A stretch of DNA of 64,000 nucleotides from positions 1,184,001-1,248,000 of the forward strand of contig CAWCAG010000005.1 in NCBI GenBank assembly GCA_963793425.1, read 5' to 3'. A program made the position numbers and the translations under genes. This stretch comes from an uncultured cyanobacterium. GTDB taxonomy: Bacteria > Cyanobacteriota > Cyanobacteriia > Cyanobacteriales > CAWCAG01. The notes under the pieces were generated by a model. That model did not search any database. It was not told the DNA's origin and saw only the letters and a program-made list of their open reading frames with translations. Shown here one piece after another: positions 1-64,000 of this stretch; positions within the stretch are counted from its first letter, which is position 1; each line of letters begins with the position of its first letter.

Positions 1-364
1 AGGCGATTGACCAAGGAAATTCTCCTAGCCAGTGGGCTGCCATTCCTCCCCCTAAAAGAGTAATGAGAGTTCCCAAAGTAACTAGATTACGAAGGCTACT
101 AGATACTTTATTTAAAGCTCGTAATTCCAGGTTGAGTCCCCCTTCAAAGAGGATGACAGCAACAGAGAGAGCCACAATTACCTCTAAACCAACTCCTAAT
201 TCATGGGGGTGTAACACTCCTAAACCATCTGTCCCCAGCAAAATACCGAAAATCAGCAGGAAGACTATGCTAGGAACTCTGAGATATTCAGCTAAAACCT
301 GAGCGCTAATTCCTGCAACAACAGTAATTACTATTTGTAGGGTCAGTTCAAAGGATCCTTCCAT
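1..364 (-). CDS. cation:proton (Na+/H+) antiporter, CPA1 family, N-terminal part (runs off window)
   Basis: Manual translation from ATG at 364: MEGSFELTLQIVITVVAGISAQVLAEYLRVPSIVFLLIFGILLG...VAVILFEGGLNLE, a typical CPA1 N-terminus. Confidence 0.85.
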   Translation of the reverse strand, partial: MEGSFELTLQIVITVVAGISAQVLAEYLRVPSIVFLLIFGILLGTDGLGVLHPHELGVGLEVIVALSVAVILFEGGLNLELRALNKVSSSLRNLVTLGTLITLLGGGMAAHWLGEFPWSIA

Positions 365-800
365 AGGCTTAATTATCGCAGAGTATCTCTTTGGTTTATT
401 GCTCTCAATCTCGTAGCTCTAATGGGCTTAGAAGCAGAAAACAAATACCGATAAGACCTTAAATTTTTTTTTAAAATATGGATTAAATTTGGGAATTTGT
501 ATTCACCCCGCGTATTCTAACATCTCACTCCTGTCAAAAGGGGCAATAGTTTACACTAATAGTAGGTAGCATTATTAAAAAAGCCTTTTTCTACAAGGTT
601 CACAACTAAATATATTGATTTACCCACTACATAGCTCTTATACCTTTGAATATGTATATTAATAGTTGATAAATGCCATAAATATTATTTATTAATTCTC
701 ACTTTTAGGCTCAACAATTTTATCTAGGTAAAGAGCAGTCAATATTTACTTTAGTAATGAAGTAACAGCAACAAAAGCAATCTATAAGTTTTGTGGTAGT

Positions 801-2510
801 ATGGAACGCCAAATTTTTGTCGGAGATCGTCCAGAAAAAAATCTACGCAGCCGTGAATATTGGGTCGAATGGCTATGGATTTTGGGTCTGTTTTTAGCTG
901 CTTTGGTTTTGTTTGGAACTAACCTTAATAATTTGCCTTTACAAGATGGGGACGAAGGGATGATCGCCCAGGTAGCTAAAGAAATTCATTTGGCTCCCCA
1001 GGGAAGTCGGCAATGGTTATTTCCTACTCTGTGGAAGATACCTTATTTGCATAATCCTCCTCTGATTCAGAGTTTAATAGCTATTTTATACTCTTGGTTT
1101 GGTGTTGATGAATGGACGACACGCTTGCCTACAGCCTTACTAACAGCTATTTCTGTACCTTTTGTTTATAGCATCGGTAGGGAAATTTTCTCTAATCGCA
1201 TTCCAGGAATTTTTGCTGCTTTAATTTACTTAACTTTTTTGCCTGTAATCTGCTATGGTCGTTTAGCTATTTTGGAAGGGCCTTTACTATGTTTTGAAAC
1301 TCTGACAATTCTATGTATTTTGCGATCGCGGCGTGATCTGAGATGGACTTTATTAGCAGGAGTTGGTTTTGGTTTAATGTTTTTAGTCCAAAAAACAGAA
1401 GGGCTATTAATTGGAGCAATTATTCTGGTTTTTTTAGCTTGGGATACACCTAGACTATTAAGTTCTCTATACCTCTGGCTTGGTTTGCTTCTAGGAAGTA
1501 TGCCTCTGATTTTTTGGTATGTCGCTCAATCTTTACACTACGGGCTACCTTTGATTAGTAAAATAGCAATTGGTCAATATTTTCAAGCTACTTGGCAGAA
1601 TTTAGCTACTCATAACACCTACCCTTTATATCACTTAGGAGAAATACTCAAGTACTCTTGGCCATGGTTGTTTTTTTCGCTTTATGGATTGAAGCAAGCT
1701 TGGATAGATCGTACTTGGGGCTGGGCTAAGTTAGTTTTAGTTTGGACTATATTTTATTTTGTAGCAGCTTCTTTTTTCCTCAGCGCAACTCCTGGGAATA
1801 TTTTACCTATATACCCTTCCCTCGCTTTAGCTGGAGGCGCTCAGTTAGCCCAGATTTATACATTACCTAGTTTTTCTGTATATCCACGTTCTTGGACAGT
1901 TATCTTTGGCTTATTAGCTTTGTTGAGTGGATCAGCTTCTATTTATTTTGGTATTACCTATTCTGCTGACAGCTCTTTAGTAATTATTTTTGCTTCGTTA
2001 GCTCTTACTTTTGGTGTTGTCGCCATACTAATTGAGCGGCAGGATCGGCAATTTATGACAATGCTATTTTGGGGAATGTATATATCACTTTTATTGCTAG
2101 TCCTTTCTCCTCACTGGATTGGTCAGTTAAATAATATTTATCCTGTGGAGAAGCTTGCTAGGGTTATTAAGAGTTCTGTACCAACAAATCAACTCATTTA
2201 TACTTCTTCTGAGTTTAGTTCGGCTCTGAATTTTTATAGCGATCACCAAATTATTGCTCTGTCTCCATCTAAGCAGGATGAATTAAGAATCTCTTGGTTA
2301 GAAAGACACTGGAAAAAGGCACCAGAGTCTTCACCCCAAGAAATTAAACACTACTGGTTAAAACAGCATTGGAATTTAGAGCCTAAGCCTTACTTATTGC
2401 TTGATTACAAAACTTTTAAAGATTTGGCTTTATTAAATGTCAAAGAACTAGCAGATATTTCTCCTGAGTGGAAATTGCTCTCTAAAGATAGATTTAAGTT
2501 AGAAAACTAA
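801..2510 (+). CDS. ArnT/PMT-family (GT39/GT83) membrane glycosyltransferase
   Basis: DEG..AQVAKE, YLHNPPL and RLPTALL motifs; many TM helices. Confidence 0.85.
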   Translation: MERQIFVGDRPEKNLRSREYWVEWLWILGLFLAALVLFGTNLNNLPLQDGDEGMIAQVAKEIHLAPQGSRQWLFPTLWKIPYLHNPPLIQSLIAILYSWFGVDEWTTRLPTALLTAISVPFVYSIGREIFSNRIPGIFAALIYLTFLPVICYGRLAILEGPLLCFETLTILCILRSRRDLRWTLLAGVGFGLMFLVQKTEGLLIGAIILVFLAWDTPRLLSSLYLWLGLLLGSMPLIFWYVAQSLHYGLPLISKIAIGQYFQATWQNLATHNTYPLYHLGEILKYSWPWLFFSLYGLKQAWIDRTWGWAKLVLVWTIFYFVAASFFLSATPGNILPIYPSLALAGGAQLAQIYTLPSFSVYPRSWTVIFGLLALLSGSASIYFGITYSADSSLVIIFASLALTFGVVAILIERQDRQFMTMLFWGMYISLLLLVLSPHWIGQLNNIYPVEKLARVIKSSVPTNQLIYTSSEFSSALNFYSDHQIIALSPSKQDELRISWLERHWKKAPESSPQEIKHYWLKQHWNLEPKPYLLLDYKTFKDLALLNVKELADISPEWKLLSKDRFKLEN

Positions 2511-2541
2511 GCAAGCTTCTCTGGAGAAATATCAATAACCT

Positions 2542-2940
2542 TTAAGATTCTTCATCCATTTCTTCAGATTCATCTACTTGTTTGAGATGAATGTGTTTTC
2601 TACCTAAAGTAATTTCAAACTCATCTCCAGGTTTCAAGCCCATTTTCTTTGTGTAAGCAGAGCCAATTAGTAAATTATGATTAGACTGTACACTAATACG
2701 ATAGCTAGCAGAACGTCCTCCACGGCCATGGCCATTGGCGGTACTGTCTAATTCAATTCCCTCTGCATCAATTAGAGCATTGAGAAATTTCATCATGTTG
2801 ACACGCTCTACATCGTTTTTAGTTACTGTATAGTAACCACACTCTCTTGCTTTTTCTTCCTTACTAAGATTGCCTAGTTCTTTAACTTTCTTAATTAGGG
2901 CTTCACCTGTTAAAGGTTCGACTTTTTTCTTTTTAGCCAT
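2542..2940 (-). CDS. cyabrB2: cyanobacterial AbrB-like regulator, clade B (Sll0822-like)
   Basis: CGYYTVTKN..ERVNMMKFLNALIDAEG, GRSASYRISVQSN. Confidence 0.85.
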   Translation of the reverse strand: MAKKKKVEPLTGEALIKKVKELGNLSKEEKARECGYYTVTKNDVERVNMMKFLNALIDAEGIELDSTANGHGRGGRSASYRISVQSNHNLLIGSAYTKKMGLKPGDEFEITLGRKHIHLKQVDESEEMDEES

Positions 2941-3202
2941 CAACTTATATATATAACTAAAGACTTAACTACTAGATAGGTTTATTGTCTAGCTCTTTGA
3001 AAAGCAAAATCAACAAAATCCTAGTCTGTTATTAAGATATAAAACTATATTACACGCAGTAAGTCAATCTGATTATAAACTATCTGTCTGATAGCAAAAA
3101 TTTGCTATTTTTATGAACTAACACTTCTAGTGTTTTGAAGTTTCAAGACAACCATCATGAATAAGCACTCTATTTCCTTTAATTATTGATGTCAAAAAAA
3201 AG

Positions 3203-3646
3203 ATGAAGCTAACTACTCGTGGACACTATAGCGTTAAAGCTTTGCTGGATCTAAGTTTGCAACCTAATTATGGCCCTACTTCAGTAAAAGAAATTGCCTC
3301 TCGCCAAAATTTACCTGCTCCCTATTTAGAAAAATTATTGATTGAAATGCGTCGTGCTGGCTTGGTTAAATCAACACGAGGCTCTCAGGGTGGCTATCAA
3401 CTTGCAGATAGTCCAGGACAGATTTCTCTAGGACAAATTTTAACAGCAGTAGGAGAAACTATTGAACCATTACCTCACCATAATCTTGAGGCAGATCGAG
3501 TAGAAGATTGGGTAACTTTCAGCATCTGGCGACAATTACATCAAAGATTAAAACAGGCCCTCTATAGCATTACTCTAGCTGAACTTTACTATGATGCTAG
3601 GAGTTGGCAAGCTGCTCTTGGAGAAGAAACCAGCTTTGTTGTCTAG
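3203..3646 (+). CDS. Rrf2-family transcriptional regulator (no Fe-S cysteines)
   Basis: MKLTTRGHYSVKALLDL...YLEKLL...STRGSQGGYQL. Confidence 0.9.
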   Translation: MKLTTRGHYSVKALLDLSLQPNYGPTSVKEIASRQNLPAPYLEKLLIEMRRAGLVKSTRGSQGGYQLADSPGQISLGQILTAVGETIEPLPHHNLEADRVEDWVTFSIWRQLHQRLKQALYSITLAELYYDARSWQAALGEETSFVV

Positions 3647-3709
3647 ATGATAATTAAAGCTGGAAAAGCGATTAGATAATTAAAATTAAGTGTTATTTTT
3701 TTACCGATC

Positions 3710-4723
3710 TTGTCTGAGCTAATTGACGACGAATATAGACAGATTCTCGTTTTACTACTAGCTGCGACTATCGATTACTTGATTGGAGATCCAGGCTATT
3801 TACTTCACCCTGTACAAATGATGGGCTGGGTAATTGCAAATTTTCAGCAATTTATGATTAAATACTGGCGAAAACCTTGGCAACGGCGCATAGCCGGAAT
3901 TGGTTTAGGATTGGGTTTAATTGTTGGTAGTGGTTTGTTGGGCTGGTTGATAGTATTTAGCGCCACGAAAATTAATTCTTTTTTAGCTATTGTCTTAGAA
4001 ATTATTATTTTGGCAAGCTGTTTTGCTGGCCGCAGTTTACGCCAAGCAGCAGAAGAGGTTTTGCCATCTTTAGTAAAAAGAGATTTAGCAGCGGCCCGCA
4101 CAAAACTAAGCCAATATGTTGGTAGAGATACCGCCGAGCTTTCCCATTCAGAAATCTTGCGAGCTGTTTTAGAAACAGTAGCAGAAAACACTACAGATGG
4201 AGTCACGGCCCCTCTTTTTTATAGTATTTTGGGAACTTTTATACCGGGGATCGGTGCTGTCCCCCTCGCCCTTAGTTATAAAGCGGCTAGTACACTAGAT
4301 TCTATGATTGGCTACCGTCAAGAGCCTTTTACTGAGCTAGGTTGGTTTAGCGCCCAATTAGAAGATTATCTAACTTGGTTTCCCTGTCGTCTTACGGTTT
4401 TGAGTGTGGCAGTTTTAACGAATAAATATCAACAAGTTTGGTATCTTTGTCAGCGCGATGCTATTCAAGATCCTAGTCCTAACTCTGGTTGGAGTGAAAC
4501 TGCTTTTGCTGCAGCTTTGGGAGTTCAATTAGGAGGGACAAATTCCTACGGTGGAATTGTTAAAAATAAACCACTTTTAGGAGAACCTGTTGAGAAGATT
4601 ACCATAGACAAGGTCAACCAAGCTCTTGCTCTGACTCGTAATTGTTTTTTGCTTTGGTTGAGCATAGGTTTAGGTATTCATTTAGGTCTATTTCTTCTTT
4701 ACGAGCAGCCAATTTTCTTTTAA
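3710..4723 (+). CDS. cbiB: adenosylcobinamide-phosphate synthase CbiB/CobD
   Basis: GDP..LLHPV, VGRDT, AENTTDGVTAPLFY, TLDSMIGY, SPNSGWSE motifs. Confidence 0.95.
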   Translation: MSELIDDEYRQILVLLLAATIDYLIGDPGYLLHPVQMMGWVIANFQQFMIKYWRKPWQRRIAGIGLGLGLIVGSGLLGWLIVFSATKINSFLAIVLEIIILASCFAGRSLRQAAEEVLPSLVKRDLAAARTKLSQYVGRDTAELSHSEILRAVLETVAENTTDGVTAPLFYSILGTFIPGIGAVPLALSYKAASTLDSMIGYRQEPFTELGWFSAQLEDYLTWFPCRLTVLSVAVLTNKYQQVWYLCQRDAIQDPSPNSGWSETAFAAALGVQLGGTNSYGGIVKNKPLLGEPVEKITIDKVNQALALTRNCFLLWLSIGLGIHLGLFLLYEQPIFF

Positions 4724-4760
4724 TTTGAACAAGTAAACATTAAATTGCTGATTTGAGCTT

Positions 4761-5303
4761 ATGCCTGGTGAGGTTGTCGAAATTCTTTCAGCCCAAGAAA
4801 TGCGCCGTACTTTGACTCGCCTTGCTTGCCAAATTGTTGAAAAATCTGGCGACATTTCCCAACTAGCTTTTTTGGGTATTTATACAAGAGGAGCAATGCT
4901 AGCCAAGTTGCTCAGGCAGCAAATCGAAGTATTAGAACAAGTTCAAGTCCCTGTCGGCTCTCTGGATATTACTTTTTATCGAGACGATCTAGATGAAATT
5001 GGCATACGAACCCCTACTCAAAGTGAGATTCCTTTTGATCTGACAGGTAAAACTATAGTATTGGTAGATGATGTAATTTATAAAGGTCGTACTGCTCGTG
5101 CCGCTTTAAACGCTATTGCAGAGTACGGGCGACCAGAAACAATTTTATTCGCTGTATTGGTTGACAGAGGCCATCGTCAATTACCTATTCATCCTGATTT
5201 TACCGGTAAAAAATTACCTACAGCAAAGGATGAAAACATTAAAGTTTATCTTGAAAAAATTGATGGTCGAGATGCTGTTGAGTTGATTAGAGGGCAGGGT
5301 TAG
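4761..5303 (+). CDS. pyrR: PyrR pyrimidine regulator / uracil phosphoribosyltransferase
   Basis: [37 protein letters not shown]. Confidence 0.95.
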
Positions 5304-6447
5304 TTAATCGTTTCCAAGTTAGAGAAGAAGAGTCTTTTTGCCAATGCCAACGTAATAATTGAGTAGCCGAAGTTCCTATTCCTAAACCTTTCCAGCCCAT
5401 AGCTTGTCGCGGAGATTCTGTGGCTAAGGCGATCCCAACTCCTAAATCACATATTTCCCACTCTACTAAGTTTTTGACTCCTTTGAGAAGAGATAAAGTA
5501 GTTCCTGATAAAGTACCATCAGCGAGTCTGGCTGTTCCTTGTTTAACTTCTATCTGACGGCTATCCCAAGGATAAATACCGTCGGGTAAACCTATGGGGG
5601 CGAGGGCATCACTAACTAAGAAAATGCCTTGGTGATAGTTTCCTGCTTTGAGTAATAACTTCATCATCGTCGGACAAATGTGCTGTCCATCAGCGATGAA
5701 ACCACACTTAACCTGGGGATTAACTAACGCTTCCCCCAATAAACCTGGTTGACGGTGGTGTAAGCTGGGCATGGCATTAAAAGCGTGAGTTACCATGGAA
5801 GCTCCTTGGTTAAAAGCTTCTTTTGCCTGGGAAGCTGTGGCTAGGGAATGACCAAGGCTAATGGTAATTTTTAATGAGTTTAAGTAAGGAATTATTTGAC
5901 CTGTGGAATCTAATTCTGGTGCTAAGGTGATAATTTTTACTATCTGCTTGTAGTCTCCCAAAATGCTTTTAACTTTATCTAAGGTTAAAGGTAAAAGATA
6001 TTCTTGGGGATGAGCGCCTCGCTTTTCTGGGTTTAAAAAAGGCCCTTCTAAATGAACACCGAGAATTTGGGCTGTTTGGCTTGGTTGAGAAGAAATATAA
6101 GCAGAAATTGTAGCTAGCGATCGCTTAATTTTTTCTGGGGAAGTTGTGACAATAGTTGGTAAATATCCATCTACTCCCTGATTCCATAAATATTTACTTA
6201 TTTTGGCTAATAAAGGAAGATGCTTTTTTTCCAGGTCAGGAAAAGCTAAACCCAAACATCCATTGATTTGTAAATCTATTCCTCCTAAAGAAAGCCAGTC
6301 TCCTTGAAAATCTAAAGTGTTTTCCGGCTTTTGTCCCTCTTTTGCTGGCACTATGGCTGTGATTACGCCTTCTTCTACCTGAATTTGTTGTAAATTTTGA
6401 TATCCTGACAATCGGGCATTAATGATCGCAAAACTATTCGGTATCAT
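5287..6447 (-). CDS. nagA: N-acetylglucosamine-6-phosphate deacetylase
   Basis: [39 protein letters not shown]. Confidence 0.95.
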
Positions 6448-6465
6448 AACGAGAAAATTTGTTTA

Positions 6466-6993
6466 ATGGATAAAACTAAAGCATCAATCGCTATTATTAT
6501 GGGTAGCGATTCAGATTTACCTACCATGAAAGCGGCGATCGCAGTTTGTGAAGAATTTGCCATTGCCTATGAAGTAGCTATTGTTTCAGCCCATCGTACT
6601 CCTGAAAAGATGGTCAGCTATAGCCAAAATGCCCATACCAGAGGAATTAAAGTCATTATTGCCGGAGCAGGAGGAGCAGCCCATCTTCCTGGCATGGTAG
6701 CTTCTTTGACACCTCTTCCTGTGATTGGTGTACCTGTGGCAACTCGTCATCTCAATGGGGTTGATTCTTTATACTCGATTGTACAAATGCCGAGAGGCAT
6801 TCCTGTGGCAACAGTGGCTATTGGTAATGCTCAAAATGCCGGGTTGTTAGCCATACAAATCATTGCTGCTCAGCAGCCAAAGTTATTGGAAAAAGTGCAG
6901 CAATACCGCCAAAATTTACGAGATTCGGTATTGCACAAACAAGAAAAGCTCGAAGCAATGGGTTATCAAGAATATCTTGCTAGTCAAGAATAA
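6466..6993 (+). CDS. purE: N5-carboxyaminoimidazole ribonucleotide mutase
   Basis: [28 protein letters not shown]. Confidence 0.97.
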
Positions 6994-7066
6994 TCTCAGG
7001 AAGACATTCAGCAATATTGTTCTGACAAAAGATAATAATCTCCTTAGCTAGATGACTAGTAACTCA

Positions 7067-7080
7067 GTAACAAATATCAC
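7067..7080. promoter_or_regulatory. possible NtcA site variant (GTA-N8-CAC)
   Basis: GTAACAAATATCAC in the amt upstream region. Confidence 0.35.
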
Positions 7081-7394
7081 GAAGCCAGCTAAATTTTCTC
7101 ATTTAAAATTCATTGAATTTATACTTTCTATCATTAATTAATTAAATTGATTAATATTTACAAAAGTGATTATTGTTACTTAACTTACATTAGTTACTGT
7201 TGCAAAATGAAAAACATAGCTTAATTTAGCATTCTTATTGCTCTGAGTAATGATGTTTTGGCTAAGAACCCCTATGTAAAAGTAGTTTCATATCTGTCCT
7301 GAAAATAGATATAAATATATGAATGTTCAAAAATTCTCACCTTAAGGATTAACCAAGTGTTTGTTGGGAAAATTTATCAGGATTTAGGTAAAAC

Positions 7395-7410
7395 TGTACC
7401 TTCTGATACA
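7395..7410 (+). promoter_or_regulatory. NtcA binding site upstream of amt
   Basis: TGTA-ccttctga-TACA, a perfect GTA-N8-TAC; amt1 is an established NtcA target. Confidence 0.75.
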
Positions 7411-7538
7411 GAAAACTATGTCGAAGAAGCCGAACATTTCTAAACTTACTAGAATAACCTAGCTCTATTACTTGCTTCAACTGAAAAGAATACTTAGGTA
7501 TTCAGCTATTACTCTCTTGACTCTTTCACAAAATATCT

Positions 7539-7552
7539 GTAGTTTTCTTTAC
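7539..7552 (+). promoter_or_regulatory. second NtcA site upstream of amt
   Basis: GTA-gttttctt-TAC; TAN3T (TAGGGT) 20 nt downstream. Confidence 0.5.
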
Positions 7553-7757
7553 GTAGGACAACTTGCTGCTTTTAGGGTAGAAAAAAATTTGGTGCTTGCC
7601 TCTGCTCAGAAGCTCTAAATAGTAACTGAGCTGTAAAAGGTTTAATCTAGCTCAGCTAACTTCAAGAGAAAATGTTCCTAACCTTTCAGGAGGTAGTCTA
7701 CCCATTTCAATCAAAAAATTTGCAGTTATGCTTCACTAACTCAGGAAAGTCCAGTTC

Positions 7758-9230
7758 ATGATGTCTAATCCAAGTCTTAAAAAGAAAAAACAGCGTCCCC
7801 CAAGTCTTTGGGATGCGCCCTATTTTGAGCCAATTAAAACTGTGGCTCGTCTGTTTTCCCCTTATTGGCTAGCTTGTATTCCTTTAGCAGCAATCATTGT
7901 TGTTGTCTGGAACACTTCTGCCTCCGCTCAGGGTCTTGATGCTCCTTCAACTCCTGAAGAAATGCAGGTCGTTCTCGACTCTATTTTCTTGCTATTTTGC
8001 TCAGTCCTCGTTATCTTCATGAACGCAGGATTCGGGATGCTAGAAACAGGATTCTGTCGTCAGAAAAACGCCGTTAATATTCTGACCAAAAACCTAATCG
8101 TTTTCGCCATTGCCACTATTGCTTACTGGGCCATTGGTTTCGGTTTGATGTATGGCGAAGGTAACGGTTTCATTGGTTTAGATGGCTTTTTCTTCAACGG
8201 CAAGGCTGCTGCTTATGGAGATGATCCCTACCCAGAAGCTGTACCTGTAGCTATTTCCTTTCTTTTCCAAGTAGCCTTTGCTGCCACCGCAGCAACCATT
8301 GTTTCCGGGGCTGTTGCTGAAAGGATCAAGTTTGATGCTTTCTTAATCTTCAGTTTCTTACTCGTAGCTGTTTCCTATCCCATTACTGGACATTGGTTAT
8401 GGGATGGTGGCTGGTTAGGAGAACTAGGTTTTGTTGACTTTGCTGGTTCAACCATCGTTCACTCTGTGGGGGGTTGGGCTGCTTTAGTAGGTGCTGCATT
8501 GTTAGGGCCTCGTCAAGGTAAATATGCCGCAGATGGTTCCATCCGAGCCATTCCTGGCCACAACATGAGTATTGCCACCCTTGGTTGCTTAATTCTCTGG
8601 ATTGGCTGGTTTGGTTTCAACCCTGGTTCAGAATTAGCTGCTACTGCCAATGTTCCTTATATTGCCGTTACCACCAACCTAGCTGCCGCAGCAGGGGGTT
8701 GTACTGCCACTGCCACTAGTTGGATTACCTCCGGCAAACCTGACCTCTCTATGGTTATCAACGGTATCTTAGCGGGCTTAGTTGGTATTACGGCTGGTTG
8801 TGCAAATGTCAACTATATCTCCGCGATTATTATCGGTGCTGTTGCTGGGGTTATTGTAGTTTTCTCTGTAGCTTTCTTCGACAAGATCAGAATTGATGAT
8901 CCTGTGGGTGCTACTTCTGTCCACCTTGTCTGTGGTATTTGGGGAACTTTAGCTGTCGGCATCTTTTCTCCCGACGCTAATATTATCAACCAAATCATCG
9001 GTATTCTCTCTGTCGGAGCCTTTACCGTAGCTTTCAGTGCCGTTGTTTGGTCTTTACTCAAAGTGACTATTGGTATCCGCGTGACTCCAGAAGAGGAGTT
9101 CGAGGGCTTAGACAAAGCTGAACATGGTATGGAAGCCTACGCTGGATTTGTTACTGAAGCTGACGCTTTTGGTGTCAGCCCCAGTACCATTAGCAGCGCA
9201 ACCGATGTTGCTCCACCATCAGAAATCTAA
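7758..9230 (+). CDS. amt: ammonium transporter (Amt1-like)
   Basis: [51 protein letters not shown]. Confidence 0.97.
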
Positions 9231-9268
9231 ACTTCACTAGTCTTAACTTACCCATTTAGTTAAGAAAA

Positions 9269-9320
9269 ACCCGTCTTTAAGCGAGAAAAATAAATTCTCG
9301 GTTGAAGGCGGGCATTTTTT
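9269..9320 (+). terminator. Rho-independent terminator of amt
   Basis: cccgtctttaa.cgaga...tctcg.ttgaaggcggg stem followed by a T tract. Confidence 0.7.
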
Positions 9321-9465
9321 GGTACAAAATTGTTAAGAACAATTCGTGTTTCTGCCATTCTGATAAAGTTACTGTTTGAGGCGCTTTTGATTAAAAAGCG
9401 GCTCCTCATCAATGTGTAACTTTTGAATATGTGACTTTTGACTTCCGCAAAGCGGCATTATTCTC

Positions 9466-10317
9466 TTGAAGCGCTCTCCTCGTTGGGCTTTTTTCTCCCT
9501 AGTTATTAACGGACTATTCATTCTTCTCCTCAGCTATATCTGGTGGGGGGACGAAGAAAGCAAGTTGCTTTCTGTGGCGAGATCAGACCTTTCAATCGAA
9601 AAAGATTCTTTTCCCGAAACCTCTTCTGGTGGTGAATTGGGGGAAAAACAAAAACTTACTTATCAGCAATGGGTTGATTTACTAAAACAAGAAGCCAAAG
9701 TTGCGGCGGAAAAACAACCGGAAAATCTTACTGTTCTTTTAGGAGATTCCATTAGTCTCTGGTTTCCTCCTGAATTATTACCTGAGAAAAGATATTGGCT
9801 CAATCAAGGTATTTCTGGGGAAGGCTCAGCCGGATTGCTTAGACGTTTAAAGCTGATAGACAAAACTAATCCCCAAGGTATTTTTATTATGATCGGTATC
9901 AACGATCTGATTCGGGGGGTGGAAGGAGAAACTGTTGTCGCGAATGTGGAGTTAATTGTTGAATATTTAAGGCGAAATCATCCCGAAAGTACGATCATTT
10001 TGCAATCTATTTTGCCCCATAGTGGTTCTCAATCAACTTGGGAAGGGCGAGAGCGTTTATTAGAACTTCCGAACCGAGATATTCGTGATATTAATCGTCG
10101 TCTGGAGAAAATTGCTGAACAAGAAGAAATTATTTATCTCGATCTCTACTCCCTTTTTGCTGATGATCAAGGTAATCTGAACACAGAGCTTACTACTGAT
10201 GGGTTGCACCTTAATCCCAAAGGTTATGAACTTTGGCGTATTGCCCTGCAAGTTTCTAGCCAGTTGGAAATTGGGGAAACAGGGAGCAGGGAGCAGGGAG
10301 TAGGGAGCAGAGAATAA
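9466..10317 (+). CDS. SGNH/GDSL hydrolase with N-terminal membrane anchor
   Basis: LGDSIS, NQGISG, MIGIND, DGLHLN blocks. Confidence 0.9.
   Translation: MKRSPRWAFFSLVINGLFILLLSYIWWGDEESKLLSVARSDLSIEKDSFPETSSGGELGEKQKLTYQQWVDLLKQEAKVAAEKQPENLTVLLGDSISLWFPPELLPEKRYWLNQGISGEGSAGLLRRLKLIDKTNPQGIFIMIGINDLIRGVEGETVVANVELIVEYLRRNHPESTIILQSILPHSGSQSTWEGRERLLELPNRDIRDINRRLEKIAEQEEIIYLDLYSLFADDQGNLNTELTTDGLHLNPKGYELWRIALQVSSQLEIGETGSREQGVGSRE
10279..10310 (+). repeat. STRR heptamer (AGGGAGC/T)n inside the SGNH 3' end
   Basis: agggagcagggagcagggagtagggagcag. Confidence 0.8.
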
Positions 10318-10496
10318 TGTCAGGCATCAATAATTTTAAAGACTTAAGAATTTGGCAAAAAGGCATGGATATAGCAGAGAAGTGTTATTTTTTGACTAAA
10401 CTATTTCCTCAAGACGAGTTGTACGGTATGGTTCAACAAATTAGGAGAGCTGCAGTATCTATCCCCGCCAACATAGCAAAAGGATATGGAAAATGA
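10317..10496 (+). pseudogene. truncated four-helix-bundle (23S rRNA IVP / Avd-like) protein, 59 aa
   Basis: [59 protein letters not shown]; only the N-terminal half of the family; overlaps the SGNH stop and the ispH start. Confidence 0.8.
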
Positions 10497-11728
10497 GCAA
10501 TCACCAAAATAAACTAGATACAAAAGCTTTTAAACGTTCTCTGGCTCACTCGAAAAACTACCACCGTAAAGGATTTGGTCATAGTCAGGAAGTTAACACG
10601 GTTTTAAATTCAGAATATCAAAGCAATCTGATTCAAGAAATTCGTGATAACAATTACCGCTTAAGCAAAGGAGATGTTACCATTCACCTCGCTGAAGCTT
10701 TCGGTTTTTGTTGGGGAGTTGAACGTGCTGTGGCGATGGCTTATGAGACTCGTCAGCATTTTCCCACAGAACGCATTTGGATTACTAATGAAATCATTCA
10801 TAATCCTTCTGTTAATCAGCGTTTGCGAGAGATGAATGTGGGTTTTATTGCTGTTACTGATGGCGATAAAGATTTTTCTGTGGTTGGTACAAAAGATGTG
10901 GTGATTTTACCTGCTTTTGGAGCTAGTGTTACAGAAATGCAGCTTCTCAATGACAAGGGTTGTACTATTGTCGATACCACTTGTCCTTGGGTATCTAAAG
11001 TTTGGAACTCTGTAGAAAAGCATAAGAAAAAAGATTTTACTTCGATTATTCATGGTAAATATGCCCATGAAGAAACCGTGGCTACAAGTTCTTTTGCTGA
11101 TAAGTATTTAGTTGTTCTTAATTTAGAGCAAGCAAATTATATAGCTGATTATATTTTGTCTGGGGGCGATTCCGAAGAATTTTTCGCTAAATTCAAAAAT
11201 GCTCATTCCGCTGATTTTGATCCTGATAGAGATTTAGACAAAATTGGCATTGCTAACCAAACTACCATGCTCAAAAGCGAAACCGAGCAAATCGGCAAAC
11301 TGTTTGAACGTACTATGCTCAAAAAATATGGCCCTGCTGAGTTCACTGAGCATTTTATGAGTTTTAATACCATTTGCGATGCGACCCAAGAAAGGCAAGA
11401 TGCCATGTTTGGGTTGGTAGAAGAAAAGCTCGATTTGATGTTAGTGATTGGCGGTTACAATTCTTCCAATACTACTCATTTACAAGAGATTGCTATTGAA
11501 GAACAAATTCCTTCTTATCATATTGATAGTGCAGAGCGTATCGGAGAAGGAAACAGAGTTGAACATAAACCTTTAGGTAAAGATTTGGAAGTTAAGGAAA
11601 ATTGGCTTCCGGAAGGGCCAATTAATGTTGGTCTAACTTCTGGGGCTTCTACCCCCGATAAGGTGGTAGAAGATGCTATTAAAAAAATATTTGAAATAAA
11701 GGCGATGGCAGTAGCTGCTAATAGCTAG
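10493..11728 (+). CDS. ispH: 4-hydroxy-3-methylbut-2-enyl diphosphate reductase
   Basis: [40 protein letters not shown]. Confidence 0.97.
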
Positions 11729-11781
11729 TGGCTAGTGGTGACAGGAATAGGTAATAGGAATTCTAGCAATAGTTAGGTTCT

Positions 11782-11815
11782 TTACTTATTACTTGTTACT
11801 TATTACTTATTACTT
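11782..11815 (+). repeat. STRR (TTACTTA)n
   Basis: Tandem heptamers; they create the artefactual MLLITYYF start of the MBOAT ORF. Confidence 0.8.
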
Positions 11816-11822
11816 CTTCCCA

Positions 11823-13366
11823 ATGTCTTTTCTTGATCCTCTTTACGCTCTTTTCCTCCTCGTCATCATAGAAGTTGCTTGGTTGCTAAGGCAATTAATT
11901 CCTCAAGGTAAAACCCGCAACCAAATACAACTGTGGTTGTTTTTAATAGCTAGTATTGCTTTCTATGCCTCCTTACAGTGGTGGTATATTCCTTTACTCC
12001 TAATCATGGCTTTGCTTAACTTTTATCTTGGTAAAGCCATGGAGGAAAAAGTCAGTATAGGAGTTCAACAGGCGCAGGATCAAAATCTTTCTAACCAAGA
12101 ATGGGAAAACTTACAACAATCTTGGAATCGTAAGGCTACTAATATTCTGATTCTGGGTATTGTTGCCAACATCCTAGTTTTGGTGGCTTTTAAATATCTT
12201 CCTTTTCTTCTCAATAGCTTTGCTGCTAGCTTCAACTCAGCTTCAGCAAGTGAAAATGCTAGTTGGTTGAGCAAAAACTTGCTTGCCCCTTTAGGAATCT
12301 CTTTTTTTACTTTTGAATGTATTGCTTATCTAGTTGATATTTCCAGGGGTAGCAAAGCTAGTCGAAGTTTGTTGCAATTTACTAGTTATAAACTCTTTTT
12401 TCCTAAATTAATTTCTGGCCCAATTACTCGTTATCACGAATTAGCTAAACAATTTAATAGTGATCAAACCCCAGTTATCAATGACTATATTGAAGGATTT
12501 TGGCTTATTGCTTTGGGGGCAGTCAAAAAAGCTTTGGTAGCAGATCGCTTGGGGATTTTTGTGGATTTATGTTTTGGCAATCTGGAAAGGGCAGGTAGTG
12601 GCGATCTTTGGTTAGCGATTATTGCCTATGGTTTACAACTCTATTTTGATTTTAGCGGTTACGTGGACTTAGCTCGTGGTAGCGCTATGTTATTGGGCTT
12701 TAATCTGCCAGAAAATTTTAACTATCCTTACTTTAGTACTAGTATTGCTGACTTTTGGCGACGTTGGCATATGACCTTGGGAGATTGGTTACGCAATTAC
12801 TTATACTTCCCTTTAGGAGGCTCTCGTCAGGGTTTAGGGAGGACTTGCCTTAATTTATTATTGGTGATGCTTATTGCCGGAATTTGGCATGGTGCAGCTT
12901 GGGGTTATGTGGTTTGGGGAGGCTTACACGGTTTTGCTTTAGCTATACACCGCCTCACAGATACATTAGTAAAGAGGTTGAAGGGTTAACAGTTTGGTGG
13001 AAAAGCTGGCCAGGAATGGTTATGGCTTGGTTGCTTACTCAATTAATGGTCTTTACTTCTTGGATCTTTTTTCGTCTTCCGGATCTCCGGCAAGCTGGTT
13101 TAGTGATTGGACATTTATGGAACTATTCAGGAGATGTCCAGTTTGCCCAGAAGGTTTATGGAGAAGCAATTGGTTTGGGACAATATCAAGTTTCTGTGTT
13201 GATTACTTTAATATTTGTCGCTATGGCGATCGCCTATTCTATTCAACAAGGTTTGCAGTTAAGGCTAAATTGGCCTATTAAATTGCTCTTTGCTCCTATT
13301 TGCCTTTTGGGAGTTTGGCTTTTAGCCCCGGAAGGAGGGCTACCGTATATTTATTTTGATTTTTAA
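11823..13366 (+). pseudogene. MBOAT-family O-acyltransferase (AlgI/DltB-like), frameshifted near 12960-12985
   Basis: PLGISFFTF, YFDFSGY, FWRRWHMTL and GIWHGA in frame 1; the C-terminus (WIFFR...PYIYFDF) continues in another frame; may be a sequencing error. Confidence 0.8.
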
Positions 13367-13406
13367 AAACTGTTTGATGCTAAATCCGCAGTGTGATTAC
13401 ACTTTA

Positions 13407-13494
13407 GTAGGGTAGGCAAGATAAGCAAATTACATCAGCATCAAAAATTTATTTACTGTTGCCCACAAATAATTAACTAGGTAATGGTGGGCAA
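13407..13494. repeat. degenerate GTAG-type REP element
   Basis: GTAGGGTAGGCAA...TTGCCCAC...GGTGGGCAA. Confidence 0.5.
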
Positions 13495-13700
13495 ACATCA
13501 CAAAATGAGCTTGATAGACAACCTAATTATTTTTTTACACACTTTGACTAATACTGTTCTTTTGAAAGAATAGTTTTTCTGTTCGGAATAGTTGCGATCG
13601 CCTCCTCAAAATCCAGTTTGCACATCAGTTATTATAATTATCGACACTGAAACCAAGCTTTTGCTTAAGTAAGATTAACTATAATTTTTCTACCTGTCCT

Positions 13701-14075
13701 ATGCCAGAAAATAACCTTGCCGTTAATATTACTCTCTTCGATTCCCAACTAAGCGATGAACAACTCCAGGAAGATACAAGTAATCTTCGTGAAGAAATCA
13801 TGGAAGTGGAAGGAGTTCAAGAAGCAAATCTCGTTCCCATAACCCAAGCCCCAGTAGGTTCTAAAGGTATTGGTGATTTCTTAATGGGGCAACTGGAAGC
13901 TTCCATAACCGTTAAAGGTTTGAAAACCTTGGCTAACTTTTTAGGTAATAACCTCTACGGTAAAAAAATTAAAATCAAAGCGGAAGGAAACGGCAAGAAG
14001 TTGGATGTGGAAATTAATCGCCCTGAAGATTTACAGAAGATTATGCCGGAGATTGATGAGTTTATAAATGGTTGA
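13701..14075 (+). CDS. EACC1-like (effector-associated constant component 1) small protein
   Basis: 124 aa; acidic helix, APxGSKG loop, then an amphipathic segment; directly upstream of a caspase gene, the usual EACC1 context. Confidence 0.65.
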   Translation: MPENNLAVNITLFDSQLSDEQLQEDTSNLREEIMEVEGVQEANLVPITQAPVGSKGIGDFLMGQLEASITVKGLKTLANFLGNNLYGKKIKIKAEGNGKKLDVEINRPEDLQKIMPEIDEFING

Positions 14076-14080
14076 AAACT

Positions 14081-14158
14081 GCCCCTTAGCCCCCAATATT
14101 GGGTGAACAAGAGTAATCAAAAGCTCAAAGTCCCCCAGGATTGTGGGATTTAGGGGGC
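14081..14158. repeat. cyanobacterial palindromic intergenic repeat (CCCCCTAAATCCCCC..GGGGG type)
   Basis: gccccttagcccccaatattgggtg ... tcccccaggattgtgggatttagggggc; nested inverted repeats. Confidence 0.65.
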
Positions 14159-14193
14159 GATAAACTTTGCATTCTCAGAAAAAAAGTTAAGCA

Positions 14194-15789
14194 ATGAACA
14201 AACTAGCCCTCCTAGTCGGCATCAGCGAATATAAATCAGCATTGGAACCCTTACCCAGCGCTGAACAGGATGTGCTGGCTATGCAGCAGGTTTTGGAGAA
14301 TGAAGAGATGGGAGGATTTCGGGAAGTTATTCCCTTGGTTAATCCTCCCGTTCAAGACTTGCGGAGAGCTATTTATGACCTGTTTGCGGAACGGAATCAA
14401 GATGACTTACTTCTGTTTTATTTTTCTGGTCATGGGGTGAAAGATCAACATCGCAACCTCTATCTCACTACTCCAGAGACAGAAAAGAATCAAAGAGGCT
14501 CAGTTGTTACTCCCACTGCGATCGCAGCTAATTATCTGCAAAGTCAAATTAGTGCCAGTCGTTCGGAACGGATAGTCATAATTCTTGATTGCTGTTTTAG
14601 TGGGGCTTTTGCTAAGGGGATGACAGCAAAAGATGATGGGGAAGTGGATATTTTCGGGGAATTAGGAGGGAAAGGTAGGGCAATTTTAACTTCTTCTAGT
14701 TCAACGCAATATTCCTTTGAACAAGATGATTCCCAACTTTCTATTTACAGTCGCTATTTAATCGAAGGGATAAAAACGGGGGCCGCAGATCGGGATAATG
14801 ATGGCAGGATTTCTGTAGAAGAGTTACATAATTATGCTAAGGAGAAAGTACAACAAGCTTCTCCTGCGATGACACCGCAATTTTATCCTGTGGAGGAAGG
14901 GTACAAAATTTATCTGGCGCGATCGCCTCAAGATGATCCTCAACTGAAGTATCGTCAAGAGGCACAAAAACGCATTCGTAAGGGAAATTTTTCCCGTGTT
15001 GGTTTGCGTATCCTCCGGCAATTAAGAACAGATTTGGGCTTGTCTACAGAAGAGGCAGAAAAGATTGAAGCAGATGTTTTGCAACCCTACAGGCAATATG
15101 AGCAGAAACTGAAGGAGTTTACAGAAGCGGTGGAGGAGGTGATAGAGGATGAAGGAGGGATTTCCCCAGAAACCCTTGAGGAGTTGCAGGATTATCAAAA
15201 GCTTTTGAGTTTGGTTAATGAGGATGTGGAACCGATTATGGCGCAATATCTCGTCAAATTTAAACCTAAACCTGAACCCCAAGCTCACTCTCCCGCGAAG
15301 CCTCAGCCTAAATCTTCCGTTTCAGAAAAAGAAGCAGAAGTAGAACTAAAATCAGCTAAGGGAATTGACTACACTAAACTCCGGGACTTGCTAGCAGGAG
15401 GAGAGTGGCGTGAAGCAGATGAGGAAACAGCTAGAGTTATGCTTAAAGTTGCTGACAGGGAAGAGGAAGGTTGGTTAGATTCCGATTCAATAAAAATATT
15501 CCCCTGTGAAGACCTGCGTACCATTGACCAACTTTGGGTAAAATATAGCCAAGGACATTTTGGTTTTTCTGTGCAAAAACAGATTTATCAAGAAGTCCAG
15601 GAAGATTACGGAAAGTTTGGCGATCGCGTGGGGTGGAGAGTGAAGGAGACATGGATATATTATTCTGATACGACCTTCGGGTTAGATGCTCCTATGGGTC
15701 ATCTTCCGGGAGAATGGAATCCAAAGTGGCAAGCTGGTATTAAATCAAAGCGGGTATTCTTCTCTCGCGCTCAGACTTGTAGACTGTAG
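14194..15789 (+). CDS. caspase-like (peptidase C14) protease with helical linker and C-terminal GUN4-like domain
   Basis: Intact FSGHG and ILDCCFSG dyad; GUN4 motifs DYTKLRDLLA..W.EAD.ET, DLRTIDQLWVKYS.GHFGFSVQ, AP.GHLP. Confidence 0.9.
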   Translation: MNKLALLVGISEYKSALEPLPSAEQDVLAMQQVLENEEMGGFREVIPLVNPPVQDLRRAIYDLFAERNQDDLLLFYFSGHGVKDQHRNLYLTTPETEKNQRGSVVTPTAIAANYLQSQISASRSERIVIILDCCFSGAFAKGMTAKDDGEVDIFGELGGKGRAILTSSSSTQYSFEQDDSQLSIYSRYLIEGIKTGAADRDNDGRISVEELHNYAKEKVQQASPAMTPQFYPVEEGYKIYLARSPQDDPQLKYRQEAQKRIRKGNFSRVGLRILRQLRTDLGLSTEEAEKIEADVLQPYRQYEQKLKEFTEAVEEVIEDEGGISPETLEELQDYQKLLSLVNEDVEPIMAQYLVKFKPKPEPQAHSPAKPQPKSSVSEKEAEVELKSAKGIDYTKLRDLLAGGEWREADEETARVMLKVADREEEGWLDSDSIKIFPCEDLRTIDQLWVKYSQGHFGFSVQKQIYQEVQEDYGKFGDRVGWRVKETWIYYSDTTFGLDAPMGHLPGEWNPKWQAGIKSKRVFFSRAQTCRL

Positions 15790-15887
15790 CATATAAAGGG
15801 AAGAGTCGTTTGTAACAATCTTTTAACAGAGGGAGTTTCCACGAAACTACTAGTATTTGGGCAATTCCGATACCTGGCACTCTGGTG

Positions 15888-15948
15888 AGGAAGTTGTGGA
15901 AATGGGGAAGTGGGAAGTTGGGGAAATGGGGAAGTGGGGAATTGGGGT
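15888..15948 (+). repeat. G-rich short tandem repeat (GGGGAA(A/G)T)n
   Basis: ggaaatggggaagtgggaagttggggaaatggggaagtggggaattgggg. Confidence 0.75.
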
Positions 15949-15949
15949 T

Positions 15950-16234
15950 TTAGTTTCCTGTCCAAAAATAGGGATTTTCAAATAGCTTGCTTGTAGTTTT
16001 TGGGTCGTAACAATTAACCAAAACGAACTGTTTCGCCACCTCTGCCACCTCTTCTTGCAGCACTTCCCACCGCTCCCAAGGTAAACTCATTTGCCCAGGA
16101 GAAACTTTTTTTCTTCGCCCCTTCCTTTTTAGTTTCACGCCCCCCAACAATTTACTACCCCAGTGATATTTTCTTTCTGGTTTCGGTTTCGGTTTATATC
16201 TGGTACAAAACCCTTTGTATTTCCTGGCACATAC
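15950..16234 (-). mobile_element. C-terminal remnant of a cyanobacterial IS200-like/RAYT HUH (Y1) transposase
   Basis: Extending the 66-aa ORF upstream gives CARKYKGFCTRYKPKPKPERKYHWGSKLL...SPGQMSLPW...VAKQFVLVNCYDP, recognised from memory as the tail of these transposases; no start codon and no HUH core. Confidence 0.6.
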
Positions 16235-16263
16235 CTATTATTTATATTTTGCATATTTTGCTT

Positions 16264-16650
16264 TCAGTGAGAAACAGAATTTTCTTCTAACCACAGAGCC
16301 AATGAATCTTGATTTTCTCGATTTATGGCGACTCCTTCCATCATCATCACAACTTCTTGATTTGCAACCTCAAGGGAATAACCATTTAACTCTAAGAAAG
16401 TTGCCATCACTGCAAAAGCTGTCCTTTTATTCCCATCAATGAAAGGATGATTTTTTGTTAAAGCATATCCATAGGCAGCAGCTAATTCAAACAAACTCGG
16501 TTCACCATAACTCAAAAGATGTTGAGGTCTAGCCAAACTAGCTAAGAGAAGATTGTCATCTCTTATGCCTGGACTTCCTCCATGTTGAGTAATTTGATCG
16601 CCATGAATAGCCATAGCAATCTTCTCATTTATCCAATAAGGTTCGCTCAT
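16264..16650 (-). CDS. doc: Doc/Fic family toxin
   Basis: HGGSPGIRD, NHPFIDGNKRTA. Confidence 0.93.
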   Translation of the reverse strand: MSEPYWINEKIAMAIHGDQITQHGGSPGIRDDNLLLASLARPQHLLSYGEPSLFELAAAYGYALTKNHPFIDGNKRTAFAVMATFLELNGYSLEVANQEVVMMMEGVAINRENQDSLALWLEENSVSH

Positions 16651-16871
16651 TGAGCTAATTCACGCAAAGCATCTTCATATTTCTTACTTACCTTTTCATA
16701 AGCCGCCATTGCTTGAGCCAAGTTTCGCTCTTGGGTAGAAATTTGCACTCCATTTTCAGTTTCTACTAATAAGACTTCCTCTCCTTCAGCAATATCTAGC
16801 TTTTTTAAAACTTCGACGGGTAAAGTTATACCCAAGTCATCACCAATTTTTCTTATTTTGAGAATATACAT
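16647..16871 (-). CDS. AbrB/MazE-type antitoxin of Doc
   Basis: LKIRKIGDDLGITLP...ALRELA; 4-nt overlap with doc. Confidence 0.88.
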   Translation of the reverse strand: MYILKIRKIGDDLGITLPVEVLKKLDIAEGEEVLLVETENGVQISTQERNLAQAMAAYEKVSKKYEDALRELAQ

Positions 16872-16910
16872 AAAACAGAGAGATTAAGACTAGGAAATTA
16901 TTATAGTAGA

Positions 16911-17000
16911 TTCCAATAAAATCTCTTCAAACTCTGAGGTAGGTAGAATCTTGACTGTAAACTTGGGAATACCATCAAGTTTGTGTTGGTCAAGGGTCAT
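16911..17000 (-). pseudogene. truncated copy of the 76-aa gene at 18757-18987
   Basis: MTLDQHKLDGIPKFTVKILPTSEFEEILLE, after which homology ends. Confidence 0.75.
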
Positions 17001-17226
17001 AGCTACCTTTGTAAGTGCTATAAATACGGTAGCCCGGTAAAACCAGAGCGATACCTGCATTAGAATGTATCGTACCTGGATAATCTTCCTCGGCTAAACT
17101 ACCACCAAGGCGAATCCGCAATCTACCCAACCAAATATACAACCCTGGAATCAGAGTATCTAAACTATAAGCAATCGCCTGCAATTGTGAATCACTAGAT
17201 TCAGTTTTTTGTTCAGGAGTAGACAT
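16990..17226 (-). CDS. hypothetical 78-aa protein (copy 1)
   Basis: Reading frame conserved between two diverged copies. Confidence 0.65.
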   Translation of the reverse strand: MSTPEQKTESSDSQLQAIAYSLDTLIPGLYIWLGRLRIRLGGSLAEEDYPGTIHSNAGIALVLPGYRIYSTYKGSYDP

Positions 17227-17560
17227 GGGAAAACTAGAAACCTACCGTCAATATGTCCAAAAAATTCTCACTCAAAGAGCCAGCTTTGAGCAAAATGAAG
17301 ATGGAATTGAAACCCATCTTATCTTAGATACAGAAAGGGACTATTATCAACTCTTAGATATAGGTTGGCAGCAAGAAAAACAAGTATTTGACTGCTATTT
17401 ATACTTGCAAATTAAAAATGGCAAAATTTGGATCTATAGAGACTTAACGGATAGAGCTATTGCAGATGAGTTAAGAGAATTAGGCGTACCGACTGAAGAT
17501 ATTGTCCTCGCTTTTTACACTCCCCAAAGAAGACAATTTACTAACTTTGCTGTTTGCTGA
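17225..17560 (+). CDS. xisI: XisI family protein (no xisH upstream)
   Basis: YRQYVQKIL, ILDTERDYYQL..GW, IKNGKIWI..D.TD..IADEL..LGVP.EDIVLAF. Confidence 0.9.
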   Translation: MGKLETYRQYVQKILTQRASFEQNEDGIETHLILDTERDYYQLLDIGWQQEKQVFDCYLYLQIKNGKIWIYRDLTDRAIADELRELGVPTEDIVLAFYTPQRRQFTNFAVC

Positions 17561-17565
17561 AAATG

Positions 17566-17615
17566 TCAAGTAACAACAAATAACAAATTGGAGAGGTATT
17601 GGAAACTACAATCAC
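17566..17615 (-). pseudogene. N-terminal stub of a DUF3368 PIN-like toxin
   Basis: GTG start immediately after the UPF0175 stop: MIVVSNTSPICYLLLL. Confidence 0.65.
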
Positions 17616-17879
17616 CTAATTTCTCAACTTTTCAAGAGTTTGCAAATCCTTTTCCAATTCAACCTCATCGTAATTAAGATAAACTCCCATCTTTTGTAAA
17701 AAACTGTGGGTTGCTAAACGAGAAGGCAACTTAAGTATTTGTCTTACCTCTGCGGTACTAATTTCGCCACAACCATAAGCATCAGCAACTAGCCTTTCCA
17801 ATAATCGCTCAGAAAGATTTCCCCACAGCTTGTCTAACCTTTGAGCAATTTCATCAGGAATTTCAATGGCAACTTGCAT
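17616..17879 (-). CDS. UPF0175 family putative antitoxin
   Basis: MQVAIEIPD...AY..GEIST..V..IL.L.SR...FL...GVYLNYD..ELE.D. Confidence 0.85.
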   Translation of the reverse strand: MQVAIEIPDEIAQRLDKLWGNLSERLLERLVADAYGCGEISTAEVRQILKLPSRLATHSFLQKMGVYLNYDEVELEKDLQTLEKLRN

Positions 17880-18034
17880 AAAACTCAGCCTTTAAAACCT
17901 AAACTACTTCTATAGTAAAAGACTTAGCTGTACTTTATTCAGCGATAATGCGTCACCCTCGCCAAATTGAGGAGTCGTGCTGGTCAATAAGTAGTGCAAT
18001 AATAAAATAATCAGCAGCGTGTCTAACTTCAATC

Positions 18035-18343
18035 ATGACAAAACTAACCATCGAATTACCTAAAAAATTAGAGAAGCAACTATTAGCGGTAGCTAAACAA
18101 GAAAACCTTTCTTTAGAGACTTTTGTTTTGAAGCTGCTAACCAAGCTAGTGAGTTTCTACACAAAAAAAGAGCAAGATAATCTCTTGAATATACAAATTA
18201 TCAAGACAGACTCAATTAGAAAAAACTCTCTTGACCAAGCTAAAGATTTGGATTTTGCAACTCTTTTAGAAATCACTCAAGATACTTGGAAACAAGAAGA
18301 TGGCTTAGTTTATCAAGAAAAGGTTAGACAGGAGTGGTCGTGA
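18035..18343 (+). CDS. putative antitoxin (RHH-like N-terminus) of the VapC
   Basis: MTKLTIELP...; C-terminal DG..YQ..VRQEW overlaps the PIN gene start. Confidence 0.7.
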   Translation: MTKLTIELPKKLEKQLLAVAKQENLSLETFVLKLLTKLVSFYTKKEQDNLLNIQIIKTDSIRKNSLDQAKDLDFATLLEITQDTWKQEDGLVYQEKVRQEWS

Positions 18344-18714
18344 AATTTTTGTTGGATTCAGTTATTTTGATTGACCACTTCAATAATATCAATAAAGCCA
18401 CAAAATACATAAACAGTGTGCATTCAGAAAGTGCCATTTCTGTAATAACGAGAGCAGAAGTTTTAACTGGATTTGATTCCCCTCAAAGAGACATAGCGAG
18501 CCAGTTCCTCGATTATTTTACTACCTTAGAAATGAATATCGCTATTGCAGATTTGGCTGCTACTTTGCGCCGTCAAGAAGGTTGGAAATTACCTGATGCT
18601 ATTCAAGCAGCTTTTGCACAAACTTACCAACTTATCCTCGTAACTCGCAACTTCCGAGATTTTCCACCTGAACGCTACAATTTTGTCTTGATTCCCTACA
18701 CTATACTGCCATAA
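18340..18714 (+). CDS. vapC: PIN-domain (VapC) toxin
   Basis: FLLDSVILID, SVITRAEVL, KLPDAIQAA, LVTRNFRDF; AGGAG SD before GTG at 18340. Confidence 0.92.
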   Translation: MKFLLDSVILIDHFNNINKATKYINSVHSESAISVITRAEVLTGFDSPQRDIASQFLDYFTTLEMNIAIADLAATLRRQEGWKLPDAIQAAFAQTYQLILVTRNFRDFPPERYNFVLIPYTILP

Positions 18715-18756
18715 GCGGAAGTAGGAATAATATAGTGCGATCGCAATAATCTAAAT

Positions 18757-18987
18757 TCAACTAACATGATAAGCCGTAATTGCTATCCTACCGTCTGGAC
18801 TGTAAATCGCTTCAACTCGCCTAAACTGAGGATGACTCCACCAAACCTTAACGCGATTACCTCTAGCTGGGGCTGTGCCAATTTTACCGTATCCAGCTTC
18901 CAACAAAATCTCTTCAAATTCCGAAGTAGGTAGAATTTTGACTGTAAACTTAGGAATACCATCAAGTTGGTGCTGGTCAAGGGTCAT
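18757..18987 (-). CDS. hypothetical 76-aa protein, possible small RNase-toxin-like fold
   Basis: Overlaps the upstream 78-aa gene by 11 nt; ends ...YSPDGRIAITAYHV. Confidence 0.6.
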   Translation of the reverse strand: MTLDQHQLDGIPKFTVKILPTSEFEEILLEAGYGKIGTAPARGNRVKVWWSHPQFRRVEAIYSPDGRIAITAYHVS

Positions 18988-19213
18988 AGCTACCTTTGTA
19001 AGTGCTATAAATACGGTAGCCCGGTAAAACTATAGCAATACCGGCGTTTGTATGTATCGTACCTGGATAACCTTCCTCGGCTAAACTACCACCAAGGCGA
19101 ATTCGTAACCCACCCAACCAAATATACAACCCTGGAATCAGAGTATCTAAACTATAAGCGATCGCCTGCAATTGTGGATCACTAGATTTAATTTTTTGTT
19201 CAGGAATAGACAT
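18977..19213 (-). CDS. hypothetical 78-aa protein (copy 2)
   Basis: Close paralogue of 16990-17226. Confidence 0.65.
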   Translation of the reverse strand: MSIPEQKIKSSDPQLQAIAYSLDTLIPGLYIWLGGLRIRLGGSLAEEGYPGTIHTNAGIAIVLPGYRIYSTYKGSYDP

Positions 19214-19479
19214 GGGAAAATCGCAAACCTACCGCCAATATATCCAAAAACTTCTTACTCAAAGAGCCAGCTTTTAGCAAAATGAAGATGGAATTGAAAC
19301 ACATCTTATCCTAGACACAGAAAGGGACTATTATCAACTTTCGGATATAGGTTGGCAGTAAGAAAAACAAGTATTTGACTGCTATTTATACTTGCAAATC
19401 AAAAATAGTAAAATTTGGATCTATAGAGACTTAACAGATCGGGCTATTGCAGACGAATTAAGAGAATTAGGCGTACCGA
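19212..19479 (+). pseudogene. xisI: XisI pseudogene (copy 2)
   Basis: Near-identical to 17225-17492 but with in-frame TAG and TAA and a 3' truncation. Confidence 0.85.
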
Positions 19480-19654
19480 ATGCGTCGCCCCCGCTAAATT
19501 GAGGAGTTTAACACCTAAGTATCACAGCCATTTGTAAAGACAACTTAGCTTTTATCCGGTGCGATCGCTGCTAAAAGTTACCACAAGTTTACTAATACTA
19601 ATTCTCACCAGTAATGCAATAATGAAATAATCAGCAGCTTGTCTAACTTCAATC

Positions 19655-19993
19655 ATGACAAAACTAACCATCGAATTACCTGAAAAATTAGAGAAGCAAT
19701 TATTAGCGGTGGCTAAGCGAGAAAATCTTTCTTTAGAGACTTTTATTTTAAAGCTGCTAACAAAGCTAGTGAGTTTCTATACGAAAAAAGAGCAAGATAA
19801 TCTCTTGAACATACAAATCATCAAGACAGACTCAATTAGAAAAAACTCTTTTGACCAAGCTAAAAATCTGGATTTTGCAACCTCAACATATCCCTGGTTA
19901 CATTCGTTTGGCAGGAATAGACAACCTAATTATCTTTTTGCCCACCCTAAGTTGACTGATACAAGCAAGAAATTTTCAAAAGTATACAAATAA
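19655..19993 (+). pseudogene. truncated/chimeric copy of the antitoxin at 18035
   Basis: Homology ends at about 19881 (LDFAT); no PIN gene follows. Confidence 0.75.
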
Positions 19994-20303
19994 AGTCTAA
20001 ATCAAACACCAGCGTATACACAAACGCATATCCCAGGCTTTGATAATAGATATATAGCAAAGCAACGAAAAGAGGAACGCACTCTGTACAGCTAAAGGTA
20101 GTCAAACAAAAAATTGTTTTTATATGCCCTTAGTGTTGAGCCACGAACCTCGAATCAACTTGCTTTAATGCTTACTACTTTGTGGATTTTGCCTCAACAA
20201 AATCCCTTAGTAATTAATTCAAGGAGGTGTAAGGAAAAAGCAATTAGGTCTTTGATGTAAGATGGCTATTTTTTGACAAAGGTTAGTTCTCAGAATGGAT
20301 ATT

Positions 20304-20339
20304 AGCTGGGCCAAAGTTTGGGAGGCTCAGCTTTTTTTT
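20304..20339 (+). terminator. Rho-independent terminator
   Basis: agctgggcc...ggctcagct followed by a T tract. Confidence 0.65.
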
Positions 20340-20391
20340 GTTGAGAATTAGTTTTGCTTCCTTACCTAGTGATAATGATAACAAGGAAAAT

Positions 20392-21555
20392 CTATTTCAG
20401 GTTGGGAGGTAAGACCCCTACTTTAAGATTCAACTCCACTGCTTTACCTTGGCGATCTAATTTTAAAGAGACTTTTTCTCCCACAGGGACTTTATTAACT
20501 ATGTTTTGTACTGTTTGAGAATCAATTACCTGATCTTCATTAATACTTTGCAAGACATCCCCTGTTTGTAATCCAGCTTGAGCAGCCGGAGAGTTAGGCA
20601 CAATTCCGGCAATAATTACCCCTTCTTGGGCTTCAACCCGAAAACCGTTTTGAGGATTGCTATTGATATTTTCCTTAATTTCTGGATTGAGGTCTACCAT
20701 TTGAATGCCTAAGTAAGGATGTTCAACTTTCCCTTTAGCAACTAGCTGATCAGCAATATCCTTAGCAGTATTAATGGGGATAGCGAAGCCAATACCTTGG
20801 GCATCGCGAAATATGGCAGTGTTGATGCCAATAACTTCACCGTTTTGATTCAGTAAAGGGCCTCCGGAATTTCCGGGGTTAATTGCTGCGTCGGTTTGGA
20901 CGAAATCCACTCTTTTGTCAGCAACACCTACTTGAGAACTAGACCTACCTGTCGCGCTGATGATTCCTGTGGTGACGGTATTATTTAAGCCTAAAGGATT
21001 GCCAATAGCAATGGCCCATTCTCCTGGTTTGAGTTGATCGGAATCTCCTAAAGCAGCAGCAGGAAGATTCTTTTCCTCAACTTTGATGACTGCCACATCA
21101 GTTACAGGATCACTTCCCATAACTGTTCCTTCTATAGTCCGACCATCTTTGAGGGTAACAGTTACAGTGTCAATACCATCAACAACATGGGCATTGGTGA
21201 GGATTTGACCATCTTTGCTAATGATAAAACCTGAACCTGTACCTTCACTCATTCTGAATCTTCCTGTTTGGCGAGAAGCATCAATACGTACAACGCTATC
21301 CCCAACCGTGTCAACAACCTCAGTGACGAAGTTATTAGGAATTAAGGAACTATTTATAGGAGGCGCGGCAACTTTCTTTTCTTGAAGCTGAGTTGAAGAG
21401 TCGGGAACGAGGGCAGATAGTTCTTTTTGCTCAACTAAAGCATTGCTACCAAAGGCAATACCTGCACCTAAAAGTACTAAAGATAAGTAAGTAACAGTTT
21501 TTTTAAGAGGATTGCTTTTTTGAGGGGAGGAAGAGTCTAGATTATTAATTTGCAT
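20392..21555 (-). CDS. HtrA/HhoA/HhoB (DegP-like) serine protease with PDZ domain
   Basis: GTGSGFI, LTNAHVV, QTDAAINPGNSGGPL. Confidence 0.95.
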   Translation of the reverse strand: MQINNLDSSSPQKSNPLKKTVTYLSLVLLGAGIAFGSNALVEQKELSALVPDSSTQLQEKKVAAPPINSSLIPNNFVTEVVDTVGDSVVRIDASRQTGRFRMSEGTGSGFIISKDGQILTNAHVVDGIDTVTVTLKDGRTIEGTVMGSDPVTDVAVIKVEEKNLPAAALGDSDQLKPGEWAIAIGNPLGLNNTVTTGIISATGRSSSQVGVADKRVDFVQTDAAINPGNSGGPLLNQNGEVIGINTAIFRDAQGIGFAIPINTAKDIADQLVAKGKVEHPYLGIQMVDLNPEIKENINSNPQNGFRVEAQEGVIIAGIVPNSPAAQAGLQTGDVLQSINEDQVIDSQTVQNIVNKVPVGEKVSLKLDRQGKAVELNLKVGVLPPNLK

Positions 21556-21663
21556 AGTTACTTAACTTTATTAATAACTTCACAGAGGAGGAAAAGTCAG
21601 CTAGTCGGTGTGAGTGAGTGTTCAAGGTGTTGATTAGCTGACACTTTTCAATTTAGATAAAGG

Positions 21664-21703
21664 AAATGACTTTCTTGTGACAATGTTGTGAAGATTGTGT
21701 GAC
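21664..21703 (-). promoter_or_regulatory. four 11-bp-phased (G/T)TCA(C/T) direct repeats upstream of htrA; OmpR/PhoB-type site
   Basis: Minus strand reads GTCACAC-aatc-TTCACAA-catt-GTCACAA-gaaa-GTCATTT. Confidence 0.55.
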
Positions 21704-22005
21704 AAAGTTGAGGGGGCGATGGGGCGATGGGGCGATGGTTTGTTCCCTCGTTGAATCATAATATACTGCTTTTCGTTTTTAAGGGAAGGGGAAAGGCGAT
21801 CACAATACTTTAATAAGAACGTATACCAAATTCATACACAAAATATACATTAAACAAACATGAGCGCAAACAGTGTTGCTTGATAATAAGCAAAGAAAGC
21901 AAAATAGTCTGAACAAGGTAACAAAGTTATTGCCTTGCTTCTTCCATCAATAAGGTTCCTCGTAACATAGCTAAATCTATGTTCTCACTGACAAACGAGT
22001 AACTA

Positions 22006-22037
22006 CCCCGCCCAACACCCATTGGGGGGGATTTTTT
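22006..22037 (+). terminator. Rho-independent terminator
   Basis: ccccgcccaa-caccca-ttggggggg-atttttt. Confidence 0.6.
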
Positions 22038-22205
22038 CTGTTTATCAATCTCAAAGCAAGCTGTTTAAATAGCTAGGGGTAGGGAGTAGGGAATATTAGA
22101 ATGTTGATAAGTTTCGAGATTTTAAGTCATGCAACAAGGGCAGGATTTGGTATCACTAGATTAGGAATTGCTATAGATAGGCTAATTTAGATTGACTTGC
22201 TCAAA

Positions 22206-22877
22206 ATGACCAAAATATCTACAAAAATTTTAGTTACCCTGATGTTTTTTGGGGGAACAGGTTTAACAGGTTTAATCGGTACGGCTGCTGTTGCCCAAAA
22301 TTATGATGACTTCAACTATTGGACTCAGCAATGCTATGAACTTAGGGGAGAATCGGGTTTAGAAGCTTGCGATCGCGCTATAGAATTACAACAGGATCAG
22401 GCTATTCTCTGGACGACGAGAGGGGCCATACTCCATCGAGATTTCCAGAAGTCTAGCGAAGCTTTAACTTACCACAATCGCGCCCTTGAACTTGATCGGG
22501 ATAATTCTTTAGCTTGGTACAATCGTTGTACCGCTTTGAATAATTTACGTAGGTACGAAGAGGCTGTTACTAGTTGTGAACAAGCATTAGCCGGAGATGG
22601 TAATTGGGGAGATGGAGAAATATATTTAGCTTGGACAGCAAAAGGGGTGAGTTTGCGTCGGTTAGGACGTTATACCCAAGCGATTGAAGCTTATGAACAA
22701 GCGATCACCCTGAAGCCAGATGACCAAACTACCTGGAATAATAAAGGTGTTGCTTTGTATAAGTTGGGGCGCTATTTAGAAGCTTTGGAAGCTTTTGAAA
22801 TAGCTTTAGAAATAGATTTTAATGATCAAGTTACCCAAGAAAATCTTGATTTGACTTTACGAAGATTAGGAAGGTAA
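22206..22877 (+). CDS. secreted tetratricopeptide-repeat protein
   Basis: Signal-like N-terminus ending AAVAQ; repeated W..RG..L..L..Y.EA...Y..A. Confidence 0.88.
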   Translation: MTKISTKILVTLMFFGGTGLTGLIGTAAVAQNYDDFNYWTQQCYELRGESGLEACDRAIELQQDQAILWTTRGAILHRDFQKSSEALTYHNRALELDRDNSLAWYNRCTALNNLRRYEEAVTSCEQALAGDGNWGDGEIYLAWTAKGVSLRRLGRYTQAIEAYEQAITLKPDDQTTWNNKGVALYKLGRYLEALEAFEIALEIDFNDQVTQENLDLTLRRLGR

Positions 22878-22908
22878 TTGATCATGGCTATTTGCTAATG
22901 GCTAATAG

Positions 22909-24237
22909 CTAATCGTCTTTACCAAAGCTTAAGGCTTTTCCTCGTACTTCTGTATTAACCTTGCCAGCCTCGTAGACAACTTGACCACCAACAATGGTTA
23001 ATTGTGGCCATCCGGTTAAATCCCAACCTTCAAAGGGACTCCAGCCGCATTTGCTTAGTATTTCTTCCCTTAATACCGGGCGATAATTATCTACATCTAC
23101 CAAAACTAAATCTGCATCATAACCAACAGCGATCGCGCCTTTATTGGGAATTTGGTAAGCCTTAGCAGGAGCAGTAGACATCCAATTAGCTACTTGGGCT
23201 ATGGTACAACGTCCTTGCATTGCTTGGGTAAGCATTAAAGGTAAGGAGGTTTCTACCCCTGGCATTCCAGAAGGACTATGGGGATAGCCTTTACCTTTTT
23301 CTTCTAAGGTATGGGGGGCATGATCTGTAGCAATGAAATCAATTACCCCATCTAGCAAAGCTTGCCACAGAATCGCGTTATCTTGGGGCGATCGCAAGGG
23401 AGGATTCATCTGGGCGAGAGTGCCAATTTTCTCGTAAGCTTGGGTATTTAAAAGAAGATGTTGAGGGGTTACTTCTGCTGTTACCCAATTCGGTTTATCT
23501 TGACGCAATAATTCCGCTTCTTCTCCTGTGGAAAGGTGGAGAATATGTAAACGTCTTTGATACTTTTTAGAGAGTTTCAGAGCTAATTTAGTGGCATTTA
23601 GGGCAGCTTGACTATCTTGAATCCGAGAATGGATAGCGGGGTTAGTTTCTCCGGCAAATAATTTACGCCGTTCTATAATCCTAGCTTGATCTTCAGCATG
23701 AACAGCAATTAAGCGCTCCCCTTGAGCAAAAATTGGTTCTATTTCTGCTTCTGTACTAACTAACAAAGCACCATGGGAAGAACCCATAAAAATTTTAATG
23801 CCACAACTAGGAGAAGCCTCACGAAGGGCAGCTAAATTTTCTGCCGTTGCCCCCATAAAAAAGCCATAATTAACTAAACACTTCTGTTCACAACGCCTTA
23901 ATTTATCGTCCAAGGCTTCTTGAGTTGTGGTTAAAGGACGAGTATTAGGCATTTCCAAAAAGGAGGTAACACCACCTTTAGCACAAGCACAACTCGCTGT
24001 AAACAAGTCTTCTTTATGTTCTAACCCTGGTTCGCGAAAATGTACTTGGGGGTCAATTACCCCAGGCAACAAAGTTAAATTAGTAGCGTCTATTTCTCTA
24101 TCAAAGTTATTTGTCTCTAGGTTGGTGGCAATTTGAGTGATTTTCCCTTTCGTAACCTCCACATCTCCCACCTGAAAGTTGCCATTAGGTAAGAGAATAC
24201 GGGCTTGACGAATTAGTAATTGAGTAGTATATGCCAT
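22909..24237 (-). CDS. pyrC: dihydroorotase
   Basis: PGVIDPQVHFREPG, EMPNT, IATDHAPH. Confidence 0.9.
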   Translation of the reverse strand: MAYTTQLLIRQARILLPNGNFQVGDVEVTKGKITQIATNLETNNFDREIDATNLTLLPGVIDPQVHFREPGLEHKEDLFTASCACAKGGVTSFLEMPNTRPLTTTQEALDDKLRRCEQKCLVNYGFFMGATAENLAALREASPSCGIKIFMGSSHGALLVSTEAEIEPIFAQGERLIAVHAEDQARIIERRKLFAGETNPAIHSRIQDSQAALNATKLALKLSKKYQRRLHILHLSTGEEAELLRQDKPNWVTAEVTPQHLLLNTQAYEKIGTLAQMNPPLRSPQDNAILWQALLDGVIDFIATDHAPHTLEEKGKGYPHSPSGMPGVETSLPLMLTQAMQGRCTIAQVANWMSTAPAKAYQIPNKGAIAVGYDADLVLVDVDNYRPVLREEILSKCGWSPFEGWDLTGWPQLTIVGGQVVYEAGKVNTEVRGKALSFGKDD

Positions 24238-24379
24238 ATCAAGTTAGAATTAAACGATTCTTAAATAGTTGCAACTTTTGAGGTTGTGCAGTTACAAGTA
24301 GAAAAGAAACTATACATCAATTCCTAAATTTATTTTTTGTTGTTATTGAAGTGGTAATTGTTTTGAAATTGCATAAGCT

Positions 24380-24985
24380 ATGACCGAAACTTCTAATCAA
24401 ACCCCCAAACCCAAACCGGAAAGAAGCCCTGAAAACCCATGGATAGAGGGGCTGAAAACTATTGCCTTAAGCGCTGTATTAGCTGTTGGTATACGCAGTT
24501 TTGTCGCTGAAGCCCGTTATATCCCTTCCGGTTCCATGCTTCCTACCTTGGAAATTAACGACAGACTACTTATAGAAAAGGTAAGTTACAACTTTAGAAA
24601 ACCCGAACGAGGGGATATTGTGGTTTTTAACCCTACAGATACCCTTAAAGAACAAAATTTCCACGATGCTTTTATTAAGAGGGTAATTGGCTTGCCCGGA
24701 GAAACTATTCAAGTGAAAAACGGCAGAGTTGTTGTTAATGGTAAGGCAATAGAAGAAAAATATATTGAACAAGAACCTGCTTATGATTATGGTCCAGTAA
24801 AAGTTCCGGAAAACCAATACCTAGTTTTAGGGGACAATCGCAACAACAGCTACGATTCTCATGCTTGGGGTTTTGTACCTCGCGAAAATATTATTGGTCG
24901 TGCAGCAGTAAGATTCTGGCCTGTGGGGCGCGTGGGTTCCCTTGATGAAGATCCTCTCTATCAAGACAAAAAACAGCCAGAATAG
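24380..24985 (+). CDS. lepB: signal peptidase I
   Basis: [30 protein letters not shown]. Confidence 0.97.
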
Positions 24986-25066
24986 GTCAGCGCTGGATAG
25001 TTCTCTTAGCTACTTTTTTGGGCTGGGCAGCTAGGGAGAAGTCATTTCAGTTGAATATTTCTTGGC

Positions 25067-25237
25067 CTATCTTAACCCTAGCCAAGTAAAGAAATCTTGG
25101 CGAGTAAAAAGCTCAAGCAGTAATAGAGCAACAAAGCCAATCATAGCAAAGCGCCCGTTAATTTTTTCGGCGTAAATATTCCAACCAAAACTGGGTTCTG
25201 TTTCCAGGCTGGAATTTTCTTCTGTCTCAGTACTCAT
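25067..25237 (-). CDS. hli: high-light inducible protein (Hli/SCP)
   Basis: [17 protein letters not shown]. Confidence 0.9.
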
Positions 25238-25290
25238 AAATAAGAAAAATGACAATTAACAATTAGCAATTAGCAATTAGCGATTAGCGA

Positions 25291-26277
25291 TTAGCAATCT
25301 AAATTCTGGACAGACTCAATCAGCGATCGCACTTCCTGAGTTCCCTCAGAAGGGGTGAATTCAAGGGGGAATTTTCCCCGTGCTAACATTCTTAAACCTA
25401 AAGGGGCAAGACTGGCTAAGCCCTTTAAGTCCCGTAAATAGTTGCCCACAACCATCAAACTAAACTTACGCTCATCAATCCAGCCCCCTTGTTTAACTAA
25501 ATCTACTAAAACTTTACGATGGCGAACTGAACGGCTGCTTTGAGCATCTTGGCGCTCTAAAATTTCCTGCTTAATTTTACTGATTTGTTCCATAGGGGCC
25601 ACTTCCATAGGACAAACGGCGTTGCACATATAACAACGGGTACAACCCCATACCCCTGCTGTCCCTTGGTTATAAGACTCCAAACGTTCTTCTTTTTGCT
25701 CATCGCGAGAGTCTGTCACCATTCTTTCCGCTTTTGCTAAGGCATGAGGCCCCACAAAATCAGCATTGACATCCCTAGCATTACATTCTGAGTAACAAGC
25801 ACCGCACATGATGCAATTACCTGTTTGATCAAGCTGCGATCGCTCCTTGGGAGTCTGGAGAAACTCCCTTTCCGGGATTGACCTAGCATTGGTGCTTACA
25901 TAAGGCTCCACGGCTTCTAAGCCTTGCCAGAACCCTTGCATATCTACAACCAAATCTTTAATTACAGGCATATTTCCCAAAGGAGCTATAGTAATTTCTG
26001 GAGTTGATTGGGGAGATGTTGCCCAGAAGCGTTCTATTTCTTGCCCTACGTTTTCCTTACAAGCTAAAGCTGAACGTCCGTTAATTTTCATCCCGCAGCT
26101 ACCACAAATTGTATTGCGACAGTTCTTACGAAAAGCTAAGCTACCATCCAACTCCCACTTGATAATATTTAAACACTCAAGAATCGTCTTTCCTGGCTCG
26201 ATATCCAAACTATAACTCTGAAGCTTCGGAAAAGGTGCATTTTGTTTTTGGCGAACTACTTTAAAAATTACTTCCAT
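25291..26277 (-). CDS. sdhB: succinate dehydrogenase/fumarate reductase Fe-S subunit
   Basis: CRNTICGSC, CIMCGACYSEC, CTRCYMCNAVCP. Confidence 0.93.
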   Translation of the reverse strand: MEVIFKVVRQKQNAPFPKLQSYSLDIEPGKTILECLNIIKWELDGSLAFRKNCRNTICGSCGMKINGRSALACKENVGQEIERFWATSPQSTPEITIAPLGNMPVIKDLVVDMQGFWQGLEAVEPYVSTNARSIPEREFLQTPKERSQLDQTGNCIMCGACYSECNARDVNADFVGPHALAKAERMVTDSRDEQKEERLESYNQGTAGVWGCTRCYMCNAVCPMEVAPMEQISKIKQEILERQDAQSSRSVRHRKVLVDLVKQGGWIDERKFSLMVVGNYLRDLKGLASLAPLGLRMLARGKFPLEFTPSEGTQEVRSLIESVQNLDC

Positions 26278-26665
26278 AGAATTAATCTTAAAAAACCTTC
26301 CTACCTTAGTGGAAATTTTTATTTAACTCAAGCAATTATCAGATAGCGTTTTAATTCCTATTTGTCAATAGCTTTTTTATGGTTAGAGATAAACTACCTT
26401 GATATTTCTAGTTTAAAACAAGGAAACCAAAAAATCTCCCCTTCCAGAAAAATCGCTGATTGTGTTGGGAATTTTATTTTTAAAACTGGACTTTCTTAAA
26501 TCAGACAAGTAACTTTAAGTGCAACAGTTTTTGTCAAAATCACCAACAGCTACTCAAAAAAATTGTCCATCGTTGGTTTTTAACGATATATTTTTTATAT
26601 AGCCAATAATTTGGTAGTAAGATATATTGTCTAATTAAGAAAGTTGAAGGATATTTTGTCGAGTC

Positions 26666-27076
26666 ATGACTGAGATGCCAACTACAGCATTAACAGGAAA
26701 ATCTTTACTACAAAAAGTTAAAGAGCTTTCCCACTTACCTCGCAGAGAAACAGCAAAACGCTGCGGTTATTACACGGTGACTAAAAATAATCAAACCCGT
26801 GTAAATTTAACTGACTTTTATGATGCAGTCCTTGCTGCAAAAGGAGTTCCTTTAGATCCAGAAGGAACAAAAGATGGTCGAGGAAGGGAACCTACCTATC
26901 GGGTAAGCGTTCATAAAAATGGTCAAATTGTGATTGGTTCAACCTACACTCAGGCCATGGGTTTAAAACCGGGGGATGAGTTTGAAATCAAACTAGGTTA
27001 TAAACACATTCACCTCAAACAGCTAGATGTTGAAGGTGAAGACTTAGCAGAAGATGCTGAGGCTGTAGCCGTGTAA
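26666..27076 (+). CDS. cyabrB1: cyanobacterial AbrB-like regulator, clade A (Sll0359/CalA-like)
   Basis: LPRRETAKRCGYY, RVNLTDFYDA, GREPTYRVSVHKNGQIVIG. Confidence 0.85.
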   Translation: MTEMPTTALTGKSLLQKVKELSHLPRRETAKRCGYYTVTKNNQTRVNLTDFYDAVLAAKGVPLDPEGTKDGRGREPTYRVSVHKNGQIVIGSTYTQAMGLKPGDEFEIKLGYKHIHLKQLDVEGEDLAEDAEAVAV

Positions 27077-27382
27077 TCTCTAGTGCCGAAAATCAAAGAA
27101 AAATAGAGAGGAGGGATTGAGAGACAAAGTAATATTTTTCCCTCTAAGTACCAGGCAATCTTTTTCAGGAATGAAAAAATTGCTTGCTATTTGAGGGTCA
27201 TATCCTGGTTGAATTACCAGCAAATAAATATTACTCTCTACTAGCGAGATTCTCAATCTGTCTCTCTGTTCCTTTTTTCTTACTAATCTACATTCAAAGG
27301 CTCTTCCCATGCCATTAATCGAGCCAAAGCGAAGCATTTTAACCAACAAATTCCTCTAATTTACTTGGCTTGATTTCTACCT

Positions 27383-28219
27383 ATGGTAGTATTGTCATTG
27401 ACCTTCGATGAGTGTCTAAATGCTCTAACAACAACCACAGCCTTAGTAAAAGTAACAGCTTTTTTTCTTGCTTGGGGAATTTTGTGGTTCCCTTTGTTAG
27501 TTCCTGTAGCAATTTTAGTTAAGTGGCGACCACCTCAACCCTTAAAGGAGAAACAAAAACTCTCTTTAGTAGCTTCTCTTTACTTAATTGCCCCCTTAAT
27601 TATTGCTGCTTCAGCTTGGACTGAAGGTGCTTCTTTTCAGGATTATGGCTTAAGTTGGCACAAAAGTATTTTTACTTCTTTAGGATTCGGCTTTATTTTA
27701 GGTATTTTTAGCTTAGTAGTCACTTTTGGCGGGGAGTGGTTATTAGGTTTGCTGCAATGGCGTTGGGAAAATCTCAAGCGTTTACCATCCCTTTTATTCC
27801 CCCTATTATTAGTAGGTTTGTGGATTGGTATCACTGAGGAATTAATCTTTCGGGGCTTTATTATCAATGAATTACAACAAGACTATAACCTAATTTTTGC
27901 GGCGGTAATTTCTAGTTTAATTTTTGCTTTATTACATTTAGTTTGGGAACAAAAAGATACCCTCCCTCAAGTTCCAGGATTATGGCTTATGGGGATAATT
28001 TTAGTTTTGGCACGTTGGGTAGATGGAGGTAGTTTAGGTATAGCCTGGGGACTTCATGCTAGTTGGATTTGGGGACTATCTTGTCTCGATTCGGCGGAGT
28101 TAATTTCCTACACAGGCAAAAGAGGGCAATGGTTAACAGGTGTAGGTGATAAACCTTTAGCGGGTATTGCTGGAATTTTCTGTTTATTGGTTGTAGGATT
28201 TTGCTTATTTCTTTATTGA
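27383..28219 (+). CDS. CPBP/Abi family intramembrane metalloprotease
   Basis: EELIFRG, FALLH, WGLHASW. Confidence 0.9.
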   Translation: MVVLSLTFDECLNALTTTTALVKVTAFFLAWGILWFPLLVPVAILVKWRPPQPLKEKQKLSLVASLYLIAPLIIAASAWTEGASFQDYGLSWHKSIFTSLGFGFILGIFSLVVTFGGEWLLGLLQWRWENLKRLPSLLFPLLLVGLWIGITEELIFRGFIINELQQDYNLIFAAVISSLIFALLHLVWEQKDTLPQVPGLWLMGIILVLARWVDGGSLGIAWGLHASWIWGLSCLDSAELISYTGKRGQWLTGVGDKPLAGIAGIFCLLVVGFCLFLY

Positions 28220-28272
28220 CAAATATAGGGATTCTTACAACAGCATTTTGTCGTTTCATTCTATTTCAAGAT

Positions 28273-28740
28273 ATGGAAAAAGCAATTGGAGACATCAAAA
28301 TTTCCAAAATTGAATCAATTCAAACTCTTGAAAAATGTTCTGAATCATTAGTGTCAGCCTATAACGGTGAGCCATGGCATGATAATTGGACGAAAGAAAA
28401 GGCCTTAGAAAAACTGACTTGTTTTTACAATTCACCTAAATTTCTTGGCTGGATGGCAATGCAAGAAGATAAACTCTTAGGTTGTTGTGTGGGAAATATA
28501 GAGCCGTATTATATTGGTGACTATTTTTATTTGAAAGAAATGTTCGTTTCTGTTCAATCCCAGAGAATGGGAGTTGGTTCTAAATTAATGGCATCCTTAA
28601 AAGGATATCTAGAAACAATCGGCATTGAGACGATTATTTTATTTACTTCCAAGGAGGCATTTCCTTTTGATTTTTATCAAAAGACTGGCTTTAAGGAAAT
28701 GAAAGGTATGCGTATGATGTACTTTGGTCAGACAGAGTAA
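28273..28740 (+). CDS. GNAT family acetyltransferase
   Basis: AYNGEPWHDNW, EMFV....QRMGVGSKLM, FYQKTGF. Confidence 0.88.
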   Translation: MEKAIGDIKISKIESIQTLEKCSESLVSAYNGEPWHDNWTKEKALEKLTCFYNSPKFLGWMAMQEDKLLGCCVGNIEPYYIGDYFYLKEMFVSVQSQRMGVGSKLMASLKGYLETIGIETIILFTSKEAFPFDFYQKTGFKEMKGMRMMYFGQTE

Positions 28741-29049
28741 ATATAGCAATATAAATGCGTCCTTTGAACAACTTTTTGGGGCTTGACATTTTTTAAGTTG
28801 AAGTTATGTGAATTCAAAATGTTTAATAACAAAATAGCTTCAATTGAATTTTTACTTATACTTCTCGCAAAAACTCATTGAAAGCAACTTTTAAAACTAA
28901 ATCCCTCTAACGAGAAGGCTTATGGCAATAACTGTAAAAAAACAGTTAACCCAAACAGTAAAACAAGCCGTACAGTTTTTAATTGCGAAGTTCTATCTCT
29001 TTTGAGATAAAATTAAAAGTTTGCGATAACTATAAAAAGCTGGCATTAA

Positions 29050-30057
<1,008 letters not shown>

Positions 30058-30063
30058 AAAACC

Positions 30064-30094
30064 GTAGGGTGTGTTAGCGGTAGCGTAACGCACC
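30064..30094 (+). repeat. GTAG-type REP
   Basis: GTAGGGTGTGTTA-gcggtagcg-TAACGCACC hairpin. Confidence 0.75.
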
Positions 30095-30156
30095 TTGCTC
30101 AAGACTAAGGAAAGCTATAGTGTGATCGCACTTTTTGTAGGAATTAGTCTAATCCA

Positions 30157-30693
30157 ATGGATTTTCAGGAATACTTAAAAGGGATGATTAGCGATCAAAA
30201 GTTTAGTGAAGTGTTGCATAAGCAACATTATTCTTTTGCTCACAAAATCATACCTTATATTGTAGAAAATCACTTCCCTGAGTTAGTAAGCAAAATTCTT
30301 GATCAATCTGTTCAAAGTTGGATTTTACAGCTTTGGAATGAATATGCTGAAATTTCAATTCCTGAATACACAAAAGCAGTTTACCCAACCTGTAACTTCA
30401 TACAACCATCTGACAATGTTGGGTTGATTTACTTTGTTATGCCTTCACCTAGAGTAAGTCCAGAAGTGTTGTATGCAGCAGCAATTTTTTTTATGGACGA
30501 TGATGCGCCATCTGAATGGCTGCGAGGTTACTTTACACTTGAATTAGGACTTTCTACATCTGCTTATTGGACTCTGTGTGAATGGGATGACTCTAATCAT
30601 ATTAATCTAGGAGGATTTGAATATGAGCCAACCCTAGAAAATTTTCTTAAGGTCGTTATTGCAGAAGCAAAGAAGAAGTGGCTTGAGTATTAG
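30157..30693 (+). CDS. hypothetical protein (acidic, immunity-protein-like)
   Basis: 178-aa ORF; HY.FAH and YFTLE.G...LCEW...H.N.G pattern. Confidence 0.7.
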   Translation: MDFQEYLKGMISDQKFSEVLHKQHYSFAHKIIPYIVENHFPELVSKILDQSVQSWILQLWNEYAEISIPEYTKAVYPTCNFIQPSDNVGLIYFVMPSPRVSPEVLYAAAIFFMDDDAPSEWLRGYFTLELGLSTSAYWTLCEWDDSNHINLGGFEYEPTLENFLKVVIAEAKKKWLEY

Positions 30694-30712
30694 TATTTGA
30701 TAGCTTGATAAT

Positions 30713-30742
30713 GGTGCGTTACATTTCATTAACACACCCTAC
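30713..30742 (-). repeat. GTAG-type REP, inverted partner of 30064-30094
   Basis: Reverse complement GTAGGGTGTGTTA-atgaaatg-TAACGCACC. Confidence 0.75.
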
Positions 30743-30835
30743 TAGTGTGACCCAGCTAAAATTGTATTAAGGTTAATCTCATAATTTGACTGGTAAACCC
30801 CCCTACTATCGCCACATTTTAACTGTGTCACGCCA
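30743..30835. mobile_element. MITE-like element with CTAC 4-bp direct repeats
   Basis: TIRs tagtgtgacccagctaaaa / ttttaactgtgtcacgcca; related to 35374-35476. Confidence 0.6.
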
Positions 30836-30881
30836 CTACTTTTTTGATAATTAAATAAAAAACTTTATCATTCACAAAATT

Positions 30882-32186
30882 ATGGGTAAAGCAAATCGCC
30901 AATTATTCCTCGTGATCGCCCTAATAATCTGTTTACTTGGCAGTGGTTGCGAGAATTCTTTTCTGGGCAATAGATTTGGCGGAGTAAGAGAAAAACCTTT
31001 AAAAATAGGCGCTTTATTACCAGAAATAAAAGACCCCACTTTGCTAGGATACAATCTTTCTCAAGCCGTAAGCTTAGCAGTGGAGAAAGTTAATCAATGT
31101 GGTGGTGTTAATAACCAACCCGTTCAATTAATTGTTGCTGATACCAAGGCTGATCCTTTGGTGGGGGAAGCAGCCATGAATAGATTAGTAGAAATAGATC
31201 CTGTTGTAGGAGTGGTTGGGGGCTTTACTAGTAGTGTTAGCGATCGCGCTGTCAAGGTAGCAGCCCGTAATCAAGTAATGCTAATTTCTCCGGCTAGCAC
31301 AAGTCCTGTATTTACAGAAAGGTCTTATGGTGGTTACTGGGCGAGGACAGTATCGACGGATATTCTTAAAGCACAACAAGCAGCTAAACTTGCCTTAGAA
31401 AAGGGCTTTACCCAAGTTGCTACAGTGGCTATGAATAATGATTACGGTATTGGCTTTGAGGAAGAATTTATTAATGCTTTCCTTAACCAAGGAGGTGTTG
31501 TTACCAATAAAGATGAACCTATACATTATGACTCTACAGCCGTAAATTTAGATACAGAAGCCATGGCTGCTTTTGTTGGTAATTCCGAAGCTGTATTAAT
31601 TGTCGGCGACTTAGAAACCGGAAGTTTGTTGTTAGAGTCTGCTTATAACCATGGTTTTGATAAGCAAGCAATGTTTATTCCTACCGATAGTATTTACTCT
31701 CAAGCTTTCCCTCAACAAATGCCTAAAGACAGCAATAATAGATCAATTGTTACTGGGGTTTTGGGGTTAATACCTGGGGCAAATGGTATGGGGTTGTCGG
31801 AATTCGCGTCTTTTTGGCATCAGGAAACAGGGGAAGATATTACTCCTTTTGTAGCCCAAACTTGGGATGCAACGATGCTTTTAATGTTAGCAGCAGAAGC
31901 AGCCCAAGAAAATACAGGACAAGGCATTAAAAGTAACCTTATGGCTGTGGCAAATCCAGGAGAAAAGCTGGAGGAGAAAGAAGAAGTTAAGGATGTTTGT
32001 CGAGGAATGGAGTTATTGCGGGAAGGCAAAGCTATTAATTATCAAGGGGTTAGCGGCAATGTTGATTTGGATAATAATGGTGATGTGGTAGTAGGCGGTT
32101 ACGAGGTTTGGAGGGTAACGGAAGAGGGAGAGTTAGGAATAACAAAATTCCCTGAATTTTCAGAAACTCAAGACTCAGCCCTTTAA
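30882..32186 (+). CDS. branched-chain/neutral amino acid ABC substrate-binding lipoprotein (NatB-like)
   Basis: Lipobox-like LGSGC; KIGALLP, ISPASTSP, YQGVSGNVDLD..GDV. Confidence 0.85.
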   Translation: MGKANRQLFLVIALIICLLGSGCENSFLGNRFGGVREKPLKIGALLPEIKDPTLLGYNLSQAVSLAVEKVNQCGGVNNQPVQLIVADTKADPLVGEAAMNRLVEIDPVVGVVGGFTSSVSDRAVKVAARNQVMLISPASTSPVFTERSYGGYWARTVSTDILKAQQAAKLALEKGFTQVATVAMNNDYGIGFEEEFINAFLNQGGVVTNKDEPIHYDSTAVNLDTEAMAAFVGNSEAVLIVGDLETGSLLLESAYNHGFDKQAMFIPTDSIYSQAFPQQMPKDSNNRSIVTGVLGLIPGANGMGLSEFASFWHQETGEDITPFVAQTWDATMLLMLAAEAAQENTGQGIKSNLMAVANPGEKLEEKEEVKDVCRGMELLREGKAINYQGVSGNVDLDNNGDVVVGGYEVWRVTEEGELGITKFPEFSETQDSAL

Positions 32187-32236
32187 GCAGAAGTGGTATA
32201 ACTGTAGAACAGTGAGTTAGCCAACTGGAGAAGGGT

Positions 32237-32633
32237 ATGATTCAAGCCAGACCCAAACAAACCAATGTCCTTTGAAGAGTTTGTCGCCTGGTTACCTCAA
32301 GACGGGCGATATGAATTAATTGATGGCAATGTTTTTGAGATGCAACCAACTGGAAAACATGAAGTGGTCAGTACTAATTGGGAAACAGACTACGCCCGGA
32401 AGTATGAAGACTACGAAGTAATGGGTATTGCTGAATATTGGATTGCTGATTATTTGGGGATTGGTGGGAAAAAGTATCTTGGTTCCCCCAAGCGACCTAC
32501 ATTCTCTGTTTGTACTTTAGTGGACGGTGAGTATCAGATGCAACAGTTTCGAGGAGATGAGATAATCGTCTCCCCAACTTTCCCTCAATTAAATCTAAGT
32601 GCAAAACAAATTTTTGCAGCAGGAGAATGGTAA
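32237..32633 (+). pseudogene. Uma2-family endonuclease pseudogene (4-bp duplication near the start plus an internal in-frame deletion)
   Basis: MQPTGKHE is joined directly to VVSTNW, so the PD core is missing; ATG at 32237 is put out of frame by a CAAA duplication. Confidence 0.75.
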
Positions 32634-32634
32634 T

Positions 32635-32967
32635 TTAATGATTAGAAAAAACTTTACCTACCGCTTCAGCAATGCGTTCTAAGTCTTCATCTAATAATGG
32701 AGGCCAATTAACTCTTGATCTGCGCCCTTTTTCGTAAAATTGCCTACTTCTGTAAGCTAATGAATAAAGAGGGTAAATTAATTCTTTCTCTAATTCTGGG
32801 GCTTTCTGCAAGTTTTCCCACAAGATTTTTAAAGCCAGCAAAATGTTAGTCACTTGCCCTGGTATGGGGGCTTGGCTTTCCTGGAGACGTTTGAGTAAAG
32901 TCTCGGTGTTAGAATCAGTTATGGTTCCTTGTTTAATTAGAAATTTACGAGCGGTTTGGTAATCCAT
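32635..32967 (-). CDS. conserved cyanobacterial hypothetical protein
   Basis: PIPGQVTNILLALK...WPPLLDEDL.RIA. Confidence 0.7.
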   Translation of the reverse strand: MDYQTARKFLIKQGTITDSNTETLLKRLQESQAPIPGQVTNILLALKILWENLQKAPELEKELIYPLYSLAYRSRQFYEKGRRSRVNWPPLLDEDLERIAEAVGKVFSNH

Positions 32968-33049
32968 ATATTCAAGCTAAAAGGGGCCATCACCCAAGTT
33001 AAAGGTAACTGAATTTTCTTACTTACTCTATTCCTTTCTTAATTAATTT

Positions 33050-34651
33050 GTGAGCGTATTTAACCAAGAAAGCCTGCTTTTCACCCCAGCTTCTCCGGAT
33101 CACGATGCTATTCCGGTTATTTTCGCTTTCCCTAATCAATACAGTGTCGGTATTACTAGTTTAGGTTATCAAGTTGTTTGGGCTACTTTGGCTAGACGTG
33201 CTGATCTTGATGTTAGTCGTCTGTTTACAGATATTCAAGAAGCCTTGCCCAGAAATCCAGAATTATTAGGTTTTTCTCTTTCTTGGGAATTAGATTACAT
33301 CAATATTCTCAACCTCTTAGAAAAATTAGCTATTCCTTTTCATTCTCAAGCTAGAAATAATTCCCATCCCTTCATTTTTGGCGGCGGGCCAGTTTTAACC
33401 GCTAATCCAGAACCCTTTGCCGCTTTTTTTGATATTATCCTTCTAGGAGATGGAGAAAATCTCCTTGATGAGTTTATTAATGCTTATCAACAAGTTAGAA
33501 ATGCAGACCGCTTAACTCAATTAAAGCATTTAGCAAAGGTTCCAGGAATTTATATTCCTAGTTTATATGAAGTAACCTACGCTGATCCTGAAGGGGCGAT
33601 CGCAACTATTGAACCTATTTTTGAGGATATTCCTGCCCAAATTCAAAAACAAACCTACCGAGGTAATCTCCTTTCTGCTTCTACTGTCGTAACCGAAAAA
33701 GCTGCTTGGGAAAATATCTATATGGTGGAGGTTGTACGCAGTTGCCCAGAAATGTGTCGCTTTTGCCTAGCAAGCTATCTTACCCTGCCTTTTCGTAGCG
33801 CCAGTTTAGAAACTTCCTTAATTCCAGCCATTGAAAGGGGCCTAAAAGTTACTAATCGTATCGGTTTATTAGGGGCATCAGTAACCCAACATCCAGAATT
33901 TAGTGATTTATTAGCTTATCTTTCTCAACCTGAATATGAACAAGTAAGGTTAAGTATTGCTTCAGTTCGTACTAATACCGTAACAGAAAACCTAGCAAAA
34001 ACCTTAGCTAACAGAGGCACTAATTCCCTTACCATCGCTGTAGAAAGTGGTTCGGAGAAATTACGCCAGATTATTAATAAAAAGTTGACAAATGAAGAAA
34101 TAATTCAAGCAGCCATTAATGCTAAAGCTGGCGGATTAAAGGCATTAAAGTTATATGGTATGGTGGGGCTTCCTGGAGAAGAAACTGAAGATGTTGAAGC
34201 AACAGTAGCCATGATGCAAGCAATTAAAAAAGCTGCCCCTGGTTTGCGTTTAAGCTTAGGTTGTAGCACCTTCGTTCCTAAATCCCACACTCCTTTTCAA
34301 TGGTTTGGTGTTAACTCCCAATCTCAAAAACGCCTCAAATTCCTACAAAAACAATTACGTTCCCAAGGCATTGATTTTCGTCCAGAAAGTTACAATTGGT
34401 CAGTGATTCAAGCTTTAATATCCAGAGGAGATAGGCGTTTAACCCCATTATTAGAACTTACTCGCGACTACGGGGACTCTTTAGGGAGTTACAAACGTGC
34501 TTTTAAACAATTACAAGGTAAGTTACCTAATCTCAATTTCTATGTTCATCAAAACTGGTCAACTGACCAAATTCTGCCCTGGAATCACCTCCAAGGACCT
34601 CTCCCTCAAGAAACTCTCCTTAAGCATCGGCAAGAAGCATTTGGACATTAA
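33050..34651 (+). CDS. B12-binding-domain radical SAM protein
   Basis: FPNQYSVGITSLG, GGPVLTANPEP, CPEMCRFC. Confidence 0.9.
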   Translation: MSVFNQESLLFTPASPDHDAIPVIFAFPNQYSVGITSLGYQVVWATLARRADLDVSRLFTDIQEALPRNPELLGFSLSWELDYINILNLLEKLAIPFHSQARNNSHPFIFGGGPVLTANPEPFAAFFDIILLGDGENLLDEFINAYQQVRNADRLTQLKHLAKVPGIYIPSLYEVTYADPEGAIATIEPIFEDIPAQIQKQTYRGNLLSASTVVTEKAAWENIYMVEVVRSCPEMCRFCLASYLTLPFRSASLETSLIPAIERGLKVTNRIGLLGASVTQHPEFSDLLAYLSQPEYEQVRLSIASVRTNTVTENLAKTLANRGTNSLTIAVESGSEKLRQIINKKLTNEEIIQAAINAKAGGLKALKLYGMVGLPGEETEDVEATVAMMQAIKKAAPGLRLSLGCSTFVPKSHTPFQWFGVNSQSQKRLKFLQKQLRSQGIDFRPESYNWSVIQALISRGDRRLTPLLELTRDYGDSLGSYKRAFKQLQGKLPNLNFYVHQNWSTDQILPWNHLQGPLPQETLLKHRQEAFGH

Positions 34652-34693
34652 ACATTAAACATTTATAATTTCCTAGAATTTTATTGCTAAAAT

Positions 34694-34882
34694 ATGCAAA
34701 ATACTGCTCAATATTATTGTGCTTTTTGTGGCGAACCGAGTATAACTTTTATCGATATTAGTGCTGGTTTGCAACAATCATACACAGAAGATTGTCAAGT
34801 TTGTTGTCGCCCCAACATACTTTATATACGTGTTGATGAAGACACTCTTGATATTGAAATTGATACAGATTGTGAAAGCTGA
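34694..34882 (+). CDS. CPXCG-motif cysteine-rich zinc-ribbon protein
   Basis: CAFCGE...YTEDCQVCCRP. Confidence 0.85.
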   Translation: MQNTAQYYCAFCGEPSITFIDISAGLQQSYTEDCQVCCRPNILYIRVDEDTLDIEIDTDCES

Positions 34883-35052
34883 ACTAAAACCATTTTTTGT
34901 TTTGATAAAACAGCTTGAGACTTAGTTAATACTGTTGAGGATGCTAAAGACGCTATTGATTGATTAATTAACCAGTACTTCGGTTGTATGAGTTTTTGAA
35001 TTAGGCTTATTTCACTGTGGTGGTTGCCTAATTCATTTTTTTTGCGATCACA

Positions 35053-35336
35053 CTAGAGTTTCTTGAAATATCTGGCGATTGGTAAGAGTCCAATTTCAGG
35101 GCAATAAAACCCACAGTTGAACCAGCATCTATGGCAACCCAGACATTCATATCTTTTGCAGCACAGACATCCTCAACCGCCTTTTGTTGGCTCACACGCC
35201 AATTATCAGGATAGAATTCCTGGTATAAATCCAAGTCCATCACTTTCTCAATTGAATCGAAGACGGAAGCCCATGCTCGAAGTGAAAGACGAATGACTGC
35301 ATCAAGTTGATGAGCCTTGTAAGGTTCAATCTGCAT
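35053..35336 (-). pseudogene. GNAT acetyltransferase with internal deletion and frameshift
   Basis: The N-half (...GFIALKLDS) is joined at TTGGACTC to a tail that reads GLLPIARYFKKL* in another frame; the acetyl-CoA motif is absent. Confidence 0.7.
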
Positions 35337-35373
35337 TTTCTATATCGCCATCAATTCATACCAAAGCCCGTAG

Positions 35374-35476
35374 TGGCATGACACAGCTAAAGTAGTGCAA
35401 TAGATTATCACTTAGAAACATGAATAAAAACAGTATGACTCTTTTTCTAAAGCATCATTTTAGGCGTGTCACGCCA
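35374..35476. mobile_element. MITE-like element with GTAG 4-bp direct repeats
   Basis: TIRs tggcatgacacagctaaa / tttaggcgtgtcacgcca. Confidence 0.65.
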
Positions 35477-35544
35477 GTAGGATTGGTTAGGCGTTGATCT
35501 AATTACGCCATTAACCTTTAGCTCACAAGTTGCCGTAACCCATC
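35477..35544 (+). repeat. degenerate GTAG-type REP
   Basis: GTAGGATTGGTTAGGC...GCCGTAACCCATC. Confidence 0.5.
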
Positions 35545-35794
35545 AATCACAGCAAGACAAGAAGGAGAAAATTATTGAAGAGCAAAATTACTTTTGAAAA
35601 TGCCTTTTTAGGGCGCACCTTTCCCACCATGTACATAATACCATGTCAAGAGAGCAAAATGCCAGCAAACTATAAATTAATAACACCAAATCCTGTTTAG
35701 TTGCACAAGTAGTCCAATAAATAAAATATCCTCACCAAGTCAAGATTCTAACAATTAGCAACTAGCAACTAGCCATTAGCAGTTAGCAAAAAAA

Positions 35795-38074
35795 TTAACT
35801 TCCTACTTGCCAAATTGAATAAGCCCCCCAAAGAGCAGCAATAATTAAAAGAATCGTTACCCAAACTGGGTAACCGCTACGAATTATTTTCCCGTCTTTA
35901 GTTTCGATGGTATCTACATCAATCCAAGCAGTACTACCCCGACGAAACCAGCCTGTAACCGTGACATTTTGCTCAATTAACTGGCAAGGGCGTTTAACGA
36001 AAAGAAATCGCCAAGAGTTGAAACGTAACATCGGCAAAATCACTTTTCCAGAACGATGTTGGGCAATATCTAAAGGTAACAAATTACCCAAGGGGCCAAG
36101 TTTAGAAAAGAAGTGCAGTTTAATTAAACCAGTGGAAGTTGCTAAAACTAAATCCTGTACTAACCAATTACTTATTCCTTCTCGCCCTAAGAGTTTGCCA
36201 CTCATTTGTATTCCTTGACTATCTGGGGGTAAAGCTTGAGAATCCGTGACTAAATCTTGTAAACGAGGTTCGGTACGAGTGGGAGAAATATTAATATCAG
36301 GGAAGTAATTGTTAACTAAAAGAATGGTAACGAGACTAAAGGCAAAGAGAATACAAGCATCAAGGAAAAATTGAGCATTGTATAACCAAATTAATTGAGA
36401 AATATTCAGCCAATCGCCGATTTTACCAATTATCCAGAGGACACCCCGAAACAGAAGCCCGAAGAGTGTACCGGCGATAATAGCACTTTGCAAGATTGGT
36501 AAGGCACGATAGCTGTTTTTAATTTTTTGTAACAGGGCTACATTATTTTTCGGTGGTGGTGTGAGGGTTGGTAAATCTAATTCTGGTTGTAGCTTCCAGA
36601 AATAAGCATAACGTCCTAAAAGATAAAGGCGATCTCCTGTGAGGGCATGGGAGTTGGTTAAGGCTAACCAATGGCGATAGGGGTTGGTACATTCCCAAGC
36701 TAAGACTAATTCCAAGGGAGTATGATCGGGGAAGCTGCCCACACCCATAGCTTGTTTATGACCGAGGGGCATCATCACATCAAACCCTTCTAAAAGCCAA
36801 GTTGTATAGCCCTTTTTGGCTATACTTTCTGCCATACCCATGGCAATTTTCAGCAAACCACGGCTAAGGGCATTGGGGTTGCCAGTAATTTCTGTTGCGG
36901 CGCGATCGCTATAATAAACTCGCCGACGGGAAAACCAGAGAATGGTCAATTTTAATAGCCAATAAATGCCATAAAATAGAGTGGCGAAGATAGCAGCAAT
37001 GCCCCTAATAATGGGGATGTAGGGAGGAGACTTTGATTTATTCTGAAATTTCCCCCCCCATTGTGAGATTTGCCAATAAAGAATGTAGGGAAGTTGTATA
37101 ACTAACATCGCTACAGACATAGGTAAGAAATCCCAATAAATGATATGTCCTAATTCATGGGCATAAATAGCTTCAATTTCTTTAATTTCTAACTTATCTA
37201 ACAATCCTTGACTAACTACAATTCTGGCTGTGCGAGGTAAGTTACCGTAACTTACAGCCAAAGGAATATCCGTAGGTAAAATGCCTAATTTAGGAATGGG
37301 AATTTTCTTATTTCGACAATACCTTTGTAAAGTCTTGGCTACTTCTGGATACTGCGTGGCAAATTTAGTGATGGGGAGAGGTTGCCAACCATGAAACTTT
37401 TTCAGCAGAAAATCTAATAACCAAGGGGCAGCTATAGCCAGGATACCCAAAGCTACCAATAAAAAATTAGTGGGGTCGCGATAGAAAATTTGTAGAGGAC
37501 GAAGCAACGGCAACCAATTAAGGAAGTTATTAATAGCCCCCATCCCCAACTCAACCAACCAACGCAACACGACAAAAAAAGCGATTCCACAAACAACTTC
37601 CACCGCCCACAAACGATATCTTTTCAACCGCTTCATTGGCTTCCAAGTTTGCGCCCCTTCAGCATTACGCCACTGTCTGCCTGGGGTGAAAATTGAGGGG
37701 CGATATTGAGAAGAAGAAGCGACATTAATAGGAAGTTGAGGATTAGCAACTTCTTCGGGAGGTTTCAGCTTAACGGAGGAATTAGCAGCTTTAGCTTGGG
37801 AAAAGCGATTATTCAAATCTACCAAAGTTCGCGATGCCCAACTACTAATTTTCGGATCACGAATTTCTGTTAAGCCATGACATAGGTTAATCGCTTTTTG
37901 GGGTTCACCACTTTCGCAATAAGCTAATATAAGTCCTTGTTGCGCCAAAGCAATCAGATTTTCATCCAACTCTACTTCGCATATACCCTGAAAATGTGCG
38001 ATCGCAGTAGCATAATCCTTTTCATTTAAAGCTAATTTTCCTGCTTCATAATCAGGATTACTAACAGATGCCAT
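35795..38074 (-). CDS. M48 (HtpX/Ste24) zinc metalloprotease, long cyanobacterial form
   Basis: AHELGH, SRRRVYYSDRAA..TGNPNAL..GLLK. Confidence 0.88.
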   Translation of the reverse strand: MASVSNPDYEAGKLALNEKDYATAIAHFQGICEVELDENLIALAQQGLILAYCESGEPQKAINLCHGLTEIRDPKISSWASRTLVDLNNRFSQAKAANSSVKLKPPEEVANPQLPINVASSSQYRPSIFTPGRQWRNAEGAQTWKPMKRLKRYRLWAVEVVCGIAFFVVLRWLVELGMGAINNFLNWLPLLRPLQIFYRDPTNFLLVALGILAIAAPWLLDFLLKKFHGWQPLPITKFATQYPEVAKTLQRYCRNKKIPIPKLGILPTDIPLAVSYGNLPRTARIVVSQGLLDKLEIKEIEAIYAHELGHIIYWDFLPMSVAMLVIQLPYILYWQISQWGGKFQNKSKSPPYIPIIRGIAAIFATLFYGIYWLLKLTILWFSRRRVYYSDRAATEITGNPNALSRGLLKIAMGMAESIAKKGYTTWLLEGFDVMMPLGHKQAMGVGSFPDHTPLELVLAWECTNPYRHWLALTNSHALTGDRLYLLGRYAYFWKLQPELDLPTLTPPPKNNVALLQKIKNSYRALPILQSAIIAGTLFGLLFRGVLWIIGKIGDWLNISQLIWLYNAQFFLDACILFAFSLVTILLVNNYFPDINISPTRTEPRLQDLVTDSQALPPDSQGIQMSGKLLGREGISNWLVQDLVLATSTGLIKLHFFSKLGPLGNLLPLDIAQHRSGKVILPMLRFNSWRFLFVKRPCQLIEQNVTVTGWFRRGSTAWIDVDTIETKDGKIIRSGYPVWVTILLIIAALWGAYSIWQVGS

Positions 38075-38222
38075 GACTCAACACCCCCATCAAACTTTCC
38101 CCCAGAATAACAATGGTTGTCCTTTGCTACCATCTTTCCCAAGATGTGATGCGGTTATGGCAGCAAGCTGTCAGACATTTAGATTTATTGCTGGGGTAGG
38201 GAGTAGGGAGTATAGAGAAAAG

Positions 38223-38786
38223 TCAACTAAACATTTGTCGTATCTCGATACTCACTTCCGGAAAAGTTAGGGGAGAAATACTCTCTGCTGCGGTTAAACA
38301 TAACTCCTCTTGGTATCCCTCCAGAGTGGGTTGCCGCAACACCAACAATTTACGCTCATTAATATCTAGAATCCAGTAATCCCTAATACCACTTCTTGCA
38401 TAAGCCAATCCTTTGTACTCGCGATCACGCTTCAAGGTTGTGTCGGAGATTTCTACCAGCAGAAAAACCTCTTCGGGGACAGGGTGGTGTTCTTCGTAAT
38501 AAAACGGATCTGGTTTAACTATAGCTAAATCCGGTTCTGGTTCAGAATAGTTGTCTAACCTTACTGGTTCCTGGGTGCGGATTAAAACCTGTTCTCCAAG
38601 ACACCTTTCTAACAACTTCTCCACTCGTTTGTTAGCTGCACTATGAGGTGGATTTTTCACTGGTTTGTTAAGAATTTGTCCACCAACTAACTCTACCTCC
38701 TCATCAGGCTCTAGGATGCCAATTTTTCCAAGCTGGTGATACTCTGAAACAGTTAAACGACGGATATCTACTAAGCTATTAAGCAT
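38223..38786 (-). CDS. Uma2-family endonuclease
   Basis: EPEPDLAIV, LLVEISDTTL, YARSGIRDYWILD. Confidence 0.92.
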   Translation of the reverse strand: MLNSLVDIRRLTVSEYHQLGKIGILEPDEEVELVGGQILNKPVKNPPHSAANKRVEKLLERCLGEQVLIRTQEPVRLDNYSEPEPDLAIVKPDPFYYEEHHPVPEEVFLLVEISDTTLKRDREYKGLAYARSGIRDYWILDINERKLLVLRQPTLEGYQEELCLTAAESISPLTFPEVSIEIRQMFS

Positions 38787-38890
38787 TTTTTGAGAAATGA
38801 ATTCTATATAGATACTGCTTATAACTATCTTATAGTCTAAATTCCTCTATGTATCCTGGTGATGAGAATGAAGATTCAAGATTTTTCTAG

Positions 38891-38991
38891 TGGTCTGTCA
38901 TTTTTGCTTTTGTGCGTTAACAATCTCTAAAACTCTTTTAGGACAAGGTATAAAAAAGCGAGTAACCCATATTATCGAGATTGACAGACCA
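38891..38991. mobile_element. MITE-like element flanked by CTAG
   Basis: ctag-TGGTCTGTCA...TGACAGACCA-ctag, perfect inverted ends. Confidence 0.7.
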
Positions 38992-39008
38992 CTAGTTGCG
39001 ATCGCCAC

Positions 39009-39046
39009 AAAAAATGGTACTGAGAATTTTACAACTCAGCACCATC
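39009..39046 (-). terminator. terminator after rbcS
   Basis: Minus strand atggtgctgag...ctcagtaccat followed by a T tract. Confidence 0.6.
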
Positions 39047-39072
39047 TTAATTAAACTCAAATTCTACTTACC

Positions 39073-39408
39073 TTAGTAACGGCTAGTACCAGGTTTGTGA
39101 ACAATAAAGCTAATAGTTTGACATTGCTTAATATTGTCAAAACCAGCTACCCGAATATAAACATTAGGATACTCCTGACGGCACTCTCTGATTTCATTGA
39201 GAACATCTTGAGGGCTATTAACTTGGAACAAAGGTAACTTCCACAAAGTCCAGTGGTAATCTGTAGGTGCTGGATCTTCTTCAAATTCAATAGCAGGAAT
39301 AAAACCTTGATCCAACATATACTCAATTTGTCGAGCAATTTGCTGGTCGGTTAAAGGGGGTAAATAAGAGAGAGTTTCGTAACGACGCTCTTTTGGTAAT
39401 GTTTTCAT
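39073..39408 (-). CDS. rbcS: RuBisCO small subunit
   Basis: [28 protein letters not shown]. Confidence 0.98.
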
Positions 39409-39441
39409 GTTTTTTGCCTTTAGCTTAAATTAGTAAAATTG

Positions 39442-39825
39442 TTAATCTGGGGAGTCATTGGTATCCAACTCCGGTTCTGTATCCTGTTCAGAGGTTTGGG
39501 TTAAACGTTCCAAAAGTTGCTTGCGCCTTTCCAAGTTAGATTCTTGAATGCTCTGACGCAGCATTCCTGGCAAAAAATCTACCACTGCTTCTGCTAGTTC
39601 TTGACGAACTGTCATAATCCGCAGCACCAAATCTTTTCTTTCCAACATCAAACCTTCTAAATAAGCTTCTCCGTCTTGGAGTTTGCCAGAGGAATATTGC
39701 CTTAGCCAGATCCCTTGAGGTGGATTGGTTTCTGACAACTGTTCCACAATTGTCTTCACCGCTTGAAAGGTCAAGTAGTTCTGAATTGCTTTAGTTGTCT
39801 CTTGGGCAACTTTTTTTGGATACAT
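39442..39825 (-). CDS. rbcX: RuBisCO assembly chaperone
   Basis: YLTFQAV...QLSETNP...QDGEAYL...RIMTVR; lies between rbcL and rbcS. Confidence 0.95.
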   Translation of the reverse strand: MYPKKVAQETTKAIQNYLTFQAVKTIVEQLSETNPPQGIWLRQYSSGKLQDGEAYLEGLMLERKDLVLRIMTVRQELAEAVVDFLPGMLRQSIQESNLERRKQLLERLTQTSEQDTEPELDTNDSPD

Positions 39826-39911
39826 TACGCTTACCCATGCCAATGAGGGTTTTTGTAGTAGTTAGTTTATTGATGTTCACCAATTTATAACAACTAACCA
39901 CTAACAAACTG

Positions 39912-41330
39912 TTACAGGGTATCCATTGCCTCGAACTCGAACTTGATTTCTTTCCAGAGTTCACAAGCAACTTTCAACTCAGGACTCCAACGAGTAGCTT
40001 CGCGGATGACATCATTGCCTTCCCTGGCTAAGCTACGACCTTCGTTACGGGCTTGGATACAAGCTTCTAAGGCAACACGGTTAGCGGTTGCACCAGGAGC
40101 ATTACCCCAAGGGTGTCCTAATGTACCACCACCAAACTGTAAGCAAGAGTCGTCGCCAAAGATTTCTACCAAGGCTGGCATATGCCAAACGTGGATACCA
40201 CCAGAAGCTACAGGCATAACTCCAGGCATAGAAGCGTAGTCTTGGGTGAAGAAGATACCGCGCTCACGATCTTCTTCTACATAGTCTTCCCGCATGAGGT
40301 CAACGAAGCCCATGGTGATGCCTCGCTCACCTTCTAGCTTACCCACAACGGTTCCAGAGTGGAGGTGATCACCACCAGACATCCGCAAGCACTTCGCTAA
40401 AACGCGGAAGTGAATACCGTGGTTACGTTGACGATCGATTACGGCGTGCATAGCGCGGTGAATATGCAGCAGTATGCCATTATCGCGACACCAACGGGCT
40501 AAGGTTGTATTCGCTGTGAAACCACCGGTGAGGTAGTCGTGCATGATGATCGGACTACCAATTTCTTTGGCAAACTCAGCCCGTTGCATCATTTGCTCTA
40601 CAGTAGGAGCAGTAACGTTAAGGTAGTGACCTTTAACTTCGTTAGTTTCTGCTTGAGATTTTTCAATCGCTTCTTGAACAAATAAGAAGCGATCGCGCCA
40701 GCGCATGAAAGGCTGGGAGTTAATATTTTCGTCGTCTTTGGTGAAGTCTAAGCCACCCCGCAGACATTCATATACAGCTCTACCATAGTTTTTCGCTGAT
40801 AGACCTAATTTAGGCTTAATAGTACAACCTAGTAAGGGGCGACCATATTTATTTAACTTATCCCGCTCAACCACGATACCGTGGGGAGGCCCTTGGAAGG
40901 TTTTCATGTAAGCAACGGGGATTCTTAAGTCTTCTAAACGTAATCCTCGTAATGCTTTGAAACCAAATACGTTACCTACAATTGAGGTCAACATATTGGT
41001 AACAGAACCTTCTTCAAACAGATCCAAAGGATAAGCTACAAAACAGAAATATTGATTGTCTTCTCCGGGAACTGCTTCAATATCGTAACAACGACCTTTG
41101 TAGCGGTCTAGGTCTGTTAGTCCATCAGTCCATACTGTTGTCCATGTACCTGTCGAAGACTCAGCAGCAACAGCAGCAGCAGCTTCTTCTGGGGGGACTC
41201 CTGGTTGGGGAGTCATGCGGAAAGCAGCTAAGAGATCAGTGTCTTTAGGTGTGTAGTCTGGGGTGTAATAAGTTAGACGATAGTCCTTTACACCAGCTTC
41301 AAATCCGGCGGATGATTTTGTTCGTGCCAT
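39912..41330 (-). CDS. rbcL: RuBisCO large subunit, form IB
   Basis: [11 protein letters not shown] catalytic motif. Confidence 0.99.
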
Positions 41331-41593
41331 TTGCTAATATCCTCTATCGTTTCGGAGGCAGATTTTTTTACTAAGAGATTGAGAGATTCTCGGAATGCTT
41401 ACTAATTTAATTTCTAGTATCTAGAAAAATAGTTTGCTTCCAGAAAGTGGGAAATTGATAGCCAGTTATTCTTGACTAATTTTCTCATATTTAAGAAGTT
41501 ATCTTAACATGAATTTTAAACTTTTTGTTAAGCAACAATTATTTGTTTTGACGCTTTTATATTACCCTTATTTTGGGCATTATGTTAATTTAG

Positions 41594-41618
41594 TTTATAG
41601 TAAGTAAATTGCTATAAA
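41594..41618. promoter_or_regulatory. inverted repeat upstream of rbcL, possible LysR-type regulator site
   Basis: TTTATAG-N11-CTATAAA. Confidence 0.3.
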
Positions 41619-41631
41619 AAACCATTAACTA

Positions 41632-42231
41632 TCAAGAATTATCTTCAGAGTTATTATTTAATGATTGACGATGAGGCAAAATAGTCCCTAAAATTTGCTG
41701 GACTTGCATTTGGCCGTAGATATAAGCCTGGGATTTCGGCTTAACCTCAGATTTACCATTTTGCTCCGCTAATTTAGGCTCTTCTTCAGTGGCAGTCTCA
41801 GATTTGTTCTCATCTTCTAGGTCATCGCCATGAGAATCATCTTCTTCTGTATCTTGAAGTCCAGAATCAATTGGAGCTTGGCGAGAAGGATCTCCCAACA
41901 ATGAACCGGCTTGGATAACTTGCATTTCTTTAACAGAAGCATTAAAGATGGTCGTTGCTGCCCCTATACAAGCATTAGCACCAATCTTTCCTACACCGAC
42001 AATTAAAACTCCTACACCCAAGCTAGCGGAACAGCCTATTTCAATAACCCCTTTACAGGCATGAATAACTGTTCCCGAACCAATACAAACTCCCGCCTTA
42101 ACAACAATTTTGCTATTGGCTGCTGCTCTTAAAATGACTCCTGGAGCCAGGATTGCACTCGGATCAACTGTCACGTCACCGCTCAGATGAACTTGAAGAT
42201 CACCAACTGGTTGCAGAGGGCGCAAATACAT
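41632..42231 (-). CDS. ccmN: carboxysome protein CcmN
   Basis: Hexapeptide repeats, acidic linker, C-terminal encapsulation peptide YGQMQVQQILGTILPH. Confidence 0.92.
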   Translation of the reverse strand: MYLRPLQPVGDLQVHLSGDVTVDPSAILAPGVILRAAANSKIVVKAGVCIGSGTVIHACKGVIEIGCSASLGVGVLIVGVGKIGANACIGAATTIFNASVKEMQVIQAGSLLGDPSRQAPIDSGLQDTEEDDSHGDDLEDENKSETATEEEPKLAEQNGKSEVKPKSQAYIYGQMQVQQILGTILPHRQSLNNNSEDNS

Positions 42232-42361
42232 GATACTAATTCTCTCAAGTCAGGCTGTAGGGGGATTGAGGAGCTAGGGAGCTAGGGTAATAGAGAGCTA
42301 AAAGAGTATTACCTTTCCCCTTTCCCTTTATCCTTTGCCCCTTACCCTTTAACGGGTCTAC

Positions 42362-44797
42362 CTACTTTTTCCCATTTGGCCGTTGAATAACCTCTTCCAG
42401 CACCCTCCGTTTCTCTTTAGGGTTAATACCCAGTAAACGAACGTATTCCCCTTGATGTTCTGCTAAACAAGCTTCCAAAGCCGTAAGCACCTCTGCTTCT
42501 CGCTGAGACTCAATGGGGGAGCAACTGCGCCAAGAATTAATTTTGAAGCGGCGCTTGTCTGCGTGTTCTGTGCCAATTGTGTAATTTTGAGCAAGGAGAG
42601 AGCGTACTTGTTCAACCACTTCTGGGCCCAAGCTTCTGCTAGAGAAACTAGTTTTAGAATTAACGGTGTTATACCGAGGAGGCGAGCCTACATGGGTTGT
42701 AGTCTGGCTAGAAGCATGATTACTACTGCCGTTAGAAGTTGCTCTACCATCAGGACGCTGCACAACTATTTCCGCTACCCGGCGCTTAGCTTGGGAGTCT
42801 ACGCCAATGATACGTACATATTCCCCTTCATGCTCTACTAAGCACGATTCTAGTTCTGAGAGAACTTCTTGTTCACTGTTACCTTCGAGAAAACCACAAC
42901 TCAACCAAGAACTAGTCTTGAAACGCCGTTTGTTAGCGTGTTCTGAGCTGATTTTATAACCTTGTTGCAATAGGGAGGCAACTTGTTCAACCACATCTGG
43001 CTCTAAGCTAGTCCTAATAGAAGCAGAAGAGGAAGAAGGAAAAGAAGATTGCCTTCTCGAACTTTGGTAATTAGAAGAGCTTGGATTTGAGCTAGAACTT
43101 TGGCTAGAAATTGCTTTGCCATCAGGACGCTGAATAACTATTTCGGCAATCCTGCGCTTGGCATTAGCATCCACAGCAATGATACGAACATATTCTTGAG
43201 GATAGTTCACCAAAGCTGCTTCTAACTCGGCAATAACTTCTTTGGCTCTTGTCCCCCGAACTGAAGTCGCCCCCAACCAGGAACTAGTCTTAAAACGCCG
43301 TTTATTAGCATGTTCTAAACTAATTTTGTAGCCTTGTTGCAGTAGAGATTCAACTTGTTCAACAATCTCTGAATCTAAGCTACTACTAATAGAAGAAGAA
43401 GATTGCCTTCTTGAACTTTGGTAATTAGAAGAACTTGAGTTTGAGTGAGAACTTTGGGTGGAAGTTGCTTTGCCATCAGGACGCTGAATGACTATTTCAG
43501 CTATTCTGCGCTTAGCGTTAGCATCAACTACAATAATACGAACATATTTTTGGGGGTAGTTTACTAAAGCTGCTTCCAACTCAGCAATGACTTCTTTGGC
43601 CCTTGTACCTTTAATTGAAGAGCCAGTAAGCCAGGAGCTGGTTTTAAAACGCCGCTTATTAGCGTGTTCTAAACTTATTTTGTAGCCTTGGCTTAAAAAA
43701 GAGTTGATTTGTTCAGTAATATCCGGGTTTAAGCCACCGTTACCATTGTTTGCCTGGTAGCCATTGTTAGAGCCGTTATTGTGGCTACTTCTTGAAGTAG
43801 TGTAATTACGATAACTAGTAGATGATTTTTTGCTCTGTGAGCCATTATGATTTGACTTGCCATCAGGGCGTTGTACGACTGTTTCTGTAATCCGCCGCTT
43901 ATGTTCGGGGTCAATGCCAATTAAGCGTACATATTCCCCTGAATACTCATTTAAAGCTGCTTCTAATTCTGCTATTACCTGGTCTGTATGTCGTCCTTCA
44001 AGTGAAGGTGCGCTAAGCCAAGAGCCAGTTTTAAAGCGACGCTTGTTAGCGTGTTCTATGCCAATTTTATATCCCTGAGCTAACAGAGAACGTACTTGCT
44101 CTAAAGTTTCTGTATCTAAATCTGTTTGGCTGGAAACTCCAGCGCTTTTACTTTTATATGTATTATATGTACCCATTTTCTTATCTAGGGAAAGTAGACA
44201 ACGTTCATTTTCTGCACAAAGATAGCCAGCACCCAAAGCCTCATTAACTTCCACCACATGATGAGCAAATTCTTTGTCTGCTTCTGTCACATCAGGAAGG
44301 CGGTCTGCTTGTTGCTGGTTAGTAATTACAGTCCCGGAGGGAATATACTTGCCAGGGGGAATTTCTACATCTTGAATCAGGACGTGCATCATAATGATAC
44401 AGCCATTACCCACCTTGGCGTTAAAGACAGTAGAGCGAAAACCGATGAAGCACTCGTTTCCCACATAGGCTGGTCCGTGAATCAAAACCATGTGGGTTAT
44501 GCAAGTATCATCACCGACCCAAACCGAATATTCCCTACCATCATCTCCAGTGACTCGACCCTTTTCTAAACCGTGAATTACTACTCCATCTTGGATGTTA
44601 GTACTATCACCAATGTGAAACGGAGTCCCTTCATCAGCGCGGATAGATGTTCCTGGGGCTATCATCACCTTTGAGCCAATGTGAACATCTCCAATTACCC
44701 TGGAGAAAGAATGGACATAAGCTGTTTTATCAACTTGCGGCTCTGCTAAGTCTTCCGACCAAGGAGTTGGGGGAGCCGCTTGTCTGCGGGCTACCAT
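42362..44797 (-). CDS. ccmM: carboxysome protein CcmM (gamma-CA plus 5 SSUL domains)
   Basis: APPTPWS, RADEG and QDGVVIH motifs; five EHA(N/D)KRRFK..SW repeats. Confidence 0.97.
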
Positions 44798-44869
44798 TGA
44801 TTGAATCCTCCTAATACAACAAGCAATCCCTGATTAAATTAATGAGGGTAGTGCAACACAAAGTTAAAG

Positions 44870-45172
44870 TTAGCGATATTGCTCTCTTTTGCTATAAATC
44901 AAGCTATTTTCTACAGTAACTGTATCTATAATTCCTATTACCGTGGCATCTAGGGGACGCTCCTCACTACCAACTTCTTGACGAGCTGCACTACCGCGGC
45001 TGATTAATACCCATTCGCTAATACCAGCTCCTACTCGGTCTGCTGCCACTTCATACTTCGGCACAAGCAGTCCCTCTTCATCTACAAATTGTACCAAGAG
45101 TAGCTTAACTCCTGTCATACTAGGGAGCTTTTGTGTGCTAACAACTGTGCCACGAACCTGAGCAATTTGCAT
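44870..45172 (-). CDS. ccmL: carboxysome pentamer CcmL
   Basis: MQIAQVRGTVVSTQK...YEVAAD.VGAG. Confidence 0.97.
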   Translation of the reverse strand: MQIAQVRGTVVSTQKLPSMTGVKLLLVQFVDEEGLLVPKYEVAADRVGAGISEWVLISRGSAARQEVGSEERPLDATVIGIIDTVTVENSLIYSKREQYR

Positions 45173-45230
45173 TAATTAAGGAATGGAGATTTAGATGGTA
45201 GGAAGAGACTAGAAATAATTAACTAAACAC

Positions 45231-45569
45231 TTATCTAGGTAAGGATCTTGGAGCATAAACGCTCTCACGGAATTGCTCTACTGCTTCGCTGTAACGAATA
45301 GGTAATACGTATTCTAGGTTTTCGTGAGGACGAGCAATAATGTGAGTGGAAAGTACTTGACCTCCGTTAACTCTTTTGACATTTTCTACTCCAGCCGCTA
45401 CCGAAGCTTGAACTTCTGATACGTCGCCGCGAACAATTACTGTGACGCGACCTGTACCAATTTTTTCATAGCCTACTAAGGTGACACGAGCGGCTTTGAC
45501 CATGGCATCAGCAGCTTCTACCACTGCTGGGAAACCCAAGGTTTCAATCATTCCTACTGCAATAGACAT
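45231..45569 (-). CDS. ccmK1: carboxysome hexamer CcmK1 (C-terminal extension)
   Basis: BMC domain, 112 aa. Confidence 0.92.
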
Positions 45570-45642
45570 GGATTCTTAAACTCCTAAAAAATTAATTGGG
45601 ATTGAAAATAACTAAGGTGGGAAGTTGGCAAGTTATCTTAAG

Positions 45643-45951
45643 CTACATTCGGAACTGCTCTACTTCTTCGGTATAGCGAATGGGTAGGACATATTCCAAG
45701 TTTTCATGGGGACGGGCAATAATATGGGTAGATAAGACCTCACCGCCGTTGACACGATTAGCTGCATCAGTGCCGGCAGATACTGAGGCTTGAACCTCTG
45801 ATACATCGCCGCGAACAATTACTGTGACGCGACCTGTACCGATTTTTTCATAACCTACCAAGGTAACGCGAGCGGCTTTGACCATGGCATCAGCAGCTTC
45901 TACCACTGCTGGGAAACCCAAGGTTTCAATCATTCCTACCGCAATTGGCAT
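45643..45951 (-). CDS. ccmK2: carboxysome hexamer CcmK2
   Basis: BMC domain, 102 aa, ends YTEEVEQFR. Confidence 0.92.
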
Positions 45952-46605
45952 ATCTCAAATTTCCTCTACAATAAGCCAAGCTCATTTTCATATAATTGCC
46001 ATTTTATTTAAGCCAATTTTTTGTGCAACTAAACTCATCCAGCCAAGACAACAGCTAGATACAAAATCTAGGTATGAAACAGGTTTCCACAACTCAATAA
46101 ATATATTAAAGTCACAATTAACACATCCCATCTAAGCAAGTAAATAAAAATTGACTCTTGGCGAAATATTGAAATGGCTAATTTTTTTAACTCTATAAAT
46201 AAAGCATAGGAAAGCTTTGTACCTTTGACAATATAAGTCTTTATAATATTTTAAAATCGCAAAGTTAATAAAAATTAATGTATCCCCTGTGATCATTGAA
46301 AATTCGACCTTTGACTAGAAGGCTTCTTCGTGTTTTATAATTTCTTTATAAATTCAAGATAATCTTGAGGGTTGCAGATACTAGCCTTTGATTTCTCACA
46401 GAACTTGCTCTATCGGCAGTGGTAGGTAAGAATACTTCCTAGAGAAGAAGAGTCAGGCTTTAACGGAAAAAGCTTAGATATCTCAGACCAAGTTTAAAAA
46501 CAATGTCTCTACACTATTTAAATCTTTTGTTTTTCAAGATTTAAATAGCTGATTTTAAAAGGAGAAAATTTATGGTCAGTATAATGATTTTTTCAAGCAA
46601 ATTTA

Positions 46606-48510
46606 ATGACTGATTTTTTAATTAATAACTATTGGTTCCTTCCTTTATACGGACTAATAGGGGCGATTCTTAGCTTACCTTGGTCAGTAGGAATTATTCG
46701 CACCAAAGGGCCGAGGCCAGCAGCTTATATCAATTTATTCATGACTTTATTGGCTCTTGTTCATGGGTCAATTGTTTTAGCTTTGATTTGGCATCAAGAA
46801 CCTCAACAATTGGTTTTCTCTTGGTTAAAAGTAGCTGATTTAGACTTATCTTTGGCTATTGAAATCTCTCCCATTAGTATGGGAGCTATGGAAGTCGTCA
46901 CAGGTATTAGCTTTCTTGTCCAGATATATGCCTTGGGCTATCTGGAAAAAGACTGGTCTTTGGCAAGATTCTACGGACTTATGGGCTTTTTTGAAGCAGC
47001 ATTAAGCGGTATTGCCATTAGCGACTCTTTATTTTTAACCTATGGTTTGCTAGAAATGCTCACCCTTTCTAGCTATTTACTGGTGGGATTTTGGTACGCT
47101 CAGCCTTTAGTAGTAACTGCAGCTAGGGATGCGTTTTTAACCAAAAGGGTAGGGGATATTATCCTTTTTATGGGTGTAGTGGCCCTTTCTGCTTATGGAG
47201 AAGGGCTTAATTTTAGCGAACTAGGAGAATGGGTACAAACATCTCCGGTTTCCCCCCTTACAGCTAACTTATTAGGTTTAGCTTTAATCGCTGGACCAAC
47301 GGGAAAATGCGCTCAGTTTCCTTTGAACCTTTGGTTAGATGAAGCCATGGAGGGGCCAAACCCTGCTGGAATTATGAGAAACTCTGTAGTTGTTTCGGCG
47401 GGTGCTTTTGTACTAATTAAACTCCAACCAGTTTTCACCCTCTCCCCCATTGCTTCTAACGCCTTAATACTTATCGGTATGGTTACAGCGATTGGGGCTT
47501 CTTTAATAGCCATTGCTCAAATCGACTTTAAACGCGCTTTATCCCATTCCACCAGCGCTTACTTAGGATTGGTCTTTATCACCGTTGGTATTGGACAACC
47601 GATCAATGTCGCTTTATTACTTCTGTTTACCCATGCTTTAGCTAAATCTCTACTGTTCATGAGTGCAGGTTCAGTCATTTTAGCTACCAGCGGGCAGAAT
47701 GTTACGGAAATGGGCGGCTTGGGGTCAAAAATGCCAGCTACCACCATCGCTTTTGTTGTCGGTTTAGCTGGGTTGGTAGCCCTATTACCAATGGGGATGT
47801 TTTGGGCAATGCAACAATGGATAGCGGGTTTCTTCGCTGTTCCTTGGTGGTTACTCGCCATGTTGCTCTTAATTAACTGTCTAAGCGCCATTAACCTAAC
47901 TCGTGTCTTCCGTTTAGTCTTTTTAGGTCAGCCTCAAATTAAAACCCGCCGTGCCTTAGAAGCACCTTGGCCCATGGCATTAGCAATGGTGTCTTTAACC
48001 GTTGTTACTCTTTTGATTCCTGTCATTTTCCAACAAAGACAGTTACTTTCTAATAGTAGAGAACTTATTTCTCAAAACGGTCTAATTTTTAGTCAGTTTG
48101 CCGTACCGTTACTAGTTTTCTCTGGTGCTATAGGTTGCTTAATTGGGGCTTTCATCGAACTGCGTCGTGCTTGGGCGAGGCCAAACCAATTTTATTTGCG
48201 CTTTATTCAAGACTTGCTTGCTTATGACTTTTATATTGAAAAACTTTACGATTTAACAGTTGTTTTTGCCGTTTCTTCCCTGTCCAAAATTACTACCTGG
48301 TTTGACCGCTATGTAGTTGATGGGGTGGTTAATTTAGTCGGTTTATTCACAGTATTTAGTGGCAATGCTTTAAAATACAGCATTTCTGGTCAATCCCAGT
48401 TTTATTTACTCACTATTTTGATAGGAGTAGGTTTGCTACTTAGTTGGTCAATGTCTGATGGTCAATGGTCTGTTTTAGTTGAACAATGGTCATTTCTAAT
48501 TGATAGGTAG
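46606..48510 (+). CDS. ndhF4: NDH-1(4) CO2-uptake subunit NdhF4
   Basis: GPRPAAYIN, EKDWSLARFYG, WLDEAMEGPNPAG; clustered with ndhD4 and cupB. Confidence 0.9.
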   Translation: MTDFLINNYWFLPLYGLIGAILSLPWSVGIIRTKGPRPAAYINLFMTLLALVHGSIVLALIWHQEPQQLVFSWLKVADLDLSLAIEISPISMGAMEVVTGISFLVQIYALGYLEKDWSLARFYGLMGFFEAALSGIAISDSLFLTYGLLEMLTLSSYLLVGFWYAQPLVVTAARDAFLTKRVGDIILFMGVVALSAYGEGLNFSELGEWVQTSPVSPLTANLLGLALIAGPTGKCAQFPLNLWLDEAMEGPNPAGIMRNSVVVSAGAFVLIKLQPVFTLSPIASNALILIGMVTAIGASLIAIAQIDFKRALSHSTSAYLGLVFITVGIGQPINVALLLLFTHALAKSLLFMSAGSVILATSGQNVTEMGGLGSKMPATTIAFVVGLAGLVALLPMGMFWAMQQWIAGFFAVPWWLLAMLLLINCLSAINLTRVFRLVFLGQPQIKTRRALEAPWPMALAMVSLTVVTLLIPVIFQQRQLLSNSRELISQNGLIFSQFAVPLLVFSGAIGCLIGAFIELRRAWARPNQFYLRFIQDLLAYDFYIEKLYDLTVVFAVSSLSKITTWFDRYVVDGVVNLVGLFTVFSGNALKYSISGQSQFYLLTILIGVGLLLSWSMSDGQWSVLVEQWSFLIDR

Positions 48511-48619
48511 TGGGGAGACTTGGAGACTCGGAGATAGTTTTTCAAAAGTAATAGTATATAGGTCAAACTTATTACTTATTACTTATTACTTATGCCAGAT
48601 GAGGAGTTAGTCAAATTTT

Positions 48620-50107
48620 ATGCTCAGTGTCTTTATTTTGTTGCCACTTTTAGGTGCGCTGACGATTAGTCTTTTGCCTCAAAAGTGGGAGCCTAGCCGT
48701 TATCGTTCGGTAGCTTTATTTTTTGCTAGTGCCATCTTGGTTTGGAATATTTTCCTGCTTTTCCAATTTGATCCAACTCAAGCTGAAATGCAGTTTTCTG
48801 AGAACATTAATTGGATTGAATGGATTGGTTTAAACTACCATCTTGGTTTAGATGGGTTATCTTTACCTTTGCTGTTTCTCAACAGTTTATTAACCTTAAT
48901 TGCCATTGTTTTCAGTAGTCGCTCTATTCCCCGGCCTCGTTTTTACTTTGCCCTCTTATTAATCTTGAGTGCTGGGGCATCGGGAGCATTTTTAGCTCAG
49001 GATTTATTGCTCTTTTTCCTTTTTTATGAAGTAGAAATTATTCCTTTATATTTTTTGATTGCTATTTGGGGAGGAAAGCGGCGAGGCTATGCAGCCATGA
49101 AGTTTTTACTATATACCACTTTTTCCGGCATTTTAGTATTAGCTTCATTTTTAGGTTTAGTTTGGTTTACCGGGGCAACTAGTTTTGATTACCAGGTATT
49201 ACGTTCCCAAACCCTACCTGTGGGAACGCAATTTTGGCTTTTAGGTAGCCTCTTAATTGGTTTAGGTATTAAGATCCCCATTTTCCCCTTCCATACCTGG
49301 CTACCAGACGCTCACGTTGAAGCTTCTACCCCCGTTTCTGTACTCTTAGCTGGAGTGCTTTTAAAATTGGGAACCTATGGTTTGTTAAGGTTTGGAGTTG
49401 GTTTGTTTTTAGAAGCTTGGACTATTTTTGCTCCTTGGTTAGCCACCATAGCAGCAATAAGTGCTTTATATGGAGCTTCCTGTGCGATCGCCCAAACTGA
49501 TATGAAGAAGGTGGTAGCTTATTCTTCTATTGCTCACATGGCTTACATTCTTCTGGCTGCTTCGGCAACCACTCCTTTGAGTTTAGTAGCTGCAATCTTC
49601 CAAATGGTGAGTCATGGCTTGATTTCGGCTTTGTTATTTATCTTAGTCGGACTAGTTTATGAAAAAACAGGAACCCGCGAAGTTAAAGCTTTAAGTGGTT
49701 TGCTCAATCCAGAGCGAGGTTTACCTATTACTGGTAGCCTAATGATAGTAGGGGTAATGGCCAGTTCAGGTATTCCAGGTATGGTGGGGTTCATCGCGGA
49801 ATTTGTGGTTTTTCGGGGTAGTTTTCCTATTTTTCCTGTACAAACTTTGTTCTGTATGGTCGGGACAGGCTTAACTGCTGTATATTTTTTATTAGTCATC
49901 AACCGCGTCTTTTTTGGTCGCCTCACAGAAAAACTATCTAATTTACCAAAGGTACAGTGGCGCGAACATATCCCTGCTTTAGTTTTAACAGCATTAATCA
50001 TTATTTTGGGGCTTCAACCCAACTGGATGTTGCGTTGGAGTGAGCCTCAAGGTTTAGCTTTGATTTCTCAACCTCGTGATTTGATTGTTTTAGAACAAAC
50101 TAAGTAA
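48620..50107 (+). CDS. ndhD4: NDH-1(4) subunit NdhD4
   Basis: HTWLPDAHVEAS, GLLNPERGLP. Confidence 0.9.
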   Translation: MLSVFILLPLLGALTISLLPQKWEPSRYRSVALFFASAILVWNIFLLFQFDPTQAEMQFSENINWIEWIGLNYHLGLDGLSLPLLFLNSLLTLIAIVFSSRSIPRPRFYFALLLILSAGASGAFLAQDLLLFFLFYEVEIIPLYFLIAIWGGKRRGYAAMKFLLYTTFSGILVLASFLGLVWFTGATSFDYQVLRSQTLPVGTQFWLLGSLLIGLGIKIPIFPFHTWLPDAHVEASTPVSVLLAGVLLKLGTYGLLRFGVGLFLEAWTIFAPWLATIAAISALYGASCAIAQTDMKKVVAYSSIAHMAYILLAASATTPLSLVAAIFQMVSHGLISALLFILVGLVYEKTGTREVKALSGLLNPERGLPITGSLMIVGVMASSGIPGMVGFIAEFVVFRGSFPIFPVQTLFCMVGTGLTAVYFLLVINRVFFGRLTEKLSNLPKVQWREHIPALVLTALIIILGLQPNWMLRWSEPQGLALISQPRDLIVLEQTK

Positions 50108-50175
50108 TTTGCTAATTGCTAATTGCTAGTTACTAATTGTGCAAGGCAATAGGAAATAAGAGACAGTACATTCTT

Positions 50176-50236
50176 AACTTATTACTTATTACTTATTACT
50201 TATTACTTATTACTTATTACTTATTACTTATTACTT
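50176..50236 (+). repeat. STRR (TTATTAC)n, about 8 units
   Basis: Tandem heptamers; also at 48568-48592 and inverted at 56747-56780. Confidence 0.85.
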
Positions 50237-50250
50237 CCCCCGTATTTGTC

Positions 50251-51381
50251 ATGGTAAGTACCCCAAAAAAGATTGCCCAACCTCCTCTTCCTGAATATAT
50301 TCGGCGTTTAGAATCAGGACAAGCTTTACTTGAAGATACTCCTGAAAATGTTATGGAAGTTGTTGGTATTCTCAAAAGTTATGGTGTTGTTTTAGATGCT
50401 TATTCCCGGAATTTAATTTATATTGCCGAAAATCAACTTTTCGTCTTTTTTCCCTTTTTTAAATATTTCAACGGCAAAGTATCCTTAAAAAAGCTACTTG
50501 CTCACTGGCAGCATGACCGCCTAAACTATGAATATGCTGAATACTGTATGAAAAGTATGTTTTGGCATGGTGGTGGTTGTTTAGATACTTATTTGGATTC
50601 TCCTGAATTTGAGCAAATAGCCCAAGAAGTAATTCAAGCTAAATTTAAGAGTAATCCTTTTTTCCAGACCATACATCTAGGATTCCCAGATTTTTTACCA
50701 GAACAAGTGCGCCAAATGTCCTATTACAGTGGTTTAGGGCAATTTTGGCGGGTAATGAGTGATATGTTTCTTTCTTTATCTGATGAGTATGACGCAGGAA
50801 AGATCAAATCTATTCCTCAAGTAGTGCAGCATATTCTTGATGGCTTAGTCGCAGCAGCTAATCAACCGATTACTTATCAAGTAACTATTCGCGGCAAGGA
50901 ATACAATATTCTTCCTCAATCGGCAGGATTGACTTTTTTGATGGATACTGCCGTACCTTATGTCGAAGCTATCTTTTTCCGAGGTACACCTTTTTTAGGA
51001 ACTATTTCTTATAACGCTCAAGCTTATCAAATTCCTTACGATCCTGGTTCCTTTACCTACGGCGCTTTGTATGCAGATCCTTTACCTATTGGGGGGGCGG
51101 GAATTCCTCCTACTTTACTAATGCAAGATATGCGCCACTTCCTGCCGGATTATCTTCATGAGTTATATAGTAAGAGTCTTAGGGGAGAGGATGATATTAG
51201 GGTACAAATTTGTCAAACTTTTCAAAAGTCAATGTTTTGTGTAACTACTGCCACGATCCAAGGTTTAGCCCCCCATCCTTTAGATACCTCAGATCCTCAA
51301 GAACAAACTGCTAATCGCCAATATTTAGCAGGTTGGATGAAACGTTTACAGAGTTCACAGATATTTAAGGCGAATGAGTAA
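50251..51381 (+). CDS. cupB: CO2 hydration protein CupB (ChpX), 376 aa
   Basis: EVVGILKSYGVVLDAYS, EYAEYCM..M.WHGGG, GAGIPPTLLMQDM; ATG at 50251. Confidence 0.92.
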   Translation: MVSTPKKIAQPPLPEYIRRLESGQALLEDTPENVMEVVGILKSYGVVLDAYSRNLIYIAENQLFVFFPFFKYFNGKVSLKKLLAHWQHDRLNYEYAEYCMKSMFWHGGGCLDTYLDSPEFEQIAQEVIQAKFKSNPFFQTIHLGFPDFLPEQVRQMSYYSGLGQFWRVMSDMFLSLSDEYDAGKIKSIPQVVQHILDGLVAAANQPITYQVTIRGKEYNILPQSAGLTFLMDTAVPYVEAIFFRGTPFLGTISYNAQAYQIPYDPGSFTYGALYADPLPIGGAGIPPTLLMQDMRHFLPDYLHELYSKSLRGEDDIRVQICQTFQKSMFCVTTATIQGLAPHPLDTSDPQEQTANRQYLAGWMKRLQSSQIFKANE

Positions 51382-52062
51382 TTGAGAATATTTTTTAATT
51401 GTTTGAGGCAGAAGATGATTGTGATAAGAGGGCGAATGTTTATCAGTCAAAAGCTTATTAATTGTTATAAAAATTAATCTTAAATAATTTTCTTTTTGTA
51501 TTACAAAATCTCCTAACAATTAAATCTGTTTTGATTTACAGCCACTTCAGACGTTAGCTTTTGAATTCTTTTGCTAGCTAATAACATCATAATTAAAATA
51601 TGAGTGAATATTATGCCATAAGAGAGATATTATTCAAGTTCATATTGAACAATGCAGATTTTGGTGATAGCATCACCTAATCTTGTCAGCAATAGGGATT
51701 AGATGCTTACAAATTCATCTAAACTCCATTACTCAGACTTATTTCATCAGCATCTACTACTTTTAAACTTAATAATTATTAGCCTTTGTCGTAATTTATT
51801 GTGTTCTCTTGAAAGGTTGAGGTAACTAGGAAAGAGTAACTTTTTTTCTAGATAAACAAATTTGGGCAATGTCCTTAATTTTGTGGCTGATATCCTTGAT
51901 ATTCACCTGTAGCCCTCACAAACTGACATAGACTACTAAAAATCAGGGAAATTTCTCTATAGCATGACTTAGGCTTCAAAGTAAATACTTTAAAAACATG
52001 ACTCTGAAGCCCGAAAGACTAGTAAAAATAATCGGAATACTCGCTAACAGTAGACCATACTC

Positions 52063-53016
52063 ATGAAACTGATCAAACTAGGGTCAGGGAGCTTCTACAT
52101 TATTGCCTTGACGGCAATAATTTCCCTAGTTGCTGGGAGTTCCCCGGCCATTGCCCAACCACCACCAATCGAGAATACAGCTTCAGCATCTGGAGACAAC
52201 CTGCCAACGGGGGGGGTTGATTCTAACCTTAATCGCATTGTTATCTCCAACACCATCACCACTCCTGTTAATGTGGCTGAACCAGCCCAATTAGAGCTGA
52301 TTAAAACCGCAGACAGAGCAGCAGCAGAGCCAGGAGATACGGTAGTTTATCGCTTATCTCTGAAAAACTCTGGTACAACAGCAGTTACTGGATTTACCAT
52401 CACAGACACCATGCCCTTGGGGTTAAACTTTCTCAGCGAATCTCTTCAAGGCTCAATTACTGATGGTACAAGTACTACACCAACAACTTTGCCAACAGCA
52501 ACTAGTTCAGGGCGAACAGTTACCTTTACATCTTCAGATACCCTAAATCCGGGTCAAATTCTTAATGTTATTTATGCCGCTGTAGTTACCCCAGATGCAG
52601 TCAGGGGTGACGGTAGAAATACGGCACAGGAACCCCGTAGTAATTTAGCTAGCTATCGGCTGCGGATTCGCCCCGGAATTCTCTCTGACTGCGGTACAGT
52701 TGTCGGTCGGGTTTTTGTTGATAAAAACTTCGATGGTGAACAACAACCAGGAGAATCTGGAGTACCTAACGCCGTAGTAATTATGGATGATGGCAACCGC
52801 ATTACTGCTGATGCCAACGGGTTATTTTCTATGGCCAACGTAATTTCCGGCAATAGGACGGGTACTCTCGACCTAAATAGTTTACCTGGATATACCCTAG
52901 CTCCCAACCTTTACTTTATCGAGCGCAACAGTCAGTCTCGCTTAGTACGTTTAGAACCAGGTGGACTAGTAAGAATGAACTTTGCTGTAACTCCAGCTTC
53001 TGGAGAAGAACAGTAA
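52063..53016 (+). CDS. secreted DUF11 (isopeptide Ig-like) plus SdrD-B-like protein
   Basis: Signal peptide ending PAIA-Q; LELIKTAD..AEPGDTVVY...TDTMPLGL...RNTA; GRVFVDKNFDGEQQPGE. Confidence 0.85.
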   Translation: MKLIKLGSGSFYIIALTAIISLVAGSSPAIAQPPPIENTASASGDNLPTGGVDSNLNRIVISNTITTPVNVAEPAQLELIKTADRAAAEPGDTVVYRLSLKNSGTTAVTGFTITDTMPLGLNFLSESLQGSITDGTSTTPTTLPTATSSGRTVTFTSSDTLNPGQILNVIYAAVVTPDAVRGDGRNTAQEPRSNLASYRLRIRPGILSDCGTVVGRVFVDKNFDGEQQPGESGVPNAVVIMDDGNRITADANGLFSMANVISGNRTGTLDLNSLPGYTLAPNLYFIERNSQSRLVRLEPGGLVRMNFAVTPASGEEQ

Positions 53017-53080
53017 CACCTCAAAAATTGAAATTAACTAAGAAATTTAATAAGTAGCCGTCAAATCAGGGGAAGGGATC

Positions 53081-56000
53081 GTGATTGTAAGCAGAAAGGG
53101 TCTTAGTAGACCCAAGCCTTTGAGCATCGGGCATTATCCGCTCTTAAACTTAGCAATTATACTATCTGGGTGCATAGGCATAACTGGTGTAGCTAACGCT
53201 TCGGAAGAAGAGAATCTGGAATTGCTTGAACCAGCCTCTTTTTCTTTAGAAGAAACGAATGTAGAAAGTTTAGAAATTGACAGTCGCTTAGAGGTGACTG
53301 AAAAAGAAGTAACTGAGACAACAGAGATATCTCAAGAAGAAGAAACCTTGGGTGAAACTGTAATTGAGCAACCACTCGCCCCAGACGAGGTGAGGATTTT
53401 AGCTCCTGAAGCGGGGCAAAAAAATAGCCGTTCCACCAATCTTATTGTTCAATATAACGCTAGCAGCGAGGTTAGGGTTGAAATTAATCAAAAACCTCTT
53501 AATCCTAACTTACCGACGCAAATTGAGCAAGATGAAGAGCAAAATCTGATTACCCAAGTTTGGTATAACGTGCCGTTGCAGGAAGGGGAAAATGTTATTA
53601 CCGTTGTGGCTAATAATGGTACTCCTGTAACAACCAAATTAACCGTAGAAGAAGCTGTTATTGGTCAAATTCAACTCTTCCCAGCCGGAGATCCGCGAGT
53701 ACCAGCCGATGGACGTTCTACCATAACCCTAGAAGGAAGCATTACCGATGCAGCAGGGGAACTGATTACCGAAGAAACTTTTGTCACCCTCACCTCCAGT
53801 GCTGGTAAATTCATTGGGACAGACCAAGATGAAGATCGGCCAGGGTTTCAGGTACTAGCTAGGGAAGGAACATTTAAAGCAGAGTTGCAATCAAACTTAG
53901 AAGCGCAGAAGGTAAAGATTCGTGCTGCTGTTGAAAGTTTTGACCTCGACAATTCTTTGTTAGAAGAAGATGCCATAACTGCTGCTAGACTCAACCCCCA
54001 AGATAGAGTAACAGCCGACCTAGAAACCTATAGTCAAGTAGAATTTATTACCTATCTCCGTCCTTCCTTGGTATCTGGAGTCCTTAACCTCCGTATTGGT
54101 GAAGCAGGGACAGATTTCTTTGGTAGTCGCCGGGAATTCCTTAATCCTACCACCATGGATGATGATTTTGAAGCGGATGTAGATGCGGCAGTATTTGCCA
54201 CCGGGGCTATTGGTGAATGGTTATTTACCGGGGCTTATAATAGCGAACGGCCCCTTAATGAAACCTGTGATGGCATTACCAGATTATTCCGGGGGCCGCA
54301 AGAATGTGAGAAGCAATATTCTGTTTATGGCGATAGTTCCAGCGTTGAATATTTAACCCCCTCTACCACTAGTGTTTACTTACGTTTTGAGCGTCAATCT
54401 CCTGTAACTGGGGCTGAACCAGACTACTTTATGTGGGGAGATTATTACACCACAGAATTTAGTCGTCCTTCCCAACTCTTTACGGCTACAACCCGCGCCT
54501 TAAACGGTTTTAAAGGCAACTTAAGCTTAGGAAATTTGCAACTCACGGCTTTATATAGTCCTGATGTAGATGGCTTTCAAAGGGATACTTTAGTCCCTGA
54601 CGGTACTAGCGGCTATTACTTCCTGGCCCGACGGCAGTTGGTTCCCGGTAGTGAGAATATTTTTATTGAAACTGAAGAAATTAATCGCCCCGGTACAGTT
54701 ATTTCTCGCGAGGCCCTAAGTCGTGGTCCGGATTATGAAATTGACTACGATAGGGGAACTTTGTTGTTTCGCCGTCCGATGCAGCAACTAGAGTTTGATC
54801 CTTTTGGTAACACCTTAGTGAGGAAAATTGTTGCTACTTATCAGTTTGAAGGGGATACTGACGGAGAAACGGATATTTATGCAGGGAGAGTGCAATACAA
54901 CTTCTCCCAAGATTTGAACCAAGAAAACTGGTTAGCAGCTACCTATCTTTATGAAGATCAAGGGAGCCAGGATTTTGAGTTATATGGAGCGGATTTCTTA
55001 TTTAATGTGGGGGAAAAAGGGCGCTTCATCGGGGAATTTGCTCGTTCCCACAATAATTCTCCCTTAACCGGAAACGTTGCTGCTAATGCTTATCGTTTGG
55101 AATTGCAAGGGGAAGTTGTTAAAGGAGTTAATGCACGGGCTTTTTATCGTTCTGTCGAAACTGGTTTTGCCAACAATGCCACCACTAGTTTTACCCCAGG
55201 ACAAACCCGCTACGGAGCAGCCATTTTAGCTCAAGTTGCTCCTACTACAACCTTGCAAGCTAGCTTTGATCGCGAAGAAAATTTTGGTGTTGCCCCGGCG
55301 GTACGAACAGTTCCTTTTGATCTTTTTAATCCTAACACTAGTTTGTTTAACCCTGGTTCAGAAGCCCTCCCCGGAACAGCTATTAATAACGATCTCACCG
55401 CTATTTCTGCTGGGGTGAGGCAAAAACTTGGGGATGCAGAATTAAATGTTGACTATGTGCATCGCTCTCGCAACGACGATGCAGGTAATATTTTTGATAG
55501 CGATAGTGACCAAGTTGTCTCTTATCTTAATGTTCCGGTCACAGAAACCATTGCCTTAAGAGCTAAAAATGAAATTAATTTAGGAGATGGGGAAGACCCA
55601 CTTTATCCTAACCGCACAACCTTTGGTATTGATTGGAAAGTGCAACCAGAAGTGACTATGAGACTAGCACACCAATTTTATGATGGGGGCTTGTTGGGGG
55701 ATAATTCCATCACTAGCTTAGAAACCATCACCGAAAAAAGGTTAGGGGAGGATACCTATTTGTATAACCGTTATGCCCTCGTGGGAGGATACAACGGTGT
55801 AACTGGTCAGGGTTCCATTGGTTTAGGTCACCGCCTAACCGTTGCTCCTGGTTTCCGCATTAACTTAGGTTATGAACTCGTCACCAGTGACATTTCTAGT
55901 GTTACAGCAGCAGGGCCTCGTTTTGCTCAACCCTATGCTGTGGGTCAAAGTTCCTCATCTTTGGGCGTATTTGGTGGGGAAGCCTATAGCGTTGGTTTTG

Positions 56001-56761
56001 AATATACAGCTAACCCCGATTTTCAAGTTTCCGGTCGTTTTGAACAGAGGAATGGTTCCGGTCGAGAAAATACTGTTTGGAATGCAGCCGCCGCAGGTAA
56101 AGTGACTCCTGGGTTAACAGCTTTATTCCGTTTTGACCAAGCTAATACCTCCAACCAGATTTTAAGCGGGTTGGGAGATACAGTGAAAGTCAAGATGGGA
56201 CTAGCTTACCGTGACCCCCATGATGACCGTTTTAACGCCTTACTTAAATACGAATATCGCCGTAACCCTTCGATTATCCCCGAAACCCTACTTTTTGGCA
56301 GTGGTACAGGGTCTACTGACCATGTAGTTTCCACTGATATGATTTATGCCCCCGATTGGCGTTGGGAATTTTACGGCAAGTTCGCTATGCGTAGTAGTAC
56401 AACGAATCTAGCTAGTAACTTTAGCAACAGCAGCAGCGTCTTTCTGAGTCAGCTAAGGGCCACCTACCGTACAGGGTATAACACCGATGTTGCTTTAGAA
56501 GGACGTTGGATTGGGCAACCTTCGACCAATTTTGATGAATTTGGCTTTGCAGCAGAAGCTGGCTACTACCTCACTCCTGACCTACGCATCGGTTTGGGTT
56601 ATAGCTTTGGTAGTGTTGATGATGGGGACTTTGACGGTTATCGTTCCGATGGTGGCCCTTACTTAAACTTAACTCTTAAAGTTAATGAATTGTTTGGCGG
56701 TTTTGGTAGGCAAAGGCCTGTGCCGGCACAGCAACAAGAGTCTGAGGTAAGTAATAAGTAA
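53081..56761 (+). CDS. large outer-membrane beta-barrel-like protein with N-terminal Ig-like domains
   Basis: Signal peptide; PADG Ig motif, YGDSS and VPGSE motifs; long run of amphipathic beta strands ending in GYS.G...GGPYLNL. Confidence 0.75.
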   Translation: MIVSRKGLSRPKPLSIGHYPLLNLAIILSGCIGITGVANASEEENLELLEPASFSLEETNVESLEIDSRLEVTEKEVTETTEISQEEETLGETVIEQPLAPDEVRILAPEAGQKNSRSTNLIVQYNASSEVRVEINQKPLNPNLPTQIEQDEEQNLITQVWYNVPLQEGENVITVVANNGTPVTTKLTVEEAVIGQIQLFPAGDPRVPADGRSTITLEGSITDAAGELITEETFVTLTSSAGKFIGTDQDEDRPGFQVLAREGTFKAELQSNLEAQKVKIRAAVESFDLDNSLLEEDAITAARLNPQDRVTADLETYSQVEFITYLRPSLVSGVLNLRIGEAGTDFFGSRREFLNPTTMDDDFEADVDAAVFATGAIGEWLFTGAYNSERPLNETCDGITRLFRGPQECEKQYSVYGDSSSVEYLTPSTTSVYLRFERQSPVTGAEPDYFMWGDYYTTEFSRPSQLFTATTRALNGFKGNLSLGNLQLTALYSPDVDGFQRDTLVPDGTSGYYFLARRQLVPGSENIFIETEEINRPGTVISREALSRGPDYEIDYDRGTLLFRRPMQQLEFDPFGNTLVRKIVATYQFEGDTDGETDIYAGRVQYNFSQDLNQENWLAATYLYEDQGSQDFELYGADFLFNVGEKGRFIGEFARSHNNSPLTGNVAANAYRLELQGEVVKGVNARAFYRSVETGFANNATTSFTPGQTRYGAAILAQVAPTTTLQASFDREENFGVAPAVRTVPFDLFNPNTSLFNPGSEALPGTAINNDLTAISAGVRQKLGDAELNVDYVHRSRNDDAGNIFDSDSDQVVSYLNVPVTETIALRAKNEINLGDGEDPLYPNRTTFGIDWKVQPEVTMRLAHQFYDGGLLGDNSITSLETITEKRLGEDTYLYNRYALVGGYNGVTGQGSIGLGHRLTVAPGFRINLGYELVTSDISSVTAAGPRFAQPYAVGQSSSSLGVFGGEAYSVGFEYTANPDFQVSGRFEQRNGSGRENTVWNAAAAGKVTPGLTALFRFDQANTSNQILSGLGDTVKVKMGLAYRDPHDDRFNALLKYEYRRNPSIIPETLLFGSGTGSTDHVVSTDMIYAPDWRWEFYGKFAMRSSTTNLASNFSNSSSVFLSQLRATYRTGYNTDVALEGRWIGQPSTNFDEFGFAAEAGYYLTPDLRIGLGYSFGSVDDGDFDGYRSDGGPYLNLTLKVNELFGGFGRQRPVPAQQQESEVSNK

Positions 56762-56813
56762 TAAGTAATAAGTAATAAGTTAAGAACATGGTTTCGCTGA
56801 TTAGCAATTAGCC

Positions 56814-56872
56814 GTAGGGGCGACCCGTTTCCCAAACATATTCGACAAGCCCAAATTTATATTTGGTCGCCC
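56814..56872 (+). repeat. GTAG-type REP
   Basis: GTAGGGGCGACC...GGTCGCCC. Confidence 0.6.
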
Positions 56873-56919
56873 ATCTCAACCATTAGCTGTTTCTATCACG
56901 TTTACAAGGAGTAAAAAGA

Positions 56920-58632
56920 GTGAATTCTGTTCAGGTTAAAGCATCTATTTTGGCATTACCTTTGGCTTTATTAGCTATCCCCAACCTAGCTAATGCCGAA
57001 ACAATGAATTGGCAGGCGGTGGTTAATACCAATGCTGATACTATTCAAGCCGATAACTTCCTTAGTTTGCGAGAGGCGATCGCAGCTATTAATGGTAGCT
57101 TGCCCATGGAGGAGTTAAGTGAAGCGGAAAGGCAGCAATTGACTCCAGGGGAAGGTAATTCTCGCATTGAATTTAATTTATCCCCCCAAAAGACAACCAT
57201 CAATTTAGTAGGACTGCTGCCTCCTCTATCTACTCCAGGACTGGTTATTGATGGTACAAGTCAACCAGGTTACGACCGAGAGGAATTAGAAAAACAAGGG
57301 GGGGCAACACCTATTCCTGTGGTTGCTATTACTCCAGCAACAGAAAGTCAGGTACTGCGAGGTTTAACTATTGTTGCTGATGGTGTCACGGTAAGGGGGC
57401 TAAGCATTTATGGTTTCAGTTATCCCCAAGGCCCTACAGCCAACACTCCCACCGCCGATATTTTCATCTCCCATCGCTTGCCGCCTCCCGATACCTTTGG
57501 TCGAGAAATACCCTACGACGAGTTTTCTTTCAGTGAACAGGATGTTCCTCCCCAGGATGTGGTGATTGAACATAATTGGTTAGGAGTGCCTTCGGGGTTA
57601 GGTACAGATTCTCGCTTTATTAGTCAAATTGATAGGAGCAAAAATGAAGTAGCCAGAAATGCGAAACCACAAGAGTTTGGTGTTACTGACTCTTTGTTTG
57701 TGGTTCCCACTGCAGCCAAGCCGCAATCTCCTCAACCAGACTCCCCTGCTGCAAAGAAGTTATCCGGTTTCGGAGTCTATGTTTTTAATAGCAAAGGAAC
57801 AACTATTCACCGCAACATCATCGCTAACCACGATGGTAGCGGCATCATCACTAGCGTCAGGGCGAAAAACTTATTAGTTAGGGACAACCTGATTGAAAGG
57901 AATGGCTTTGCGGGAATGCCCGACGGCATCCGTTTAGAAGGAGATATTACTGATGCCATGATTCAAGGTAATTTAATTCGTAACAATGCTGGTAGTGGTA
58001 TCTTTGCTTTTAAACCAACGGGTGCAGTAGAAATTCGGGACAACAACATCACCGACAACGGCAAACGCTATGAACGGGCGGCCATTTATCTTTCTGGTAG
58101 TGACCATTTAATTACCAGAAACCGCATTGCCAATCAACCCGGTACAGGAGTTACCGTTGCAGCTTTCCCAGAGAGCGATCGCGTGGTAATTCTCAATAAT
58201 TTGTTTACTGGTTTGCAAGGACTAAGCATTGATTTAGTTGCCCAAAATGGTACAGAAGTAAAAAATTACCAAAAAGGTGACGGCCCCAACCCAGAAATTG
58301 AATTTTATCAACGTCGCCGTCAAGCAGCCAATAATGGTATCAATGCCCCCAATTTTGTTAGTCGGGAATTCTTCGCCTTGAACAACAAAACCAAATTGAT
58401 GGGTAAAGCCTTAGCTGATTCTACAGTAGAAATTTACCGAGTGATTGAAGAAGATGGTCAACAAGGGCCTCTTAACCAAGAAATCGCTACGGTGGAAGTG
58501 GACAAAGGGGGCAATTTTGAGATAGAAATATCAGGATTGCAACCAGGCGATCGCGTGACAGCAACAGCCACTCACGCTGATTATGGTACATCAGAACCTG
58601 CATTTAATGCAGCAATTGTACCTCTTCCTTAA
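56920..58632 (+). CDS. secreted right-handed beta-helix protein (CSLREA-like N-terminus, C-terminal Ig-like domain)
   Basis: VVNTNAD...LSLREAI, IDGTSQPG, repeated I..N.I..N.G.GI, TATAT...GTSE. Confidence 0.8.
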   Translation: MNSVQVKASILALPLALLAIPNLANAETMNWQAVVNTNADTIQADNFLSLREAIAAINGSLPMEELSEAERQQLTPGEGNSRIEFNLSPQKTTINLVGLLPPLSTPGLVIDGTSQPGYDREELEKQGGATPIPVVAITPATESQVLRGLTIVADGVTVRGLSIYGFSYPQGPTANTPTADIFISHRLPPPDTFGREIPYDEFSFSEQDVPPQDVVIEHNWLGVPSGLGTDSRFISQIDRSKNEVARNAKPQEFGVTDSLFVVPTAAKPQSPQPDSPAAKKLSGFGVYVFNSKGTTIHRNIIANHDGSGIITSVRAKNLLVRDNLIERNGFAGMPDGIRLEGDITDAMIQGNLIRNNAGSGIFAFKPTGAVEIRDNNITDNGKRYERAAIYLSGSDHLITRNRIANQPGTGVTVAAFPESDRVVILNNLFTGLQGLSIDLVAQNGTEVKNYQKGDGPNPEIEFYQRRRQAANNGINAPNFVSREFFALNNKTKLMGKALADSTVEIYRVIEEDGQQGPLNQEIATVEVDKGGNFEIEISGLQPGDRVTATATHADYGTSEPAFNAAIVPLP

Positions 58633-58638
58633 TCTCAC

Positions 58639-58663
58639 CAGTCCCCCTGAGAGAGGGGGACTG
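58639..58663 (+). other. intergenic GC hairpin
   Basis: cagtccccct-gagag-agggggactg. Confidence 0.6.
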
Positions 58664-58720
58664 TTGGGGAATTATCAAAAACAATTAACACCAGAGTCAG
58701 AAATTGTATTGTCTTGAATT

Positions 58721-61201
58721 ATGAAGCAAATTTTAAAAGTATTACCCATTCCTCAAAAACCTAATTTCCGTAACTCTGCTGCTTGGTTAGTTGGAGGTTT
58801 AACCTTATGGACAACATCTATTGCTTATTATTCTCCTGTTGCAAAAGCGCAAGAGCCTTTTAGCTGCGATGGTCTTTTTTTCCTGAGTCAGGGTATAAAC
58901 CCACCTAATACAGTTCCAACAACTTTAAACGTTGTTAACACAGGAAGTGTACCTTTTAATTTGACTGCTAGAGGAGGAGATGAAGATAGGAACAATGCTA
59001 CAGGTTTCCGCTTTGATGTTAACGGTTCATTTATCTATGGTATTAATCCAGATAGAATAGGACAAAGCGTAACGAACAAGGCTCAAGTTGTCTATAAAAT
59101 AGATCGAAACGGTAAACTTTTCCCTATTAGCAATGGATCTATTGCTCAAGGTGCTTCTACATTAGCTCAAGAAGCTCGCTTTATAGCTGGAGACATTGGA
59201 ATTAATGGTAACTACTATGTTTATGGAGGAAACGGAGTACTTCTAGAAATTGATGTCTCTGGACCAGAAGCAATGTTAGTTCTGCCTGAGAAGAGACTAC
59301 AAGACCCTGCAAATGGTAATAGCCCCCCTGACATAGCAGACTTTGCTCTAAACCCTCTTGATGGCAACTTTTATGCTTTCACTAGGAATGGGAATAGGCT
59401 TGTTTTTTTTAATCCTAATGATCCCAGTCCCATTAGCATTCAAGACTTACCAGGAGTTAGCGGTTTACCAACTATCTTTCCTGCCCCTCCAGGTACTGCT
59501 CGTGATAACGTTGGTGCAGCTTTCTTTGATGGTGCTGGTAATTTATTTATCTACAAAAATGGCAATATTCAGCCCCCTGGTGAACTCTACAGAATAAATG
59601 TTGGGGTTGAAGGTAATCGTCCTAGCGCCATTACATCTGTACGCCTCAGTGAGGCAGAGGCTGTTAGCAACAACGATGGTTCAGCCTGTCCTTTTGCACC
59701 AAAGCTAGAAAAAAGCGTCAGCACCAATCAAGTTGTAGCTGGGGGTACTATTGACTATTTCTATACCATTACAAATCCTAATGCTGTAGCAATAACACAA
59801 CAGTTCCCTCCCCTAACTTTTAGTGATAATTTAACCAATGGTCGAACTTTTGTGAGTGCGGAGATTGTACAGCCTGTCACAGGGGATCTTAGTACTTTTT
59901 CTGGCGGTAATCTTAGTATATCCGACGGTCAAAGTCTAACAATTAGCAACTTAGGACTTCCTTCCACAAATGCAATAGCCAGCCCTCCTCAAGTAGGGAA
60001 GATAGTTATCAAAGCTACGGTTCGAGTAGCCCTCAATGCTTCTGCGGGAACAGTTTTTAACCAAGCAACTTTAAATGGTTTACCAGGGCCATTCCCGCCC
60101 TCCATTCCTTCTGACTTCCCTGGTGCAGGAGCCTTACCTGACCCCTCACCCCTGGTTATTTTACCTCCCCCTGTTCCGGCGGGGACAAAATCTGTTGAGT
60201 TAGCCATTGATGCTGATAACACCAGTAGCGTTACTCCAGGGGACACTATCGAATACGCTGTCAGCTATTTTAATACCAGTTCCAGCACCGACGTAACCGA
60301 TTTTGCTGTCACAGATACTATCGACTCCAACTTAACTTTTGTTCCGGGTAGTTACAACTTCCAAGTTGCTTCAGGTAGTCCAGCAGTTAGCGAGAATACT
60401 GCTTTTGATGGTACTAGTGACAACAGGCTCACTCTTCCCGGAGGAATTTTGACCCCTGGTTCCCAAATAACTGTTAGCTACCGCGCCACAATTAATGCAA
60501 ATGTGACACCAGGAACAGTAATAGATAACCAAGCTTCAGCAACTTCCACCGCCTCCCCTCCAGGAAGCCCTGATACTATTATCACCCCCTCTGTCACAGA
60601 TGCAGTAGGAGATTCGAGCCAGATTCCCCAAGTCCTTGATGATGGGCAAGAAGGAGGCAACTCCCCAGGAAACACAGGAGACGATGAACCCACAAGGTTG
60701 GTCGTAGCTGATCCTACTGCTGACGGTAATTTAGTGTTGGTCAAGCGTATTACTAACGTGATCAGAAACGGTGTACCTTTAGCTGGAATTAACTTCAGTA
60801 ACTTTATTGATGATGAAGCTGATATTAACGATAACTTCCCCGGTTGGTCTGCCCTTTCTCCTGTTGGGGTTCTTAGTTTGGGAACAGACAATGCCTTAAG
60901 TAGCGGAGATACAGTTGAGTACACAGTTTATTTCTTATCTAATGGTAGGAAACCAGTTGAGGATTTAAAAATCTGCGATGCTATACCGGAAAGAACAGAT
61001 TATGTTGCCAACAGTCTTATCTCTTTCCAAAATTTAGGCAACCCAAGCTTCTTCAACGAGTTAGATTCAAGCCTACCTGTACCACCTTGCCCTAATAGTA
61101 ACAACCCTGATGGGGCTGTATCGTTGGATTTAAGTCCTAGCTTCTCTAATACTAGTCCTGATAATGTCGGTTTTGTACGCTTTCGAGTGGAAATAAACTG
61201 A
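58721..61201 (+). CDS. secreted adhesin-like protein: beta-propeller-like head plus three DUF11-type domains
   Basis: AKA-QEPFSCDG head bounded by NDGSACPF; KS...GDTI.Y...NQA repeats; C-terminal LVKRIT...ICD.IP...GFVRFRV. Confidence 0.8.
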   Translation: MKQILKVLPIPQKPNFRNSAAWLVGGLTLWTTSIAYYSPVAKAQEPFSCDGLFFLSQGINPPNTVPTTLNVVNTGSVPFNLTARGGDEDRNNATGFRFDVNGSFIYGINPDRIGQSVTNKAQVVYKIDRNGKLFPISNGSIAQGASTLAQEARFIAGDIGINGNYYVYGGNGVLLEIDVSGPEAMLVLPEKRLQDPANGNSPPDIADFALNPLDGNFYAFTRNGNRLVFFNPNDPSPISIQDLPGVSGLPTIFPAPPGTARDNVGAAFFDGAGNLFIYKNGNIQPPGELYRINVGVEGNRPSAITSVRLSEAEAVSNNDGSACPFAPKLEKSVSTNQVVAGGTIDYFYTITNPNAVAITQQFPPLTFSDNLTNGRTFVSAEIVQPVTGDLSTFSGGNLSISDGQSLTISNLGLPSTNAIASPPQVGKIVIKATVRVALNASAGTVFNQATLNGLPGPFPPSIPSDFPGAGALPDPSPLVILPPPVPAGTKSVELAIDADNTSSVTPGDTIEYAVSYFNTSSSTDVTDFAVTDTIDSNLTFVPGSYNFQVASGSPAVSENTAFDGTSDNRLTLPGGILTPGSQITVSYRATINANVTPGTVIDNQASATSTASPPGSPDTIITPSVTDAVGDSSQIPQVLDDGQEGGNSPGNTGDDEPTRLVVADPTADGNLVLVKRITNVIRNGVPLAGINFSNFIDDEADINDNFPGWSALSPVGVLSLGTDNALSSGDTVEYTVYFLSNGRKPVEDLKICDAIPERTDYVANSLISFQNLGNPSFFNELDSSLPVPPCPNSNNPDGAVSLDLSPSFSNTSPDNVGFVRFRVEIN

Positions 61202-61248
61202 TTGATATTGGTGTTTACTAAATAGTCTATTAACTTAAAATTTATAGC

Positions 61249-61288
61249 TAAGGAGTAAAGGCTAGTAAGATTAGTCTTTACTCCTTAA
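61249..61288. terminator. long hairpin after adhesin 1 (terminator-like)
   Basis: taaggagtaaaggcta...tagtctttactcctta. Confidence 0.55.
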
Positions 61289-61787
61289 GTTAGGTATTTG
61301 TAGTGTTTTTCAACTCAAAATATTTAGCGATCATAATGATATTGAAGGGATTAAGTTAGATGTGATTTTGTTTAACTTAATCTCTCTTGAGAGGGAATCA
61401 ATAACTAGAGTTTCTAGCTAACATTTATTACTACAAGTTCACTTAATAAATAATTAAGCTGAAGAAGGTGAGGAAATGCCATTGTATACATTCCTCGCAA
61501 CTCTATTTAGTTGCTTTACCGCTTTAGCTTGAAAAAGAGCTTAATTGAATTTTACGTCTACTTCAGTTAATGGAAAGTTGCATATTCATTAACTAAAAGC
61601 CCCAAAATACCATACATACTGTAGCAGAAAGTATCATCCAAATCAACTAAATAAAGAATAAAGTTCTACCAAAGTTATTCACACTTTCTAAACTCCAATT
61701 ACTCGACTAAAAAATATCAAATACAGTCTTCTCAATACAGCCTAATGAGCAGTATTGCCCAATTGCTGTAGCTAAACAAATTCAGCT

Positions 61788-64000
61788 ATGAAACAACTTT
61801 CTAATAATCGTACACTTAAGAAAATAACTTCCTGGTTAACAAACAGTTTAAGCATTGCGATCGCCGCCCTAAATTATGCCCCTTCCACTTCTGCCCAAAC
61901 GCCTTTTGCTTGCGACGGAGACTTCTTCCTTTCTCAAAAAGAAAACACTCAACTAACCACAGTCAACACCAGCACAACTCCTTTTCGCCTACCTGTCATC
62001 AGTTTTCCTGCCCCATCAACAACTCCCAGAGAATATAATGCAATGGGCTTTCGGGTGCAAGATGGCTTTATCTATGCCATTGAACCTGGTGATCCTGTCA
62101 GAGGAATTGATAACCCTGCTGATTCCTATGAAATCTTTCGCATCGACCGCAAAGGAACTGTTACCCCTATTGGTAAGCCTCTAGGTTTACCCTTGCAAGC
62201 TCCAATTCCCAATACCAATAATAGATACATAGCTGGGGATTTTTCAGGAGATGGAACTTACTACATTTACAACAACAATACCGGAAAATTGGTGCAAATT
62301 GATGTTACCAAGAGGCCGCCGCAAATTCTCCAGGTGAGAGACTTGCAAAGACCAGGAGGAGGCTTTCCTAAATTTTCAGATATGGCTTACAGTCCAGTAG
62401 ACGGTAAATTTTATGCCTATGACCAATTTGAAGGTCGGTTACTGAGGTTTGACCCAGAACAAGGTAGCACTGTTACCGTAGAATACTTAAATGGAGTTAC
62501 TAATCCTATTGGTAATCGCTCTGTGGGGGCAACTTTTTTTGACGGTGCGGGTACTCTTTACGCTTATCAAAATGAACCAGGGCTACTGTACAGCGTCAAC
62601 GTTTTAGATACCCCAGTTAAATATACCTTCCTTAGTAATGCCCCCAGTGTTGATTTTAATGACGGTGCAGCTTGTCCTTTTGTACCACGCATCATTAAAA
62701 CCGTTGATCCTCCTTCTGTAATAGCAGGGAACAACGTTACCTACACTTACTTAATTACTAACCCTAACCCTCCCGAAAGACCTATAACAGGTTTGACCAT
62801 AACCGATACTATGGCAAATGGTCGTAAATTTCTTGAACCTCCTCATGTAAAAATTGTTAGGGGGCAAGGAGGTAGTACAGGTAATGTAATTTTAAGCAAC
62901 GACAATCGTACTTTTACCATCACAGGCTTAACCCTTCCTGCTGCCAATGCCAAAACTGTAACCCCAGGACAAGTTCAAATCACCGCCCAAGTTAATGTTC
63001 CGGTTACAACTCCTCCTGGCACTGTTTTTAACCAAGCTATTGTCCGTAACCTTCCTGGGGGGAGTTTTCCTGATAGCATTGGGTCAGACTTTCCTGGGGC
63101 GGGGGCCGTACCAGACCCTACTCCTTTGGTGGTTTTAGCCCCAGCTTCTCCGGTAGGAACTAAATCTGTACGTCTGTTTGAAGATGTGGATGAAGACGGT
63201 TCAGTTACGAGAGGAGATATTTTGGAGTATGTGGTAACTTACATTAATAATAGCAGCACTAATGTTACCAACTTTGTAGCTACAGATACTCTAGATGCCA
63301 GTAGTTTGCAGTTGTCTGGGGGCTATGATTTTAATGTTTCTGGTCCTCTGGGAACTACAGTGGCTGCAAACCCTAGTTTTAATGGTACAACTATCCCTCA
63401 ACTTAATAAATCTGGTATACTTGCTGCTAATGGGGGTCAAGTTACCATCAAGTTTCAAGCAAAGATTGTTGCAGGGCCTGGAGTTGCCGTGAAAAACCAA
63501 GCTGTTGCTATTGCTGATGCGGGGCCTGGAGTACAAACCCCTTCTGTTACAGATGCTGTGGGGGGGTCAGGGGAAATCCCTCAAGAACTTGATGATGGAG
63601 AAGATGGGGGCAACTTACCTGGTACAGGAACAGGGGATGATGAACCCACAATAGTAGTTGTGCAAGAGCCTAACACCACCAGTTTATTCCTAGTTAAACG
63701 CATTACCAATGTGGTTAGAGATGGTATATCGCTACCAGGAGTAGATTTCCAAAGATTTGTTGACAATAAGAGCGATCCTAACGATACTGTTCCTGGTTGG
63801 TCTGCTAGTCTTCCTTTCGGTTTGCTTACTGTTGAACCAGATAACACTCTACAAAGCGGCGATTTTGTAGAATATACCATTTACTTTCTCGCTAGTGGTT
63901 CCCAAGCTGTCGAAAATGTCAAGATTTGCGATGCTGTACCTCAAGGTACTACCTATGTTCCGAGCAGTATTTCCTTGACTCTTCCTCCGGCAGGTTCTCA
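61788..64000 (+). CDS. paralogous adhesin-like DUF11 protein (runs off window)
   Basis: Manual translation MKQLSNNRTLKKITSW...TSA-QTPFACDGDFFLSQ...NDGAACPF...LFLVKRITNVVRDG...KICDAVP; absent from the ORF track, consistent with no stop inside the window. Confidence 0.85.
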   Translation, partial: MKQLSNNRTLKKITSWLTNSLSIAIAALNYAPSTSAQTPFACDGDFFLSQKENTQLTTVNTSTTPFRLPVISFPAPSTTPREYNAMGFRVQDGFIYAIEPGDPVRGIDNPADSYEIFRIDRKGTVTPIGKPLGLPLQAPIPNTNNRYIAGDFSGDGTYYIYNNNTGKLVQIDVTKRPPQILQVRDLQRPGGGFPKFSDMAYSPVDGKFYAYDQFEGRLLRFDPEQGSTVTVEYLNGVTNPIGNRSVGATFFDGAGTLYAYQNEPGLLYSVNVLDTPVKYTFLSNAPSVDFNDGAACPFVPRIIKTVDPPSVIAGNNVTYTYLITNPNPPERPITGLTITDTMANGRKFLEPPHVKIVRGQGGSTGNVILSNDNRTFTITGLTLPAANAKTVTPGQVQITAQVNVPVTTPPGTVFNQAIVRNLPGGSFPDSIGSDFPGAGAVPDPTPLVVLAPASPVGTKSVRLFEDVDEDGSVTRGDILEYVVTYINNSSTNVTNFVATDTLDASSLQLSGGYDFNVSGPLGTTVAANPSFNGTTIPQLNKSGILAANGGQVTIKFQAKIVAGPGVAVKNQAVAIADAGPGVQTPSVTDAVGGSGEIPQELDDGEDGGNLPGTGTGDDEPTIVVVQEPNTTSLFLVKRITNVVRDGISLPGVDFQRFVDNKSDPNDTVPGWSASLPFGLLTVEPDNTLQSGDFVEYTIYFLASGSQAVENVKICDAVPQGTTYVPSSISLTLPPAGS

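Follow-up and report, generated by a model that had tools for sequence, protein, structure and literature searches.

The caspase-GUN4 gene described here carries, directly behind its GUN4 domain, a short spacer that is translated yet behaves as non-coding DNA, being swapped wholesale on very short time scales. The arrangement is common to non-canonical GUN4 domains, in which the residues GHLP are followed by a spacer and then by a fixed nucleotide block. The readability of this block in three frames is far above chance. Taken together, the variable spacer, the three-frame block and a neighbouring gene of the HUH type appear to be a hitherto undescribed means of protein variation. The features of the locus are collected in Table 1, with positions counted in the window, that is, the whole stretch of 64,000 nucleotides that was analysed.

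Table 1. Features of the caspase-GUN4 locus and the evidence on which each was placed
Feature	Position	Strand	Evidence
Caspase-GUN4 gene, 531 aa	14194..15789	+	Pfam and NCBIfam profile matches
GUN4 domain, GHLP end at 15697-15708	15352..15711	+	profile match and AlphaFold model
Hypervariable translated spacer, 16 codons / 48 bases in the window	15709..15756	+	allele comparison, low pLDDT
Three-frame block, hhSR...stop in every frame	15757..15796	+	reading of frames; stops 15780, 15787, 15794
Conserved element of ~120 nt, 3' end ...TCCGATACCTGGCAC	15757..15880	+	nhmmer, E 8e-22
Second polymorphic junction and G-rich tandem repeat (15885-15947)	15875..15947	.	contig comparison, Tandem Repeats Finder
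C-terminal remnant of a RAYT-like Y1 (HUH) transposase gene, catalytic domain missing	15950..16234	-	tblastn

Residues 3-230 of the window protein match Peptidase_C14 in Pfam (E 2.4e-20), and residues 387-506 belong to the GUN4 family (PF05419; E 1.7e-44, 151.8 bits against a curated cut-off of 29.2). The protein also scores above the cut-off of the NCBIfam model 'caspase, EACC1-associated type' (163.7 against 140 bits). A GUN4 fold including the terminal helix is predicted for it: the AlphaFold model of the GUN4 part has a mean pLDDT of 84.5, and its top PDB matches were the GUN4 structures 7e2t, 1z3x and 4xkb, at a TM of ~0.76. Within this model the spacer is predicted to be disordered (pLDDT <50) and the frame-A tail forms a predicted helix (model residues 137-146, pLDDT ~92), as does the frame-B tail (pLDDT 86-90). 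A search of congener G001 for an orthologue of the window gene found none, the similarity being at the level of domains only.

The letters of the block directly 3' of the spacer are TTCTTCTCTCGCGCTCAGACTTGTAGACTGTAGCATATAA. A preliminary description of this DNA had claimed that the GUN4 tail is readable in three frames, and the stops fall where it had put them: frame A, the frame of the gene, gives FFSRAQTCRL* (stop 15787), the +1 frame gives SSLALRLVDCSI (stop 15794) and the +2 frame gives LLSRSDL (stop 15780). The three recurring C-termini that it had named for GUN4 proteins are real, since 81 of the best 150 representatives among 5416 GUN4 hits end in one of the three motifs, as assigned by regular expressions with an approximate split between A and B. 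The block was present at 73 of 81 sampled cyanobacterial GUN4 gene ends, of which 36 fall in frame class A, 19 in B and 18 in C, and its consensus is identical across the three classes; all three frames are used by paralogues and orthologues. The block can be read as each of the three motifs, stop included, at 35 of 72 loci, whereas of the synonymous-codon redraws of type-A blocks (n=7000) only 0.10% contained the B motif and 0.16% the C motif. On a tree of 72 tips the frame label changes at least 27 times, against a mean of 31.5 for shuffled labels. Metagenome contigs fetched by the block alone had GUN4 upstream in 67 of 71 assessable hits, and used the frames in the proportion 21:20:16. Because the block codes for the last helix (hhSR...) and a stop in three frames, a spacer of any length results in a complete protein. 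We considered programmed frameshifting to one 'true' frame and dropped this idea, given how plentiful proteins of each class are and that the frames are about equally used. A 20-mer of the block had 0 matches in viral contigs.

The stretch after GHLP had been described as highly variable, and within one population this proved to be the case for exactly 15709-15756. In four metagenome runs from one study and in two near-identical database proteins, these bases are swapped for unrelated sequence of other lengths, the population evidence being assembled contigs and not raw reads. The contigs of runs X2 and X4 have a common spacer allele, 15 substitutions and 8 gap letters away from the window; for the separate allele of run X3 these counts are 19 and 12, and the X1 contigs end at 15708 and restart at 15757, which are the two spacer borders. 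On either side, 0 differences were listed for 15300-15708 (409 bases) and for 15757-15874 (118 bases). The X2 allele is 2 nt shorter and consequently the block is in frame C. The database proteins P0152 and P0153 (96-98% identical) are 0-4 residues off the window protein before GHLP and have a completely different spacer, with both tails in frame C. At least four mutually unalignable spacer alleles exist in the population, and three of four alleles of the gene use frame C, the window itself using frame A. The NACHT-GUN4 paralogue, which has the element and no RAYT remnant, keeps the same tail in three further alleles, whose differences (4-8 residues) lie outside it. The comparison of a varying, remnant-bearing locus with an invariant one is of one locus against one locus.

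Replacement is also seen between genomes. Within the sets L020/L024 and L142/L161/L193, the GUN4 domains are 93-98% identical, the element and RAYT gene are 95-100% identical, and the spacers are unalignable; the spacer is replaced too in three pairs without a nearby RAYT gene (L150/L195, L028/L034 and L041/L049). The base composition of the spacers (G 0.42, T 0.32, A 0.15, C 0.11) is equal at all three codon positions. In-frame stops amount to 2 per 1400 codons. Off-frame stops are no rarer than composition predicts (122 observed, 120.7 predicted), and a frame-agnostic design of the spacer was rejected on these grounds. Direct copies of 7-mers from the flanks are enriched in the spacers (45 versus 7.7, and 58 versus 10.8); reverse-complement copies are weak or absent, which led us to reject foldback synthesis.

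The block is the opening ~40 nt of an element of ~120 nt, to which the ~90 bp of non-coding sequence reported in the preliminary description also belongs. The stretch from TCTCTCGCG to CCTGGCAC measures 118 nt at 31 of the 39 loci, and the 3' motif of the element is seen solely behind GUN4 genes. Beyond 15874, the other border of the element, the contigs of runs X1, X2 and X4 diverge. The G-rich repeat that follows, likewise reported earlier, was located at 15885-15947 and has periods of 8 and 24 according to Tandem Repeats Finder. A structured RNA was rejected, with no relevant Rfam hit at six loci or in window positions 13000-18000 and no pair from RNAalifold on 37 elements. When the element was folded as single-stranded DNA, eight folds did not surpass shuffles (z -1.0 to +0.9); the sole recurrent feature is a 5-bp hairpin, mutated in the window; Y1 enzymes normally require hairpins. 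Neither a promoter nor a terminator stood out beyond chance in 15500-16400. By eye, the element consensus contains TTTACA-17-TATGTT, which resembles a minus-strand promoter. A minus-strand open reading frame across the element is open in the window (15740-15880) but has a stop in the consensus, and was also rejected.

The gene converging on the far end of the element had been taken for an IS200/RAYT-like transposase tail, and its remnant does match a Y1 transposase homologue: it is 51% identical to residues 174-259 of the ~260-aa L053 homologue (tblastn), and the genome contains no other copy. Pfam gave no match for the remnant itself. Its intact homologues match Y1_Tnp (E 4e-17 and 2e-20) and have visible HIH and RYIHANP motifs, which identifies the Y1/HUH domain, a part that the window copy lacks. 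Scores fell below the cut-off for both the RAYT model NF047646 (66.7 bits, cut-off 80) and the IS200 model (22.4, cut-off 55), and a PDB sequence search with the RAYT homologue gave no hit at E 0.01. The suggested linkage of the block to a Y1/HUH gene was borne out in 41 related genomes, where 17 of 20 assessable loci of the RAYT clade abut the element and GUN4. Matches to this clade number 0-4 per genome, many of them fragments, and a full or remnant RAYT gene lies behind 20 of 65 block-bearing ends. An intact cognate RAYT gene was found neither in the window's genome nor in the congener, and neither the length nor the G+T content of the spacer, nor the block score, varied clearly with RAYT status, the numbers being small.

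A candidate mechanism suggested by these sequence comparisons, to which we give somewhat less than an even chance, is that HUH-linked breaks recur at the border of the element and are refilled with errors, an outcome that would be tolerated since every frame of the block is coding. Either the HUH enzyme or a different activity recognising the two borders of the element would repeatedly break the DNA at the border of spacer and block. Resection would then proceed back to the selected GHLP codons, and refilling would be error-prone and partly templated by microhomology, each round producing a new spacer and so varying a surface loop of the sensor domain. The cognate gene being degraded here, the alleles might reflect earlier activity, or an enzyme supplied by other strains or by paralogous genes. 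More specifically, this could be a targeted diversifier independent of reverse transcriptase, in which a domesticated RAYT-like HUH nuclease cuts the element border behind GUN4, the refill yields junction-type diversity in a loop of the sensor, and a terminal block that has evolved to code for the closing helix and a stop in each frame makes every outcome productive; this we propose tentatively, while leaning against it. The preliminary description had already tied such diversification to the HUH enzyme. What speaks for its proposal is the variability, the use of frames, the block and the linkage, and what speaks against it is that only a remnant of the gene is present, that linkers are replaced where the gene is lacking, and that there are no strong hairpins.

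Perhaps no dedicated enzyme is involved, which we regard as rather unlikely. The spacer would then be an unconstrained loop beside a polypyrimidine tract, altered by slippage, local duplication and low-complexity expansion; frame changes would be tolerated since the block happens to be coding in each frame, and the RAYT gene would be a long-standing neighbour whose own flank is the distal element. The predicted disorder of the spacer, its composition without codon periodicity, the enrichment of direct flank words and the replacements without a nearby RAYT gene are all consistent with this, as is the frequency of heptamer and octamer tandem repeats around GUN4-block loci. The spacers of the orthologous pair L041/L049 differ by several indels and can still be aligned, and five Microcoleus orthologues have an unchanged spacer at 93-97% domain identity. 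However, slippage is expected to give length variants of one motif and not unrelated sequence, and what we find is at least four unalignable 48-nt alleles between flanks free of differences, with borders that can be placed to the single base and fall on the two ends of the element. The comparable loop of a paralogue does not vary, and the near-exclusive presence of the RAYT clade at GUN4 elements would be left unexplained. Old spacer alleles might instead be kept by diversifying selection and shuffled between strains and paralogues by homologous recombination or gene conversion, with the GUN4 domain and the block as homology arms. Paralogues with near-identical arms do occur within one genome, the frame distribution of the window gene's alleles fits, and in-frame stops have been purged. 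Even so, this is very unlikely: divergence does not rise beside the spacer as expected for an old balanced polymorphism, a donor of the window's spacer is absent from the genome, and a composition without a codon period speaks against the peptide being under selection.

It is quite improbable, too, that GUN4 domain, spacer, element and RAYT gene together form a single-strand transposon of the IS200/IS605 kind, with the domain as cargo, landing at the 3' ends of signalling genes, such that the block would correspond to a transposon end, or to an internal site resembling one, and the spacer to a scar of insertion or excision. Such a unit is suggested by L142/L161/L193, which are 93-100% identical from ~50-120 nt before GUN4 to just past the RAYT start, with an N-terminal gene part merely 57-85% identical and an unrelated far flank. 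The contigs L020 and L024 have a common start point ahead of the GUN4 domain, and where GUN4 domains occur in tandem the block between them is read through. In Microcystis-type loci a block-like motif and a 7-bp hairpin were seen by eye 20 nt past the RAYT start, with another block-like motif before the domain; nevertheless, extra block-like copies around the GUN4 domain and the RAYT gene are too weak to be detected by the sequence model R1. A conserved second end beyond the RAYT gene was not detected, nor was any conserved sequence found there in other genera. The block is present in 1-3 copies per genome, those within a genome being as diverged as those between genomes, and RAYT-gene identity tracks that of the neighbouring GUN4 domain (r = 0.73 over 78 non-independent pairs), both of which argue against a mobile unit, as does variation of the window alleles in situ at one locus. 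Y1 transposition is seamless, as with IS608 and ISDra2, and therefore new spacers are not expected from it. Finally, a conventional diversity-generating retroelement (DGR) acting in trans is contradicted by the data and has next to no probability. The genome does contain 7 RVT_1 matches, and passages of PMC7517822 and PMC7159879 describe cyanobacterial DGR targets bearing the same N-terminal partner domains. Against this, no match to a reverse transcriptase lies within the window (the nearest is ~40 kb off on the contig), and the alleles differ in length (8-12 gap letters) and at all four bases. In agreement with the preliminary description, which had proposed variation without a reverse transcriptase, no template was found: 15640-15800 has no second copy in the whole genome other than a paralogue's block (blastn, word size 7).

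Should they hold, three points would be new. One is a natural sequence maintained so that each of three frames gives an equivalent protein end, with all three actually used. Another is a spacer that is translated and yet changes far more quickly than the DNA on either side, independently of reverse transcriptase. The third is a dedicated HUH/RAYT clade linked to a single protein domain, which would provide 'domesticated transposases' with a definite function. Fusions of caspase, kinase and NACHT domains are assigned to conflict systems of multicellular cyanobacteria in passages of PMC7159879 and PMC8195603; under the diversifier reading these proteins would have a second route to hypervariation beside DGRs, which bears on how sensors keep pace with their targets.

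With DGRs the GUN4 system shares a variation that is sharply concentrated at the 3' end of the ligand-binding domain in which kinases, caspases and NACHT proteins terminate; in both, the variable part is directly followed by a fixed sequence, with an accessory gene adjoining. It differs in having no reverse transcriptase, template repeat or adenine-specific substitution, and in exchanging whole segments of variable length with a change of reading frame. As in REP/REPIN-RAYT systems (REPtrons), the neighbour is a Y1/HUH protein with the REP-associated tyrosine transposase model as its best NCBIfam match, and it is slow-evolving and low-copy like the cyanobacterial Group 4 RAYTs reported in bioRxiv 10.1101/119735. 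Unlike in REPtrons, it scores below the curated cut-off given above and has a C-terminal extension of ~120 aa, and the DNA is a low-copy ~120-nt element on one side only, always behind GUN4, instead of a dispersed palindromic repeat. IS200/IS605 elements and their non-autonomous derivatives likewise have a Y1 transposase domain, end-like sequences in direct orientation and exact borders around a discrete short unit; the GUN4 module, in contrast, lacks multiple identical copies, clear subterminal hairpins and a constant target tetranucleotide at its border, and its transposase co-diverges with the neighbouring host domain. Contingency loci, too, have within a coding region a mutable tract that changes the downstream frame, but the GUN4 alleles are unrelated sequences and not different counts of one repeat unit, and the downstream block is conserved in its nucleotides to code in three frames. 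Since every frame gives a complete product, the locus is not an on/off switch. The junctional diversity of V(D)J recombination offers an analogy only, the GUN4 system being bacterial, with unrelated enzymes and no recombination signal sequences or gene segments known; what the two have in common is fixed coding ends joined by a junction of variable length and sequence, G-rich and partly templated by its flanks.

The caspase-GUN4 gene and its surroundings are listed in the table. The preliminary description had read its tail as GHLP, 16 codons and then a block open in all three frames, each with its own ending, and this reading was borne out.

Features of the caspase-GUN4 locus (window positions unless residues are given)
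Feature	Position	Strand	Remarks
Caspase-GUN4 gene	14194-15789	+	531 aa
Peptidase_C14 caspase domain	residues 3-230		of the 531-aa protein; also NCBIfam 'caspase, EACC1-associated type', score over cut-off
GUN4 domain	residues 387-506		C-terminal in the 531-aa protein
GHLP codons	15697-15708	+	
Spacer	15709-15756	+	16 codons, between GHLP and block
Three-frame block	from 15757	+	in frame FFSRAQTCRL* (frame A); +1 SSLALRLVDCSI* (frame B); +2 LLSRSDL* (frame C)
Non-coding stretch 3' of gene	to 15880		ends ...CCGATACCTGGCAC
G-rich tandem repeat	15885-15947		
Open frame, transposase remnant	15950-16234	-	

Immediately 5' of the EACC1-type caspase gene lies a 124-aa ORF (13701-14075, +) with no match in Pfam or NCBIfam, which may be a constant partner component of such caspase systems. 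A related genome (G002) contains eight scattered short stretches that match the G-rich 8/24-nt repeat at 80-90% identity, so this seems to be a dispersed repeat family. On its far side the transposase remnant is adjoined by a Doc-family toxin (TIGR01550) and its partner antidote (TIGR02609) at 16264-16871 (-). Beyond these, two pairs of small ORFs, near-identical within each pair and spaced about 2 kb apart (16990-17226 and 18977-19213, -; 18035-18343 and 19655-19993, +) suggest a small module duplicated recently.

The window's genome has six GUN4 genes, and two close NACHT-type paralogues among them read one block in different frames, ending in LFSRTKACNL* and IAQRLAVCKI*. The three C-termini that had been proposed are real: each is common in the best 150 of 5416 representative GUN4 matches, 81 of these 150 closing with one of the three motifs by regular expression (with an approximate A/B split), and all of them derive from one DNA sequence. 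We then used a set of 85 loci, six from the window's genome and 79 from genome contigs, in which 81 GUN4 ends were found. The block is present at 73 of these, matching 20-28 of 29 template positions, and the frame in use is A in 36, B in 19 and C in 18. The block consensus is identical in every letter across the three frame classes, and its conservation profile stays the same whichever frame is used. In 35 of 72 loci the block can be read as each of the three motifs, stops included; 7000 trials in which type-A blocks were redrawn with synonymous codons produced the B motif at a rate of 0.10% and the C motif at 0.16%. The block works in each frame because every frame gives h-h-S-R, encoded in the protein alignment by TCT CGC, TCG CGT or TCG AGA. 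AlphaFold models, whose underlying alignments include all three tail types, predict a confident terminal helix on the GUN4 fold for both the frame-A tail of the window and the frame-B tail of locus L047, with spacer pLDDT below 50 in both. On a 72-domain tree the frame label requires 27 changes; shuffled labels average 31.5, and 7 of 200 shuffles are equally low. Tandem GUN4 domains occur in L193 (about 900-1000), where the reading frame continues through the block of the first (..LFSRVEICK-TITETPKP..) into the second, and database proteins also show internal tails of all three types.

Conservation extends beyond the stop codons, the block being the start of a longer element. This element spans 118 nt, from TCTCTCGCG to CCTGGCAC, in 31 of the 39 loci retaining its 3' motif, in agreement with the suggestion of a conserved downstream block. 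The window's genome holds two full copies and one partial copy, each 3' of a GUN4 gene, and the block numbers 1-3 copies per genome (at most 3 mismatches, five genomes). Searched alone in 41 related genomes, the 3' motif was found 12 times, in 9 of them, and its reversed control never; all 12 sit 3' of a block, with a GUN4 signature in 10 by regular expression and an eleventh GUN4 (L097) detected by tblastn. Scanning metagenome contigs with 20 nt of the block yielded 75 distinct contexts, 71 with sufficient upstream DNA, of which 67 have GUN4 upstream; the rest comprise two degraded GUN4 genes, one orphan and one block ending an unrelated ORF. In the metagenome contig L143, half a block ends an unrelated ORF as ...ASRVETCKV*, the sole such case seen without a GUN4 domain. 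The block had no match in viral contigs. Six Microcoleus loci (L040, L041, L049, L052, L060 and L079) show a stretch partly resembling the block (model positions 15-49) at about 1536-1576, some 1.4 kb 5' of the real block and near the start of the orthologous region.

At many loci a gene of about 260 aa, with a Y1_Tnp domain and HIH and RYIHANP motifs, meets the element's far end within about 5-60 nt. In NCBIfam it matches the REP-associated tyrosine transposase model best, with a score under cut-off. The window's remnant aligns solely to residues 174-259, a non-catalytic extension of the Y1 homologue; beyond it the window's genome contains no further copy of this RAYT-like gene, and its six other Y1_Tnp genes were unmatched by the RAYT query at E 0.01. 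Downstream DNA extended for at least 1200 nt at 65 block-bearing ends; a full gene follows 7 of them, a remnant 13 and neither 45 (metagenome set, n=59: 9, 12 and 38). A reverse search of the 41 related genomes with the RAYT protein found 23 loci of the clade, three cut by contig ends; 17 of the 20 assessable adjoin element and GUN4, which upholds the proposed linkage to an HUH gene, and the other three comprise a full copy (G012:C418) and two N-terminal fragments. RAYT-gene identity tracks that of the neighbouring GUN4 (r = 0.73 over 78 non-independent pairs from 13 loci; means 0.74 and 0.58), and the pair is therefore inherited or copied together. In L053, which has an intact transposase gene, about 20 residues (KSAVGMDYS.LRDLLAAEKW) are duplicated in tandem at the N-terminal border of the GUN4 domain.

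Four sediment-metagenome runs, all from one study, supplied contigs for the population data. Across 15300-15708 and 15757-15874 the contigs show no listed difference from the window, and the spacer between is replaced, as had been expected of the stretch after GHLP. One allele, common to runs X2 and X4, carries 15 substitutions and 8 gap letters; that of X3 is different, at 19 substitutions and 12 gap letters, and the X1 contigs stop at 15708 and resume at 15757. Being 2 nt shorter than the window's, the X2 allele brings the block into frame C. The 90% cluster of the window protein adds two full-length proteins, which their source labels Spirulinaceae cyanobacterium, with 0-4 residue differences up to GHLP, unrelated spacers and then (F)LLSRSDL. 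Together, run contigs and these two independent proteins give at least four spacer alleles. Past 15874, the element's other border, contigs of three runs diverge. As a control, a NACHT-GUN4 paralogue with the element and without a transposase remnant keeps the same tail in three further alleles, which have 4-8 residue differences elsewhere.

Replacement recurs at other loci. L020 and L024, from one Microcystis assembly, have domains 97% identical and identical blocks, with spacers of 29 versus 63 nt and frames C and B. L142, L161 and L193 each have a full transposase gene, element and gene being 95-100% identical, and three unrelated spacers in three frames. The orthologous loci L041 and L049 (flanks 93-99% identical) are several indels apart and use different frames. 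The spacer is retained in five Microcoleus orthologues and in the pair L057/L065. Spacers are G+T-rich (median 75%) and C-poor, equally at all three codon positions; the window's own is not G+T-rich. Off-frame stops match the composition-based expectation and in-frame stops number 2 in 1400 codons, therefore translation must reach the block and the spacer peptide is not selected. Spacers are enriched several-fold in direct copies of 7-mers from the flanks (e.g. a second GHLP-coding piece, an extra CT-tract) and hardly in inverted ones.

From this anatomy of block, element, convergent gene and varying spacer we infer the cause of the variation. The loop might simply be of low complexity and intrinsically unstable. 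A neutral loop cannot be wholly rewritten several times beside more than 500 identical flanking bases. Some process must operate locally, bounded exactly on both sides, and on the right its boundary is where an element dedicated to a HUH gene begins. Perhaps the DNA is broken recurrently at the element border and the gap is refilled in an error-prone manner, partly templated by the flanks; this is the explanation we favour, tentatively.

Our caution over breakage and refilling has four reasons: the window's genome is without an intact gene, spacers are replaced also at loci with no RAYT gene in the vicinity, hairpins of the kind that Y1 substrates typically have are missing from the element, and the evidence comes from sequence comparison. 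A single-strand transposon carrying the GUN4 domain would fit the sharply bounded module common to L142, L161 and L193, as well as weak end-like motifs that a sequence model did not confirm. Alternatively, old spacer alleles could be moved by recombination.

A diversity-generating retroelement (DGR) is excluded for practical purposes. Passages of the open-access literature consulted (PMC7517822, PMC7159879, PMC8195603, PMC3733652, bioRxiv 10.1101/119735) nowhere tie GUN4 tails to a hypervariable spacer, a three-frame block or a RAYT gene. They present GUN4 as a sensor domain that cyanobacteria use in conflict systems (PMC7159879, PMC8195603) and describe the targets of cyanobacterial DGRs, with separate mentions of GUN4-like domains and of IS200/IS605 genes close to variable proteins (PMC7517822). 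They also cover tagged REPs, cyanobacterial families included (PMC3733652), and the Group 4 RAYTs, which are common in cyanobacteria and slow-evolving (bioRxiv 10.1101/119735).
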